Of a stretch of 64,000 nt of DNA, positions 1-64,000 are shown in pieces. Under the pieces are notes generated by a model. That model was not told where the DNA came from. It saw nothing but the letters and a program-made list of their open reading frames with translations, and searched no databases. Positions within the stretch are counted from its first letter, which is position 1; every line of letters begins with the position of its first letter. The position numbers were made by a program, and so were the translations under genes. The stretch is from Candidatus Magasanikiibacteriota bacterium (lineage in GTDB: Bacteria; Patescibacteriota; Patescibacteriia; Magasanikbacterales; UBA922): assembly GCA_003510435.1 (NCBI GenBank), contig DOMK01000010.1:41487-105486 (forward strand). The letters are read 5' to 3'.

Positions 1-791
1 CTATTCACAAACTAGCTGAACGCACTCCTGGTTTTTCTGGTGCGGATTTGGAAAATTTGTTAAATGAAGCCGCGATCCTAACTGTGAGACGGGAGAAAAA
101 AATAATTGGTGAATCAGAAATTTTGGAAAGTATTGAAAAAGTTTTGCTTGGGCCAGAAAAAAGATCAAAAGTAATGACTGAGAAAGATAGAGAAATGACC
201 GCTTATCACGAAGCCGGCCATGCGATTGTGGGGCATTTTCTCAAGAACTGTGATCCAGTACGCAAGGTGTCAATTATTGGTCGAGGTATGGCTGGTGGTT
301 ATACTTTGTCTATGCCAGAAAAGGATGAGTACTACAAAACTCTGGCCAAGTTTAGAGATGATGTGGCCATGATTCTTGGTGGATATGCCACAGAAAAATT
401 AATCTATGGTGATGATCAATTATCAACCGGACCATCCAGTGATTTGAAAAAGGCGACCCAAATGGCGAGAGCCATGGTAGTGAAATATGGTATGAGTGAA
501 AAACTTGGGCCACGTCAATTTGGAGAAAACGAAGAAATGATTTTCTTAGCGCAAGAAATTCATGAAAAGAAAAATTATTCAGAAAAAGTGGCCGAAGTAA
601 TTGATGCGGAAATTGATAGAATATTGGATGAAGCTTTGCAAACTTCCGTGCGGATTATTAAAGAACATAGAAAACAAATGGATGAATTAGTTAAACATTT
701 GATGGAAAAAGAAACCATTGAACAAGAGGAATTTAGAAGGGTAATGAATGATGGTGTAGAGGAAAAAAAGGACGTGGTAGTAGAAGTGTAA
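1..791 (+). CDS. ftsH: ATP-dependent zinc metalloprotease FtsH, C-terminal part (5' end outside window)
   Basis: HEAGHAIVGH zinc-binding HEXXH motif; M41 peptidase domain architecture; ORF open to window start. Confidence 0.85.
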   Translation, partial: IHKLAERTPGFSGADLENLLNEAAILTVRREKKIIGESEILESIEKVLLGPEKRSKVMTEKDREMTAYHEAGHAIVGHFLKNCDPVRKVSIIGRGMAGGYTLSMPEKDEYYKTLAKFRDDVAMILGGYATEKLIYGDDQLSTGPSSDLKKATQMARAMVVKYGMSEKLGPRQFGENEEMIFLAQEIHEKKNYSEKVAEVIDAEIDRILDEALQTSVRIIKEHRKQMDELVKHLMEKETIEQEEFRRVMNDGVEEKKDVVVEV

Positions 792-856
792 AATGGAGAT
801 AGAAAACAAAAAAAGCTGACAAGACTTACAATGCTTGCAAGGCTTACAAAAATGAA

Positions 857-888
857 AACCACCCCGAGTACTCGGGGTGGGTTTTTGT
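857..888 (+). terminator. rho-independent terminator after ftsH
   Basis: AACCACCCCGAG-ta-CTCGGGGTGG hairpin followed by TTTTTGTTT. Confidence 0.7.
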
Positions 889-941
889 TTAGTTATTTTT
901 TGTTCAGTGAAATCTTTTAATAATCAGTGTAATCAGTGTAT

Positions 942-963
942 AAAAAAACACCTCTAAAAGGTG
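942..963 (-). terminator. rho-independent terminator for the minus-strand GC-rich cassette
   Basis: On the minus strand, CACCTTTTAGAGGTG hairpin followed by TTTTTTT; lies exactly at the GC-rich/AT-rich boundary. Confidence 0.5.
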
Positions 964-1313
964 AAATCCAAGGGAGGAGGGCAGTGAAACGATTATCACT
1001 GCCCAAGCCTCTGGCGGGGGACCTTCCCGCCCGTTGTCGTCAACTACCGCTCGCGCAATAGTCAACAAACGTTTGTCGCTTGTCTGCCCCGACAGGATGT
1101 CGAGGAGCGATGGGTCCGGTGTCTGACTCCGAGGAGGTCCACGGCAGCGCATCACCAGCCTGGCCTGGGCTTGGTGACACGCGTTGGTGTCTCGGAGTCT
1201 CTGAGTTGGAGAACTCTGTGAAGCGTGTCGTTGCCGATGTGCTTCAATACCTTGTGGTCCCCGCTCGGGTAGTGGCTTCGGTCCGTCTCTGGACCTGGCC
1301 TTACCCTTCTTCG

Positions 1314-1671
1314 CTACCGAGCGGGCTCGTCCGGGGGGTTGTCGCCCTCCACTTCGTCGACGTCGCTCCCGCCTGCGCCGTCTCCGGGGTTGTCCTCGGG
1401 GGTGACGAGGAACTCGGTTCCTTCCGGGAAGCAGTTCCCGGGGAAGAAGCGAGGCTCCATTCCCTTGCGCCCGATCGCGAAGTAGATACGTCCCCCGTCG
1501 ACTTCGACCCACGTGGTGCCACAGATGGCACCGAAGGCGGCCTTGGCCTTGCACGTGGCCGAGTACTTGAGGGACCAGTCCCCGTCGAGCAGGTTCAGGC
1601 GGAACCTACCCATCACACTTCCGACCTGGTCGAATTCCGTTTCCTCTTGGAGGACTTTCGCTCCGATCTCC
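1314..1671 (-). CDS. hypothetical protein (~119 aa) in GC-rich island; foreign-type codon usage
   Basis: ORF with very high GC3 (GAC/GTC/TTC/AAG codons); GAGGGAG SD 6 nt before the ATG at 1671 (track start GTG 1697 is also possible); own promoter upstream; no family recognised. Confidence 0.5.
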
Positions 1672-1723
1672 ATTCGGATCTCCCTCAATGCTACCACTTG
1701 TGAGTAGCGTTTCTATTGCACCA

Positions 1724-1752
1724 TTTTTATCATAAATACACAGGTTTGTCAA
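1724..1752 (-). promoter_or_regulatory. sigma70-like promoter for GC-island gene a
   Basis: Minus-sense TTGACA-N17-TAAAAA in the AT-rich flank immediately 5' of the island. Confidence 0.45.
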
Positions 1753-1908
1753 GTCTGGTTTAGTCAAGAATTTAAAAATGTGGTATAATGTAAAATGCTT
1801 GCAAGGCTTACAACGCCTACAAAGCTTACAAAGAAAATATTTAATTTATTGTCTTGTCAGCCTTGTTGGCTTTTTAAGCTTTTATTTTATACTTTTAACT
1901 TCTGTAAT

Positions 1909-2889
1909 ATGAAAACTCCACTCTATCGCGAGGCCATAACTCATAGTTGGCAACTCGTTTGGAAACATAAAATGTTATGGTTATTTGGTTTGTTTGCGGC
2001 TTTTTTGGGTCAGATGGGACTCATGGATTTATTAACCAAAGTAAGTTTTGCTTCGAGCAAATATACTTATCCTAGTTGGGTTTCCTGGCCACAAGTAATG
2101 CAGGATTTGGTTAGTGGTATGGGATTTTTTTCCTTATCTATTGATGGCTGGACTTGGCTAGTTTGGCTTATTCTTATTTTGCTCGGACTGTGTATTACCA
2201 CAGTAGTGGTGGCAGTAGTATCTCAAGGTGCTTTGATTGATGCTTGTGCTCAATCTGCCAAAGATAAAGGTTTGCCCAGTGTTAGTCAGGCTTGGCATGT
2301 GGGTGTAAAACATTTTTGGCCTTTATTTGTTTTGAACTTGTTGAAAAAAATAGTTATGGCGGGTTTGGCTGGAGCGGTTGGGTATTCAGTTTTAAATTTT
2401 GTCTTACAATCTTCTGGCTGGGGTTTTTTGTTATTCCTGGTTTTATTTTTACTCTCGGTTTTGGTTGGTCTAGTTTTATCATTTTTGGTAGTTTACGCAG
2501 CTGGTTATGTGGTAATTGAAAAATATAATTTTAAAGAGGCAGTTGAGGCGGCTTGGATGTTGTTTATTGAACACTGGCTAGTATCAATTGAAGTTGGTTT
2601 GCTAGTTTTATTTTTAAATATTTTATTGGGAATTGTAGTGTTTCTTGGTTTTTGGATATTATTTTTACCAGTAGCTGTGGTTTGGTTTATTTCTGTCTTT
2701 ACTGCCAACTCAGCCTTGTGGATATCTGGCCTACTCGCTGGTATATTAATTTTCTTAGTATTTGTGGTTTGGGTAGGATCAATTTTTTCTGCATTTGTTA
2801 CTTCAATTTGGACTTACTTATTTATGAAAATGCATAAACATGGTATCAAGAGTAGATTATTGCATTGGTCTGGTCATCATAGAATTTAA
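1909..2889 (+). CDS. polytopic membrane protein (DUF975/YciC-like?)
   Basis: Multiple hydrophobic helices; the track start 1795 runs through a repeat element, so an internal ATG at 1909 (MKTPLYREA) was chosen; promoter TAGTCAAG..TGTGGTATAAT at ~1760-1790. Confidence 0.5.
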   Translation: MKTPLYREAITHSWQLVWKHKMLWLFGLFAAFLGQMGLMDLLTKVSFASSKYTYPSWVSWPQVMQDLVSGMGFFSLSIDGWTWLVWLILILLGLCITTVVVAVVSQGALIDACAQSAKDKGLPSVSQAWHVGVKHFWPLFVLNLLKKIVMAGLAGAVGYSVLNFVLQSSGWGFLLFLVLFLLSVLVGLVLSFLVVYAAGYVVIEKYNFKEAVEAAWMLFIEHWLVSIEVGLLVLFLNILLGIVVFLGFWILFLPVAVVWFISVFTANSALWISGLLAGILIFLVFVVWVGSIFSAFVTSIWTYLFMKMHKHGIKSRLLHWSGHHRI

Positions 2890-2905
2890 TTTAGTTTTTT
2901 AAGTT

Positions 2906-4648
2906 ATGTCGGATTTGCCTTCAATCAGTAGTTTGCTTAAACCAAAAAAAGATGAAGAAATGGATGGACAAAATGTTCATCCTAGTTTACATATATCTTC
3001 ATCAGAAGTGGAAGAAAAATTTTCTAAGAAAATGACTCAAGTTGGTCTTAAACAAAAAGAAGAAGAAGCCCAAAGATTGGCTCAGTCTTTAGGTTATCCG
3101 CATATTGATTTGGCCAAGTTTCCTGTGAGTCACGAAGCCTTGCGTCAAGTGCCAAAAGAGGTGGCCGATGAATTGGGTGTAGTGTGTTTTTTTGCTACGT
3201 CAGATGAAGTCCGTCTTGGGGCTCTGGACCCCTCTATGTCAGAGGTACAGGAATTATTACATGAAGTTGAAGAAGATAATCATAGTAATGGGGCAATTTA
3301 TGTGATTTCAGAAAATAGTTTGGATAGTGTTTTAAAATTATATGCCAATTTGCCCGATGTAAAACCCATAAATAAAGATATAGAAGTCAAAGCCGAAGAT
3401 TTGGAAGCCGTACAATCTAATGTAAATGATTTTGCTTCTTTACAAGAGGCTTTAAATAAAAAATCAGCTAGTGATTTATTTATTTTGCTTTTAGGCGCGG
3501 CTCTAAAACTAGAAGCATCAGATCTTCATATTGAAGCTGAGGCAGACAACATTGCTGCTCGGTTACGTTTGGATGGAATGTTGCATGATGCCGCTAATTT
3601 GCCGAGAGAAGATTACAAAAAATTAATCAATCGGATAAAATTAGTTTCTGGTTTAAAGATTAATATAGTTGATAAACCACAAGATGGTCGGTTTACAATT
3701 AATTTGCCCGAAGGTGATGTAGACGTGCGTGTTTCTACCATGCCCACAGTTTATGGTGAAAGTGTTGTCATGCGTTTATTAAGGCAATCTTTATCAGGTT
3801 TGGATTTGGATAAACTAGGTTTGTCTGATGAAGACCGTGAAAAGTTGAAAATTCAAATTGTTCGTCCGACTGGGATGATTATAACCACTGGTCCGACTGG
3901 TTCTGGTAAGACAACAACCATGTATGCAATTTTGAAAATTTTAAATAAACCAGATGTAAAAATAATTACTTTGGAAGATCCAGTAGAATATAAAATGGAA
4001 GGGGTAAATCAAAGCCAAGTGGATGAAAAGAAAGGCTATACTTTTGCCAAGGGCTTAAAATCAATTTTGCGCCAGGATCCAGATATTGCCATGGTGGGAG
4101 AAATTCGTGATTTGGATACAGCTAGTACAGCTGTCCAAGGCGCTCTTACTGGCCATTTGATTTTATCCACTGTTCATACCAACAGTGCAGCTGGTTCGGT
4201 TTCTCGGTTTTTATCTTTTGGTGTAGAAACATTTTATTTAGCCCATGCACTCAATTGTGTAATTGGTCAGAGATTGGTGCGTAAAATTTGTCAGTCTTGT
4301 AAAAAAGTACATGAATTGACTGATAAAGAAAATCAAAGAGTAAAAGATATTATTGCCAATATGCCAGAAGACAAAAAGAAGATTGCGGAGAGTAAATCTT
4401 TTAATTTTTTTGAAAAAGTTGGTTGTGAAAAATGTAATGGTATTGGGTATAAGGGGCAGATAGGTATCTATGAAATTTTGCTTGTGACTCAAGATATAAA
4501 AGACAAAATTTTAGCGCGTAATGTTGCCGAGTATGAAATAGAAAAGACAGCTATCAGCCAGGGTATGAGTACTATGGTTCAGGATGGAGTTTTAAAAGCC
4601 TTGGATGGAATGACTTCTTTGGAAGAAATTTTTAGAGTGATTGAATAA
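2906..4648 (+). CDS. pilB: type IV pilus/type II secretion assembly ATPase (PilB/GspE family)
   Basis: Walker A GPTGSGKTT; T2SSE N-terminal domain; C-terminal CxxC..CxxC zinc motif; 580 aa. Confidence 0.85.
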   Translation: MSDLPSISSLLKPKKDEEMDGQNVHPSLHISSSEVEEKFSKKMTQVGLKQKEEEAQRLAQSLGYPHIDLAKFPVSHEALRQVPKEVADELGVVCFFATSDEVRLGALDPSMSEVQELLHEVEEDNHSNGAIYVISENSLDSVLKLYANLPDVKPINKDIEVKAEDLEAVQSNVNDFASLQEALNKKSASDLFILLLGAALKLEASDLHIEAEADNIAARLRLDGMLHDAANLPREDYKKLINRIKLVSGLKINIVDKPQDGRFTINLPEGDVDVRVSTMPTVYGESVVMRLLRQSLSGLDLDKLGLSDEDREKLKIQIVRPTGMIITTGPTGSGKTTTMYAILKILNKPDVKIITLEDPVEYKMEGVNQSQVDEKKGYTFAKGLKSILRQDPDIAMVGEIRDLDTASTAVQGALTGHLILSTVHTNSAAGSVSRFLSFGVETFYLAHALNCVIGQRLVRKICQSCKKVHELTDKENQRVKDIIANMPEDKKKIAESKSFNFFEKVGCEKCNGIGYKGQIGIYEILLVTQDIKDKILARNVAEYEIEKTAISQGMSTMVQDGVLKALDGMTSLEEIFRVIE

Positions 4649-4684
4649 AATAATTAATTTTTTAAATATTTATTTTTTTATAAT

Positions 4685-5821
4685 ATGACACCAATGAGAA
4701 AAGAAACAAATCTTGGTAATAATCAACCGGTTCGGCTTTATAAATTTATTGCTCTGACTTTTTTGTTGATTACAATTGCTCTGTTTTGTTTAATTGTCTT
4801 TATGTCTTCCAAAGAAGCTGTAATTACAATCACAACCAAGTCGGATCCAATTGATGCTAACAAGTATGTGGTGGTTGGTCCGAGGGGAGAATGGTCTGGG
4901 GTTGTAACTTCTACAATCGTAATGATGGAAAAAGATTTTAATCCAACTGGTAATCGAGAAGAACCAGCCGTGGCGACTGGAGTGGTGACTTTGTTAAATG
5001 AATCAAATGAAAATCAACCGTTGGTTGCTACCACCAGACTTTTGACTCCAGAAGGGATTTTATTTCGCTTAAAAGACAGAGTATTGGTACCAGCTGGTGG
5101 TACAGTGGAGGCCAATGTTTATGCTGACCAACCTGGAGCTGGTGGAAATATTGGTCCAGTGGAAAAATTTACTATCCCTGGGCTACGCGAAGATACTCAA
5201 AAAGTAATTTATGCTAAGAGTGTGTCGCCAATGTCTGGCGGGGTAAAGGTAATTGGAGTTTTGAGTGAGGTTGATGTAAAAAAATCTGAGGAAGTAATGC
5301 TTGCAACTTTGGAAGAACAAGGAAAAGCATTTTTATCAAAATTAAATATTAGTACTAATACAGTTTATAAAGTTATTGAGAGTAAATTTGAAAACAGTGC
5401 CACAGTCGGTACCGAAGTAGCAGGTTTTAAATTGAAGGGGCAAGCAACTGTTTTGGCAGTATTTTTTGATAATGCTAACGTGGAGACAGAAGCCACCACT
5501 TTACTCAGTAAACGTCTGGTGGATGAAGCAGAAAATTTATCTGAAGAAGGGGCTTCCCATTCAATTGTGTTGGATAGTTATGATCTGGCCAAAGGTACAG
5601 CGGTTTTACAGATTTTTTCCAATGGCAAGGTGAAATTAGATCCAGGTAGTAAACAATTAGATAAAATGGTTTTTTATGGTAAAACAAAAGATGAAGTCAG
5701 ACGCTATTTATTATCTTTAGATCATGTTCAGAGTGTGGATATCAGTTTCAAACCAGCGTGGATGAGGACTGTGCCCCATGTGGCTGACCATGTACAGGTA
5801 ATTGTGAAAGAGGTGGAGTAA
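4685..5821 (+). CDS. hypothetical membrane-anchored protein
   Basis: Single N-terminal TM helix, then a soluble domain; downstream of pilB, so possibly pilus-associated; no motif recognised. Confidence 0.45.
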   Translation: MTPMRKETNLGNNQPVRLYKFIALTFLLITIALFCLIVFMSSKEAVITITTKSDPIDANKYVVVGPRGEWSGVVTSTIVMMEKDFNPTGNREEPAVATGVVTLLNESNENQPLVATTRLLTPEGILFRLKDRVLVPAGGTVEANVYADQPGAGGNIGPVEKFTIPGLREDTQKVIYAKSVSPMSGGVKVIGVLSEVDVKKSEEVMLATLEEQGKAFLSKLNISTNTVYKVIESKFENSATVGTEVAGFKLKGQATVLAVFFDNANVETEATTLLSKRLVDEAENLSEEGASHSIVLDSYDLAKGTAVLQIFSNGKVKLDPGSKQLDKMVFYGKTKDEVRRYLLSLDHVQSVDISFKPAWMRTVPHVADHVQVIVKEVE

Positions 5822-5964
5822 TATCATTTAATTTCGAAGGAACATAGTGGCTGAGAAATCCCTTGTGTTAAATAAATGATTTATAAATTGAGATAAAATA
5901 GAGATATTGAAATATATAAAATATTGGTTATTGACAATTTTTTGATAATATAATACTATATAAA

Positions 5965-6168
5965 TAAGCGATTGATGTGGCTACCAACCATATTCTGCCT
6001 CTCCGGCAGATCCTGTTCAAAGGACTAAGCTTATAAATCGAGTTAAACTTTCGGGTGGAACCGTCCTAATAAAACACAGATGACGCGGATTTCTATGCGA
6101 ATGACGCAGATAACGCGAATTGTGATATTATTGAGACCCCGATACTACTAGTTAGTGTTGGGGTTTTT
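5965..6168 (+). ncRNA. candidate small transcript (promoter-to-terminator unit without long ORF)
   Basis: TTGACA-N17-TACTAT at 5931-5959, internal hairpin TCTGCCTCTCCGGCAGA, three ATGACGC(G/A)GAT-like direct repeats, strong terminator hairpin plus T-run at 6133-6168. Confidence 0.25.
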
Positions 6169-6172
6169 TAAT

Positions 6173-6291
6173 ACACTGATTTCACTGATTTTGTGAGCCT
6201 GCCTGTGGGCAGGGATTTCACAGATTATAATAATCAGTGAAATCAATTTATAAATCAGTGCCTGCCTGCGCAGGCAGGTAATCAATGTTAT
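6173..6291. repeat. MITE-like repeat family A (TIR AACATTGATTACACTGATT), two units with GCCTGCC hairpins; ends at the GNAT start codon
   Basis: CACTGATTTCACTGATT .. AATCAGTGAAATCAAT .. AATCAATGTTAT-ATG; copies at 905-941, 13416-13504, 24317-24384, 33034-33085, 39037-39152. Confidence 0.7.
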
Positions 6292-6837
6292 ATGAAAGGA
6301 CCAATTTTAAAAGGACCAAGAGTAACTTTGCGTCCAATGAAAGTTAGTGATGCGCCAAATTATGTGCGTTGGTTTAAGGATAAAGAAGTAATGAAATATT
6401 TTAATAATAACGTGTGGGGAATTAGTTTGGAAAAAGAAAAAAGCGCTATTAGATCTTTGCAAAGAAAAGTAAATAGTTTAAATTGGGCTGTAGAAGTGGA
6501 TGGATATCACATTGGTGGTACAGGAATAGTTTTGGATAAAAAGGCTGGTACAGGACGTTGGGGCATAGTGATTGGCGAAAAAAAAGAGTGGGGGAAAGGT
6601 TATGCTGTTGAAATTATTTATCTGTGTGCAGATTATTTTTTCAAAAAATTAAAAGGTGAAAGATTTGATTTAATGGTTGAAATGAAAAACGAAAAAGCTT
6701 TAAAAGCTTATAAAAAAGCTGGTTTTAAATTGGAAGGTGTAATGAGAAGTGCTGGTTATAATCCAAGGTTGAAAAAGAGAATAGATTCTGGTGTTATGAG
6801 TATTCTCCGTTCAGAATGGTTAAAATATAAAAAATAA
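6292..6837 (+). CDS. GNAT family N-acetyltransferase
   Basis: 181 aa; acetyl-CoA binding-like segment (GIVIGEKKEWGKGYA); RimL-like. Confidence 0.7.
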   Translation: MKGPILKGPRVTLRPMKVSDAPNYVRWFKDKEVMKYFNNNVWGISLEKEKSAIRSLQRKVNSLNWAVEVDGYHIGGTGIVLDKKAGTGRWGIVIGEKKEWGKGYAVEIIYLCADYFFKKLKGERFDLMVEMKNEKALKAYKKAGFKLEGVMRSAGYNPRLKKRIDSGVMSILRSEWLKYKK

Positions 6838-6841
6838 TTAT

Positions 6842-7387
6842 ATGAAAATAATTAAAGGTAAAAAAATATTATTGCGTCCACGTGAAATGAAGGACGTGTC
6901 GTATATTGTAAAGTGGTACGGAAATAAGGATCTTATGATGTATTATGGTCATGAAAAATATCGTGTAACAGAAGAACAAGAAAAGAAACATGTACTTGGT
7001 TTGAAGAAAAAAGATTGTGAGGAAGAAAGTTTTATGATTGTAACAGATGATGACCGTGTTATCGGGACGATTGGATTTGATAAAAATGAATGTAATCGGT
7101 ATGTTGGATTGTATATTATGATTGGTGATAAAAAATTTCAAGACAAAGGTTATGCACGCATGGCCATTAATCTAATGTTGGAATATATTTTTAAAGAGAA
7201 AACTTTTTTTAGGGTTGAATTGAATGTAAGCGAGCCTTATAAAAAAGCCCTTCATTTGTATGAGAGTATTGGATTTAAAAAAGAGGGTGTGCGCAGGAAA
7301 GCTGGGTGGAATAAAATTGCTAAAAATTATGAGAATGTTGTAGTTATGGGTATGTTGAAAGATGAATGGTTGAAGAACAAAAATTAA
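6842..7387 (+). CDS. GNAT family N-acetyltransferase (tandem paralog)
   Basis: 181 aa, same length and architecture as the upstream gene. Confidence 0.7.
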   Translation: MKIIKGKKILLRPREMKDVSYIVKWYGNKDLMMYYGHEKYRVTEEQEKKHVLGLKKKDCEEESFMIVTDDDRVIGTIGFDKNECNRYVGLYIMIGDKKFQDKGYARMAINLMLEYIFKEKTFFRVELNVSEPYKKALHLYESIGFKKEGVRRKAGWNKIAKNYENVVVMGMLKDEWLKNKN

Positions 7388-7489
7388 TTTTACATTTATA
7401 ATAAATAACACCCTCGAAAAGGGATCCACCCTTACGGGTATCTTCGACCTCACCGTCTCATCGGCGGGTTCGGGATTAAGTTAAAAAAT

Positions 7490-9268
7490 ATGGAAAAAGA
7501 ACAATTGGAGGCCATGCGTCATTCATGCGAACATGCCTTAACAATGGCCATGATGCGTTTGTGGCCGGGGAAAATTAAAGCCGCTATGGGTCCAGCCACG
7601 GATGATGGATTTTATTTTGATTTTGATTCAGAAGTAAAAATTTCTGAAGCGGATTTTGATAAAATAGAAAAAGAAATGGCCAAGATTATCAAAGATAATT
7701 TGCCAATGATAAAAGACGAAATGACAGTGGCAGAAGCGAGAGAATTTTTTAGTCGTAATACTTATGAGGGCAATGAATATAAACATGAATGGTTAGATGA
7801 GATAGAAGGTAGAGGAGAAAAAGTCAGTGTATACTGGATGGGAGAAAAGGGTGGAGATATGCCAAATACTTTTGTGGATATTTGTTCTGGTCCTCATGTA
7901 GAATCTACTGGTAAAATTGGCGCTTTCAAATTATTAAAAGTCGCGGGAGCTTATTGGCATGGTGATGAAAAAAATAAAATGTTACAAAGAGTTTATGGCA
8001 CAGCTTTTGCTACCCAAGAAGATTTGGACAAGTATTTAACAATGATGGAAGAAGCCAAAAATCGTGATCATCGTAAATTGGGAGTAGAATTAGATTTGTT
8101 TACTTTTTCAGATTTGGTTGGTCCGGGTTTGGCTTTGTGGACGCCAAAAGGAACATTACTGCGCAATACTTTGGATGAATATGTGTGGCAACTTCGTAAA
8201 GAACGTGGTTATACCAAAGTGACTATTCCTCATATTACCAAAAAAGCTCTTTATGAAAAGAGTGGTCATTGGGATAAGTTTGCGACCGAATTATTTCACA
8301 TCACTACTCGCGAAGGCCATGAGTTTGCCATGAAGCCAATGAATTGTCCACACCATACGCAAATTTATGATCATGTCCGTCGGAGTTATCGTGAATTGCC
8401 CCAACGTTATGCTGAGACTACCATGGTTTATCGTGATGAACAAACTGGAGAACTGTCTGGTTTATCTCGTGTGCGTTGTATTACTCAGGACGATGCCCAT
8501 GTATTTTTGCGTGAATCACAAGTAAAAGAAGAAATTTTTAAGATTTGGGATATTATTGAAATTTTTTATAAAGCGACTGGCTTTGGCAAGATGCGCGTGC
8601 GTTTGTCATTTCATGATCCAGATCATTTTGAAAAATATCTTGGTGAAAAAGAAGTTTGGGAACGAACAGAAAATCAATTGCGCGAACTGGCTCAAGAGCG
8701 CGGAGTAGAAGTGTTTGAAGCCAAGGGAGAAGCCGCTATGTATGGACCAAAAGTAGACTTTATTGCGGTTGATTCTATTGGTCGTGAATGGCAAGTAGCC
8801 ACAGTTCAGCTAGATCGCAATTTGCCAGAACGATTTGATCTAAATTGTATAAATGAAAAAGGTGAACAAGAAAGAATTGTGATGCTCCATGCTGCAATTA
8901 TGGGTTCGATTGAACGTTTTCTATCTATTTTAATAGAACATCACGCCGGAGCTTTTCCAGTTTGGATGGCGCCTGTACAAATACAATTGGTACCAGTCTC
9001 AGCTAAGCATGTTGAGGGGGCAAAAAATTTACTAACAGAATTGGTAGAGCTGGGAATTAGAGTAGATATAGATGAGGCGGACGAAACTGTAGGAAATAAA
9101 GTGCGTAAAGCTGTAGGACAAAAAATTCCTTACATTGTCGTAGTGGGGGATAAAGAATTGGCTGGTGAAGATTGGATGATTCGCGTGCGTGGGCAAGAGA
9201 ACCAAGAAAAAATGAAGAAAGAAGAATTTGTAGAAAAAGTTTTAGATGAAACAAGAGAGAGGAAGTAA
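7490..9268 (+). CDS. thrS: threonyl-tRNA synthetase
   Basis: Class II aaRS motifs, NRDHRKLG, C-terminal anticodon-binding domain; 592 aa. Confidence 0.9.
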   Translation: MEKEQLEAMRHSCEHALTMAMMRLWPGKIKAAMGPATDDGFYFDFDSEVKISEADFDKIEKEMAKIIKDNLPMIKDEMTVAEAREFFSRNTYEGNEYKHEWLDEIEGRGEKVSVYWMGEKGGDMPNTFVDICSGPHVESTGKIGAFKLLKVAGAYWHGDEKNKMLQRVYGTAFATQEDLDKYLTMMEEAKNRDHRKLGVELDLFTFSDLVGPGLALWTPKGTLLRNTLDEYVWQLRKERGYTKVTIPHITKKALYEKSGHWDKFATELFHITTREGHEFAMKPMNCPHHTQIYDHVRRSYRELPQRYAETTMVYRDEQTGELSGLSRVRCITQDDAHVFLRESQVKEEIFKIWDIIEIFYKATGFGKMRVRLSFHDPDHFEKYLGEKEVWERTENQLRELAQERGVEVFEAKGEAAMYGPKVDFIAVDSIGREWQVATVQLDRNLPERFDLNCINEKGEQERIVMLHAAIMGSIERFLSILIEHHAGAFPVWMAPVQIQLVPVSAKHVEGAKNLLTELVELGIRVDIDEADETVGNKVRKAVGQKIPYIVVVGDKELAGEDWMIRVRGQENQEKMKKEEFVEKVLDETRERK

Positions 9269-9404
9269 AAAAAGAGAAAATTAAAAATCCCCAACTTCGC
9301 TAAAGCTTCGCTGGGTAAACTAATCATAATATGTCTCAAAAATTATATTAGTTTGCCCTGCGTAGTCTGAAAGACGTAGCATGGGGATTTTTTTATCAAA
9401 TTAT

Positions 9405-11336
9405 TTAGTCACCCCTATCTGTTTCGCCTTCGGCAACTCGTGCATCATCGGAGTTGAAGAATTCCTTTTCTGCTGGTGTAGTTTCTAACCAGTTTTTTTT
9501 GTCAATATATTTACCAAGTTGTTTGTATACTTGTCCAAGTCGGTGTTCGTAAAATTGTTTTGGAAAACCAGCTTCGGTTATACCTAACATAGTTTTTGCT
9601 TCTCTGCTAGTTTTGTTTAGAACATCAAATATTTGACCATACCATTCCCTAGCATTTTCAATTGAAAGTGTTTGCTTGGCCATTTGCATAGCAATATCAT
9701 TTATATCAATAGCATTGGCTGTATAAACAGCTCGGTCAAGTAAAAGGTCAATTGCGATAGCTTGTTCGTCTGGCGTTAATTCAAGCGGTTGAGATTTAGT
9801 TTCGCCTTTTTTTGTTTTGCCGATTCTTTTGGTGGCGTCATAATTAAGAATTTTGCTTCTAACGCCTTCAATTTTTTGTTGGTCAATAATATGGCCACTG
9901 TCTTTAACTTTTTCTGGTTTTTCTACTTGGGTTGTGTCTTGGTCTCTTTCATCATCTTGTGTTACATCTCTATCAGGTTCATCAGTATTGTCGGATGTAG
10001 CTGTATGGTATAAAGGATTGTCTTTTTCTTCTACAAGGAATCCTTGTGGTAATTCTGCTGGTTTTGTTGGATGTTTTTGTGTTATTTCTGGTGTTGTACC
10101 AAGGTTTTTTCCAAACGTTTGTGGTTTACTGACATTGAAAGCTATTTGTTCTCCCCCATGTGTTGGTATTACATTTTTACCAGTTTGGGAATCAAAATAT
10201 CTTGGTTTGGGAGTTTGTTTTTGTGGAGTAGGTTCAGGGTTTGTTTTTCCTTCCAAAGTTGAAAGACCTAAATTTGTATCTAAATTTTCAAGAGAAACTT
10301 TATCGTGTTCTGGTGTAGCTTCTCCATTATGGTTTTCTGTTGGGTTGCCGTGTTTTTCAACAGTTCCGTCGTCATGAAAAAATAATTCTTCGCCAGAGTG
10401 TACTACAAGATCACTATATCTTCCCCAATATTTATTAATGGCATTTTGTTCAATACCATTTTTGTTATCAGCTGGGAATTTTTTTTGTAAAATACCCCAA
10501 AAAGTATCACCTGGTTGTACAGTGTAAGGTAATAAAGTTTCGTCTTCTGTATCTAAATTTGTATTTGTGTCAGCAATTTGTTTATTTTCAGTGTGTGTTT
10601 GTCTGGCTAGTTCCTTCACTTGTTGAATTGCTTGCTTAAATTCCTGATCACGTTGCTCTACTACTTGTAAATCTGGATTGTCAGCCAAGTCAGGTTGAGA
10701 TTGAACATTTTTTTGTTTTTCTGGTTCTGGAATTTCTGGAGCTTCGTGTTTTTTAAAGGCATTAAAGGCCGCCATAATAGCCAGGCCAGCTGCTACCCAT
10801 CTAGAAACCGACTTAACTTGTTTTTTTATGTCTGGTTTTTCACCTTTAGGTAGTTGAGTTTTTTCATCGATTTCCACGATCTGCTGTCTTAGTATTTCTG
10901 CTTTTCTGGCTTCTTCATCTAGTTTTTCTTTATAAGCCAATAAAGCATTGTCCAAGTCTGCTGGTTTTGGTCTAGCAACTTGTTGTAATTCATCATACTT
11001 TTTTATTTTTTCGTATATATAGTTTGTCAGATGTTTTTGGGGAATTTCGGTAGTATTACCTGTTGGGCTCTGCAGTCTTTTAATTACAGGTTCAAGATTA
11101 GAATCAACAATATAGCCCGATTCTGCTTCTTGTCCAATTTGTCTTTGTAGATCTTCAATAATAAAATTAATAACATTTTGTTTGTCTTTTCGTCTTTCTA
11201 CCAATGGATTATTGTTAATTGCATCGGCCAATGGAGAATACCACCTGGCCCAAAATTCTTGTCCACCCTCAATCTTCCTGAGTCCTCCTCTTCCCTTAGA
11301 TGTGGCAGAGTCAATTTTTGGCGCATTTTCTTTCAT
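9405..11336 (-). CDS. large hypothetical membrane-anchored protein with LysM-like segment
   Basis: 643 aa; one TM helix (AAGLAIMAAFNAF); coiled-coil-like charged region; YTVQPGDTFWGIL LysM-like motif. Confidence 0.5.
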   Translation of the reverse strand: MKENAPKIDSATSKGRGGLRKIEGGQEFWARWYSPLADAINNNPLVERRKDKQNVINFIIEDLQRQIGQEAESGYIVDSNLEPVIKRLQSPTGNTTEIPQKHLTNYIYEKIKKYDELQQVARPKPADLDNALLAYKEKLDEEARKAEILRQQIVEIDEKTQLPKGEKPDIKKQVKSVSRWVAAGLAIMAAFNAFKKHEAPEIPEPEKQKNVQSQPDLADNPDLQVVEQRDQEFKQAIQQVKELARQTHTENKQIADTNTNLDTEDETLLPYTVQPGDTFWGILQKKFPADNKNGIEQNAINKYWGRYSDLVVHSGEELFFHDDGTVEKHGNPTENHNGEATPEHDKVSLENLDTNLGLSTLEGKTNPEPTPQKQTPKPRYFDSQTGKNVIPTHGGEQIAFNVSKPQTFGKNLGTTPEITQKHPTKPAELPQGFLVEEKDNPLYHTATSDNTDEPDRDVTQDDERDQDTTQVEKPEKVKDSGHIIDQQKIEGVRSKILNYDATKRIGKTKKGETKSQPLELTPDEQAIAIDLLLDRAVYTANAIDINDIAMQMAKQTLSIENAREWYGQIFDVLNKTSREAKTMLGITEAGFPKQFYEHRLGQVYKQLGKYIDKKNWLETTPAEKEFFNSDDARVAEGETDRGD

Positions 11337-11361
11337 ATGTTTTAAATTAAAGAATAATTTG

Positions 11362-11883
11362 TTATAGCAAGAATTGTTTTAAATCAATACTGTGTTTTTT
11401 AGCAATCGCTTCTATCATATTTATGAGTATTTTGCTGGCAGTGGTAGCATCCCTACCTTCAAGAGCTCTTTTTTCGGCTTGAACATATAAATTTTCTATC
11501 ATATTAGCATCTGGAATTGCATTTATTTTTCGTAAAATGATAAGTAAAGGATCAATAACAGTTATTTTTATATCCACACTCAATCCTACAGAGTTTTCTA
11601 CACTAACTGTAACTCGTTTTTTTAATTCTGGTGGGGAATCTTTTTCTGGTTGTTGTGTGGTGCTAGGTAAATCAGGTACTGTATAGTGGTCAGGTTTTGT
11701 ATTAGCGTTTGGTACAGTAGCATTTGCTACTGTTTTATCTGGTCTTTCAGCCTCTACTATCTTTGTAGGCTCTTCAGCCTTAAGGTCTTCACATGTTGGC
11801 CATCTTACATTATCGTATCGGCTTTTTTCTGCTGAAGGTTTTTCACTACCAAAAATTGTTCTAAAAGAAAATGGCATAATCAA
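11362..11883 (-). CDS. hypothetical protein
   Basis: 173 aa ORF co-oriented and adjacent to the 643 aa gene. Confidence 0.4.
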   Translation of the reverse strand: MIMPFSFRTIFGSEKPSAEKSRYDNVRWPTCEDLKAEEPTKIVEAERPDKTVANATVPNANTKPDHYTVPDLPSTTQQPEKDSPPELKKRVTVSVENSVGLSVDIKITVIDPLLIILRKINAIPDANMIENLYVQAEKRALEGRDATTASKILINMIEAIAKKHSIDLKQFLL

Positions 11884-11936
11884 AATTAATTATAATAAAA
11901 TTATAGCATATTTTAGCGGAAAAGTCAAGTTTGGAA

Positions 11937-11965
11937 TTGACAAATTTGGCTTATTTTAGTACAAT
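11937..11965 (+). promoter_or_regulatory. sigma70-like promoter of miaB
   Basis: TTGACA-N17-TACAAT. Confidence 0.5.
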
Positions 11966-12089
11966 TCATGTCCAATATGATTCAATATTATTATCACATT
12001 ATCACTTTTGGCTGTCACCCCGTACATAAAATGGCAGACTCGTTATCACTTCGTCTGTCCATTTATTACGGGGCGGGAATGAATAAATT

Positions 12090-13412
12090 ATGCAATATAA
12101 GTATCACATAACAACTTATGGGTGTCAAATGAATAAGAATGATTCAGAACGGATAGAGGTGGTTTTGAATAAAATGGGTTTGCAGAGTACAGGTGATGTG
12201 GAGTCAGCTGATGTTGTTATCCTTAATACTTGTAGCGTTCGTGATTCAGCTGAAGCGAGAATTTTTGGCCAAGGGGCCAACTTTGCCAAGCTGAAACAAA
12301 AGAAGCCAAATTTAATTGTCGCGGTCACTGGTTGTATGCCTGGCAGAGACAAAACCAAGGAATTAAAAAAGCGTATACCGTGGGTAGATTTGTATTTTGC
12401 GAATGAAGAAATGATTCATTTACCCAAGTGGTTAGCAGAATTAAATCCAGATTTTCGTGTGATGGAAGATTTGGAAACTGATTATCTCAATATCCATCCT
12501 AATTATCATAGTAAATTTCAAGCCTTTGTTAGTATCCAGACAGGATGTAATCATTTTTGTACTTATTGTGTCGTACCCTTTGCCCGTGGTACTGAAGGTA
12601 ATCGATCATTAAAAAGTATTTTGGCTGAAATAGATGATTTGGATAATAAAGGTTATAAAGAAATAACTTTGTTGGGACAAATTGTGAATCATTATATTGC
12701 ACCCGATCCAGAATTTTTTTCTAAAGATAATATTTATAAGAAAAATGATTTTGCTAAGTTGCTGTGGGAAATAAACAAAATGAAAAGTATTGAACGCGTG
12801 CATTGGACTGCTCCGCATCCGATTTATATGGATGAAGAAATGATTGATGCTCTAACTTTACCAAAGCAGGTGAATTTTATTCATTTGCCAGTGCAATCTG
12901 GTAATGACGAAATTCTAAATAAAATGAATCGTCGGCATGATAGACAATTTTATCTGGATATAATTAAAAAGATTAGAGCCAAGCGTCCAGACATGGCAAT
13001 TGGTACAGATATTATTGTTGGTTTTTGTGGGGAAACAGAAGAACAATTTCAAGATACAGTTAGTCTGTTTAAAATTTGTGATTTTGATATTTCTTATCAT
13101 GCTAAATATTCCACTCGGTCAGGCACAGTCGCTGATAAAATGTTTAAAGATGATGTGTCAAAAACAGAAAAGAAAAGACGTTGGCAGATATTACAAGATT
13201 TAATGGAAGAAATTACTTATGCCAAAAATCAAAAATATGTTGGTCAAAAAGTCTCAGTCTTGGTAGAACGTTGCAATGATAGTTGGTGTGAGGGTAATTC
13301 TAATGAAATGAAATTGACTAGATTTAAAGGTAATGAATCAATGATCGGAACGATTCAGACACCAGAAATTTATAAAGCTGGTACCTGGCTTTTGTGGGGA
13401 CGTGTGGTATAA
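12090..13412 (+). CDS. miaB: tRNA methylthiotransferase (MiaB/RimO family radical SAM)
   Basis: N-terminal MTTase cysteines; CNHFCTYC radical-SAM motif; TRAM-like C-terminus. Confidence 0.8.
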   Translation: MQYKYHITTYGCQMNKNDSERIEVVLNKMGLQSTGDVESADVVILNTCSVRDSAEARIFGQGANFAKLKQKKPNLIVAVTGCMPGRDKTKELKKRIPWVDLYFANEEMIHLPKWLAELNPDFRVMEDLETDYLNIHPNYHSKFQAFVSIQTGCNHFCTYCVVPFARGTEGNRSLKSILAEIDDLDNKGYKEITLLGQIVNHYIAPDPEFFSKDNIYKKNDFAKLLWEINKMKSIERVHWTAPHPIYMDEEMIDALTLPKQVNFIHLPVQSGNDEILNKMNRRHDRQFYLDIIKKIRAKRPDMAIGTDIIVGFCGETEEQFQDTVSLFKICDFDISYHAKYSTRSGTVADKMFKDDVSKTEKKRRWQILQDLMEEITYAKNQKYVGQKVSVLVERCNDSWCEGNSNEMKLTRFKGNESMIGTIQTPEIYKAGTWLLWGRVV

Positions 13413-13415
13413 TAG

Positions 13416-13504
13416 ACATTGATTCCATTGATTATTTACTGATTTCGCTGAGTATATCAATTACAATCTGTGTAATCTTTAGTAATCAGTGAAATCAATG
13501 TTAT
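13416..13504. repeat. family A MITE-like element abutting the miaA start
   Basis: GACATTGATTCCATTGATT ... AATCAGTGAAATCAATGTTAT inverted termini; miaB stop TAA lies inside the upstream TGTGGTATAAT -10. Confidence 0.7.
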
Positions 13505-14446
13505 ATGAGAGAAGAAACAAAAAAATTACAAAAATTAATTGTGGTAGTTGGTCCAACTGCTAGTGGCAAGACTAACTGGGCTTTGCGTTTGGCCAAGAAA
13601 TTTAATGGCGATATTATTTCCGCTGATTCAAGGCAAATCTATAAAAAAATGGATATTGGCACAGCCAAAGAGCCTGGTGAATGGCGAAGAAATGGTTTGC
13701 GCAAAACTTACTATATCGAAGATATTCCCCATCATCTAGTTGATTTTCTGGATCCAGGCAAAGCTTTTACAGTGGCAGAATTTAGAGACAAGGCAGTAAA
13801 GTATGTAAAAATGGCGCATGAAGATGGTAAAATGCCGTTGATGGTAGGTGGAACAGGTTTGTATGTTCATTCTTTGGTAGAAAATTTGCAAATTCCTCGC
13901 GTACCGCCAAATAAAAAATTACGTGATAGTTTAGAAGAAAAAAATAATGAAGAATTGATGACTTGGATTACTAGTCTTGACCCAAAGACTGCCGAAACAG
14001 TTGATCCTAATAATAAACGTAGATTAATCCGAGCGCTTGAAGTGTGTATTCTTAGTGGGGTGCCTTTTTCTGAACAACAAATTAAAGGTGATCCATTGTT
14101 TGATATTTTAGAAATTGGGATTGAAGTGGAAAGAGAAACACTTTATGAAAGAATTGATAATCGTGTCCAGAAAATGTTTGATCTTGGTTTGGTAAAAGAA
14201 GTAGAAATTTTATTAAAACAAAAATATTCATGGGAATTACCTTCCATGAGCGGAATTGGTTATCGTCAGTTTAAAGAATATTTTGAAAAGAAAATTTCTT
14301 TGGACGAAGTGAAAGAAAATCTTAAACACGATACCAGAAGATATGCCAAACGACAATTGACTTGGTTTAGGCGAGATGAAAAAATAAAGTGGTGCAAGGA
14401 ATATGAAGAAGCAGAAAAATTGGTAGAAGATTTTTTAAAAAAATAG
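13505..14446 (+). CDS. miaA: tRNA dimethylallyltransferase
   Basis: VVVGPTASGKT P-loop; DSRQIYKKMDIGTAKP motif. Confidence 0.9.
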   Translation: MREETKKLQKLIVVVGPTASGKTNWALRLAKKFNGDIISADSRQIYKKMDIGTAKEPGEWRRNGLRKTYYIEDIPHHLVDFLDPGKAFTVAEFRDKAVKYVKMAHEDGKMPLMVGGTGLYVHSLVENLQIPRVPPNKKLRDSLEEKNNEELMTWITSLDPKTAETVDPNNKRRLIRALEVCILSGVPFSEQQIKGDPLFDILEIGIEVERETLYERIDNRVQKMFDLGLVKEVEILLKQKYSWELPSMSGIGYRQFKEYFEKKISLDEVKENLKHDTRRYAKRQLTWFRRDEKIKWCKEYEEAEKLVEDFLKK

Positions 14447-14447
14447 T

Positions 14448-15143
14448 ATGGCTTTAGATTTAGGAAAAAATTTGCCAATCGCCTCATCAGCCGGATTGGG
14501 GAGTAAAATAAGCAAGACACCCAGTTTGTATTCTAGTAGTTCTGATAATTTAAAAAAGAATAATGCTAAAACTTCTGTATTTAGTAATAAAAGTGAGGCA
14601 GTAATATCAGTTAGTCGTTTAAACAATGCGTTGTCAGCTCCGACTAGTTCAATTAGTCGGGTAAATAATAATGATAGTAGACCCACTACTTCAGTCAATC
14701 GGATGGCAGTAGCCCAAGTTGAGGCAGAAGATGTTTATAGTCAAGAAGCGGATGATAGACGTTATAATTATGTAAGACGACTGATAAAAGCGCGACAAGA
14801 AAAAGCGGTGGAGAAGGTTGTAAAAGAAGGTGGTTCGGCTTATGATTTTAGCGTCCACACTGGTAAGGGTTTCCGTCTTCATGGCCGGCATGGTTTGATG
14901 AGAAAAATTTATAAGATGAAAAAAGAAAATCCTTTGGCTTATAAACATTGGGGTGATACAGAAAAGAAATATTTGGCTGATATGCTTAAGAAACATGTGG
15001 AGGGGGTATCACGGGGTACAAGCATTGGCTATGCCATGCGAAGAAGAATGAAATATCAGATTGACCAAGATCGAAAAAGTCACAAAATTAATATTTATGC
15101 AGCCAAGGATATGAAAAAGATTGTGGATGAATTGCCAGGTTAA
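14448..15143 (+). CDS. hypothetical Ser-rich protein
   Basis: 231 aa ORF directly following miaA. Confidence 0.4.
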   Translation: MALDLGKNLPIASSAGLGSKISKTPSLYSSSSDNLKKNNAKTSVFSNKSEAVISVSRLNNALSAPTSSISRVNNNDSRPTTSVNRMAVAQVEAEDVYSQEADDRRYNYVRRLIKARQEKAVEKVVKEGGSAYDFSVHTGKGFRLHGRHGLMRKIYKMKKENPLAYKHWGDTEKKYLADMLKKHVEGVSRGTSIGYAMRRRMKYQIDQDRKSHKINIYAAKDMKKIVDELPG

Positions 15144-15176
15144 ATTAAGGAATAAGGAGTAAGGAATAAAGAATAA

Positions 15177-15201
15177 AAAAGAACACTGGCGTGTTCTTTT
15201 T
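15177..15201. terminator. bidirectional rho-independent terminator
   Basis: AAGAACAC-tggc-GTGTTCTT hairpin flanked by A-run/T-run between convergent genes. Confidence 0.7.
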
Positions 15202-15225
15202 AGTATAGTTTTTAGTTGTTATTGG

Positions 15226-15993
15226 TTATTTTATTTTTTCTTGATACGCTTGCCAACCAGCTTCGCGATATTTTTTAGCTTCGGTCAAAGGATTTTCGGC
15301 TTCATAAATTCCTCTGCCAACGATAATTACATCAGAATTATTTTTTTTGATAACTTTTTCAGGGGTATTGTATTGTTGTCCTAGGGTATCACCACCTTGA
15401 GCTAATTGTACACCTGGTGTCATGTTTACAAAACATGGGTTATCTAATAATTTTTTCATGGTGATAAAACCAATCACAAAATCCTTATTTTCTTCGGCCA
15501 TTTTTAGTGTTTCCTCAGTATACGTACCTTTGGCTAACGTACCTTTGGAACTCATTTCTGCCAAGAGTAATAAGCCTCGGCCTTTGGGTAAACCAATTTC
15601 TTTTAATCCTTGAATAATCCCAGGCCCTGGCACAGTGTGGGCATTGGTAATATGAGACCAATCAGCAATATTATAAATACCATTTTGATATTGATACTTT
15701 ACGGTGTTACCAATATCGGCAAATTTTCTATCTTCAAAAATTAAGAAATTATGTTCTTCTGCTAGTCTTTGTAATTGGATAATTAAATCAGCATCAAAAT
15801 CTTCGATAATATCAATATGGGTTTTTAATACGCAAATTTCTGGACCAAGTTCTTCTGCAATTTTTAATAATTTTTCTTTGGTGACTACATCCGCAGCAAT
15901 GGCCAAATTTGTTTGTTTGGTCTCCATTATTTTAAAAAGCTTTTTGGCGGTGGGATTGGTGCAAAGGTCAGCGCGTTGTTGGTATGTGAACAT
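15226..15993 (-). CDS. pyrF: orotidine 5'-phosphate decarboxylase
   Basis: KTHID and [12 protein letters not shown] motifs. Confidence 0.8.
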
Positions 15994-16003
15994 AATATTT
16001 TGT

Positions 16004-16130
16004 TAATCCCGACCCCGATTCGCATCGGGGAGGGATCCCTTTTAGTGTTTCTAACAAGGGTATTAAAAATACATTTGTTAGTGTGTTGAAAAGGGATTCC
16101 TCGTCGCCCTTTGGGCTCACTCGGAATGAC
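16004..16130. repeat. palindromic repeat family B (ATTCCGAG..GAGGAATCCCTTTT .. AAAAGGGATCCCTC..GGTTCGGGATTA)
   Basis: ~130 nt long imperfect palindrome; full copies at 30265-30392, 31887-32016, 39701-39847; half copies at 7411-7470, 26812-26900, 5832-5873, 51353-51400. Confidence 0.7.
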
Positions 16131-16135
16131 AAGAA

Positions 16136-16768
16136 TTAAACTTGCTTAGATTCAAGAAATTTTTTTCCGTGACCAATTTTGGTATTTATTGGTACATTGT
16201 TTTTGCAGAGAGGACACTCTTCAGCTGAATAATTGGGAATTGTCATTTCTGCTAGTGAAGAGAATGGAACGCCGTACATCTCTGTGTTTATGGTTTGTGG
16301 ATTTTTATTAACCATCACACTAGCCTGAACCACTTCGCCACCTGCTTCTTTTATGGCGTCGACTAATTTTTTTAATGATGACCCTGTTTGTGTAAGATCC
16401 TCAAGTGCCAAGACCTTTTTACCTCTTACGAGATTGTTGTAGTTGCGTCTGGTAAAAAAGGTCAATTTATCATCTTCTTTTTCAGCATAGACACCGAGAA
16501 TTTCTTTGCCTTTGATTTGAGAAAGATGGTAAGCTGTCCATTGAGATAATATTATACCACCCAAAGCCGGGCCAGCTACTACATCAATATCTAAATCTTT
16601 GTATTTCTCTGCAAAAAGTTTACAAACGGCCGATGTCTCTTCAGTGTGGGGGTAGAGAGCATCTTTGTTTACATAAGTATCAAAATGGCCACCAGAAGTT
16701 CCGACAAAATGATCATTATCCAACACAGCTCCAACTTTTTTTAAAATTTCCAAGATATTATTTTCCAT
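16136..16768 (-). CDS. pyrE: orotate phosphoribosyltransferase (type I PRTase) with C-terminal CxxC
   Basis: PRPP-binding motif VLALEDLTQTGSS; position in pyr cluster. Confidence 0.7.
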   Translation of the reverse strand: MENNILEILKKVGAVLDNDHFVGTSGGHFDTYVNKDALYPHTEETSAVCKLFAEKYKDLDIDVVAGPALGGIILSQWTAYHLSQIKGKEILGVYAEKEDDKLTFFTRRNYNNLVRGKKVLALEDLTQTGSSLKKLVDAIKEAGGEVVQASVMVNKNPQTINTEMYGVPFSSLAEMTIPNYSAEECPLCKNNVPINTKIGHGKKFLESKQV

Positions 16769-16819
16769 ATATTTTAAATTAAAAATTAATTATTTTTTTG
16801 AAGGGATTCTCCATTGCGT

Positions 16820-17602
16820 TCAGAATGATACGACAGCACCAGACTTATCTCTGTGATATTTTCCAAATTCAAAAATTTTATTAGCTAATTCACGATTAAC
16901 GACTGGTCCTTCTTTACACATACAAATTCCTAGGTCATCTACTACGCATTGGCCACAAATACCCACACCACATTTCATATAGCGTTCAATACTAACTTCG
17001 CAATCAACATTATATTCATTGCAAATATCTAAAACTTTTTTTTGCATTAGTTCTGGACCACAGGTTACCACTAATTTTTGACACGAATCTGCACTAATAA
17101 TACTTGGTATAAGGTCTGTGACATAACCTTTGTGTCCACGACTGCCATCATCAGTAGCAAGATGTAGAATTAGATTTGGTATTTTTGATAATTTTTCTTC
17201 AAATAATAAATTGTCTTTGGTACGACCGCCAGCGAGGAAATCTATTTTTGCACCGTTTGTCCTTTGAGCCAGTAGACTAAGAGGGGCGGCTCCATAACCA
17301 CCAGCGACCATAATGTAGTGTAAATTTTGGTCAACGGTAAAAGCTGTACCATAAGGTCCAGAAATACCCACGCGGTCGCCAATATTCATTTCAAATAATT
17401 TATTGGTTAATGGACCACGTTTGAAAATTGTTAAACCAAATGTTTGTCCATCGTCAGAAGAAATGGAAAATGGTTTTTGATCAATTCCAGGAATCCAGAG
17501 CATGACGAATTGACCAGGTTTACTTCCCAAATTGAAATTAAAGTAAAAGGTTTTTACAAAAGGATTTTCTTGTTCAATTTTTGAGATTTTTAGAAAGTTC
17601 AT
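16820..17602 (-). CDS. pyrK: dihydroorotate dehydrogenase electron-transfer subunit
   Basis: FAD/NAD-binding fold, C-terminal Cys cluster CGVGICGQC. Confidence 0.8.
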   Translation of the reverse strand: MNFLKISKIEQENPFVKTFYFNFNLGSKPGQFVMLWIPGIDQKPFSISSDDGQTFGLTIFKRGPLTNKLFEMNIGDRVGISGPYGTAFTVDQNLHYIMVAGGYGAAPLSLLAQRTNGAKIDFLAGGRTKDNLLFEEKLSKIPNLILHLATDDGSRGHKGYVTDLIPSIISADSCQKLVVTCGPELMQKKVLDICNEYNVDCEVSIERYMKCGVGICGQCVVDDLGICMCKEGPVVNRELANKIFEFGKYHRDKSGAVVSF

Positions 17603-17719
17603 AAAATTATATACAAATATACGAATTTACGAATTATACGGATGCTATACAAATGTGTATTGCCGAAGTATGTTCGTATAGCATTTGTATAATTCGTATT
17701 GTTAGTATATTCGTATATT

Positions 17720-18628
17720 TTATAAATGAGCAGATCCTCTAATTTCATCTAAATTTTTGATTCCTTCTTCTTTCATAATCACTTCCATTTCATCAGTAAT
17801 TTTTTTGAAAGCGTCAGCACCACGGAAATAGACAGCTGAACCAACACCGAGTAGGGTAGCACCGGCCATAATCATCGCGAGAGCATCTTCGCCAGTCGTG
17901 ATTCCTCCTGTGCCGATAATCGGAATTTTAACTGACTTGTAAATATCATAAACGCATTTAAGGGCAATGGGAAATAAAGCTGGACCAGAGACACCGCCTT
18001 GTTTATTATGAAGAATTGGCCGGCGCGCACGGACATCAATCATCATACCACTAACAGTGTTTACAGCCGTAATAGCATCGGCTCCGCTAGCTTCGGCTGC
18101 CTTGGCAATGGTATCAATATTCCAAGCATTGGGTGAAAGTTTTATAGAAATTGGTACGGTAGATTTCTCTTTTACCGCTTTGGTAATTTTTTCTACCGCT
18201 GAAATGGAATAAGCAAAGGGATCGCCGAATTCTTTACTAACATTGGGACAAGAAATATCAATTTCCAAAAAATCAATTGGCGCTTCACAAATCCGCTCGG
18301 CCATTTCGCCGAATTCTTCTGGTGTACCAGCAAAAATGCTCCCTAAAAGAGGAACATCAGATAATTCTTTAAATTTCTTTAATTCTTCAATGGCTTTATC
18401 AATTCCAGGATTAGATAGTCCGACAGCATTGATAAAAAAATGTTCATAGCCATTCATAGTTGGATTGGGGTGGCCAGTACGCGGTTCTTTGGAAATTGAT
18501 TTGACAGTCACGCCACCACAGCCATTTTTTATAGCATTATTAAGACTGGCACCAGTGACACCGAGAATGCCAGAGGCGACGACAATGGGGTTGGTGAATG
18601 ATTTGCCTAAAAAATTAGTTGTTAACAT
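17720..18628 (-). CDS. pyrD: dihydroorotate dehydrogenase catalytic subunit (class 1B)
   Basis: TIM-barrel DHOD motifs; adjacent to pyrK. Confidence 0.85.
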   Translation of the reverse strand: MLTTNFLGKSFTNPIVVASGILGVTGASLNNAIKNGCGGVTVKSISKEPRTGHPNPTMNGYEHFFINAVGLSNPGIDKAIEELKKFKELSDVPLLGSIFAGTPEEFGEMAERICEAPIDFLEIDISCPNVSKEFGDPFAYSISAVEKITKAVKEKSTVPISIKLSPNAWNIDTIAKAAEASGADAITAVNTVSGMMIDVRARRPILHNKQGGVSGPALFPIALKCVYDIYKSVKIPIIGTGGITTGEDALAMIMAGATLLGVGSAVYFRGADAFKKITDEMEVIMKEEGIKNLDEIRGSAHL

Positions 18629-18740
18629 AATTCCTAATTCACCTAATTTCTAATTCACCTAATAAAATTTCTAATACCCAATTAGTAATTTGATATTGGG
18701 ATTTTTATTAGAAATTAGGTGAATTAGATAATTAGAAATT
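18629..18740. repeat. palindromic repeat family C (CTAATTCACCTAATTTCTAAT) directly 5' of pyrD
   Basis: Inverted copies of TAATTCACCTAATTTCTAAT around an AT-rich centre; second copy at 30878-30986, directly 5' of folA. Confidence 0.65.
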
Positions 18741-18742
18741 TA

Positions 18743-19696
18743 TTATATTTTATTTTCCAGTTCTAATAGCCAAATAATAATCGCTTTTTGAATATGCATT
18801 CTATTTTCTGCTTGATCAAAGATTACAGAATTTTTGTGATCAATGGCTTCACGAGAAATTTCATAACCAATATGACAAGGCATGCAGTGCATAATACCAG
18901 CTTTTGGAGAATAGGTATCAACCAATTCAGCACTCAATTGAAATGGTTTGAAAGTAGCTAAGCGACGATCATATTCAGCCTGGTATTCTGGAATAACTTT
19001 ACCATCTTTGAAAAATTCCATATCAATCCAAGTGTCAGTGTGGACATAATCTGTGTTAGTCATAGCCTCGGCCAAATCAGTCGTGCGTTTTATAAGGCCT
19101 GTGGCATTAGCCAGGTCATTTAATTCTGTATCAACACTTGGTGGATTGGCTTCGGGAGCAGCGATAGCGACTTCAATTCCAAGTTTAGCACAAGCTAATT
19201 GCAAAGTATTGGAAACGTTATTTTCAATTCCTAACCAGGTAACTTTTTTAATATTTTCTAAACCATTAGAATGTTCCATCATAGTCAAGATGTCACCTAG
19301 AGCTTGGCAAGGATGATATTTTTCTGAGCAAGCATCAATTACTGGAATTTTATTTAAGCTAGCAGCAGTCATGACGTCTTCAGCTTTTAAGGCGCGGAAC
19401 ATAAGGACAGCTCCATAACGCATGACGGCTTGAATTTCATCTTTGAAAGCAGTGAGAGCAAATTGTGTATTGCGTGCGTCTAGATATATTCCGTGTCCAC
19501 CCAGTTCTGTCATGCCAGCTTCAAAAGATAGACGAGTACGAGTAGAAGTTTTTTGAAAAAGCATTATTAAAGTTTGATTGTGTAACACATCCACGCTTTC
19601 TCCGGCTTTTCTTTTGGCTTTTAATTTTTGAGCAATATTTAAAATGTCTAACAAATCCTGTTTGGATTGTTCTTTGAGTGAGATGAGGTGACGCAT
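18743..19696 (-). CDS. argF: ornithine (or putrescine) carbamoyltransferase
   Basis: STRTRLSFE carbamoyl-phosphate motif; HCMPC (HCLP-type) rather than the HPLP of ATCase. Confidence 0.75.
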   Translation of the reverse strand: MRHLISLKEQSKQDLLDILNIAQKLKAKRKAGESVDVLHNQTLIMLFQKTSTRTRLSFEAGMTELGGHGIYLDARNTQFALTAFKDEIQAVMRYGAVLMFRALKAEDVMTAASLNKIPVIDACSEKYHPCQALGDILTMMEHSNGLENIKKVTWLGIENNVSNTLQLACAKLGIEVAIAAPEANPPSVDTELNDLANATGLIKRTTDLAEAMTNTDYVHTDTWIDMEFFKDGKVIPEYQAEYDRRLATFKPFQLSAELVDTYSPKAGIMHCMPCHIGYEISREAIDHKNSVIFDQAENRMHIQKAIIIWLLELENKI

Positions 19697-19730
19697 AGGT
19701 TTTGATTTAAAGATTTAATAGATTTAAAAA

Positions 19731-20615
19731 TTAATTTGTCACTACCATTGTTGTTTGTCTTTGTTTAATTTCAGATATTATCATGGCTATAAAAATTAGC
19801 AGGCCACCAATCAAAGTGTGTGAGGTTATTTGTTCATTTAAATATAGATAAGCTACTAAAACTGCAAATAGTGGTTCAAAAGAAAAAATAATAGCGGTTT
19901 TGAGCTCGGTAATATAGCGTTGCATATAGGCTTGAGTAGTATACATATAAGCACTGGCAAAAATTGCACAAAATAAAATAGCTTTCCAAACATTCCAATC
20001 TCCAGAAATTGTTATTCTGTAGTTTGTTATTAGCCCTACTATACCGGTAATTATTCCTACAGTAAATAATTGTGTTATGACAAATAAAGAGGCATTGATG
20101 TTTTTAACTAATTTAGTTATCAAAATTAAATGGGTTGCTAAAGCAAAAGTTGCTAATAATACCCAGACATCACCAATGTTTATGGAAAATTTATTTTTTA
20201 AAGTTAATAAAGCCAAACCTCCTAATGCTAATACTATGGCTATAATCTGGTTTACTTTTGGTAATTTTTTATTGATTACAGAAATAATAATTGGAACTAA
20301 AATTACTACTAAGCCAGTAATAAAACCAGCGTTAGAAGCAGTAGTATATTTTATTCCAGTAGTCTGCAATATAAATCCAGCAGAGAGGATTGTGCCAAGT
20401 AAAATTCCTTTCCACAAAATTTCTTTTGTATATAATTTAAATTTATTTGCAAAGATGATAGCCAACAGAATTGAAGCAATAATAAATCTGATTGAGAGAA
20501 AAGAATAAACGTCAACAATACCCACCGCTTGTTTGGTAAATGAAAAAGTGGCACCCCAAAATAACACGCCCAAGAGTATCATCCAAGTTGCTAGTTTTGA
20601 CTTTTCTATCGTCAT
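19731..20615 (-). CDS. EamA/DMT family transporter
   Basis: ~10 TM helices in two EamA-like repeats; start at MTIEKS gives an ATGA overlap with pyrC. Confidence 0.6.
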   Translation of the reverse strand: MTIEKSKLATWMILLGVLFWGATFSFTKQAVGIVDVYSFLSIRFIIASILLAIIFANKFKLYTKEILWKGILLGTILSAGFILQTTGIKYTTASNAGFITGLVVILVPIIISVINKKLPKVNQIIAIVLALGGLALLTLKNKFSINIGDVWVLLATFALATHLILITKLVKNINASLFVITQLFTVGIITGIVGLITNYRITISGDWNVWKAILFCAIFASAYMYTTQAYMQRYITELKTAIIFSFEPLFAVLVAYLYLNEQITSHTLIGGLLIFIAMIISEIKQRQTTMVVTN

Positions 20616-21796
20616 AAAATAATTACTCTTTGATTTAAAATAGTGGCGATGGGCCAGCCGCGGAGTGATAATCCAACAAATGGACTCCAACCGCATTTAG
20701 TTTTTAAATTTTCATTGGTTACTTCTTTTTCTAGATCCAGATCAATTATAACCAAGTCGTTTGTCTCAGGAATGTTAAAGATTTTTTGGATGTTGAAATG
20801 CGTTAATTCAGTAATTTTTTCTAAGGTAATTTTACCGTTTTTAAACTCATTTAGCAAGAGGGGTAAAGTAGTTTCTAATCCTGGTACGCCTGATGGGGAA
20901 TTGGGATATGGCTTAGCTTTTTCTTCTAGGGTATGTGGGGCATGGTCTGTTCCAATAGTATCAATTGTACCGTCTAAAATGGCTTGCCAGAGGGCTTTTT
21001 GATCGTTTTTGGTACGAAGGGGCGGATTCATCTGCCCCAGGGTCCCTAGGTGATTATAATCATCTTCTGATAGAAATAAATGGTGAGGGGTGACTTCAGC
21101 ATAGATCTTAATACTCTCTAATTTGGCTTGTTTAATCAATTCAATTTCTTCTTTAGTACTGACATGACAGATATAGAGTTTGGTGTTGTATTTTTGAGCA
21201 AGTTTGATGGCTTGAGAAACGGCTGTAATAGCAGCATCTCGTGAGCGTATTTTCGAATGATCTTTTACATTGTTACATTGTCCCATTGTTACATTGTTGT
21301 TTTTAATGACAGCTTCGCTCTCTGCATGTACTGCCACAATCAAATTTAACTCTGCACAGGTTTTAAAAATATTTTCTTGATCTTCAATTTTATCAACTAA
21401 TAAATCACCAGTACTGGCACCCATGAAAAGTTTTACACCAATAATTTCGTTTTTACATTTGGCAAATTCAGTATAATTATTTGGCGTTGCTCCAAGATAT
21501 AAATAATAATTCAAAGGAATATTTATTTCGTCCAATTGTTTATCAATTATTTTTTTCTTGTGCTCAAGTGCTAAGGTGCTTATAGTGCTTGGTGAGTTAT
21601 TAGGCATGTCAAATACTGTAGTGTAACCACCTGCCATGGCAGCTTGCGCACCAGTCTGCCAATTTTCTTTGTGTTCAGATCCTGGAGTACGAAAGTGAAC
21701 GTGAGGATCAATTAAGGCTGGTAATGCTAAGAGATTGCCTTTGATTTCGGGTAAGTCTAATTCAAGAGTCTGATTGTTCCAGGTTTTGATTAACAT
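20612..21796 (-). CDS. pyrC: dihydroorotase
   Basis: DPHVHFR metal-binding motif, amidohydrolase fold. Confidence 0.8.
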   Translation of the reverse strand: MLIKTWNNQTLELDLPEIKGNLLALPALIDPHVHFRTPGSEHKENWQTGAQAAMAGGYTTVFDMPNNSPSTISTLALEHKKKIIDKQLDEINIPLNYYLYLGATPNNYTEFAKCKNEIIGVKLFMGASTGDLLVDKIEDQENIFKTCAELNLIVAVHAESEAVIKNNNVTMGQCNNVKDHSKIRSRDAAITAVSQAIKLAQKYNTKLYICHVSTKEEIELIKQAKLESIKIYAEVTPHHLFLSEDDYNHLGTLGQMNPPLRTKNDQKALWQAILDGTIDTIGTDHAPHTLEEKAKPYPNSPSGVPGLETTLPLLLNEFKNGKITLEKITELTHFNIQKIFNIPETNDLVIIDLDLEKEVTNENLKTKCGWSPFVGLSLRGWPIATILNQRVIIL

Positions 21797-21869
21797 TTTT
21801 CACATATCACGTATCACATATCACGTATCACAGTTGTTATGTGTTACGTGTTTTATGTTACGTGAAAAA
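21797..21869. repeat. palindromic repeat family D (ATCACGTATCACAT) directly 5' of pyrC
   Basis: TCACGTATCACATATCACGTATCAC // GTGTTACGTGTTTTATGTTACGTGA; related copy at 55606-55690, directly 5' of prfA. Confidence 0.6.
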
Positions 21870-22814
21870 TTAATTTGTAATTCGCGTTCCTGATTTACCT
21901 TCTAGTGCACTAGCAAGTTTATTCGGTGAAGTAATGATGGCTTCTTTCCCACCGTTTTCTAAAAAATTAATTACCGCCTGAATTTTTGGTAACATAGAAC
22001 CTTTGGCAAAATGATTTTGTTCAATGTACTTTTTTAATTCCTGAATATTTATTTTTTCTAATTTTTTCTGATCTGGTTTGCCAAAATTTATATAAACATT
22101 ATCCACGGCGGTGGCAATGACAAGAGTGTCGGCTTTTATTTGATTGGCAAGAAGGGCAGAAGCAAAATCTTTATCAATTACTGCTTCGACACCTTTTAAT
22201 TTTCCTCTTTCCTCTACAACTGGAATACCACCGCCACCGCAAGCAATAACAATGGTATTATTTTTTATTAATTCTTGCACAATATCTTTTTCAATTACAT
22301 CAATTGGTTTGGGAGAAGCCACAACTCGACGCCAGCCTCGACCAGCGTCTTCTTCTACTGCCCAGCCATATTTTTTGTACAAAGTTTTGGCTTGAGCTTT
22401 GGTATAAAAAGAGCCAATCGGTTTGGTTGGGTTGTTAAAAGCAGGATCATTTTTGTCCACCAAAACCTGGGTGACAACAGTCACGGCTTTTTTGTTCAAT
22501 TTTTTCTTGGTAATAATATTATCCAAGCTTTGTTGAAGATAAAAACCAATTGCACCTTGAGTTTCTGCATCAGCCGTGTCCAAAGGCACACGATGTAATT
22601 TTAATTGATTAAAACCCAATTCAGATCTTTGCATAATAAAACCAACCTGTGGTCCGTTGCCATGGGTAATAACAATTTCTAAATTTTTGCTGAATAGTGG
22701 AAGCAAAGCTTCGCAAGTTTTTTTTACTTGGAAATATTGGTCTTTTTCGGTTTGGTGTTCTTTATCTTTGATAAGAGCATTACCACCAACAGCGATGACG
22801 ATTCTTTTTGACAT
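21870..22814 (-). CDS. arcC: carbamate kinase
   Basis: N-terminal IVIAVGGNAL, amino-acid kinase fold, ~314 aa. Confidence 0.8.
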   Translation of the reverse strand: MSKRIVIAVGGNALIKDKEHQTEKDQYFQVKKTCEALLPLFSKNLEIVITHGNGPQVGFIMQRSELGFNQLKLHRVPLDTADAETQGAIGFYLQQSLDNIITKKKLNKKAVTVVTQVLVDKNDPAFNNPTKPIGSFYTKAQAKTLYKKYGWAVEEDAGRGWRRVVASPKPIDVIEKDIVQELIKNNTIVIACGGGGIPVVEERGKLKGVEAVIDKDFASALLANQIKADTLVIATAVDNVYINFGKPDQKKLEKINIQELKKYIEQNHFAKGSMLPKIQAVINFLENGGKEAIITSPNKLASALEGKSGTRITN

Positions 22815-22816
22815 AA

Positions 22817-23299
22817 TTAGTTATGTTTGTATTCTTTTATTTCTGTTTGATGAAAAGTTTTTTCACAATAATGGCATCTTAGTTTTATTTCTTCTTTGGA
22901 TTTTATGGTAAGAAATTTACTACTCATGGTTTCGTTATTAGTTATGCATTTTGGATTGGGGCAGACAACGACATATTCAATAATGTCTGGTAAAGTGACA
23001 TGAAATTTTTTGACCACTTCATAATTTTTGATAATATTAATTGTACCATCTGGCGCCAAAATTGCAATCCGATTAATTTGTTCCGGAGTTAGTTCCAAGT
23101 CTTCAACTTTTATTAAATCTTTGAACTTCATAGCCTTGCTGGGTAAGTTCAAACCAACAGTGACGAGCTTGTTGTGATCTGCTAAATTGAGCAAACGGAT
23201 AATTTTCAAGGCATGGCCAGCGGTAATGTGGTCAATGACTGTGCCGTCTTTGATGGCGGTGACCAGGAGCTGTTTGGAATTTTCAGTTTTTTGTGGCAT
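22817..23299 (-). CDS. pyrI: aspartate carbamoyltransferase regulatory subunit
   Basis: C-terminal zinc domain CPNPKC..CHYC. Confidence 0.85.
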   Translation of the reverse strand: MPQKTENSKQLLVTAIKDGTVIDHITAGHALKIIRLLNLADHNKLVTVGLNLPSKAMKFKDLIKVEDLELTPEQINRIAILAPDGTINIIKNYEVVKKFHVTLPDIIEYVVVCPNPKCITNNETMSSKFLTIKSKEEIKLRCHYCEKTFHQTEIKEYKHN

Positions 23300-23395
23300 A
23301 TAAAATAGGTTATTTATTTAAAGTAATTTTATTCGACCGATAACCCGTTTTTGTAATTGTTGTAGGTGTATGGTTATTGGCGTCAGGAGTCAGGA

Positions 23396-24316
23396 TTAAA
23401 GTTTTCCCAATACTAATCCAAGTAACGCTTGTCTCACATACAAACCATTTTCCGCTTGTTCAAAATAATAGGCATGTTTGGTCGCATCAACATCAGTCGT
23501 GATTTCATTGACGCGTGGCAAGGGATGCATGATGCGTAAATTTGGTTTGGCTTTGTCGAGCATTTTGGCTTTGAGAATAAAAACATTTTTTACCCGTTCA
23601 TATTCCATCGGGTCGGCAAATCTTTCACCTTGAATTCTGGTCATGTACAAAATATCTACTTTGTTAACTACTTCTTCTATTTTTTTGTGTAATGAAAATT
23701 TAACTTTTTTGGCTTTTAATTCATCACAAATATATTCTGGCATTTGTAAATTATCTGGAGCCACAAAATATAATTTAGCATTGAAATGAACTAGAGCTTG
23801 AGCTAGAGAATGAGTAGTCCGACCATATTTCAAATCGCCAACTAAGGCAATTTCCAAACCTTCAAGTTTTTTCTGACATTCTTGGATAGTAAATAAATCT
23901 AATAGAGTTTGCGTTGGATGTTGGTTGGCACCATCACCGCCATTTAAAATTGGTTTGTCGGTCGCTTCACTAGCGCGTCTAGCTGCACCCTCAATCGGAT
24001 GACGCATGGCAACTACATCTACATATTGGCCAATGATTTTAATGGCATCGTAAAGGGTTTCACCTTTTTTGGCCGAAGTGACGCCAGGATCTGCAAAGCC
24101 AACGACTTTTCCACCCAAGCGATTCATAGCGGTTTCAAAAGATAAGCGAGTTCTAGTAGATGGTTCAAAAAAACAACTGCCCATGACTTTGTTTTCCAAT
24201 AATTTTGGTTGAGGTTTTTGTTTTAGTTCGCGCGCGATTTTTAAAATATGCAACATTTCTGGTTTGGTTAACTCAGAAATGGAGATGATGTCCCTACCTT
24301 TGAAGTTTAATGCCAT
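23396..24316 (-). CDS. pyrB: aspartate carbamoyltransferase catalytic subunit
   Basis: STRTRLSFE and HPLPR motifs. Confidence 0.9.
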
Positions 24317-24515
24317 ATAACATTGATTACACTGATTTAATACTTGCCTGAGGGCAAGGATTTCACAGATTGTGATTGAATAAATTTTTTTAATATAATT
24401 CTGTTTTAATCCGTTTGTATCTGTTTAATCTGCTGTTTCTAATTCGTTTGGTTGTAATTGTTTACAGCAGATTGAACAGATTATAACAAATTATAATGGA
24501 GCAAAATAAATTAAT

Positions 24516-25439
24516 TTAAGTATAAATTTCATTAGTTAGACAGTGATATGAACCACCAGCAAAACGGAAATAGGTCAGGGGGGCAGAATAGCGTTTTATT
24601 TTCAAAGCTTTTAGTTTATTTTCTACACCAGGAGTAGAAAATTTACCACAGTTCATCATTAGTCCTGGGGCAGTAAAGGTATTTACCGTGTAATTACCTA
24701 GGATATTGCCATGACCCGACGAGTCCATAGAGTTTACATAGATTATTGTACCACCTAGCTTTTTTAAAGCCAAGAGGCTATTTTTACTAATCATATTTTT
24801 GGCCACTATAAAGGCTGTTAGATTATTATTTTTATCCACCACAGGGCTAAAAACCGTATCGAGGTGATAGCCATTAGATTTTATTAGACAATAATGATCA
24901 GGTTTTATAATGCTTCTAACAAAGTCATGACCTTTCTTATTTGATCTAGATAAACCGCCAAAATAATATGTACCATAATTAGTTTCTAAGAAAAAAGCTT
25001 CGCCAAATTCTATATACGCGTCTTTGGGTGGAGTAATGATTTGTTTTTTGAATTTTTTGGCAATAATCGGTGCCCAGACATCAGCTTCTGGTTGTCTGAC
25101 CCGTGCGCTAAAACTGGCTTTGATCCAATAATTCTTGTACATCATACCAACATCGCGAATAAAAATTCCATCATGGTGTAGGCTGTCAATTTGGTTAAGT
25201 TCATTTGGAAAAGGTAATAAATGAATTTTTAAACCAGCGGTTTTAAAATTAGAAATAAATTTGTTATATTCACGTCGCATTACTTTTTGATCAGGAATAA
25301 CATGATGATTATGGGCGTAGACAGTAGCGTAATTTAGACTGTTCTTCGTACGGCCTTTGTGGACAGGGTAGCCACTGTACCAAGCGCCAGTTATTTCTCC
25401 ATGAGCTTTTGGCAGATCAACTAGGATGATTTCGTTCAT
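24516..25439 (-). CDS. amidinotransferase-superfamily enzyme (agmatine/arginine deiminase or DDAH-like)
   Basis: C-terminal GGSYHCLTNE catalytic-Cys signature of guanidino-group modifying enzymes; sits beside carbamate kinase and OTC genes. Confidence 0.5.
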   Translation of the reverse strand: MNEIILVDLPKAHGEITGAWYSGYPVHKGRTKNSLNYATVYAHNHHVIPDQKVMRREYNKFISNFKTAGLKIHLLPFPNELNQIDSLHHDGIFIRDVGMMYKNYWIKASFSARVRQPEADVWAPIIAKKFKKQIITPPKDAYIEFGEAFFLETNYGTYYFGGLSRSNKKGHDFVRSIIKPDHYCLIKSNGYHLDTVFSPVVDKNNNLTAFIVAKNMISKNSLLALKKLGGTIIYVNSMDSSGHGNILGNYTVNTFTAPGLMMNCGKFSTPGVENKLKALKIKRYSAPLTYFRFAGGSYHCLTNEIYT

Positions 25440-25755
25440 AGTTTGTTGAAAGTAAATTTAAATTAAAAGTAAAAATATTTTCTGTTTATTTCTGTTCAAT
25501 TCCGTTTTCTCTGTTGTTAATTTTACAACAGAATAAACAGAACTAACGGAATAAAACAGAGGCTATCTTTAAAAAATAAATCACTACCTAATGGTAGTGA
25601 TAAAATTAATAATGAATTGAGAAACAAATGCCCCTGATTTTAGTTTGAACAAATCGTGGTTTGGGATAGGGGATTGGTGTTTCATATTGGCAATATTTTA
25701 TCATTTCTCGGTTATTTTTGCAAGAATCGGGGTTGGGGATATTTTTAAAGCTGGT

Positions 25756-26136
25756 TTAAAGTAATTTTTTAATTTTTAGAAAGAAATTTTTATCTTCATC
25801 ATAACTTAATATATCAGCTACTTTGTCAATTGGAATCCATTTTGCTTCAGGATTATCCGGGTCAGTTGCTTGTAGGTTTGTTTCAGTAGTTGTAAAATGT
25901 AACATGGTGATTTTTTTCTTAATATCCAAATCTTTTTTAGTTCCACGAGTATATAAACCTAACTCCTTAATAAAAATTAAGTCTTTAATTCCAGATTCTT
26001 CGTAGATTTCTCTTCTAGCCGTTTCCTCTACGGATTCATTATTATCAATATGTCCTTTTGGTAAAGTCCAAGTCTTAGTTTTATTTTGAAATACAATAAG
26101 AACATTACCATTGTTAATAATAACTCCCCCCCGCAC
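25756..26136 (-). CDS. NUDIX hydrolase
   Basis: Nudix box GHIDNNESVEETARREIYEESGI. Confidence 0.75.
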   Translation of the reverse strand: MRGGVIINNGNVLIVFQNKTKTWTLPKGHIDNNESVEETARREIYEESGIKDLIFIKELGLYTRGTKKDLDIKKKITMLHFTTTETNLQATDPDNPEAKWIPIDKVADILSYDEDKNFFLKIKKLL

Positions 26137-26176
26137 TTACTTCTTCGATCATAAGATAAAATTTTTAATTGTTCAT

Positions 26177-26446
26177 CTATTTTTTAACCACCACAACTGT
26201 CACTTTTGTGACTAAGGCGGCAAGAGCACCGACAGCGGCTAAAACCGGAGCCAAAATAATACTAGCTGTACCTATAGCAACACCAGCATTTAAAGGAATT
26301 TCTAAAAGCGTTTCGCCTTTATTATTATTTATAAGAATTTTTCTAGCCTTGCCTTTTTTTATAAGGTCTTTGACTTTGGCGAGTAATTCATCGCCACTAA
26401 TTTTGAATTCTTCATTTGATGGGGTTTTCATATGATTATTAATCAA
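26177..26446 (-). CDS. small membrane-associated protein (DUF4342-like)
   Basis: C-terminal GVAIGTASIILAPVLAAVGALAALV motif. Confidence 0.4.
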   Translation of the reverse strand: MINNHMKTPSNEEFKISGDELLAKVKDLIKKGKARKILINNNKGETLLEIPLNAGVAIGTASIILAPVLAAVGALAALVTKVTVVVVKK

Positions 26447-26798
26447 ATTTAAGTGTTATATAAAACATTCCCAATATTGACAAGATAATGGCTGAAGTAT
26501 TAATTATTTTAAGTATTTTTTTGTCTTCTGTTTTTTTGCCTAAAATTAGGGAAATAATTAAACCAATAATAATCCAAACGCCTAGATTAAGAAAAAAAGT
26601 TGGCCAAGTGTCAGTGGGTGGCCAATCGTTTCCCATTGGCGGAACTGGGTATTCAAAAATTTTAAGAGGAAATCCTCCGGTTGCGATTGGTTCGTTTATA
26701 TTTTCGTAAGCATTTGGTAGTTTTTTGTAAGAAAAAAATAAACTTAGCCAATGTAATATTGTGCCTATACTGATTATTGATAAAATTTTATTTTTCAT
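26439..26798 (-). CDS. small membrane protein
   Basis: 119 aa with 3 hydrophobic helices. Confidence 0.4.
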   Translation of the reverse strand: MKNKILSIISIGTILHWLSLFFSYKKLPNAYENINEPIATGGFPLKIFEYPVPPMGNDWPPTDTWPTFFLNLGVWIIIGLIISLILGKKTEDKKILKIINTSAIILSILGMFYITLKFD

Positions 26799-26895
26799 AT
26801 GTTTTGGTTACAAGGGATTCACCCTTTCAGGTATCTTCGGCCTCTCATCCTACGCTAACCTGCCTGCGCAGACAGGAGCTTCGGAGGATTCGGAA

Positions 26896-28518
26896 TTAAG
26901 AAAGTTTTTCTCTCAACAATTCTTCCGCCACTTTTGGATCAGCACTACCCTCAGAAGCTTTCATGACCATACCTTTGAGAAACTGTAAAACTGGTTCTTT
27001 GCCAGCTTTGTATTGGGCAACTTGCGCTGGATAGCTTTTGATAATCTCGTCAATAATTTCACCAAGTTTTCCCGTGTCACTCACTTGACCCCAGCCTTTT
27101 TCTTCCATAATATGAGTTGGGTCTTTATCCACATCAGAGCCAGCCATAATTAATAATATTTTATTAGCATTGGTAGAATTGACGCGGTCGTTGTAAATCA
27201 GAGCAATCAGTTCGGCAAAGTTTTCGGCACTAAATTTGACCTCGGAAATATCCAGATTTTTTTCTTTCAAGATTCCCATGAGTTTACTCGTAATCCAACC
27301 ACCAGCCAAACGAGCGACTTTTTGGGGAATATTTTCCGCTTTGTTTTTGCTCTCTGGCACAGAGTCTAGCCACTCAGTCAATTCGCTCATAACTTCTTCG
27401 GTAAATGTTGCCCAAGCTTTATCTTCACTTAGTAATTTGGCATCGTTATAAGAAAAATTATATTCTGCAAAAAATCTTTGCCGTTTACTCTGAGGTAATT
27501 CTGGTAAATGAATGGCACCAGCGATTTTCAAAGGATGAAATGGAGGAATATCGGGATCTGGAAAATAACGATAATCAGCGGCGTTTTCTTTTATCCGTTG
27601 TAAAACAGTTTCTTGTTTATTCTCATCCCAACCACGAGTTTGCTGAGGCCAGGGTTCATTTTTTTCTAATAATTCTGTCTGCCGTTTGATTTCAAATTCA
27701 ATGGCTTTTTCTACGGCTTTGAAAGAGTTAATATTTTTTACTTCCACTTTATTATTTAGTTTATAATCTCCCAGTGGTTTGACCACACCATCTACAATTT
27801 CAAATTTACCCGCTTCTTGCACTGATACATTGGCTTCACAGCGCATGTGGCCTTTTTCCATATCCGCATCACTCACTTCTAGAGCGCGCATAATACTACG
27901 CAATTCCTGACAATAAGTTTTGGCTTCTAAAGCAGATTTGAAATCTGGATCTGTCACAATTTCCACCAGGGGTGTACCACCACGATTAAAATCTACAAGG
28001 GTGTTTCCACCATTCTGAGGAGCCGTAGGTGACGAAGAATCTCGTTGTTTTTTGTGCGAACTAAGGGATCCTTCGACTCCCTCTGGTCGCTCAGGATTGG
28101 TGTCATGTAATAACTTAGCAGTGTCTTCTTCCAAATGGGCGCGAGTAATACCAATTTTGGCTTCGTCGCGAATATTATCTCCCAAAGGGAAAGTTAAAGT
28201 TAGACTGCCATGCTCGGCAATTGGTTCATCATATTGAGAAATCTGATAACCCTTTGGTAAATCTGGATAAAAGTAATGTTTGCGATCAAATTTGGAATAT
28301 TCGCGAATCGTACAACCAAGAGCTTTGCCAATTAAAACTGTCCAGACAATGGCTTTCTTGTTTGGTACTGGCAGAGTGCCAGGGTGGGCGAGGCAGATAG
28401 GACAGATATTAGTGTTTGGTTCAGCCAAATCAGGATCGTTTTTACACGAACAAAACATTTTGGACTTGGTTTTTAGTTCTACATGGACTTCCATGCCGAT
28501 TATTGGTGTATATTGCAT
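26896..28518 (-). CDS. gatB: Asp/Glu-tRNA amidotransferase subunit B
   Basis: N-terminal MEVHVELKTKSKMFCSC; GatB/YqeY C-terminal domain. Confidence 0.9.
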   Translation of the reverse strand: MQYTPIIGMEVHVELKTKSKMFCSCKNDPDLAEPNTNICPICLAHPGTLPVPNKKAIVWTVLIGKALGCTIREYSKFDRKHYFYPDLPKGYQISQYDEPIAEHGSLTLTFPLGDNIRDEAKIGITRAHLEEDTAKLLHDTNPERPEGVEGSLSSHKKQRDSSSPTAPQNGGNTLVDFNRGGTPLVEIVTDPDFKSALEAKTYCQELRSIMRALEVSDADMEKGHMRCEANVSVQEAGKFEIVDGVVKPLGDYKLNNKVEVKNINSFKAVEKAIEFEIKRQTELLEKNEPWPQQTRGWDENKQETVLQRIKENAADYRYFPDPDIPPFHPLKIAGAIHLPELPQSKRQRFFAEYNFSYNDAKLLSEDKAWATFTEEVMSELTEWLDSVPESKNKAENIPQKVARLAGGWITSKLMGILKEKNLDISEVKFSAENFAELIALIYNDRVNSTNANKILLIMAGSDVDKDPTHIMEEKGWGQVSDTGKLGEIIDEIIKSYPAQVAQYKAGKEPVLQFLKGMVMKASEGSADPKVAEELLREKLS

Positions 28519-28696
28519 AGTATTAATAGAAAATAAACAATAATTTGATAAAAGTTAAAATTTTTTCCTTACTCCTGACACCAATAACCAAGATTTAATA
28601 CTCACAGGGTCAGGTTATTGGAGTTTGGGGTTCGGAATCACAGGGATATTCTAGCATTTAATAGGGGATTTGAAAAGACTAATTTTAGAACAAAAA

Positions 28697-28728
28697 ATCC
28701 ACCTCTTCGGCGGATTTAGTTTTGTAAT
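28697..28728 (-). terminator. rho-independent terminator
   Basis: AATCCGCCGAAGAGGTGGATT hairpin followed by T-run on the minus strand. Confidence 0.55.
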
Positions 28729-28731
28729 TTT

Positions 28732-29517
28732 TTATTTCACTTCACTCGGCACATCAACTCTTTTTGTTATTGGGTTTTTCTTTAATTCTAGATAAAGAAT
28801 GGTTGGCGCTAGAGAAGATAGCGGAGTGATAATTAAACTAACAACTACATTAACTAGGGCAACTAGACCAACCAAAACTAAATATAGTGTGGTGGAATTT
28901 TCTGCAAGTTTTAGAATCATTCCTAATGGTAAATTTACTATCCATTGAATAATAATCATTACAAGACCAAATACAAAACCAGGAGCGAGTAAACGCCAGA
29001 AAGTGTCTCCCCAGCGTCCAGAAACCAATTGTTTGCTATGGCGCATGGCTTCTACACCACTAGTTTCTTCAATCGCTACACTATACAGAGAAAAAGTGAA
29101 CCAGATGGCGAATATTATTCCTGGCACAATTAATAATAATAAACCGCCGAAGACCGCTAATGAAGTAAGAATGGAAGCAATGATAGCGGGAATAATTAAT
29201 TTTTTGCTGTGTTCCAATTCTTCTTGATGAGTTTTTGTGGGTTGATTGTTGATAGTGTTAACCAGAGTTCTAATAAAAGCGATTGAGATCCAGATACTAA
29301 CTAATGAACTAGCGACGATGATTACAAAATATATAAGGGTGGTGGAACTAAATCCATAGACTTTTATAGCTTCTCTAAAAGAGCCGAGCATGGCTTCAGT
29401 TAAACCAAGAACACCGGCTGGTATAAAGAGTAAAATTAAATAAGGTATATAAACTTTATAATCTTTTTTATAAAGATCAATACTTTTTTGAATGATTTCT
29501 TTGGCAGAAATTAACAT
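28732..29517 (-). CDS. polytopic membrane protein (DUF975-like)
   Basis: 261 aa, 5-6 TM helices. Confidence 0.45.
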   Translation of the reverse strand: MLISAKEIIQKSIDLYKKDYKVYIPYLILLFIPAGVLGLTEAMLGSFREAIKVYGFSSTTLIYFVIIVASSLVSIWISIAFIRTLVNTINNQPTKTHQEELEHSKKLIIPAIIASILTSLAVFGGLLLLIVPGIIFAIWFTFSLYSVAIEETSGVEAMRHSKQLVSGRWGDTFWRLLAPGFVFGLVMIIIQWIVNLPLGMILKLAENSTTLYLVLVGLVALVNVVVSLIITPLSSLAPTILYLELKKNPITKRVDVPSEVK

Positions 29518-29578
29518 AGAGTTATGTAATTTAAAGATTTAAAATATTTAAGAGATTTAAAATATTGGTTATTTGTAA

Positions 29579-30259
29579 TTAGGTGGTTAGGTGTTGCTTC
29601 ACTTCACTCCAAATTATATCATGAATAGTATTTGGGGGCAATATTTTATCCTCTTTTATACATTCAATAAGTTTGAATTCATGATAGAGATTGGCAATTT
29701 GCAAATAAGCTTTTTCCGCGTCTTTCAAATGATTAATATCATCTTCGTGAATGTCACGTTTTTTTCCATGCAAATATTCACGATCGCCTTTTTTATCTAC
29801 CAATTGCTGGGAAATTTCTGGCGTGACATGTAAAATAAGATTTACATCTGGCTTAGGAATGCCAAGAATATTATATTCTAGATTATAATTCCAATCATAA
29901 TATTTTTTTCTCTCTTCATCGTCAGTAATTTTTCCACCTTGGTGGCCCATGTTGGAGGCGACATAGCGATTGGCAATCACAATTTTACCTTCATCTAGCC
30001 AAGCACGAATTTTTTTACTAGCCGAAAAACGATCCACGGCATAAAGAATTGAGGCGCGATAAGGTCCGACTTCATGGGCTGAGCCAAAACCGCCGTTTAA
30101 ATATTCTTCTACCAGAGAAGCACTGGGTTCGCCATATTGAGGAAAGCTAATTTGTTCAACTTGTTTACCCTCATTTTTTAAATGCTGAAGCAGAAGTTCG
30201 GTTTGCAAACTTTTTCCCGAGCCGTCTGTGCCTTCGAGCATTATAAATAGTCCTTTCAT
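29579..30259 (-). CDS. tmk: thymidylate kinase
   Basis: P-loop LEGTDGSGKS, DRF-like motif. Confidence 0.85.
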   Translation of the reverse strand: MKGLFIMLEGTDGSGKSLQTELLLQHLKNEGKQVEQISFPQYGEPSASLVEEYLNGGFGSAHEVGPYRASILYAVDRFSASKKIRAWLDEGKIVIANRYVASNMGHQGGKITDDEERKKYYDWNYNLEYNILGIPKPDVNLILHVTPEISQQLVDKKGDREYLHGKKRDIHEDDINHLKDAEKAYLQIANLYHEFKLIECIKEDKILPPNTIHDIIWSEVKQHLTT

Positions 30260-30367
30260 AGTGTCCGTAATTCCGAGCGTAGCGAGGAATCCCTTTCTAA
30301 CGCACGGAAAGTTGTTATAAATAAAATTAATTTCAATGCAAAGTTTAATGCATTAAAAAGGGATCCC

Positions 30368-30859
30368 TCACCCTGTGGGGTTCGGGATTACGCGAAGATA
30401 TTTAACAAACGTAAACCCTTCGTGTTCTTCTCTCCACACCTCTTGCCAAATTGCTGGGTTGATTTCCGGAAAAAAAGTATCACCATCGACTTCCATATCT
30501 ACATGAGTAATGTACAGAGTATCTACACGGTCAATGGTTTGTTTATAAATACTAGCGCCACCACAGACAAATGCGTCTTCATCTTTTAATTCATTAAAAG
30601 CTTTGTCCAAATCAGTATAGATTCTTACTCCTTCTGGTGCTTTAAAATTTGGATCTTTGGTCAGAACCACGGTTTTTCTACCTGGCAATGGTTTTCCCAA
30701 ATATCCTATGATTGATTCAAATGTAGTTTGTCCCATTAAACAAGTTTTTCCTAGAGTAGTGGTTTTGAAATACTGAAAATCTTCCGGTATATTCCACGGA
30801 ATTTTGTTCTTAATACCTATACAGTTATTTTTAGCAACGGCAGCAATTAAACTAAACAT
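30368..30859 (-). CDS. folA: dihydrofolate reductase
   Basis: N-terminal IAAVAKNNCIGIKNKIPWNIPEDFQYFK. Confidence 0.8.
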   Translation of the reverse strand: MFSLIAAVAKNNCIGIKNKIPWNIPEDFQYFKTTTLGKTCLMGQTTFESIIGYLGKPLPGRKTVVLTKDPNFKAPEGVRIYTDLDKAFNELKDEDAFVCGGASIYKQTIDRVDTLYITHVDMEVDGDTFFPEINPAIWQEVWREEHEGFTFVKYLRVIPNPTG

Positions 30860-31003
30860 AAAATTTTAAAATAATTGTTCAATTTCTAATTTTTAATTCA
30901 CCTAATTTCTAATAAAATGTCCAAATTGTTTATTTGGTATTGGAAATTTTTTAGGTGAATTAGTCATTAGGTCAATTAGAAATTTGCAATTTTTTGAAAT
31001 AAA

Positions 31004-31888
31004 TTAAATCGCTATTGAGAATTTGATACTAGGGTAACTCTGATAATTAACTAGTTGGGTGTCTCCTGCTTGCCAATCAAAAATTGATTTAAAATTATCA
31101 GTAGCAATTTGAGGTAATGGATAAATGTTCGGATCACGTGTTAGTTGTTCTTTTATTCCTTCCATATGATTAGAATAAATATGAGTATCACCCAAGAAAC
31201 CAACTAAGCGTCCTTCTTTATAACCAGTTTCTTTGCATAGTAAATGTAATAGTAGAGCATAACTAGAAATATTAAAGGGAAGTCCAAGAGCTACATCAAC
31301 AGAGCGTTGATTCCACATCAGGTTTAATTTGTCACCAGTAATCGTAATTTGAAAATTGTAATGACAAGGTGGTAGAGCCATTTCTTGGAGTTTGCTCGGA
31401 TTCCAGGCCATGACGAGCATGCGTCTGTCAGTTGGATTAGTTTTTAAGGTTTCAACTAACTTTTTTAATTGGTCTACACCTTGTCCGATATAATCAGTTT
31501 GGTAATCAATATAATCAGCTCCAAAATGTCGCCATTGAAAACCATAAATTGGCCCTAGGTCGCGTTCTTCAGCCATTTTCTTTTTGGTGTTTTCATCATG
31601 AGCATAAGGAACTTTGAGCGGTGAACACCATTCATCCCAAATATGACAGTTCCGGTCTTTGAGCCATTGCTTATCAGTAATGCCCTTGATAAAGAATTCC
31701 AATTCTGTGGCCATAACTTTGAAAGGCATTTTTTTGGTTGTAAGTAGAGGAAAGCCTTTACTCATGTCGTGTTCAAACATTACTCCTGCCACACTCAAAA
31801 TACCTGTGCCTGTGCGGTCAGCTTTTTCTACGCCGTTTTCTAAGATGTGTTTTATGATGTTGAGGTATGATTGCATAATTCGATTCAT
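31004..31888 (-). CDS. thyA: thymidylate synthase
   Basis: LPPCH active-site motif; 294 aa. Confidence 0.9.
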   Translation of the reverse strand: MNRIMQSYLNIIKHILENGVEKADRTGTGILSVAGVMFEHDMSKGFPLLTTKKMPFKVMATELEFFIKGITDKQWLKDRNCHIWDEWCSPLKVPYAHDENTKKKMAEERDLGPIYGFQWRHFGADYIDYQTDYIGQGVDQLKKLVETLKTNPTDRRMLVMAWNPSKLQEMALPPCHYNFQITITGDKLNLMWNQRSVDVALGLPFNISSYALLLHLLCKETGYKEGRLVGFLGDTHIYSNHMEGIKEQLTRDPNIYPLPQIATDNFKSIFDWQAGDTQLVNYQSYPSIKFSIAI

Positions 31889-32021
31889 TCCGAGCGAAGT
31901 CGATTCGCATCGACTGACGAGGAATCTTTTTTAAAATAAATTTTTTTAATCGAAATTTTATTGTATTAAAAAATATGTGGTAAAAAAGATCCTTCACCCC
32001 TACGGGGTTCAGGATGAATTA

Positions 32022-32453
32022 TTAAAATTCCCCTGTACTTCCATGTTGTCCAGTACCACGAGAGCTAGTATCATCCAACTCTACCACTTCTTCCAATTGA
32101 GCTATGGCCACAGGATAAATAATTAGTTGAGCAATTTTTTGTCCTTTTTTAATAATAGCAGTTTCTTGACTAAGATTTATTAATAATACATTGTATTCGC
32201 CACGAAAACCAGAATCAAACACTCCACCCATAGTGTGTAGACCATATTTCATAGGCGGACCGCCTTTATCTTTTACAATCGCAGCAAATCCTGGTTCAAA
32301 TTCTAAAGCAAATCCCAAAGCAAATAATTTTCTTTCGCCAGATTTAATTTCCGCATCTTCCAGAGAAAACAAATCTAAACCAGCGTCTTCACCTGGATGG
32401 CCATAGACTGGAAGTTTTGCTTCTGGATTTAATTTTTTAAATTTGACTCGCAT
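32022..32453 (-). CDS. dut: dUTP diphosphatase
   Basis: dUTPase motifs (GLDL, GVFDSGFRGE, C-terminal GSTG). Confidence 0.75.
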   Translation of the reverse strand: MRVKFKKLNPEAKLPVYGHPGEDAGLDLFSLEDAEIKSGERKLFALGFALEFEPGFAAIVKDKGGPPMKYGLHTMGGVFDSGFRGEYNVLLINLSQETAIIKKGQKIAQLIIYPVAIAQLEEVVELDDTSSRGTGQHGSTGEF

Positions 32454-32472
32454 AGCATTGATTTAGACAGAT

Positions 32473-33033
32473 TCAAACAGATTTGTATTTAGCAACTAAT
32501 CCATCTAATTGTTCATATAAGTCCTCTAAATTGCCATTATTATCAATATGTTCAGTGGCTTCTTTGACAATATCGTTAATTGTTAATTCTGTAGATCGTT
32601 GGTGATCAGCGAGAAATTGTTCAAAAGTTTTGTTATTATCATCGCTTTTTTCTCCGCGTTTAGTCAGTCGCTCATAACGGATTTTTGGATCAGCCGAGAT
32701 TTCTACCAAAACAAAACCAGGCAAATTTTTTAAATATTTCACATCATTAGGACGGCGGACATTGGAAATAGAAATAATTTGGTGGGTATCATTTTTTATA
32801 TCCTCGGCTAGAGTTTTTGACATAATGTCATCACCAAATTTCTCTCGAATTGATTCAGAAACTTTGACATAGTTATCCCGATTTAGTTCCAAATAAAATC
32901 TTTTTAAAATATCGGCTAACATAAAACTAAAGCTGTGGTTTTTACCACCGTATTTTTGTTCTAGGTAAGCCCCAGCCGTGTCTTTACCACTAGCCATTTG
33001 GCCAACGAAACCAAAGATGATTTTCATAAACAC
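32473..33033 (-). CDS. P-loop nucleotide/nucleoside kinase (dNMP kinase-like)
   Basis: Walker A GQMASGKDT; sits inside the thymidylate module. Confidence 0.5.
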   Translation of the reverse strand: MFMKIIFGFVGQMASGKDTAGAYLEQKYGGKNHSFSFMLADILKRFYLELNRDNYVKVSESIREKFGDDIMSKTLAEDIKNDTHQIISISNVRRPNDVKYLKNLPGFVLVEISADPKIRYERLTKRGEKSDDNNKTFEQFLADHQRSTELTINDIVKEATEHIDNNGNLEDLYEQLDGLVAKYKSV

Positions 33034-33077
33034 TGATTATACAGATTATTTGATGATTTCACAGATGATTAAAAGGA

Positions 33078-33596
33078 TTAATTTGGATTTTTACTATTGG
33101 TATAGTCTGAAATATATTGTCTATATTTTACACCAGCAGAATCCAAAATTTTACGTGAAGCGATCCAGACTTTGTCGTCATGATATTTATCATTTTCAAA
33201 AATTATTTCTTTTATACCATTTTGGACAATTGCTTTGGCGCATTCATTGCAAGGGAATAGAGTACAATAAATTTTACAGTCATGTGGTTGTTTGCTGGAA
33301 TTATAAATAGCATTTTCTTCAGCATGACAAACATAGGCGTATTTGGTATCCAAAAAATCTCCTTCTCTGTCCCAAGAAAAAGAAGAATCATCTGCACCGC
33401 GAGGAAAACCATTGTAACCTAGTCCAATAACAATATTATTTTTATCAGCGATTACTGCCCCAGCTTGGGTAGAAGGATCTTTTGATCTTTCGGCGATTAC
33501 ATGAGACATACGCATAAAGCATTCATCCCAAGAAATATAGTTTTCACGAGCTTTTTCCATATATTTATAATTGTTAAGTAAGTGGTATTTTAGCAA
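33078..33596 (-). CDS. dCMP deaminase (CMP/dCMP deaminase zinc-binding)
   Basis: HAEENAI and PCNECAKAI motifs. Confidence 0.8.
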   Translation of the reverse strand: MLKYHLLNNYKYMEKARENYISWDECFMRMSHVIAERSKDPSTQAGAVIADKNNIVIGLGYNGFPRGADDSSFSWDREGDFLDTKYAYVCHAEENAIYNSSKQPHDCKIYCTLFPCNECAKAIVQNGIKEIIFENDKYHDDKVWIASRKILDSAGVKYRQYISDYTNSKNPN

Positions 33597-33635
33597 ATAT
33601 TGTCTATTATCGCAAGTACAAAAAAATCGCTGTTT

Positions 33636-34724
33636 TTAGCGATTTTTTATGGTTATTTTACCAGTCATGGCATCCATTTCAATTTCATCACCATCTTTCA
33701 AATCAACTAATACATTTTTTACACCCACAATACAGGGTATTTTCATTTCTCGACTCACAATGGCCGCATGAGACAGAATATTTCCTTCTTCAGTAATAAT
33801 GCCACTAGCTTTTTTCATAAGTGGTACATAGTCAATCATAGTCATACGGCAGACTAGAATATCTTTATCTCCAAAAATAGTATTGGTTGGATCTAAAACA
33901 ATTTTTACTTTGCCACTAGCTATTCCAGGGCTAGCACAAATACCAGTTAATTTAATATTTTGTTCGGGAAGTTTATAATCAACATCACCAATCATGTCTG
34001 GGATCAGTCTGTTATAATCCACGAACATTTTTCTATTGCCTGGCCAGATAATATATTCAAAATAGCCTTGTAAATAATCCACGTTGGTAAATTTAGCATT
34101 AAGATTGGTTTTTAACAAATTTTGTTTGTCTTTTGGAATATGCAAAAAATCTAACATCGTTTTTATCATGTCAGCTACGGGTTCATCTGGTTTAGAAAGA
34201 ACTAGTTTATTCCAATCATACAAAAAAGAAATTGGTTCGGCCGAAAAAAAGCCTTGAGTCAATTGCCAGTGTCCGCCAGCGACAAATTCACCAATAATAC
34301 CTTTGTCTGAAATTATAAAAGTCGCTGAATATTTTGTTTCATCACTATGGGGTACAACCTCGACTTTATAATCATCCGGATTAATATCAAGAGTATTAAA
34401 CCAGTTGCCCAAATATTCATTTAGAGTTTTGCCTCGTTGACGTAATTTTGGTAAACCAGATTTGGTTGGGACTAATCTTAGGGCACAAAGTTCATTGCCT
34501 TTGCGATTGATAATGTCTTGAAATAGAGGAGTACAATCTACAATATCACGCGCTGTCATTCTCTCTGGACGATCATAAGGAATATTATAATTTTGAAATA
34601 AAAATTCCAAGCGGTCGCGCTTGGTATTATCTTCCTGTCTAAACTCATTAGTTTTGTTATAGCCAATTGCTTCAAACCATTCAGTAAAAGACGGCATGGT
34701 ATTGTTTATTTCTGTGATGGGCAT
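33636..34724 (-). CDS. PEP-utilising enzyme family protein (mobile phosphohistidine domain)
   Basis: C-terminal GIITEEGNILSHAAIVSREMKIPCIVG matches the PEP-utilisers signature. Confidence 0.6.
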   Translation of the reverse strand: MPITEINNTMPSFTEWFEAIGYNKTNEFRQEDNTKRDRLEFLFQNYNIPYDRPERMTARDIVDCTPLFQDIINRKGNELCALRLVPTKSGLPKLRQRGKTLNEYLGNWFNTLDINPDDYKVEVVPHSDETKYSATFIISDKGIIGEFVAGGHWQLTQGFFSAEPISFLYDWNKLVLSKPDEPVADMIKTMLDFLHIPKDKQNLLKTNLNAKFTNVDYLQGYFEYIIWPGNRKMFVDYNRLIPDMIGDVDYKLPEQNIKLTGICASPGIASGKVKIVLDPTNTIFGDKDILVCRMTMIDYVPLMKKASGIITEEGNILSHAAIVSREMKIPCIVGVKNVLVDLKDGDEIEMDAMTGKITIKNR

Positions 34725-34725
34725 T

Positions 34726-35742
34726 TTATTTATTTATTTTATATCTATTTTGTTTAACAGCGTTAATAATTTTTTTGGCCACGGAAATAGTATAAGCTGG
34801 ACGATTGCCCACGTCAGTTTCTTTACATAAGATTATACCATTGATACCATCCAAAACCATATTGGTCAAATCAAGTATTTCTGATTTGTGAGGAATAAAA
34901 TTATCAATTGTACTTTCTAAAATTTGCGTGGAAATAAAAACTTGTTTTTTATTTTCTCTAACTTTTTGGGTAATTAATTTTTGGGTAATACCAATTTGTT
35001 CAAATGGAGTATTAACCCCCAATTTACCTCGGTCAATTAGAATGGCATCAAAGATCGTTTCTTTGCATATTGTATCTATATCATCTATGGCTTCTTTGTT
35101 GCCAATTTTGAGCATGATTTTTTCTTTGAATTCATTTTCAGTTATTAATTTGTAAATTTTTTCTTGAGTTTTTTTATTTATATAAGGAAGAGCTAAATAA
35201 TCAATTTTTATTGTTTTAATTTTTTTAATTTCTTCTTCAATCGCTTTTAAATATTTATCCTCATTAACCATGAGATTGAAGCTACACATGGAGTAGATTG
35301 TTCCTTTGTTAAGGGCAATAGCTTTTATAGTCCCAGTGTCAATTATTTCAATGACTTCTACAGAAACTTCACCATTGGCAATAGTAATCATTTGGTTTAC
35401 TGTGACGTCCCCACCGAGTTTTTCAGCCACAACTGGGATGAAATTTTTACAAGATATAGAATTGGAAGCGGATTTGAATATTAGTTCTTCGCCTTCTTTT
35501 ACTTCAATTTTAAATTCATCAAAACTACCCAATCTAGTTTTATTACTGGGTAAATCAACTAAAATTTTGGTTGAAGAATTTAGACTGTCAATTATTTTTT
35601 GGGCTTCCAAAATATTTTTTATGTTTTCGTCAGTAATTTGATAGCCAAGATTGTATCTAATTATATCAGCTCCAGCCAAAATAATTTTTCTAACCTTATT
35701 TTCTGAAAAAGAATTTGGATTAACACTGGCAATGATTTTCAT
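34726..35742 (-). CDS. pyruvate kinase-like barrel domain protein (no C-terminal regulatory domain)
   Basis: Alignable to the PK barrel: KIIASVNP, ILAGADIIRYN, ILVDLPSNKTRLG, ATQILES...VLDGINGIIL. Confidence 0.5.
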   Translation of the reverse strand: MKIIASVNPNSFSENKVRKIILAGADIIRYNLGYQITDENIKNILEAQKIIDSLNSSTKILVDLPSNKTRLGSFDEFKIEVKEGEELIFKSASNSISCKNFIPVVAEKLGGDVTVNQMITIANGEVSVEVIEIIDTGTIKAIALNKGTIYSMCSFNLMVNEDKYLKAIEEEIKKIKTIKIDYLALPYINKKTQEKIYKLITENEFKEKIMLKIGNKEAIDDIDTICKETIFDAILIDRGKLGVNTPFEQIGITQKLITQKVRENKKQVFISTQILESTIDNFIPHKSEILDLTNMVLDGINGIILCKETDVGNRPAYTISVAKKIINAVKQNRYKINK

Positions 35743-35785
35743 ATTAAATAAAAAACACCACTCCTAAGAGAGTGGTGTTTTGAAG

Positions 35786-36463
35786 TTAAATTATTTCTAC
35801 TTTTACACTTGGGCCCATACTACTAGTCATAAAGATTGACTTGAGATAGGTGCCTTTGGCAGAATTTGGTTTGACTTTTTTTATGGCATCGAGTAAAGTT
35901 TCAAAATTTTCTTTTAATTTTTGATTATCAAAACTTACTTTGCCGATCACTTGGTGAACGATTGCACCATCATCAATTTTAAAAGTGGCTTTGCCTTTTT
36001 TGAGTTCGCCAATCATTTTTTTCAAATCAGTACTAACCGTATCAGTCTTTGGATTTGGCATCAAACCTTTTGGTCCCAAGACTTTAGCAGCAACGGCTAG
36101 CTTAGGCATCATTTCTGGGGTAGAGACGGCAATGTCAAATTCTATTTTGCCAGTATCTTTTATTTTTTTAATATCAGACTCACCATAAACGAAATCGGCG
36201 CCAGCTTCTTTGGCTGTCTTTTCATCATTGGCACCAACGAAAGCAGCTACAGTTTTGGTTTTGCCTGTGCCATGTGGTAGGACAACAGTGGAACGAATTT
36301 GTTGATCACCTTTTTTTGGATCAACACCTAGTTTAATGTGCAATTCAACCGAAGCGTCGAATTTTACATTGCTAGTTTGTTTGACCAAATTAATAGCTTC
36401 ATCCAAGCTGTAGACCTTGGTCTGGTCGATTTTTCCTTTTAGTTCTGTCATTCTTTTTGACAT
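35786..36463 (-). CDS. rplA: 50S ribosomal protein L1
   Basis: L1 family sequence throughout. Confidence 0.9.
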   Translation of the reverse strand: MSKRMTELKGKIDQTKVYSLDEAINLVKQTSNVKFDASVELHIKLGVDPKKGDQQIRSTVVLPHGTGKTKTVAAFVGANDEKTAKEAGADFVYGESDIKKIKDTGKIEFDIAVSTPEMMPKLAVAAKVLGPKGLMPNPKTDTVSTDLKKMIGELKKGKATFKIDDGAIVHQVIGKVSFDNQKLKENFETLLDAIKKVKPNSAKGTYLKSIFMTSSMGPSVKVEII

Positions 36464-36618
36464 AGATATTACTGATATCCAGATAATCCGGATCTACGGA
36501 TTATAAAGGATATAATGTGGTTCTTGCGCCTCAAGTGATTGGGGCTCCCACTTAATTATAAGTAAGTTCGAGAGTATTTATACCTGATTTTGAAAAAAAA
36601 GTCAAGAGGAGGCTGTTT

Positions 36619-37434
36619 TTAACGTCCGTCAGTCCAAATTCTAGTGCAGTTTCGACTTCTGTCTTTAGCATTGAAATAGTCTGGACATTTTTTGCTTAGA
36701 TTGTTATTAGGATAACAGACCACCTCACCATTTTGATTGTATAGGATACTAAAATAATCAGGGCTACCATTGGATTCATAATAAACCACGGTTTCACCAT
36801 ATTGGCACTGATCAATAAAGGTTTTTGGTGTTTTAGGAGATTCAGTTTGAATAAAGGAAGTTACCAATTCTAACCAATCAGGAATTTTTATTTTTTCTTT
36901 TATAAAGTTAGTTGGAGTTCCTGTTGAGGTGTTGTTAGTTACTGCGTCATTTGTAGCTTGGGTTTCTACGCACACACCTTTAAAAGCAACTTTTACTTTA
37001 TTTACACTGGCAATACAGTCATTGGAATAAGTAATTTTGTCTTCGCCACAAACTGGATCATAATTTTGGGCGCAAACTACTACAGCTTCAGTTTTTCCGT
37101 TTTCATTTTGAAAAGTTTTAGCACCATTTCCTGGGGCACATTTACCATTCATAAAATCTTCGGCCAGACATTCGGTCGTGTCAGAAAAACGACAATAGAT
37201 TTGTGAACTTTCTGTTGTTTCATCATAACGAACAATCACTTCATAATTTTTATTTTCACAAAAATCATAACTATCAGTTCTAGTATCGCGCATAACTGGT
37301 TGTTTTTTTATTAATTGTTTTGTACTGGTAGAGGAAGTTGATTGTTTTCCGGTTGGACTGGTTTGTCCGCAACCAGAAATTATTAAAACAAAAGTAATAA
37401 TAATTCCAGTAGTGAGTAGAGTAGATCTAGACAT
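36619..37434 (-). CDS. lipoprotein with Kazal-type inhibitor-like domain
   Basis: Lipobox ISGCG; CAQNYDPVCGEDKITYSNDCIA Kazal signature; Cys-rich. Confidence 0.55.
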   Translation of the reverse strand: MSRSTLLTTGIIITFVLIISGCGQTSPTGKQSTSSTSTKQLIKKQPVMRDTRTDSYDFCENKNYEVIVRYDETTESSQIYCRFSDTTECLAEDFMNGKCAPGNGAKTFQNENGKTEAVVVCAQNYDPVCGEDKITYSNDCIASVNKVKVAFKGVCVETQATNDAVTNNTSTGTPTNFIKEKIKIPDWLELVTSFIQTESPKTPKTFIDQCQYGETVVYYESNGSPDYFSILYNQNGEVVCYPNNNLSKKCPDYFNAKDRSRNCTRIWTDGR

Positions 37435-37436
37435 AA

Positions 37437-38453
37437 TTATTTTTTTCTTGGTTTAGTAACATCATTTTGCGTTTCGCCCTTAGAAAAAGCTTTTACATTG
37501 GCAATGCTGGTGTCAATAATTCTTTTGATGGCCTCAGTGGTGTTGAAGGCATTGTGCGGAGTGACGATTGTGTTTGGGTGATCAATAATAATATTTTCCA
37601 TCAAACTATCTTTAACATCTTGAGCCTGACAATTTTGTTCAAATAAAAATTCTGGATGACTTATATAGCGCTCTTCTTCCAGTACATCTATGCCGGCAGA
37701 AGCTATATGACCTGTCTCTAAACCCCAGACCAAGGCTTCTGGTTCAATCAATCCACCGCGTGAAGTATTAATAATAATTACACCGGGTTTCATTTTTTTA
37801 ATATTGCGTTTATTTATCATGTGAGTTGTTTGGGGAAGTAGAGGAACATGAAGGGAAACAATATCTGATTCGGCTAGTAGTTTATTCAAAGATACATATT
37901 TAAAATTTAATTCTTTAGCCAGTTTTGTGTTTGGAAAGGGATCATAGGCAATAATATTAACATCAAAACCAGATAACATCTTAATCATATAATAACCAAT
38001 ATGACCGGTGCCAACAATGCCAACCGTTTTATCTTTTAGATCAAAACCACATAAGCCGTGATAATCAAAATTTCCTTCCTTTACACGTTTTGTAGAAGCA
38101 AAGATTTTTTTTGATATAGCTAGTATCAATGCCATGGCATGTTGAGCCACAGTATTTTCCCCATAGGTTGGTACATTGCAAATCGGAATTTTTCTTTTTT
38201 TGGCTTCTTTTAAATCAACGTGGTCGTAGCCAGTAGAAAAAGTTGCAATCATTTTCAAATTTGGTAATTTTTGAAAGACTTTTTTATCAATTTTGGCTTC
38301 CACAAAAATTCCTAAAATTTCAGTTTTTGAATCAAGCTTTTCCAACTCAAAAGGTTTGTCAGAAATAGTCAGGTTAAAACCAGACATTTTGTTTCTGGTA
38401 TAGGTTTTTAGATCTGGCAGAATATTATAAAAAGCACAGTTTAGTTTTTTCAT
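37437..38453 (-). CDS. D-isomer-specific 2-hydroxyacid dehydrogenase
   Basis: NAD-binding GIVGTGHIGY; catalytic His region. Confidence 0.8.
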   Translation of the reverse strand: MKKLNCAFYNILPDLKTYTRNKMSGFNLTISDKPFELEKLDSKTEILGIFVEAKIDKKVFQKLPNLKMIATFSTGYDHVDLKEAKKRKIPICNVPTYGENTVAQHAMALILAISKKIFASTKRVKEGNFDYHGLCGFDLKDKTVGIVGTGHIGYYMIKMLSGFDVNIIAYDPFPNTKLAKELNFKYVSLNKLLAESDIVSLHVPLLPQTTHMINKRNIKKMKPGVIIINTSRGGLIEPEALVWGLETGHIASAGIDVLEEERYISHPEFLFEQNCQAQDVKDSLMENIIIDHPNTIVTPHNAFNTTEAIKRIIDTSIANVKAFSKGETQNDVTKPRKK

Positions 38454-38458
38454 AAAAA

Positions 38459-38546
38459 AGCTTACAATGCCAACAAGGCTTACTAGGGCTTACCAGGCTT
38501 TGTTAGCATTGTGAGCTTTGCAAGCCTTGTAAGCTTTGCAATTATA
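38459..38546. repeat. repeat family E (GCTTACAAGGCTTAC / AAGCCTTGTAAGC)
   Basis: Copies at 814-853, 1795-1832, 38459-38546, 40044-40113, each just upstream of a gene start. Confidence 0.6.
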
Positions 38547-38571
38547 TCAAATATTAGCCAATAAAAAAAGC

Positions 38572-38605
38572 CCTGAATATTTCAGAGCTTAATTTTTAGT
38601 TTTTA
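38572..38605 (-). terminator. rho-independent terminator after rplK
   Basis: Minus-sense AAGCTCTGAAATATTCAGGGCTT hairpin followed by TTTTTTT. Confidence 0.65.
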
Positions 38606-38610
38606 TTGTT

Positions 38611-39036
38611 TTAGCCTTCAATCGTAATTCCCATTTGTCTGGCTGTACCCTCAATAATCTTCATGGCACCTTCTATATCATTGGCATTCAAGTCTGGCAT
38701 TTTCTTTTCGGCAATTTCTCTAACTTGAGCTTTGGTCAATTTACCAACCTTGTCTTTCAAAGGGTTGCTTGAACCTTTGGCTAAGCCAGCGGCTTTTTTT
38801 ACCAAAGCGCTAGCGGGGGCAACCTTCATGATAAAACTAAATGTTCTATCTTCGTAAACATTGATAATGACAGGAACGATTTCGCCTTTTTTATCAGCTG
38901 TTTTAGCATTGAAGTCTGCACAAAAAGCTTGGATATTTAGACCATGTTGACCAAGAGCTGGACCGACTGGAGGAGCAGGGTTAGCAGCGCCACCAGGAAT
39001 TTGTAATTTGATTTGAGTAACTAATTTTTTTGCCAT
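38611..39036 (-). CDS. rplK: 50S ribosomal protein L11
   Basis: PPVGPALG motif. Confidence 0.9.
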
Positions 39037-39152
39037 ATTAACATTGATTACACTGATTAAAATTGATTACACTGATTTTAGACAGAAGCGTTTGATTATT
39101 ATTGGTTTCAATCTGTGAAATCTTTAATAATCAGTCTAAATCAATGTTATAT
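39037..39152. repeat. family A MITE-like element between rplK start and nusG end
   Basis: AACATTGATTACACTGATT (x2, tandem) ... AATCAGTCTAAATCAATGTT terminal inverted repeats. Confidence 0.7.
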
Positions 39153-39692
39153 TTTCTTTATTTGTAAGGCATCCAATTCGACTGGGGTCTCACGGCCAAA
39201 CATACTAACCAAGACTTTTACTTTACCACGAGCTTCGTCAACATTACTGACCTTGCCCTCAAAGTTTTTGAATGGACCATCAGTAATTCTAACTGTTTCA
39301 TCAATTTCTACATCAATTTTGTGAGTTGGCTCATCTACACCCATACGTTTTTGTAAAGCATCCATTTCTTTTGGATCAATTGGGGTTGGGGTAGTACCAG
39401 AACCAATAAAACCAGTGACGTTTGGAGTATTTCTAACCACATACCAAGAATCATCAGTTACGATCATCTCTACTAATACATAGCCAGGAAAAACTTTTTC
39501 TTCAATTGTAGTTCGTTTGCTGTTTTTAATTTTAATCTTTTTTTCTTTTGGCACCAGGACATTAAAAATTTTGTCTTGCATGTCAAAAGATTCTATCCGT
39601 TGTTCTAGATTGTGTTTTACATTTTCTTCATAGCCACTATAAGTATGAAGTACATACCAACGGCGACCAAGTTGTAACGTTTGTTTAGCCAT
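39147..39692 (-). CDS. nusG: transcription termination/antitermination factor NusG
   Basis: NGN domain (WYVLHTYSGYE) plus KOW. Confidence 0.9.
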   Translation of the reverse strand: MAKQTLQLGRRWYVLHTYSGYEENVKHNLEQRIESFDMQDKIFNVLVPKEKKIKIKNSKRTTIEEKVFPGYVLVEMIVTDDSWYVVRNTPNVTGFIGSGTTPTPIDPKEMDALQKRMGVDEPTHKIDVEIDETVRITDGPFKNFEGKVSNVDEARGKVKVLVSMFGRETPVELDALQIKKI

Positions 39693-39853
39693 AGTTTTTT
39701 ATTCCGAGCGAATGCGAGGAATCCCTTTTTAATGCACAGAAATTTGCATTAAATTAGATTAATTTTAAGCATTTTTATATGCTTGAAAAGGGATCCCTCA
39801 CTCACCTTCGTCCGTCAGCTGACGGACTACGGCGGGTTCGGGATTAAGTTGAA

Positions 39854-40039
39854 TTACTTAATAAAAATTCCTAAACCAAGATTAAAGATGTAGTCTAGAA
39901 CACCAAAAAAAACTGCAATACCAATACTCATACCAACAACAATTAAGCTGTAGGTGGTAGTTTGCTTTTTGGTTGGCCAGACGACTTTTTTCATTTCTGA
40001 AATAGAACCTTTAAAATAGTCTTTGATTTTTTCTAACAT
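39854..40039 (-). CDS. secE: preprotein translocase subunit SecE
   Basis: 61 aa single-TM protein immediately upstream of nusG. Confidence 0.7.
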   Translation of the reverse strand: MLEKIKDYFKGSISEMKKVVWPTKKQTTTYSLIVVGMSIGIAVFFGVLDYIFNLGLGIFIK

Positions 40040-40183
40040 ATAAAATGCTTATAATGCTTACGAGGCTCACTAGGCTTGGGTAAGCCTTGTCTGCCTTGTC
40101 GGCTTTGTTAGCCTTTATTTTGAAGTATCTAAAAACGGCCTTGAGCCGATTTAGTAATAATATACTAGATTAGCGTGATTTTG

Positions 40184-40966
40184 TCAAGTAATTGCAGTGG
40201 ATAAAACAGGGTCATATAATTTTGCTTGTCTCCATAATAATTCAAAATGTTCTAAATATCCTTTGGCAATGGCTTTATTTTGTATTTGAATGATGGTTAC
40301 ATCATTACTACCGGTGTATATCTCAATAGTTACCATTTCTGGAGTAATACGAGTGTAAGTAGGAGAGGATAGCCCCACTGTCATGGTTTTTAAAATATTG
40401 CCTTTTTCTTTAGCAAATTTATTTTTAAATTCTTCTGAATAATCAGCCGGTGAAATTAAATATTTAGATACCCGATTATCTTCTAAATACTTTACGTAGT
40501 TTTTATAAAGATTACCAATTACTCGATAAAAATCTATATCTTTGGCACCGCCAATAATACGCATAATGCCATCAGTTTTGGAAGCTGAACTAACCACATC
40601 TTTTAAATTATCAAAAAATCCTTTTTGTCCGTAAAAAGTTTTTACTTCAATTTTATCTATCGCTTCAATTTGTAATTTGACTAAATTTGGCAAAATTTTT
40701 CTAATTTGAGCCTCTTTATCTTCCAAAGTTTTTAGTAAAATTGAAGGTGAAGCTGCTTGAAAATATTTGCGATTGTTTTTGATTACATAAGAAACTAGAT
40801 TTTTATCTTCTAGCCTTTCTAGAGCTTCATAAACCAGCTGGCGATGAAGTTTAGTATTGGTAACAATTGGGCCCACATTTGTTGAGCCTAATTTAAGAAG
40901 TTCCAAGTATGTTTTAGCTTCGTTGGTATTTAATCCTATTTTCTCGAGGGTAGAAAGTATTTCCAT
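40184..40966 (-). CDS. TrmB-family transcriptional regulator
   Basis: N-terminal wHTH LSTLEKIGLNTNEAKTYLELLKLG. Confidence 0.6.
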   Translation of the reverse strand: MEILSTLEKIGLNTNEAKTYLELLKLGSTNVGPIVTNTKLHRQLVYEALERLEDKNLVSYVIKNNRKYFQAASPSILLKTLEDKEAQIRKILPNLVKLQIEAIDKIEVKTFYGQKGFFDNLKDVVSSASKTDGIMRIIGGAKDIDFYRVIGNLYKNYVKYLEDNRVSKYLISPADYSEEFKNKFAKEKGNILKTMTVGLSSPTYTRITPEMVTIEIYTGSNDVTIIQIQNKAIAKGYLEHFELLWRQAKLYDPVLSTAIT

Positions 40967-41042
40967 ATGTTCCTATTATAGCATAAAAGTTATATTTTGT
41001 CAAGATTTGATGACAATAATATTTTTCTGTCATCAAAAAAAC

Positions 41043-41071
41043 TTGACAATATTATAAATTTATGATATAGT
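41043..41071 (+). promoter_or_regulatory. sigma70-like promoter of the higher-GC methyltransferase gene
   Basis: TTGACA-N17-TATAGT; overlapped by a nested palindrome. Confidence 0.55.
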
Positions 41072-41154
41072 CATTTATTACACTAAGGATGAACAAGTTC
41101 ATCTAAAGTGTATAGGTGTTGCTGTTTACAATTCACAAAGAGAAGGAGAAGAAG

Positions 41155-41955
41155 ATGCTAGAGTCTACTCAGAGAACCTATTCGTGTATGAGGAGAGAAA
41201 TTATTCGCAACCCTAGTTTGATTTATTGGGCCTTGCAAATGATTTTGCAAGAACTCGAGTTGTCCTGGGAAGACAGAGTATTTGTCCATCAAGAATTTTT
41301 GAATATCCTGCAGCGTGAGGTGCTGGAGGAAAAGGCGGCGCGAGAAGTCTGGGACATTGTTTGTCCACACCAGGCAGTTTTGAAGGAAAAACTGCAGAAG
41401 AGAGCCTTGCTGATTTATTCCCAAGTAGAGTACTATCTCAGGAAGGGAAAAATTCTTGACTTTGGTTGTGGCGATGGACGCGTTGGTCAGCTAGTGGCTG
41501 ACAACACGGCTCAACAAGTCTGCTTGTATGATGTGGCAGACTACAGGAGAAGTTCTGTGCGTGATGCAAACCTGCCTTTCTTCTCAGATTGGCAAGAGGT
41601 TGGAGCCCAGCAGTTTGACACTGTCATGTCACTGTTGGTTTTCCACCATTCTGAAGACCCAGATCAGGAAGTATCCAGGTTGAGTAAGGTTTGTCAGAGA
41701 TTGGTGGTAATTGAATCGGTCATTGACGATTCAATTGTGCCCTGGTCAGCCCAAGCAACCATTGATTGGATTTATAATCGTGGTTTTCATCCTGGGGCCA
41801 TGGTTCCGGTGCCAGGGCAGTTCCGTACGTCACAAGATTGGTTAGAGACTTTCTGTCGTCATGGTTTTTCCCTAGTCGATAGTCAGGACCTTGGCATTGA
41901 TTTGCCAATTGTTCCTGAACATCATTGGCTGTTTGTTCTGGACCGTGAGGTTTAG
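41155..41955 (+). CDS. class I SAM-dependent methyltransferase (higher-GC gene)
   Basis: ILDFGCGDGRVG SAM-binding motif; GAAGGAG SD; about 47% GC versus about 30% in the flanks. Confidence 0.6.
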   Translation: MLESTQRTYSCMRREIIRNPSLIYWALQMILQELELSWEDRVFVHQEFLNILQREVLEEKAAREVWDIVCPHQAVLKEKLQKRALLIYSQVEYYLRKGKILDFGCGDGRVGQLVADNTAQQVCLYDVADYRRSSVRDANLPFFSDWQEVGAQQFDTVMSLLVFHHSEDPDQEVSRLSKVCQRLVVIESVIDDSIVPWSAQATIDWIYNRGFHPGAMVPVPGQFRTSQDWLETFCRHGFSLVDSQDLGIDLPIVPEHHWLFVLDREV

Positions 41956-42058
41956 AACAAGTCCTTTCATTTGGTTGGACAGTGGTTACAGCCACCATTG
42001 CCCAACCTCCATTCTAGTATTTTTAATTAAATTAAAAACAGTAGTGAGGAAAATTAAA

Positions 42059-42088
42059 ATATCCCGATTTTATCGGGATATTTTTTTG
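42059..42088. terminator. bidirectional terminator between methyltransferase and gyrB
   Basis: Perfect ATATCCCGAT-ttt-ATCGGGATAT hairpin with A-run/T-run. Confidence 0.8.
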
Positions 42089-42118
42089 TATCGTGTTGTG
42101 TGTATTTTGTATCTTATT

Positions 42119-44368
<2,250 letters not shown>

Positions 44369-44541
44369 TTAAATCATAAATTAAAAATCATAAATCCTAA
44401 ATAAATTAAGATTTATTGTTTTCTAGTTTAATTATGGCAATATTATAGCACGATTTATTATATTCTTACAAGGGTAAAAGATGTGGATAAAATTTGGCTA
44501 AAATAAGCGAAATAATAAAGATTAATAAAAGTGGAAAATTC

Positions 44542-44570
44542 TTGACAAAAGCATTTTTTTGTGGTATAAT
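44542..44570 (+). promoter_or_regulatory. sigma70 promoter of GC-island gene b
   Basis: TTGACA-N17-TATAAT with TGN extended -10. Confidence 0.6.
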
Positions 44571-44636
44571 ACTCGGTCCTGAAAATGGGCAATTGTTACA
44601 GAATGGAACGAACCTTACAACTCATTGGAGGGCGCT

Positions 44637-46187
44637 ATGAACTGGTTGAAGAAAGAGATCAACCGTATGGTGAGCGAAGGCGGCTGGAGCATTGGCGCTC
44701 TGGTAGTCGCTCTGGTGGCGTTCGCTGCCACCGTATTGTGCACCTCGCTCGTGGCAGGTGTGCAGATCGCTCGGGCCGTAGCCTATCTTGGCGGGCCCTT
44801 GCTCGTTCTCGCCTTTATGGCGGTGTACGTTGCCTTTAGGAAACTGCCTTGGAAAAAGGCTGTTCTCCTGCTGGTGTTGTACATCGCCGGACCTGTCGGC
44901 ACTCTGCTCGTGGCAGGTGCTGAGTTGGCAGAGATTGTGTCTCTGCTGACCCTGGGCACGGTCGTCGTCGTGGGGATCTTCCTCATGAGGAAACAACATC
45001 CTGTGATCGCCAAGGTCGTACTGTTTGGAACGGCGTGGGCGGTTGTAATGTGGAACGTCCCGCCGGAATATGAGGGCTGGGCTTGGTGGGTCACTCAGAT
45101 CCTCCTGGTCATCGTGGCTCACGGGTTGGCTCGGGCTTTCCTGTTGCCCTGGCTGGTCAAGTGGATTGAGATGGGTATCACCTGGTTCTTCGGAACCGAC
45201 AAGATGCTCAAGACTCGTCCGTATCTTCGGACGGTCCTCGATCTGATCCTACTCGCGATTGCTATCCTGTTTCTCAGCTGGGTCGTAGGGGGACGATTCC
45301 CCCAGGTCGCGACATGGATTGCTCGGGCTGCTCTAATTACCCTGGCCTATCCCATTAGGCTGGCATATAAGTGGGAGCCGGCGATCACTCGGCTCGTGGC
45401 TGGGTTTGCTGCCATCCTGGTCGCTACGTCGTATCTCGTGGACGACTCGTGGGCCACGAACCCAGTTGAGTCTTTGGTCATGGCCTTTGCGCTTTTCCTG
45501 TTCTGGTTGGAAGTGGTAAAACCGCGCCTCAAGGTGTGGGAGTACTACTCCCGGAACAACTGGGAGAAGCCTCTCTTGGTGGCTGGGATTATCATGGTGG
45601 TCGGCTGTGGAGTCAACTACATGGTAATTCATCTCTGGAACAACATGTGGTTCACCCAGGAGAATGGGTGGAGAATCCCAGAGTTGTTCTGGAAGGCCCC
45701 CGAGGTCGTAGAGATGATAGGGGAAAAGAAAGTGATGATCGTCCCGATGGGTTGGCTTAGAGCCACGCGGGTCGTCCCTATGCTCATCCTTGGCCTGGCT
45801 GTGGGTCTGGCCAACCACGGCAAACTTCCAAAGTACAAGAAAGAAGAGCGCACTGGCCTCGCGTTCTTCATCGGTCTTGGTTTGGGGGTGGCGTTCTTGC
45901 TACTCTTGAAGACCGAGATTCAACTCTCCGTTCTCCTTGGAGCGGGGTTGTTCATAGGTTTCGGCTTAGCTCTCATCGTGGGGCCGTGGCGGTGGCTCGT
46001 CTGCGTGGCCTGTTCTTGGGCCATGACAGTGGGGATGCTTTCGTCCCCGGCCTATGCCGTTCGCGCTTTGCTGTGGGCTCTGCTAACGGCTGGCATGTCG
46101 GCCTGGGCTGCCGCTTTTGTTCGGCTGATCTGGGAGAAATCCTGGGAAATGGCCGGCAAAACCAAGGCTAAGAAAAAAGGCCACTAA
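44637..46187 (+). CDS. polytopic membrane protein (~14 TM) in GC-rich island
   Basis: High GC3 codon usage; GGAGGG SD 4 nt before ATG; Trp/Leu-rich TM helices; no family recognised. Confidence 0.55.
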   Translation: MNWLKKEINRMVSEGGWSIGALVVALVAFAATVLCTSLVAGVQIARAVAYLGGPLLVLAFMAVYVAFRKLPWKKAVLLLVLYIAGPVGTLLVAGAELAEIVSLLTLGTVVVVGIFLMRKQHPVIAKVVLFGTAWAVVMWNVPPEYEGWAWWVTQILLVIVAHGLARAFLLPWLVKWIEMGITWFFGTDKMLKTRPYLRTVLDLILLAIAILFLSWVVGGRFPQVATWIARAALITLAYPIRLAYKWEPAITRLVAGFAAILVATSYLVDDSWATNPVESLVMAFALFLFWLEVVKPRLKVWEYYSRNNWEKPLLVAGIIMVVGCGVNYMVIHLWNNMWFTQENGWRIPELFWKAPEVVEMIGEKKVMIVPMGWLRATRVVPMLILGLAVGLANHGKLPKYKKEERTGLAFFIGLGLGVAFLLLLKTEIQLSVLLGAGLFIGFGLALIVGPWRWLVCVACSWAMTVGMLSSPAYAVRALLWALLTAGMSAWAAAFVRLIWEKSWEMAGKTKAKKKGH

Positions 46188-46444
46188 CCCGCTAGCCAGT
46201 CGGTAAACACTGGTCGGGTCTATGATTGGACCCTTTCGTCTCCAACCGGGAGGCGAGAAAAGAGCGCAAGCTCAGATTGATTTCGTTCCAGACAGTCAAA
46301 TGTCTGATGGACGATGAAGAAATGGCAGGCCGTTGGCTCGAAACCCAACGTACCTGCCCTCCGTTTACTTACTAAATATTATTTTGGTGGGTGAACAGAG
46401 AATATAACACGATACAAAATACACATAGCAAAATACAAGAACTT

Positions 46445-46476
46445 CACCTCTACCTGTGCAAGGTGGAGGTTTTTTA
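46445..46476 (+). terminator. rho-independent terminator after island b
   Basis: CACCTCTACC..GGTGGAGGT hairpin followed by TTTTTT. Confidence 0.6.
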
Positions 46477-46583
46477 TTTATCTTTCTGTAAGCGCGCCCT
46501 AGTGATTGTGGTGATTGATTAATTATTTTTTAATTTTGTGGTATAATAATATAAAGTATTTTTGATTAAATTATTTTGGATTT

Positions 46584-47489
46584 ATGTTTAGTAAAAGTGA
46601 AGAAGAAAAACAATTGAAACGTTATGAAGACCCAACTGGGCAATTTAGTAATCAGCAATTAAAATTGGCTGATTGGTATGTAAAACATAAAATATTGCTG
46701 AAAAAAATTGGCCTAGGTATTATTGCTGGTTGGTGTGTAATTTCAGTTGGTTATAGTTTAATTTATTTTGCTTATTATTTGGTTTTTGGTTATAATCAGG
46801 ATCAAAAGATGTATGCACGTCAAACAGTGGAATTTGAAAATTATGAAGCATTGCAACCTCTTTATAAACCACAAGAATTGGAAATAAAAGATGTGCGAAT
46901 TTTTAAAAGTGCCGAAAAGAAATATGATTTTGTCGCGCAGGTATTTAATCCCAATGAAAGATGGGTAGGAGAATTAAGTTATTATTTTTTTTATAAAGGT
47001 GGACAGACAGAAACCATGACCACAGTTTTGCTGCCGGGTGAACAAAGACCAGTAATTTATTTTGGAGAAGAATTAGAATATAACCCAGGTGAAACAGAAA
47101 TGGTTTTGGAAAATTTAAGTTGGCATCACATTAGTCCACATGCCATAGTTAATGTAGAGGATTTTGTGACAGCGAGAAAGAAATTTAATATTAGTGATTT
47201 TAAATTTACCAAAGCCAATAAGGTGGATGGTGCTTTATCCAATATAATTGAATTTGATTTGTATAATGAAAGTGCTTATAGTTTTTGGCAACCAGAGTTT
47301 TATATTGAATTGTATGATGGTAGAGCAGTGGGGTATTTGTATGTCGTAGAACAAAAATTTAAAAATGGAGAGAAACGTCATATGGAATTGAGATTTTTGC
47401 CAGATAATATTGATGTGAAAGATATAAAAGTTTATCCAGTGATTGATGTATTCAACTATGCTTTGTTTATGAAACCAGGAGAAGAATAA
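46584..47489 (+). CDS. hypothetical membrane-anchored protein
   Basis: 301 aa, N-terminal TM helix. Confidence 0.45.
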   Translation: MFSKSEEEKQLKRYEDPTGQFSNQQLKLADWYVKHKILLKKIGLGIIAGWCVISVGYSLIYFAYYLVFGYNQDQKMYARQTVEFENYEALQPLYKPQELEIKDVRIFKSAEKKYDFVAQVFNPNERWVGELSYYFFYKGGQTETMTTVLLPGEQRPVIYFGEELEYNPGETEMVLENLSWHHISPHAIVNVEDFVTARKKFNISDFKFTKANKVDGALSNIIEFDLYNESAYSFWQPEFYIELYDGRAVGYLYVVEQKFKNGEKRHMELRFLPDNIDVKDIKVYPVIDVFNYALFMKPGEE

Positions 47490-47626
47490 GAGACAAAATA
47501 TAATTTTTAAAAACCGCCTTTAAAAGGTGGTTTTTTATTTAAAGATAATGTTTTGGTTGTTTTTTTATGTTTTAGAAAAAGTTTGCTTTTTGCAATTAAA
47601 ATGGTAAACTAAGGTAAAGATTTTTT

Positions 47627-48721
47627 ATGAGTTTGTTAAGTTTAAATTTTCAAGGTTTTAAAAAAATTGACTGGTTCTTGGTTGTAATTGTTTTTGTTTT
47701 GGTGGCTTTTGGTTTGGCAGCGATTTATAGTGTAGATTTGTCACGCGGTGAAGATTTAAATTATTTTCCTACCCAAGTCATAGCTTTGATAATTGGTTTT
47801 GGCTTGATGTTATCAGCTTGTTTTTTGCATATAAGTTTTTATCGGGTTTCGGCTCGGGCGATTTATATTTTGGCATTAATATTATTAATTTTAGTTTTGT
47901 TTTTTGGTATTAGTGTTCGAGGAACGACGGGTTGGTTTAGATTAGTTGGTTTTTCTTTTCAACCGGCTGAATTTGCCAAAGTTGGTTTGGTATTATTATT
48001 AGCTTGGATAATCAGTCGTTATGGACGGAGATTTGATAAATGGAAATTTGTATTTGTGACTGGGGGAATTACGATGTTATTAGCTGGTATTATTATTTTG
48101 CAACCAGACCTGGGTTCAGCCTTGGTTTTGCTTGGGGTGTGGTTTGGAATGATGTTTTTGACTGGGACAAAAAAAAGATATATCGCTGGCTTAATAATAA
48201 TTTTTATAACAGTATTTTTAGTATCATGGTTGTTTATTTTTAAAGATTATCAAAAAGATAGAATTTTTACTTTTATTGATCCCGGTCGAGATCCTCTGGG
48301 AGCAGGATATAATGTGACCCAATCAATAATTGCTATTGGGTCGGGTGGATTTTTTGGTCGAGGTTTGGGATTTGGTTCTCAGAGTCAATTACATTTTTTA
48401 CCTGAGGCACAAACTGACTTTATTTTTTCTGTGATATGTGAAGAACTGGGTTTTGTGGGAGTGTTTATTTTGATAGTGGTATATTTTTTGTTGTTGTGGC
48501 GATTATTACAAATAACCAAAAAATCCAATGATGATTTTTCGGTTTATCTGATTTTGGGTATTTTGCTGTTGTTTTTTGTGCAAATGATCGTAAATATAGG
48601 TGGAGCAGTAGGGTTTTTGCCAGTTACTGGTGTTACTTTGCCCTTTGTTAGTTATGGTGGTTCATCTCTAATAATCAATTTTTTACTTATTGGTATGGCT
48701 TTGTCAGCGGCTAGGAGTTAA
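47627..48721 (+). CDS. SEDS family peptidoglycan polymerase (RodA/FtsW)
   Basis: 10-TM SEDS architecture; conserved FQPAEFAK and PVTGVTLPFVSYGGSS. Confidence 0.85.
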   Translation: MSLLSLNFQGFKKIDWFLVVIVFVLVAFGLAAIYSVDLSRGEDLNYFPTQVIALIIGFGLMLSACFLHISFYRVSARAIYILALILLILVLFFGISVRGTTGWFRLVGFSFQPAEFAKVGLVLLLAWIISRYGRRFDKWKFVFVTGGITMLLAGIIILQPDLGSALVLLGVWFGMMFLTGTKKRYIAGLIIIFITVFLVSWLFIFKDYQKDRIFTFIDPGRDPLGAGYNVTQSIIAIGSGGFFGRGLGFGSQSQLHFLPEAQTDFIFSVICEELGFVGVFILIVVYFLLLWRLLQITKKSNDDFSVYLILGILLLFFVQMIVNIGGAVGFLPVTGVTLPFVSYGGSSLIINFLLIGMALSAARS

Positions 48722-48771
48722 TTTGATAAAATGGTAGGCACAAATACTTGACATTGCGGTTTCATAATACC

Positions 48772-48800
48772 TTGACAAAAAATTTTAATAATGGTATATT
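48772..48800 (+). promoter_or_regulatory. sigma70-like promoter
   Basis: TTGACA-N17-TATATT with TGG upstream. Confidence 0.5.
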
Positions 48801-48809
48801 GTTGTCCAC

Positions 48810-49151
48810 TTGAATATGAATAATAATCAATCAAAAAATAACCCTATTCAAGAGCAGATTAAGCTTTTACAGCAGTGCCCAATTTGTAAAGGGCAGTATG
48901 ATGCTAAACAAGCAAAAGTAGTAGAAGAAAGAGGAGAAGCTAATCTAATACACATTACCTGTCCGCATTGTTCCAACTCGATTTTGGCAGTGGTCGTGAT
49001 TAGCCAGATTGGTATGAGCTCGGTGGGAATGATGACAGACTTGGGTGAAAATGATGTAAAAAGACTGCGAAACAAAAATTCAATTTCTGAAGATGAATTA
49101 TTGGATTTTCATAGTTTGCTCCAATCAAATCAATTAAATTTTTCAAAATAA
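48810..49151 (+). CDS. small zinc-ribbon protein
   Basis: CPICKG...CPHCSN. Confidence 0.45.
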   Translation: MNMNNNQSKNNPIQEQIKLLQQCPICKGQYDAKQAKVVEERGEANLIHITCPHCSNSILAVVVISQIGMSSVGMMTDLGENDVKRLRNKNSISEDELLDFHSLLQSNQLNFSK

Positions 49152-49188
49152 TCTTTAATTTAAACATTTTTTATAACATATTAAAAAT

Positions 49189-49875
49189 ATGACATTAATT
49201 TTATCGGCAAAGAAGCGCGAATCAGAAAAAGCTGATAGCGTAAGAGAACAAGGTTTAATTCCTGGTGTAGTATATGGACCAGAAATTGAACCAGTGTCTG
49301 TGGCTTTTCAATACAATGTTTTTGAAAAGTTGTACAAAGAAGCAGGTGAATCAACTCTGATTGATTTTTCTGTGGAAGGGGCAAAAGAACCGACAAAAGT
49401 TTTGATCCAAGCTGTACAATATGATCCAGTTTCTAGACGAGTGACTCATGTTGATTTACGTCAAATTAGAATGAATGAAGAAATGCATGCTACAGTAGAA
49501 TTGCATTTTGTTGGTGAAGCTCCAGCTGTTAAATCTTTGGGTGGTACTTTGGTCAAGGCTCACAATCATTTGAATATAAAATGTTTACCAAAAGATTCAG
49601 TTTCTTTTATCGAAGTTAGTTTGTCAGGACTAGAAACTTTTGAAAATATGATCCATGTAAAAGATTTACAAATGCCAGCTGGCGTGATTTCCACTGATTC
49701 TCCAGATATGGTGATTGTGAAAGTAAGTGCTCCTCTAACTGAAGAACAGTTGAAAGCGATGGAAGATCAAGGACCTAAGGGTGTTGAAGAAGTTAAGGTG
49801 GAAGAGAAAGCCAAAGAAGGTGAAGCAGAAAAAGGTGTAGCTGATGATGCTAAAGCAAAAGATGCAAAGAAATAA
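49189..49875 (+). CDS. rplY: 50S ribosomal protein L25/general stress protein Ctc
   Basis: L25 N-terminal barrel plus charged C-terminal tail. Confidence 0.8.
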   Translation: MTLILSAKKRESEKADSVREQGLIPGVVYGPEIEPVSVAFQYNVFEKLYKEAGESTLIDFSVEGAKEPTKVLIQAVQYDPVSRRVTHVDLRQIRMNEEMHATVELHFVGEAPAVKSLGGTLVKAHNHLNIKCLPKDSVSFIEVSLSGLETFENMIHVKDLQMPAGVISTDSPDMVIVKVSAPLTEEQLKAMEDQGPKGVEEVKVEEKAKEGEAEKGVADDAKAKDAKK

Positions 49876-49917
49876 TATAAAGGAATAATGTAAAGGAATA
49901 AGGAGTAAGGAATAATA

Positions 49918-49947
49918 AACCCCGCATTATCGTAATGTGGGGTTTTG
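49918..49947 (+). terminator. rho-independent terminator after rplY
   Basis: CCCCGCATTA-tcg-TAATGTGGGG followed by TTTT. Confidence 0.7.
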
Positions 49948-50230
49948 ATTTAAGATTTCTTTTTTTACAAATTTATTTTTAATAAACACAAAATTTTTCA
50001 AATTAACATTGTGATTGTTTTTACTTTTTGTAACCCGCCTGCCATGCCTGGCACTGGCGGGCAGGCCAAAAAGTAACAAAAAGTTCCGGGGGCGAAAAAC
50101 TCGTGTTTAATCCATAGATGTAAAATTAGGTTAGACAGCGAAGTACACTCAAACAGTTTCGCCCCCGGACCCCCCCATGATGTGTTTGTGTCATTTTTAA
50201 CAAGTAATTATTTTTGATTTAAAACATTTT

Positions 50231-51379
50231 TTGGTGTATTATATGGCTATGAAAATTAATTTTAAAAATTTTATAAATAAAATTAAACCAGGTGAGCCAG
50301 GGTTTGTTTATGCTTTGGCTAGTTTGGTATTTGTGGTTGGTTTGTCTTTAATAATTTTTTTTGGTTATCAATATTTTTCTCATAAAAATTTTGGTACAGC
50401 GATTATTAATCTAGATAATCAAACCACTACTTCTACTCCGGCCAATTGTAATTATAGAAGAATTCTGGATGGGGTGTGTGTGGCCATGCAAACTGATATT
50501 AATCCAAAATTAGTCGCGGTAATGATAGAAAATCATTCGGAAGCTCGACCTCAGTCTGGTTTGGTGGATGCGAGTATTGTTTATGAAGCGCCAGTCGAAG
50601 CTAACTATACTAGATTTTTGGCAATTTATCCGGCAGACATGATCGTGAAAAAGATTGGACCAGTCCGCAGTGCTCGGCCATATTATCTAGATTGGCTAGG
50701 GGAATATGGTACACCAATGTATATGCATGTAGGTGGTTCGCCAGAGGCTTTGGATATTATAAAAGCGAGAAATATTTTTGATCTAAATGAATTTTATCGT
50801 GGGTGGTATTATTGGCGGAGTGAAGATAGAAGTGCTCCACACAATGCTTATACTTCAAATGAATTGTGGGGGAAAGCCGTTGGAGTTTATGGCGAAGAAA
50901 ATTATTTGAATGACATATATGGTGGATGGAAATTTGGGACTACAATAGAACAACAGAACAACAGAACAACACAAGATTTGGTTGAAGAAATCACAGTGTC
51001 GTTTTTGCCACCAGTGTATGAAGCAGTGTGGAAATATAGTAGTACCACTAATCAGTACGAAAGATATCAGATGAACAAACCCCATGTGGACCAAGATGGT
51101 CGGCAGATCGTGGCAGATAATGTGATTGTCCAAAAAGTTCAAGCCAAAGTGTTGGATGAAATTGGTCGGCAAGAAATTACAACTGTGGGAAAAGGTGATT
51201 TGTTAGTCTTTAAAAATGGTGAAGTAATAACTGGTTATTGGCAAAAAAATAGTTCTAGTTCACGGACAAAGTTTTTTGATAATAATGGTGAAGAAATAAA
51301 ATTAAATTCTGGGAAGATTTGGGTGGAGGTGGTGAGTCAGATGAATTCACTGTCATTCCGAACGAACGATAGTGAGTGA
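50231..51379 (+). CDS. DUF3048-like (YerB-type) membrane-anchored protein
   Basis: N-terminal TM; ARPQSGLVDASIVYEAPVEANYTRFLAIY resembles the DUF3048 core. Confidence 0.45.
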   Translation: MVYYMAMKINFKNFINKIKPGEPGFVYALASLVFVVGLSLIIFFGYQYFSHKNFGTAIINLDNQTTTSTPANCNYRRILDGVCVAMQTDINPKLVAVMIENHSEARPQSGLVDASIVYEAPVEANYTRFLAIYPADMIVKKIGPVRSARPYYLDWLGEYGTPMYMHVGGSPEALDIIKARNIFDLNEFYRGWYYWRSEDRSAPHNAYTSNELWGKAVGVYGEENYLNDIYGGWKFGTTIEQQNNRTTQDLVEEITVSFLPPVYEAVWKYSSTTNQYERYQMNKPHVDQDGRQIVADNVIVQKVQAKVLDEIGRQEITTVGKGDLLVFKNGEVITGYWQKNSSSSRTKFFDNNGEEIKLNSGKIWVEVVSQMNSLSFRTNDSE

Positions 51380-51516
51380 GGAATCCCTTGTGTTAAAATA
51401 TAATTGTTGGTTTGAACATAAATTTGGACGGAAATTTAACAAAAATAAAACGAAAATTAAATTATTATAGTAAATAGAGATAAGATTGAGATAATTGGAG
51501 ATAAAAAACAACAAAT

Positions 51517-51548
51517 AAAAATCTGCCGAAGAGGCAGATTTTTATTTT
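51517..51548. terminator. bidirectional terminator
   Basis: ATCTGCC-gaaga-GGCAGAT hairpin flanked by A-run and T-run. Confidence 0.65.
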
Positions 51549-51695
51549 CTGAATTATTATAATAATTTTATAATCATTCGGAATTTGGGCACTGAAACGC
51601 ACCCAGTGGCTTCCGGCCTTGGCCACTGGTTAAGGGTGGTTACAGCACGAACTAGAAGAAAGAGCGCGGGGATGGAACGGGGAGGAAGTAGCCAC

Positions 51696-52079
51696 CTAGC
51701 CGAGCAGGAGCTGCGTGAGCGCCTCGATCATGGGGATAGGCTTCTCCATGGAGTAGCCCTTCTCCCGATCCCACGAGTGGAACCGATCCTCGACGGAGTG
51801 GTCCGGGCCGTTCGAGCACGGCACGAACATCCCCATCCCCACATCCTCGACCTTGAAGCCGAAGGACACGAGGAAGTCCTGGACGAGACGTCCCGTCTCG
51901 TAGTCGCCCCGGAGGAAGGGGCAACCACCAGTGATGTAGCCGAACAGCCACGCGCGACTGTCGGCCTCGCCTACGACGTCGGTCGGGGTCTCGACCAGGC
52001 TCTTGGCCCGGCCGGTCGACGTCGGCCGAATGGCCAGCGTCCCATTGTTCATGCACACGGTGAAATCGCACGGCCTCAT
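51696..52079 (-). CDS. hypothetical protein (~128 aa) in GC-rich island
   Basis: High GC3 ORF MRPCDFTVCMNNG...; AGGTGA SD 4 nt upstream; consensus promoter; no family recognised. Confidence 0.5.
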   Translation of the reverse strand: MRPCDFTVCMNNGTLAIRPTSTGRAKSLVETPTDVVGEADSRAWLFGYITGGCPFLRGDYETGRLVQDFLVSFGFKVEDVGMGMFVPCSNGPDHSVEDRFHSWDREKGYSMEKPIPMIEALTQLLLG

Positions 52080-52137
52080 CTGATCACCTGATGTGGTTCG
52101 ACGTCCAGTATGGTCCCCGACCATCTGGAACAATACT

Positions 52138-52165
52138 TTATACCATAAAAAAACCAGCCTGTCAA
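52138..52165 (-). promoter_or_regulatory. sigma70 promoter of GC-island gene c
   Basis: Minus-sense TTGACA-N17-TATAAA with TGG extended -10. Confidence 0.55.
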
Positions 52166-52195
52166 GAGGACGGTCTGTTTATTGGCTAAAATAAG

Positions 52196-53104
52196 CTAGA
52201 ATTTCATCTCTACTATTCTATCTAATCCAGCTAAATCTTTGTGAATAGTTGTTTTGGCTTGGGGAAGATATTTTTTTATAAGTTGTTTGATGGTTTTGGT
52301 TTGGCGAGGATCTATTTCAATAAAAAGGAGTAAGGAGTAAGGAGTAAGCCTGCCTGCGCAGGCAGGGAGTAATTGACGAATTTGTTTAAAAAGTTTTTCG
52401 TAGAGTTCGTGGCCGTTTTTGCCAGCAACGAGAGCTGATTTTGGTTCGTGCTGAATAGATGATTCAGATTTGAATTGTTGTGGTGTGAGGTAGGGGAGGT
52501 TGGCGGTGATAATGATTGATGAATAATGATTGATGAATGATGAATTAAGAATTGGTGAGAGAAGATCGCCGTGGAGGAATTTTATTTTTACGTTGTGTAA
52601 TTTTGCATTACGGCGAGCGACAGATAATGCTGGTTTGGAAATATCGATAGCGAATGATTTAAAGATTGAATGATTTAAAGATTGAATAATTGAAATTGGT
52701 ATACAACCAGTTCCAGTGCCAACGTCAATCATAATAATCTTCGAATCTTTCAATCTTTCAATTTCGTCGAGCACCAGCGAGACCATCAATTCCGTATCTG
52801 GTCTTGGTATGAGAGTATATTTATTTACAATAAAATCCAAACCATAAAATTCTTTATGACCAGTGAGATAGGCTAGAGGAATACCTTGAACGCGTTTTTT
52901 AATTAATTTATTAATTGTATTTTGTTGTGTGTATGTTGTATTTTGTTCGGGGTGGGCAAGTACAAACTCACGTGGTTTTTTTAACACGTGGGCAATAATT
53001 AATTCTGCATCTAAAATTGGCAGATTATTTTTTTGTGCTAATTGTAGAAGTTGTTGAATAGTTTGGAGCATGGAATTCAAATAAATATAAATCCACATAA
53101 CCAT
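52196..53104 (-). CDS. prmC: release factor glutamine N5-methyltransferase PrmC/HemK
   Basis: DVGTGTGCI SAM motif, NLPY (NPPY-type) motif; start may be the internal MLQTIQQ (53071); contains an in-frame repeat insertion. Confidence 0.8.
   Translation of the reverse strand: MVMWIYIYLNSMLQTIQQLLQLAQKNNLPILDAELIIAHVLKKPREFVLAHPEQNTTYTQQNTINKLIKKRVQGIPLAYLTGHKEFYGLDFIVNKYTLIPRPDTELMVSLVLDEIERLKDSKIIMIDVGTGTGCIPISIIQSLNHSIFKSFAIDISKPALSVARRNAKLHNVKIKFLHGDLLSPILNSSFINHYSSIIITANLPYLTPQQFKSESSIQHEPKSALVAGKNGHELYEKLFKQIRQLLPACAGRLTPYSLLLFIEIDPRQTKTIKQLIKKYLPQAKTTIHKDLAGLDRIVEMKF
52325..52372. repeat. GGAGTAAGG x3 plus GCCTGCCTGCGCAGGCAGG hairpin repeat inside prmC coding sequence
   Basis: The same GCCTGCCTGCGCAGGCAGG unit occurs at 6263-6284; related hairpins at 6196-6212, 24343-24360, 26849-26868, 50037-50066, 62417-62438; AAGGAGTAAGGAATAA copies at 15146-15175, 49885-49915, 62440-62470. 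Confidence 0.7.
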
Positions 53105-54566
53105 TGGCTCTCTGTTTATGTTCTAGAGTCCAGCCATGTTCAACAAAAATTTGGTGCATCCAATCAAAATTATCAGTATATTGGATATAAAAAATTTTGT
53201 CAGCGGTTTTTAAATATTGCTCTAGCCACTTGGTTAGTTCAGGTTTGTCAGTGATTTGTTGATTCCAGTTATAGCGGACAATTCTTTCTTCTAGACTAAA
53301 ATTATCTTCCCGTAAATATATACCAACAATTGGCCGTTGGCCATGATAATATTTTTGTAATGGTAAAACCTCGTTGAATGGTGTAATAATAGTAAAACTA
53401 TTTTTAGTTTCGTTTGTTTCTATATAATTGATTAATTTTGTCCAGGAAAAAATACCAGAATTTGACACGGTGTAAGCCCCAGGAGTAATTAATAATATTA
53501 TAAAGATGATAATGGCATAAAATATTTTTGTGTTTTTAACTGCTCGAGAAACACTATAACCAAGTATAATATACAAAGGAAGAGAAGATATTACATAAAA
53601 TTTGGTGACAAAGACTCCTATGATTGATCCGGAAAAAATAAGTAAAAAAGCCCAAAGCTGTAAAAAAATTAAAAGCCTTTTTTGTTTAAGATCTGTTTCG
53701 TTTTTGGTTTTTAAAATTGTAAAAACAATTGCGCCAATTAAAATTATTCCAAAAGTAGTAAAGACAAAAGGTGTTAAGTCTTCATTCATGAAAATACTTA
53801 CCAATAAGGTGAGAACATTGGCATAGGCCGTAGTGACTGGCCTAAAATACCAAGCACTAAGACTATTTTGGTTTAATTTTGAGAGTAGAGAGGGGACAAA
53901 CCAAATTAACCAGCTGGCACCAATTAAAACATGACCAAAAAACCAATATCTAAATTCTTTTTTTTCTACATTTAATAAAAATAATGATAAAAATTGCGTT
54001 ACAAAGATGGACAGAGCGGTGAGATGAGAATAGATTAGGAGTAAATTTATAAAAAAGTAAATTAACCAAACACTAAGTTTATTTTTTCCATTAAAAAAGA
54101 TTTGATAAAATAAGAAATAAGATAGAAGCGTTAAGAAAATCATTAAACTATAGACCCTAGCTTCACTGTTTATAAAAATGTGCACTCCAGAGAGAGTAAG
54201 AGTCAAACTACTTATAATGGCAGCTTTTTTATTAATTATTTTATAAGTAAAGTAATACAAGAGGACGATTGTGGCAAGACCTAAAATAGTAGACGGTAAT
54301 CTAATTAAAAGTTCATTATTAATTCCCACGATTGATGTCCAACCGCGTAAAAATAAAGTATAGAGTGGTGGATTGGTTTCTAGGGTCCAGTATTTTATGG
54401 CATCAGCCCAGGGTAAATTGGCAAAGTGGACACTAAACATTTCATCAAACCAAAAAGTGTCTCTAAGTAGTAAAAGATGAAGACGAAGAAATGAGGCAAA
54501 AATAAAAATTAGGTATAGAGGTAACCACTCTTTTAAATGAGTAATAATTTTATTCTGCTTCAGCAT
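53025..54566 (-). CDS. GT-C family glycosyltransferase (ArnT/PMT-like)
   Basis: 513 aa, ~12 TM; first-loop FDEMFS DE-type motif. Confidence 0.5.
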
Positions 54567-55605
54567 AATCTGCTTTTCTTAGAGCTTCAATTACATTTTC
54601 CAAATTGCCGTTTAAAATCGTATTGATATTATTCCAACTTTCATGAATGCGGTGGTCAGTAATTCTGTCTTGAGGAAAGTTGTATGTGCGGATTTTTTCA
54701 CTGCGATCAGCCGTACCAATTTGTTTTTTTCTTTTGGCATCAAGTGCGGCGGTTTGTTTGGCTCTTTCAATTTCATAAATTCTGGCTCTAAGAACATTCA
54801 TAGCTTTTTCTCGGTTTTGAATTTGGGATCTTTCATCTTGGGATTGAGCCACTACCCCAGTCGGGATATGAGTAATTCTCACCGCGCTATAAGTAGTGTT
54901 TACACTCTGGCCACCATGTCCGCCAGCACAAAAAGTATCAATTCTAAGATCATTGGCATTGATTTCCAATTCAGTCTCTTCAATTTCTGGTAAGACAGCT
55001 ACACTGGCAGTAGAAGTATGAATGCGACCAGATTTTTCTGTTTCGGGAATTCTCTGTACACGGTGCACGCCCATTTCATATTTCATATCTTTGTACACAT
55101 TTTTTCCGGTAATAGAAAAGATTACTTCTTTGTAGCCACCAATGCCAATTTTATTTTCATCAATTAGCGTGGTTTTCCATTTGTGGGTTTCGGCATACTT
55201 CATATACATGCGCATGAGATCACCAGCAAACAGAGCTGATTCATCACCACCAGCTCCAGCCCGGATTTCCACAATTACATCTTTACCATCGAGTGGGTCG
55301 GTTGGTAATGTTAAAACATTTAATTCGTTTTCTAATTCATTTTTTTTATCGCGCAGTTCTAATAATTCAATTTCTGCTAGTTCTTTGAATTCGCCATCAG
55401 CTTCGTTTGTAATAATAATTTCATTGTCTGTAATATTTTTTTCAATACTTTCTAGAATAATAATTTTTTCAGCCGTGGGTTTGAGATCGTCATATTCCTG
55501 AGCCGCGGCTTTTAATTTATTTTGGTCAGCAATAATTACTGGATTTTGTAGGTCCAATTCTAATTTGGAATATTTATTTTTAATATCTATATATTTTTGA
55601 AGCAT
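54550..55605 (-). CDS. prfA: peptide chain release factor 1
   Basis: GGQ motif ([12 protein letters not shown]), RITHIPTG. Confidence 0.9.
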
Positions 55606-55748
55606 AATTTTTCACGTATCATGAGACACATATCACGTAACAATTATTATACCACGTTTTTTGATATGTGGTATGTGATGTGTGTGGGTTAATTTATTTA
55701 AAATAAAAGACAGACTATAATCAAGTCTGCCTTTGAAATTGTGGACAG

Positions 55749-56030
55749 CTATTTTGCTTCTTCCTTGGCTTTTTTAGCTTTGGATTCTTTTTTAGCTTTT
55801 TTTCCTTTGCGGACAGCAGCCGTAGCGCTGACTTTTTCCATTTTCTTTTTAAATTTGTCTACTCGACCAGCCGTGTCAATAAATTTGGCCTTGCCAGTAT
55901 AAAAAGGATGGCAATTGCTACAAAGCTCTACCCGGATTTCGTTGTCAGTAGAACCAACTTGAAAAGTGTTACCACAAGCACAGCTTACAGTAGCAGTTTC
56001 ATTGTATTTTGGATGAATACTTTTTTTCAT
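55749..56030 (-). CDS. rpmE: 50S ribosomal protein L31 with Lys-rich C-terminal tail
   Basis: MKKSIHPKY...CxCG...[11 protein letters not shown]. Confidence 0.8.
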
Positions 56031-56145
56031 ATGATTTTTAGTTTAAGTGGGATGATTATAGCATGGTGGTGGATTTGTGTCAACCCCCTTGATTTATTTT
56101 CTGGTTTATAGTATAATCTTCTTATCTTAAATATAACCTTATACT

Positions 56146-56364
56146 ATGTTAAGTAAAATTTTGGACATTGCTCAGGTAGTTTTAGCCATTTTATTGATTA
56201 TTGCTATCCTTTTACAACAGCGTGGTTCTGGCTTAGGATCAGCTTTTGGTGGTTCTTCCAATGTTTATAGTACTAAACGGGGCGTGGATAAAATCCTATT
56301 TAATGCAACCATTGTAATCTTGGTTGTCTTTTTCCTTGTCTCTTTGGCCAATTTATTGGTATAA
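56146..56364 (+). CDS. secG: preprotein translocase subunit SecG
   Basis: Two TM helices flanking a Gly-rich LLQQRGSGLGSAFGGSS loop. Confidence 0.65.
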   Translation: MLSKILDIAQVVLAILLIIAILLQQRGSGLGSAFGGSSNVYSTKRGVDKILFNATIVILVVFFLVSLANLLV

Positions 56365-56429
56365 TAGCCAATAGTCTATTCTTCTATTACTTATTTCAGG
56401 CTTCTCTAAGAGAGTAGGGATTTTCTTCT

Positions 56430-58445
56430 ATGTTAAGTTTTGTAAAAAAAATTAGTAAATTTATTCAACGTCTGCGAATAAAACAAGTTGATTCTTTTGT
56501 TAGTAAAAAGCATGATTTGAAATTGATGCGTCGGGTCCATCAGAAAAAACTCCCTCATGTTAAGCAATTGTTTCATGTGGGTCATGTTTTATCTTCAAGA
56601 GAACGGCGGATTTTTAGACTTAGTTTTTTGGTTTTATTTATTGGACTGATTTGGTATGGAGTAGAATTTGTAGCCAATAATCGCATACCAGTGCCAGCTA
56701 GGGGTGGTAAATATGTAGAAGCCGTCGTGGGTTCACCCCAATTGATCAATCCAGTGTTTGCTAGTTCCAATGATGTAGATATGGATATTACTCGTTTGGT
56801 GTTTTCTGGTTTGCTTCGCTACAATGAAAAAAATGGTTTGATAAAAGACTTGGCGGCTAGTTATGAAGTAAGTGTTGATAAAAAAGTTTATACATTTGAA
56901 CTTAGAAAAGATGTAATATGGCATGATGGCGAACCATTGACCGCGCGTGATATTTTATTTACTTTTGATACAATCCAAAACATTTTGGTTGGCAGTCCTT
57001 TGGCTGTTAGTTTTCAAGGAGTAAAAGTTTCGGCCTTGGATGATTATACAGTGCGATTTGAATTAGCCGAGCCATTTGCGCCGTTTTTATCCAGCTTGAC
57101 TGTGGGAATTTTGCCAGAGCATGTTTGGTACAATGTGGCTCCCGAACAAATGCGTTTGGCCCAAATGAATATTGAACCGGTTGGCTCTGGACCTTTCCAA
57201 TTCAAAAGATTATCAAAAGATGGCACTGGACATATTTTTACTTATGAATTAAGCCGGTTTGAAAAATTTTATAGTGAAGTAGCTTTTTTGCAAGATTTTG
57301 TTTTTCAATTTTATCCTGAATATGAAAATGATACTGGGGCAGTGCAAGCTCTAAGAGCGCAAAAAGTGACTGGTCTAAATTTTGTGCCAAAAAATTTGCG
57401 CGACCGAGTGGACAGAAAGCATATTGTTTTACATACTATGCAATTGCCACAATATTCGGCTTTATTTTTTAATCAAAGTCGGAATGAAATTTTGAAAAAT
57501 GCAGAAGTGCGCGAAGCTCTAACTTATGCCATTGATAAAGATAGAGTATTGCGTGAAGCTGTGAAAGGCGAGGGAAAAGTTATAAACAGTCCGGTTTTAC
57601 CTGGTTTTCCTGGTTATAATGTTGATTTGGAAAAAATACAATTTTCTCTTGATAAAGCCAATGAAGTGTTGGATAAAAATTGGCCAAGAATCTCGGGTGA
57701 TGAATATAAAAAATTAAGAAGAGAAAATCTAATAAAAGAATGGGAAACAGGTAATCCAGAACTTGCTAAAGTCACCAGTACCCCAGCCAATACCGCAACT
57801 GGCACAGAAAATAATTTGGCAAATTCTACTTCTACCCCCAGATCATTGGCAGAAGTCGAGATTGATAAAAAATTAGATGAAGAATTTAATAATGCCCAAA
57901 CTTTTTATCGCAAAGACAAGAGTGGAAAAATTTTAGTTTTGGATTTGGTGACATCGGATAATGAAGAGAGCAAATGGGCCGCTGAATTGGTTGCTGGTTT
58001 TTGGCAAGAGATTGGGGTAAAAACAAATTTAAAATTTGTTGCACCTCGAGATATTTTACGTGATGTTCTCAAGAATCATGAATACGATGTATTGCTTTAT
58101 GGTGTAATTATCGGTAATGACCCAGACCAGTATGCTTTTTGGCATTCTAGCCAAATTGATTATCCAGGTTTGAATTTGTCTCGCTATGTAAATAGAAATG
58201 CCGATGCTCTACTTACCAAAATTAGAGAAACAACTGATGAGACTCAACTAGCTGATTTGTACAAAAAAATGCAAGAAACGATTTTGGCTGATCGACCAGC
58301 TATCTTCCTTTATATCCCAACTTATACTTATGCCACCACTGACCAAATAAAAGGGGTTGACGTGACTAATATTTCTCATCCTTCGGATCGATTGAATGAT
58401 GTGAATACTTGGTACATGAAAACAAAAGGGGAATGGAAATGGTAG
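56430..58445 (+). CDS. ABC transporter substrate-binding protein, family 5 (peptide/nickel type)
   Basis: N-terminal TM anchor; SBP_bac_5 core (LVFSGLLRY..LAASYEVS.DKKVYTFELRKDVIWHDGEPLTARDI). Confidence 0.65.
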   Translation: MLSFVKKISKFIQRLRIKQVDSFVSKKHDLKLMRRVHQKKLPHVKQLFHVGHVLSSRERRIFRLSFLVLFIGLIWYGVEFVANNRIPVPARGGKYVEAVVGSPQLINPVFASSNDVDMDITRLVFSGLLRYNEKNGLIKDLAASYEVSVDKKVYTFELRKDVIWHDGEPLTARDILFTFDTIQNILVGSPLAVSFQGVKVSALDDYTVRFELAEPFAPFLSSLTVGILPEHVWYNVAPEQMRLAQMNIEPVGSGPFQFKRLSKDGTGHIFTYELSRFEKFYSEVAFLQDFVFQFYPEYENDTGAVQALRAQKVTGLNFVPKNLRDRVDRKHIVLHTMQLPQYSALFFNQSRNEILKNAEVREALTYAIDKDRVLREAVKGEGKVINSPVLPGFPGYNVDLEKIQFSLDKANEVLDKNWPRISGDEYKKLRRENLIKEWETGNPELAKVTSTPANTATGTENNLANSTSTPRSLAEVEIDKKLDEEFNNAQTFYRKDKSGKILVLDLVTSDNEESKWAAELVAGFWQEIGVKTNLKFVAPRDILRDVLKNHEYDVLLYGVIIGNDPDQYAFWHSSQIDYPGLNLSRYVNRNADALLTKIRETTDETQLADLYKKMQETILADRPAIFLYIPTYTYATTDQIKGVDVTNISHPSDRLNDVNTWYMKTKGEWKW

Positions 58446-58565
58446 ACAACAAACACAAAAACAGCACAACAGAACAACACTTGGACAACCATCGTTTTTG
58501 TTTTTATTATTTTAAGTTTAAAAGATGTGTTGTGCTGTTGTTCTGTTAGAGTGTTTATAGTAAAC

Positions 58566-58649
58566 GCCCAGATGGCGAAATTGGCAGACGCACTAGCTTC
58601 AGGTGCTAGCGGGAGCAATCTCATGAGGGTTCAAGTCCCTCTCTGGGCA
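58566..58649 (+). tRNA. tRNA-Leu (anticodon CAG)
   Basis: Acceptor GCCCAGA/TCTGGGC; anticodon stem CTAGC/GCTAG with loop TTCAGGT; long variable arm; T-arm AGGGTTCAAGTCCCT; 3' CCA not encoded. Confidence 0.85.
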
Positions 58650-58741
58650 CAAATTTATTCTTCATTTTAAACTTTAACTTTTGATCAAACCCAGCTTCAT
58701 TATAGGCATTTGATCATCGGAGAATTTACAATTTTAATTTT

Positions 58742-60577
58742 ATGGAAGCAACAGTAAAAAGTAATAACAACCGTAGGCGACGGAGTTATCACACAAAAAG
58801 ATCATCTTCGCCTGTCGGCAGAAACAGCGGACGTGTTTTTGCGGCTCAGCCAGTTAACAAAAATCAGTCTGATAAAACGGAAACTAAGAGTTATCCTTTT
58901 AATCCCAATGGCAATGAAAAATTGCGTATTATTCCCTTGGGTGGACAAGAAGAAGTTGGGCGCAATATGACTGTGTTTGAATATGCGGGCGATATTGTCA
59001 TTCTTGACATGGGGATTCAATTTCCTGAAGAAGACATGCCTGGGATTGATTATATTATTCCCAATACCAAATATTTAATTGGTAAAGAAAAAAATATCAA
59101 AGGCGTAATTTTTAGTCATGGTCACCTTGATCACATTGGTGCCGCGCCAATCTTACTAGAAAAATTGGGCAACCCAGTGATTGCGGGACGAGATCTGACT
59201 TTGGCCATGATCAAACACAAAATGGAAGATTATAAAAAAGGTTCAGCTAGCACTTTGAAAATTGTGCAAATAAAAGGTATTCATGATGTGATCAGAATGG
59301 GCCGATTTACGATTAAGTTTTTTCAAGTGGAACACTCAATCATGGATGCCGTGGGCGTGATTATTGAAACGCCATCGGGAACAGTTGTCCACCCGGGTGA
59401 TTGGGCTTTGGAAAGAGACAAATCTGGTCGACCAACTTTGGATTATTCTCATTTGCAAAATTTGAAAAAGCCGACTGTCCTTATGCTCGAAAGTTTGGGT
59501 TCAATTCATTTTCAACGCAGTGGTAATTATGAAGACATGCACAATAATTTGTTTAATATTTTGCAAGGTGCTGCCGGTCGGGTAATTATTGGCACTTTTT
59601 CTTCACAAATTGAAAGAATAAAGTGGATTTTGGAAGCAGCGGACAAGCTTGGCAAAAAAGTCGCTCTTGACGGCTATAGCATGAAAATGAATATTGATTT
59701 GGCAAAAGAATTGGGTTATATCAAAGTTAAAAAAGGTTTGTTAATTGAATCGAGAAAGATTGATAATTACCCTGATAATGAAATCGTGGTTATTTGTACA
59801 GGAGCGCAAGGAGAAGAGAATGCCGTTCTCACGAGAATTGTTAATCGTGAACATCGGTCAATAAAACTAAAAAAACAAGACACAGTAATTTTTTCTTCCT
59901 CAATTATCCCGGGCAATGAACGATCAATTCAACGTTTAAAAGACAATATGTATCGCCAATGTGATAATGTGATTCATGGTGAACTAATGGATGTACACGT
60001 GTCTGGCCATGCGACGAGAGACGACATTGTTGAAATGATTCGCATGATTCGGCCGACATATTTTATGCCAGTGTATGGCAATCATTATTTCCTCAAAGAA
60101 GCGGAAAAATTAGTGATTCAAAATGGTTTTGATAAAAATAAAATTTTTGTGGCAGACAATGGCAGTGTGATAGAGATTAATATCAAAGAAGGAAAGATAT
60201 TAGAAAAAAAAGTACCAAGTGATTATGTGTTTGTGGATGGTCTGGGGATTTCTGATAGCCAACATATAGTCTTGCGTGATCGCCAAGTTTTGGCCGAGGA
60301 TGGTATGGTGGTCGTGATTGTGACAGTAGATTCTCACACGGGAAAATTAATTCAAAATCCAGATATTATTTCTCGCGGGTTTGTATTTTTGAAAGATAAT
60401 AAGGAATTGATAGAAGATCTACGTCACAAAGTACGTAAGTGGGTGACAGATTCCAATCCATTATCTTGGGTTGATTCTAATGAAATTAGAAATACAGTGC
60501 GAGATAAGGTGGGGCAGTTTTTGTTTACGAAGACGGAGAAGAGACCGATGGTGTTGCCAGTGGTGATTGAAGTGTAG
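58742..60577 (+). CDS. rnj: ribonuclease J with basic N-terminal extension
   Basis: Metallo-beta-lactamase motif FSHGHLDHIGA; beta-CASP and C-terminal domain; 611 aa. Confidence 0.85.
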   Translation: MEATVKSNNNRRRRSYHTKRSSSPVGRNSGRVFAAQPVNKNQSDKTETKSYPFNPNGNEKLRIIPLGGQEEVGRNMTVFEYAGDIVILDMGIQFPEEDMPGIDYIIPNTKYLIGKEKNIKGVIFSHGHLDHIGAAPILLEKLGNPVIAGRDLTLAMIKHKMEDYKKGSASTLKIVQIKGIHDVIRMGRFTIKFFQVEHSIMDAVGVIIETPSGTVVHPGDWALERDKSGRPTLDYSHLQNLKKPTVLMLESLGSIHFQRSGNYEDMHNNLFNILQGAAGRVIIGTFSSQIERIKWILEAADKLGKKVALDGYSMKMNIDLAKELGYIKVKKGLLIESRKIDNYPDNEIVVICTGAQGEENAVLTRIVNREHRSIKLKKQDTVIFSSSIIPGNERSIQRLKDNMYRQCDNVIHGELMDVHVSGHATRDDIVEMIRMIRPTYFMPVYGNHYFLKEAEKLVIQNGFDKNKIFVADNGSVIEINIKEGKILEKKVPSDYVFVDGLGISDSQHIVLRDRQVLAEDGMVVVIVTVDSHTGKLIQNPDIISRGFVFLKDNKELIEDLRHKVRKWVTDSNPLSWVDSNEIRNTVRDKVGQFLFTKTEKRPMVLPVVIEV

Positions 60578-60677
60578 TTAGGTTTTAGGTGATAGATTTT
60601 AGGTTAAAAAAAAGAAGAGACACTCTTGTTATAGGTGCCTCTTTTGTTTTATACAAGCAGTATCAAACCAATAAAGG

Positions 60678-61682
60678 TTATGGCAAGTTCATTGGGATTG
60701 TGTCCCCATATTTAGGAGAAGCTTTGTTTAATAATTTTTGAAAATCATTCCAAGAACTGCATGCTTTCATTAGAAAAATTATATTATCAAGATGTTTTTT
60801 TAATTCTGGACTACCAAATTTAGGTGTTAGATACTGGTGATGTTTTCTTGCCCTTCGGCCTGATGGTAACACAATATTTATTTCTTTAAGTTTTTTAAGT
60901 ACGCCAGGTGCTAGACGTCTATATACTATATCATTTGTCCAATGCCCTATGTAACTAGGTTTATTCTTTGTGGCAAGTGGATAAGTCATTCCTTTTAATC
61001 TAAATAAATGTTTATAGAAATCGTCAGGAAAAGTTTTTGTCCATTTAGCCCACTCATCAGTGATATACTTTTCTAAGATTGCTTGTAAAGCTTCACGATC
61101 GCGTATATCTTGATAGCCTGTTGCTTCGTCTACCAATGCAATAATACCTACTCGAGCAAAACCGCGAACCAAAATTTCTGCTTTTTTTGCAATTTCTAAA
61201 TCTTTTTCATTATTTAAAACTTTAGCTTCGCGTGCCTTTAACCAAACGTCACAGATTTCTGGCAACAGTGTTGCTGGTACTCCATATGCTGTACGTCCAC
61301 CGTGAAGCGGTTTAAATTCAATTGGAGAAAAACCTTCTGTAGACATTTTTGATGGAATATAAGGTTTTAATGTTTTTTTAGATAAAAAAGGTGGTAAATT
61401 AGAGGTACTGTCGGAATTCCATTTTTGACTCTTTCCAAGAGCTTTGCTAACCCCACGATATGATAACACACGAGTTCCGTCTTCAAGTACTGAAGCTTCA
61501 ATAGTTAATTCACCAATATTTATTGAACCATCATGTGTGGCACGAAGAATTTTTTTCCATCGCACATTAGCTGCATCTTGTGCAATTTGTTTTCTTTTTT
61601 GTGGAGTTAATATTTGTGCTCTAGCATAACCACCCTGTGCTTTGTTTTCGTCGTATTCTTGTTTTTTTTCCTTTGTACTCAT
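60678..61682 (-). CDS. P63C domain protein (phage-derived)
   Basis: GFARVGIIALVDEATGYQDIRDREALQAILEKY ... FPDDFY core typical of P63C. Confidence 0.6.
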   Translation of the reverse strand: MSTKEKKQEYDENKAQGGYARAQILTPQKRKQIAQDAANVRWKKILRATHDGSINIGELTIEASVLEDGTRVLSYRGVSKALGKSQKWNSDSTSNLPPFLSKKTLKPYIPSKMSTEGFSPIEFKPLHGGRTAYGVPATLLPEICDVWLKAREAKVLNNEKDLEIAKKAEILVRGFARVGIIALVDEATGYQDIRDREALQAILEKYITDEWAKWTKTFPDDFYKHLFRLKGMTYPLATKNKPSYIGHWTNDIVYRRLAPGVLKKLKEINIVLPSGRRARKHHQYLTPKFGSPELKKHLDNIIFLMKACSSWNDFQKLLNKASPKYGDTIPMNLP

Positions 61683-61702
61683 ATTATTATAATTTAAACA
61701 TT

Positions 61703-61728
61703 ATGCTTGCATAATATCATGCAAGCAT
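61703..61728. promoter_or_regulatory. palindromic operator candidate overlapping P63C promoter
   Basis: Perfect ATGCTTGCAT-aatatc-ATGCAAGCAT inverted repeat inside the spacer of a minus-sense TTGACA-N16/17 promoter. Confidence 0.45.
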
Positions 61729-61783
61729 GTTATTTGTCAAGTTTTTTTGGCTATATTTTTTTAAACTTATCCACACCCACTAT

Positions 61784-61824
61784 TTGACACTTTATCCAAC
61801 ATAGTGTACTATTGTACTAGTACA
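61784..61824 (+). promoter_or_regulatory. promoter plus TrpR-type operator (GTACTAGTAC) of the TrpR-like gene
   Basis: TTGACA-N17-TACTAT, then TGTACTAttgTACTAGTACA; GTACTAGTAC is a perfect palindrome that matches the E. coli trp operator half-site. Confidence 0.5.
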
Positions 61825-61826
61825 AT

Positions 61827-62111
61827 ATGAATAAATTAGACACTTACAAAAAAGAACTAGTCAAAGTTCTAGCTAGTATAAAGGACGAGGCGACCATGAA
61901 TGATTTTTTGGTTGATTTATTGACTGGGGCGGAGATAGAGGAATTACCAAAACGGTTGCAAATTATAAAACAACTAGACAAAGGTGTGTCACAAAGAGAA
62001 GTGGCGAAGAATCTGGGAGTAGGGATTGCGACCGTCACTCGTGGCGCCAAAGAATTAAAAAATAAAAAAGGGGGATTCAGAAAGGTTCTAGATATAATGT
62101 TTGGAAGATAA
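61827..62111 (+). CDS. TrpR/YerC/YecD-family DNA-binding protein
   Basis: LLTGAEIEELPKRLQIIKQLDKGVSQREVAKNLGVGIATVTRG matches the Trp-repressor-like HTH family. Confidence 0.6.
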   Translation: MNKLDTYKKELVKVLASIKDEATMNDFLVDLLTGAEIEELPKRLQIIKQLDKGVSQREVAKNLGVGIATVTRGAKELKNKKGGFRKVLDIMFGR

Positions 62112-62469
62112 CGTTTTTATCATTATAAAAGATAAAAATAATATAAATTGTTTAAAAATTACAAATTAAAAAATCCAAATTACAAATAAATTACAAAAAA
62201 CAAAACAAAAAAATAAAATTGTAATTTGGAATTTGAGTTTTGTTTGTCATTTGGTATTTAGATTTTGGAATTTTAATTCTATGTTATTAAATAAAACAAT
62301 TTTAAAAAATCGTTGGTGGCACTACTCCTGGCGTTGAGTAGTAGTTTTGTTTACCCTGAGTGAACCGAAGGGTTTACCCATTACATACTGCTCGACCTGG
62401 GCAGTTTTTTTTACTCCCCGCCTGTGCAGACAGGTTTACTCCTTACTCCTTATTCTTTATTCCTTATTT

Positions 62470-63855
62470 ATGATTTTACCAAAAATAAATATTCCCCAAA
62501 AACCAATATATATAAATGTAGCGACTGACATTGATTTTTTGGAATTATTTAGAAAAATTGAAAAAGAGTATGACAATTGTTTTATGTTTGAATCGCTTGG
62601 GGAGAAGAGTCGATCTTCACGTTATTCTGTAATTGGTTTTGCACCTGAGCATATTATACGAGCAAAAAATAATGATTTGTACTTTGATGAACAAAAATTT
62701 ACAGTGAAAAATCCTTATGAATCTTTGCGTGAAATAGTACCCCAAGACATTATTAGCCGGCGTTATGCTGGTGGGCTGGTTGGTTATCTTAGTTATGAAG
62801 CAGTAAATTATTTTGAACCAAATCTTAATGTAAAAATTCATGACAAGTTTGACCAGTTTATGTTTGGAGTTTATACCGATGGTTTGGTTTTTGATAACGT
62901 GACAAATCAATTGTTTTATTTTTATTATTTTACCAATCGTTTGCCCGAGATAGAAATACTGATGAATAAAGAGATAAAAGATAAAGAACTTTTTGTTCAA
63001 TTTAGATCAGATTCTTTGTCAGAAACAGAACATTGCGCCCAGGTGGAAATAGTAAAAGAATATATTCGCGGGGGTTATACTTTTCAATGTGAAGTAGGTT
63101 TTAAAAGTGAATATGAGATAAGCGGAGATGCTTTTAAGATTTATGATAAACTTAGAAAAGTAAATCCGTCGCCTTATATGTATTATGTGAAATTTGGCGA
63201 CCCCGTAAAAAAGGACGGGGCAGGCATAAAATTGATTGGTGCTAGTCCAGAATTATTATTTAGTTTGACTCAGGGTGAAGTTGAGACACACCCTTTGGCT
63301 GGTACTATTAAACGGGGAAAAACTGATTTGGAAGACAGACAATTGGCTAGAAAATTATTAAATGATCCAAAAGAAATGGCTGAACACAATATGCTAGTGG
63401 ATATGCATCGTAATGATATTGGTAAAGTATCACAATTTGGCACAGTCAAAATTCGGTCTCTGATGGATATAAAAAAATTTAGCCATGTTCAGCATATTGG
63501 TAGTGAGATTAGTGGCATTATTGATTCACAACAAGATATGTTTTCTGGATTGGCCAGTTTGTTACCAGGCGGAGTATTGTGTGGTGCGCCAAAAATAGAA
63601 ACTATAAAAATTATTGATAGTATGGAAAAGCAGGCGCGCGGGCCATATGGTGGTGGGGTTGGTTTGTTTGGGTTTAATGGTGATGCGACTTTTGCTATCC
63701 CGATTCGCACTTTATTTATTGCGGACAAGTATGCCTATACCCAGACTTGTAGTGGGATAGTGTATGATTCTATTCCTTATAGAGAATATGATGAAATCCA
63801 GCGTAAACTGGCAGCGATGAAACAGACCTTAGGACAGTTTTGTTATTACATGTAA
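62470..63855 (+). CDS. anthranilate/aminodeoxychorismate synthase component I (TrpE/PabB family)
   Basis: Chorismate-binding motifs: LAGTIKRGKT, GAPK, GPYGG; track start 62347 runs through repeats, so the internal ATG at 62470 is preferred. Confidence 0.75.
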   Translation: MILPKINIPQKPIYINVATDIDFLELFRKIEKEYDNCFMFESLGEKSRSSRYSVIGFAPEHIIRAKNNDLYFDEQKFTVKNPYESLREIVPQDIISRRYAGGLVGYLSYEAVNYFEPNLNVKIHDKFDQFMFGVYTDGLVFDNVTNQLFYFYYFTNRLPEIEILMNKEIKDKELFVQFRSDSLSETEHCAQVEIVKEYIRGGYTFQCEVGFKSEYEISGDAFKIYDKLRKVNPSPYMYYVKFGDPVKKDGAGIKLIGASPELLFSLTQGEVETHPLAGTIKRGKTDLEDRQLARKLLNDPKEMAEHNMLVDMHRNDIGKVSQFGTVKIRSLMDIKKFSHVQHIGSEISGIIDSQQDMFSGLASLLPGGVLCGAPKIETIKIIDSMEKQARGPYGGGVGLFGFNGDATFAIPIRTLFIADKYAYTQTCSGIVYDSIPYREYDEIQRKLAAMKQTLGQFCYYM

Positions 63856-63859
63856 ATAT

Positions 63860-64000
63860 ATGAAAATATTAATAATAGACAATTTTGATTCTTTTACTTA
63901 CAACCTTTATCAATATGTGGGTGAATTGTTGCAGGCTAGAAAGATTAATTTTCAATTGGATGTAAAAAGAAATAATGAAATAAGTTTGGTTGAAATAAAA
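63860..64000 (+). CDS. glutamine amidotransferase component II (TrpG/PabA), N-terminal part; runs off window
   Basis: MKILIIDNFDSFTYNLYQYVGEL class-I GATase N-terminus, 4 nt after the component-I stop. Confidence 0.6.
   Translation, partial: MKILIIDNFDSFTYNLYQYVGELLQARKINFQLDVKRNNEISLVEIK

Follow-up and report, generated by a model that had tools for sequence, protein, structure and literature searches.

In the literature consulted, TrpR is a regulator of Gammaproteobacteria and Chlamydia and does not figure as one in the CPR (PMC5343134, PMC7755916, PMC6504234). In RegPrecise-type reconstructions, trpR and trpE form the conserved core of the gammaproteobacterial regulon, and the trp operon of Shewanella reportedly relies on attenuation alone, without TrpR control (PMC5343134). 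In Chlamydia trachomatis trpRBA, trpR is promoter-proximal, and an intergenic region separates it from the tryptophan genes downstream; the annotated chlamydial TrpL is atypical (59 aa, without tandem Trp) and unvalidated, and attenuation has been attributed to YtgR (PMC7755916, PMC6504234). The HisR/YerC branch shares with TrpR the small helix-turn-helix fold (PF01371), 20-bp palindromic operators and frequent autoregulation, and its regulators are often the first gene of the operon they control; six DNA-contact residues by which TrpR can be told from HisR have been listed (PMC9413887).

Here we analyzed a 64-kb stretch of DNA (hereafter the window) from Candidatus Magasanikbacteria (CPR/Patescibacteria). 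Positions 60678 to 64000 are the control region and head of a complete trp operon, trpR-trpL-trpE-trpG-trpD-trpC-trpF/B-trpA, which is very probably controlled at two levels, by TrpR repression and by leader-peptide attenuation. On computational evidence, both are apparently of known kinds, found here in a CPR genome with trpR as the first gene, as in Chlamydia trpRBA. The differences from the chlamydial operon lie in the cargo, which is trpBA there and the full trpEGDC(F-B)A here (trpB2 in relatives), and in the leader, which in the window is short and contains a tandem Trp pair (WW) and a clear terminator/antiterminator pair. The source organism is a groundwater bacterium with a tiny genome.

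Gene content of the locus

The features of the region are collected in Table 1. On the same contig, the genes run trpE-trpG-trpD-trpC-trpF/B-trpA-aroA-aroK-aroQ-aroE (locus L001).

Table 1. Coordinates of genes and predicted regulatory features at the head of the trp operon (window positions).
Feature	Position	Strand	Basis or detail
P63C-domain gene, 334 aa, phage-family	60678..61682	-	Pfam P63C 99.3 bits; phrog_2384 full length, E 1e-112
Perfect 10-bp inverted repeat ATGCTTGCAT-N6-ATGCAAGCAT	61703..61728	.	Putative operator of P63C gene
TTATCCACA, identical to DnaA-box consensus	61767..61775	+	8 nt upstream of trpR -35
Predicted trpR/operon promoter	61784..61812	+	TTGACA 61784-61789, N17, TACTAT 61807-61812
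Putative TrpR operator	61805..61831	.	20-bp TGTACTATTGTACTAGTACA 61805-61824 with core palindrome GTACTAGTAC 61814-61823
trpR, 94-aa Trp repressor homologue	61827..62111	+	Pfam, NCBIfam, alignments
Spacer trpR-leader	62112..62280	+	AT-rich low-complexity; imperfect 50-nt inverted repeat
Predicted trpL leader ORF MLLNKTILKNRWWHYSWR*	62281..62337	+	Trp codons 62314-62319 and 62329-62331
Predicted segment 1:2 hairpin, 7 bp, -7.1 kcal/mol	62321..62342	+	Spans leader ORF end and stop codon
Predicted antiterminator, segments 2 (62333-62345) and 3 (62383-62396), -22.9 kcal/mol	62333..62396	+	
Predicted intrinsic terminator, segment 3:4	62387..62412	+	Stem 62387-62405, then U7 tract
Small hairpin (62420-62435) and 34-nt pyrimidine tract	62420..62469	+	Directly before trpE ATG
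trpE, anthranilate synthase component I, 461 aa	62470..63855	+	HMMs, structures, context
trpG, glutamine amidotransferase component II	63860..64000, 5' part (window end)	+	Sequence models, contig context

The original prediction had placed a chorismate-utilising component I/II pair downstream of the regulator, which is indeed present, and had suggested that the pair might supply pABA for folA/thyA rather than tryptophan. The latter suggestion is refuted because the same contig continues into trpD-trpC-trpF/B-trpA. Component I matched the Pfam domains Chorismate_bind and Anth_synt_I_N (265.9 and 77.9 bits) and scored best with TrpE models (TrpE-arch 405 and trpE_most 378 bits, below the TrpE equivalog cut-offs of 512 and 518), against 252 bits for PabB and 157 bits for isochorismate synthase. 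Its closest solved structure is Sulfolobus TrpE (1qdl), and its translation carries the motif PLAGT. PabB has a lysine nucleophile in the motif PIKGT, and PLAGT is also found in lysine-less PabB enzymes. This last point, the fact that component II cannot be assigned to TrpG or PabA by sequence, and the proximity of a B. subtilis-type aminodeoxychorismate synthase structure (7pi1) to the TrpE structures (232 vs 251 bits) would all be compatible with a PabB/PabA pair that makes pABA for folate under a TrpR-like protein. We nevertheless give that reading hardly any credence: PabB HMMs fall more than 125 bits below TrpE HMMs, no pabC was found among the 12 genes of L001, the pair is directly followed by trpD, trpC, trpF-trpB and trpA, and upstream of it lie a leader with Trp codons and an operator of the Trp-repressor type.

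The P63C-domain gene is divergent from trpR, as had been proposed. Homologues on IMG/VR viral contigs are 53-57% identical, and the gene is missing at the equivalent spot in the relatives L004 and L016. It is a strain-specific insertion between RNase J and trpR, unrelated to the trp system. The separate perfect palindrome attributed to its promoter was likewise confirmed: it overlies the -10 and start region of a minus-strand promoter-like site (TTGACA 61740-61735, N18, TATTAT 61716-61711), and was not found upstream of viral P63C homologues.

The TrpR homologue and its putative operator

The 94-aa protein, which itself contains zero Trp residues, was assigned to the Trp-repressor family by Pfam Trp_repressor (PF01371; 75.4 bits against a gathering score of 27 bits, E 3.8e-21, residues 9-89), in agreement with the original prediction. 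Among NCBIfam models TrpR (TIGR01321) scored highest, with 65.2 bits, narrowly missing the equivalog cut-off of 67.25, and YerC/YecD reached 31.7 bits against a cut-off of 42.2. Alignment to E. coli TrpR structures revealed that Q68, R69, I79, A80, T81, T83, R84 and K90 are kept; R69, I79, A80, T81, T83 and R84 correspond to R57, I67, A68, T69, T71 and R72 (1jhg, 1tro). The latter six, the DNA contacts that distinguish TrpR from HisR, are invariant or nearly so across 25 homologues and are all TrpR-like in this protein. Of the E. coli Trp-pocket residues T44, R54, R84, G85 and S88, the first four are conserved as T33, R43, R72 and G73, and S88 is replaced by E76 (Glu). L-tryptophan is the presumed co-repressor.

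These data narrow the earlier label of a TrpR/YerC-like protein: the TrpR part holds on both score and contact residues, and the YerC/HisR part does not. A family member that senses another ligand than tryptophan, of YerC/HisR-like or other type, would fit the narrowly missed TrpR cut-off, the replaced S88, and the fold and 20-bp palindromic operator design common to HisR proteins (PMC9413887). However, the YerC/YecD score is below its cut-off, HisR carries Tyr, Thr and Ser at R69, I79 and T83, where this protein is TrpR-type, and the operator fits the TrpR motif and not the HisR motif cacTTTA-N6-TAAAgtg (PMC9413887). Histidine ligand and his-gene context also set the HisR branch apart (PMC9413887), whereas trpR is linked to trp genes in 50 loci. 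We therefore regard a non-tryptophan regulator as extremely improbable and treat the protein as a TrpR.

The promoter TTGACA-N17-TACTAT was found as the original prediction had given it, and its TTGACA lies at the equivalent relative place in most related loci. Transcription is predicted to start near 61819, so that the 5'UTR would be about 8 nt long and have no Shine-Dalgarno sequence; such sequences are almost absent across this genome, a difference from E. coli. The 20-mer TGTACTATTGTACTAGTACA covers the -10 and start region, and a weaker phased half-site extends into the trpR start codon, with CTAT/CTAG elements 8 bp apart. It matches the published TrpR motif TGTAcTnGTnnACnAgTACA at 15 of the 16 specified positions and agrees with the half-site rule of GNACT with 8-bp phasing (PMC9413887). 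The core GTACTAGTAC occurs in a single exact copy in the window, and a weight matrix built from related loci scored the operator at 27.1 bits, against 3.8 bits for the next best site in the window. Upstream of trpR (within 70 nt), exact GTACTAGTAC was found in 35 of 81 related loci, and 54 of the 81 had a copy when one mismatch was allowed; the remainder of the 855 kb held one exact copy, and 10 with up to one mismatch. The original prediction had named absence of the palindrome from orthologous regions as grounds against an operator here; since it is conserved in most of them, the claim of a canonical, autoregulatory-type operator stands, with its coordinates corrected by one base (from 61806-61824 to 61805-61824).

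The repressor family, the DNA-contact residues, a putatively autoregulated trpR, and an operator grammar of GTACT/CTAG elements phased by 8 bp and overlapping the -10 are all shared with E. coli. On the other hand, E. coli TrpR is longer (108 aa) and resembles this protein with only about 34 bits, and here trpR heads the operon. In the model that we favor, a Trp-bound TrpR dimer would bind 61805-61824 (possibly to 61831), overlapping the -10 and start site, and so repress a promoter that would transcribe trpR and, via read-through, the downstream genes. As the operator sits on the promoter of trpR and these genes, one site would therefore provide both autoregulation and operon repression.

Co-transcription of trpR and trpE is implied by several related loci, in which the leader ORF either overlaps the trpR stop or begins no more than 15 nt from it. 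In the window, by contrast, 170 nt of AT-rich sequence separate trpR from the leader, so an internal, TrpR-independent promoter is possible. If TrpR repressed trpR alone, and the trp genes were transcribed mainly from this spacer under attenuation only, the precedent would be the Shewanella operon (PMC5343134); a weak promoter-like match at 62190-62219 and the lack of conservation of the spacer in relatives would fit such an arrangement. We consider it rather unlikely, because no terminator-like site was found in the spacer, shuffled sequence gives promoter-like matches as often as this region does, and many relatives, with a leader abutting or overlapping the trpR stop, have no room for a promoter.

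The leader ORF and candidate attenuator

Between trpR and trpE lies an ORF of 18 codons that the original prediction had not noticed, with three Trp codons including a tandem pair, followed by alternative RNA hairpins of which the antiterminator (2:3) and terminator (3:4) are mutually exclusive in folding. Together, as modeled, 62281-62412 is apparently a classical ribosome-mediated trp attenuator. As in E. coli, the leader ORF is short and ends a few codons after a tandem Trp pair, and alternative 1:2, 2:3 and 3:4 hairpins and an intrinsic terminator lie ahead of trpE. Unlike in E. coli, a third Trp codon stands beside the stop, 1:2 pairing is weak, and Rfam RF00513 does not recognise the leader RNA. 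Specifically, the Trp_leader model gave 18.2 bits in the window (E 0.78), short of its gathering score of 41, and had zero matches at gathering score in the window or relatives; the attenuator would work like the Trp_leader family and is not an RF00513 sequence member. A T-box covariance model had zero matches in the window even at E up to 10. A TRAP-type leader was rejected, with only three contiguous GAG/UAG triplets against the 9-11 spaced (G/U)AG (and mtrB) required.

Transcripts that had already started would be gated by the ribosome on the leader. With charged tRNA-Trp scarce, the ribosome would stall at the tandem codons 62314-62319 and mask segment 1, leaving segment 2 to pair with segment 3, and RNA polymerase would enter trpE. 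With plentiful Trp, it would reach the stop codon and mask segment 2, the 3:4 terminator would form, and transcription would stop at the U tract, at about 62412. In a purely thermodynamic model of masked folds, the window had 0 of 5 terminator pairs with the ribosome at WW and 5 of 5 with the ribosome at the stop; the same switch from antiterminator to terminator was seen in 9 of 11 loci tested. With 2:3 at -22.9 and 1:2 at only -7.1 kcal/mol, the ribosome-free equilibrium fold is the antiterminator, and in the simple masking model stalling at the third Trp codon would favor termination.

Comparison across loci revealed that, among 9,388 small ORFs (866 kb), 23 had WW and a downstream terminator. 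Directly after trpR lay 17 of these, mostly in Patescibacteria, and 6 lay elsewhere, an enrichment of about 100-fold right after trpR. WW leaders, homologous or analogous, occur in at least 21 related loci, and what the otherwise divergent peptides have in common is their Trp codons. In the nearest relatives ...WWHYSWR* is retained, as are the three helices, in which some changes are compensatory; across 5 sequences each helix shows 91-94% pairing and 2 double changes, covariation that is only suggestive.

These observations bear on whether there is attenuation at all. The structure at 62387-62412 could instead be the terminator of the trpR transcript, with a fortuitous small ORF and a separate trpE promoter. 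The sub-threshold Rfam match and a whole-leader fold z-score of only -1.9 would agree with this, and a promoter could hide in the spacer. Nevertheless, only 57 nt without a promoter-like site separate the U tract from the trpE ATG, in 9 of 11 loci the antiterminator shares sequence with the end of the ORF and with the terminator, and the enrichment of WW ORFs and conservation of Trp codons described above also argue against it. We judge this explanation improbable and retain attenuation as the preferred reading.

Distribution and a possible portable cassette

The original prediction had called the component I/II pair unusual for a CPR-like genome, a view contradicted by trpR-linked trp operons in several CPR lineages. 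In the nearest relatives (L004, L016, L088), the intergenic region is followed only by a tryptophan-synthase-beta-type gene, a salvage-like layout reminiscent of Chlamydia trpRBA; this lone trpB2 is preceded by the same operator and leader, and the small hairpin and pyrimidine tract are also kept before it. Outside the CPR, in many loci of Oceanospirillales and Cellvibrionales, trpE-trpG directly follows trpR, whose ATG is abutted by GTACTAGTAC. Their TrpR (46-57%) and TrpE (54-57%) are nearer to the window proteins than E. coli TrpR is, but their trpR-trpE gap is 11-40 nt, without a leader peptide. The DnaA-box-like TTATCCACA is kept at the same spacing in 9 further CPR trpR promoters.

Taken together, we lean towards a wider reading in which many Patescibacteria share a portable cassette of a TrpR-controlled, near-leaderless promoter, trpR, and a WW leader with attenuator, in many cases coupled to trpR in translation. 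As part of the same proposal, what the cassette controls would differ: the full trpE-A pathway in the window, and elsewhere a module for indole salvage, made up of trpB2 and in some cases a small ParB/SerK-like gene. The downstream aroAKQE genes would be attenuated by a second leader, MNINKKVFYFYFWKTS*, which is rich in Phe, Tyr and Trp; and the conserved TTATCCACA at -45 would add a third input. If true, this would be the first described ribosome-mediated attenuation and TrpR control in the CPR, and the cassette would tell tryptophan producers from indole scavengers among these host-dependent bacteria.

The trpR gene, its operator and its phage-like neighbour

Open reading frames were listed over positions 60000-64000 and scanned against the Pfam and NCBIfam families, and the resulting genes are given with the control elements in the table below. 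The 94-aa protein, initially described as a TrpR/YerC-like regulator, is placed on the TrpR side of that description by its NCBIfam scores (TrpR 65.2 bits, below the cut-off of 67.25, versus 31.7 for YerC/YecD) and by six residues shared with E. coli TrpR. Specifically, alignment to E. coli TrpR structures revealed that R69, I79, A80, T81, T83, and R84 are retained, while HisR/YerC proteins depart at three of these positions (PMC9413887). The pocket residues T44, R54, R84, and G85 are also retained, and S88 is replaced by Glu. A protein of identical sequence is catalogued under a Candidatus Magasanikbacteria MAG, which places the genome in the CPR, in line with the original guess. TrpR has been described as a gammaproteobacterial regulator (PMC5343134).

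Features of the trp control region and its neighbourhood (positions within the window)
Feature	Position	Strand	Evidence or property
RNase J	58742-60577	+	RNase J domains (Pfam)
P63C-domain gene, 334 aa	60678-61682	-	P63C (Pfam)
P63C palindrome	61703-61728		overlaps promoter-like site of P63C gene
trpR promoter, TTGACA-N17-TACTAT	61784-61812	+	
trpR, 94 aa	61827-62111	+	Trp_repressor (Pfam), 75.4 bits
Leader ORF, MLLNKTILKNRWWHYSWR then stop	62281-62337	+	
1:2 hairpin	62321-62342	+	-7.1 kcal/mol; holds leader ORF 3' end and stop codon
Antiterminator 2:3	62333-45 pairing with 62383-96	+	-22.9 kcal/mol
Intrinsic terminator 3:4	stem 62387-62405, plus U7	+	-8.8 kcal/mol
trpE, 461 aa	62470-63855	+	Chorismate_bind with Anth_synt_I_N (Pfam)
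trpG (start only inside window)	63860 onward	+	named from the overlapping contig L001, where it follows trpE

Re-reading of the sequence recovered the trpR promoter and the palindromes of trpR and the P63C gene where the original prediction had located them, except that the operator 20-mer begins at 61805, one base before the 61806 first assigned. GTACTAGTAC is present as a single copy within the 64-kb window. A genome collection was scanned with a 25-homologue alignment, and in each of the 80 loci obtained (trpR-bearing relatives, hereafter L-numbers) we located trpR and read its upstream DNA. The palindrome recurs in these orthologous regions: within 70 nt upstream of the trpR start codon the operator 10-mer was exact in 35 of 81 loci and had at most one mismatch in 54, and most of the remaining loci carried ATACTAGTAT-type variants. 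The background, 855 kb elsewhere in the same loci, held one exact 10-mer and ten one-mismatch copies. A symmetrised weight matrix gave the consensus GTACTAATGTACTAGTACAATAGTAC, i.e., GTAC/CTAG elements at 8-bp phasing, and scored the window operator at 27.1 bits, with a runner-up of 3.8 bits across the window and extended contig. Moreover, 61805-61824 agrees at 15 of 16 specified positions with the published TrpR motif TGTAcTnGTnnACnAgTACA, which has GNACT half-sites at 8-bp phasing (PMC9413887). These comparisons indicate that the operator is real and canonical. The -10 hexamer and predicted start of the trpR promoter lie under it, the geometry expected for repression, which here would act on trpR's own promoter.

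No second TrpR operator turned up in the weight-matrix scan, neither ahead of the leader or the aro genes nor in any other place. The sole other CTAG-N4-CTAG copy (21899-21924, 3.8 bits) falls within an amino-acid-kinase gene located upstream of an amidohydrolase, is probably a chance occurrence and was rejected. In 22 gammaproteobacterial loci (including L036, L040, L041, L047-L050, L055, L056, and L063), GTACTAGTAC directly adjoins the trpR ATG (GTACTAGTACATG) after a -35/-10 pair; judged from this arrangement, their trpR mRNAs must lack a 5' leader entirely or almost entirely, with the operator spanning the start codon.

A 9-mer identical to the DnaA-box consensus, TTATCCACA, occurs at 61767-61775. 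Ten CPR trpR promoters (the window, L004, L005, L007, L008, L009, L016, L087, L088, and L089) have it 7-9 nt before the -35 TTGAC, with variable intervening bases. Of the 19 exact copies counted across about 0.85 Mb, all ten that are followed by TTGAC are trpR promoters. Another exact copy is located at 44482-44490 (minus strand), 117 nt upstream of gyrB (42119-44365, minus strand). The idea that the 9-mer marks a replication origin was rejected: the window contains no DnaA-box cluster and one-mismatch counts are at chance level.

The divergent P63C gene is a full-length match to the phage family phrog_2384, and relatives with 53-57% identity are found on viral contigs. In the nearest relative, L004, this spot is occupied by an unrelated gene of 326 aa, and in L016 the RNase J-trpR interval contains no gene; the P63C gene is therefore an insertion specific to this strain and functionally unconnected with trpR. 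The window holds about eight distinct perfect inverted repeats with arms of 10 bp or more, the P63C palindrome being one of them and most of the others being terminator-like. Because it overlaps the promoter-like site, its likeliest role would be that of an operator. No comparable palindrome was observed upstream of three P63C homologues on viral contigs, and no binding partner emerged.

The leader and predicted attenuator between trpR and trpE

The 358 nt between trpR and trpE contain a small leader ORF and three alternative helices formed by four RNA segments, an element that the original prediction had overlooked. Their behaviour was modelled by folding only the RNA left free by the ribosome. 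In these masked folds, stalling at the tandem Trp codons left the antiterminator and no terminator, and a ribosome at the leader stop codon yielded the terminator. The 1:2 hairpin is weak, and a conserved third Trp codon, beside the stop, would favour termination in this simple model. From these features and the operator we infer the steps of repression, stalling and termination.

Rfam searches at gathering threshold detected tRNAs alone in the whole window and four related loci. A permissive scan of 61680-62520 gave no T-box match, and TRAP-type control was ruled out, with just three contiguous GAG/UAG triplets. As modelled, the leader element would work like the enterobacterial Trp_leader family of Rfam without belonging to it by sequence, because its match in the permissive scan was weak (18.2 bits, E 0.78, below threshold).

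Leaders were also found in relatives. L004 (TrpR 91% identical) encodes ...SWWHYSWR before the stop, with the same helices and a terminator, and further leaders occur in L088, L087, L089, L016, L007, L009, L024, L034, L039, and L110. The predicted switch functions in masked folds of 9 of 11 loci. Among 9,388 small ATG-initiated ORFs (866 kb), 23 combine WW with a downstream terminator-like hairpin, 17 of them directly after trpR. Across five alignable leaders, helices 1:2 and 2:3 are paired at 94% and 91%, with two double changes each, versus 16-66% in shifted registers; this covariation is suggestive support for the helices, five sequences being too few for a strong test. When metagenomes were scanned for the core of the leader, CTCCTGGCGNTGAGNAGTA, 39 stretches were returned, of which one (L110) was a true leader; the others, in unrelated and mostly GC-rich sequence, were rejected as matching by chance. 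Two WW small ORFs with terminators, MQVQSIIYHCSWWQLS in L015 (Woesebacteria, 3496-3546) and MKYMYTTHPSFWWQLC in L038 (Cerribacteria, 4605-4655), lie ~1.4 kb upstream of trpR and are possibly leaders for other trp genes.

An internal promoter could be hidden in the 170-nt AT-rich trpR-leader spacer, and alignment of 62112-62280 with relatives revealed no convincing conserved promoter. In several of the loci with leaders, no more than 15 nt separate the trpR stop from the start of the leader ORF, or the two overlap, which argues for co-transcription. The spacer itself differs from strain to strain and is made up of low-complexity or repeat DNA: an imperfect, AT-rich inverted repeat of 50 nt in the window, a (TTGGTAA)n microsatellite in L088 (451-560), and, in L004 (6286-6400 and 7990-8080), GC-rich CTCCCCC...GGGGGAG palindromes also found elsewhere on that contig.

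This genome hardly uses Shine-Dalgarno sequences, since GGAG/GAGG/AGGA motifs precede just 3 of 45 long ORFs in the window. A 34-nt pyrimidine tract (UUACUCCUUACUCCUUAUUC..., 62436-62469) that resembles the anti-SD end of 16S rRNA comes before trpE, and the tract is kept before the trpB2 ATG in L004 and L088.

Operon context and the reach of the control cassette

The chorismate-utilising pair downstream of trpR had been proposed to supply pABA. The 461-aa component I scored 405 and 378 bits with anthranilate synthase models versus 252 with PabB and 157 with isochorismate synthase (NCBIfam); its top solved relative was Sulfolobus TrpE, with a lysine-less PabB slightly lower. Sequence alone does not decide between TrpE and PabB; operon context and leader are decisive. 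L001, a 14-kb public contig (groundwater metagenome) that encodes an identical TrpR, overlaps the window and extends past its end, has the order trpE, trpG, trpD, trpC, trpF-trpB fusion, trpA, aroA, aroK, aroQ, and aroE, and carries no pabC. With trp genes from trpG to trpA behind trpE and a Trp leader before it, the pABA reading was rejected, a likely mis-annotation that operator and leader correct. The fusion is a 618-aa protein (L001 7840-9696; bifunctional PRAI/TrpB model 653.7 bits, trpB model 601.9).

The trpA-aroA interval (L001 10530-10650, ~5 kb past the window end) holds a second candidate leader-peptide attenuator, with a fold z-score of -3.9. Its ORF MNINKKVFYFYFWKTS has a Phe/Tyr/Trp run and is followed by the terminator AAGAACCTCGGTCACGAGGTTCTTTTATTT, and L004 8499-8620 has a counterpart with ORF MKNMNKAFYFFYFVNL and a homologous terminator. 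Aromatic amino acids are probably the signal to which this leader responds in attenuating aroA-aroK-aroQ-aroE.

In 50 fetched loci trpR is directly upstream of trp genes. Gammaproteobacteria of the Oceanospirillales and Cellvibrionales types have a trpR-trpE gap of 11-40 nt without a leader, often with the operator adjoining the ATG, and the leader is common in CPR lineages. In the closest relatives of the window (L004, L016, L088, and L110) a lone trpB2 (assigned by NF009057, 698 bits) and not trpE stands behind the homologous operator, leader and 5'UTR, pyrimidine tract included, so one control cassette appears to serve either full synthesis or a salvage-type enzyme. In L004 (6668-8436) trpB2, encoding a TrpB-like PLP enzyme, is followed by a gene for a 118-aa ParB/Srx-fold protein whose best NCBIfam match is the N-terminal part of the ADP-dependent serine kinase SerK (E 9e-15). 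This two-gene arrangement also occurs in L016 (59%) and L007 (49%). TrpB2 enzymes are reported to use O-phosphoserine, and with this SerK-like partner the two genes may form an indole-salvage module.

Chlamydia trpRBA likewise has trpR first, but its annotated leader is atypical and attenuation is ascribed there to YtgR (PMC7755916). In the limited literature collection searched, where absence is not proof of novelty, we found no report of TrpR or leader-peptide attenuation in CPR.

CPR bacteria (Patescibacteria) are usually described as having minimal biosynthesis, with little known of their gene regulation. From its sequence features, the best description of the locus is a tryptophan control system of E. 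coli-like type with two tiers, found in a CPR genome: one member carries a complete tryptophan operon with shikimate genes under the apparent control of a repressor and a leader-peptide attenuator. The known mechanisms of repression and attenuation are themselves unchanged by this locus, which is a further case of already known kinds of control. The operator is almost identical from CPR through Gammaproteobacteria, and the same leader drives trpE in one strain and trpB2 in its nearest relative; the two together offer a simple sequence marker for telling tryptophan producers from indole scavengers in metagenomes. Leader-peptide attenuation requires tight transcription-translation coupling and intrinsic termination, and an attenuator in a nearly Shine-Dalgarno-free genome is relevant to the way in which CPR ribosomes start translation and are coupled to RNA polymerase.
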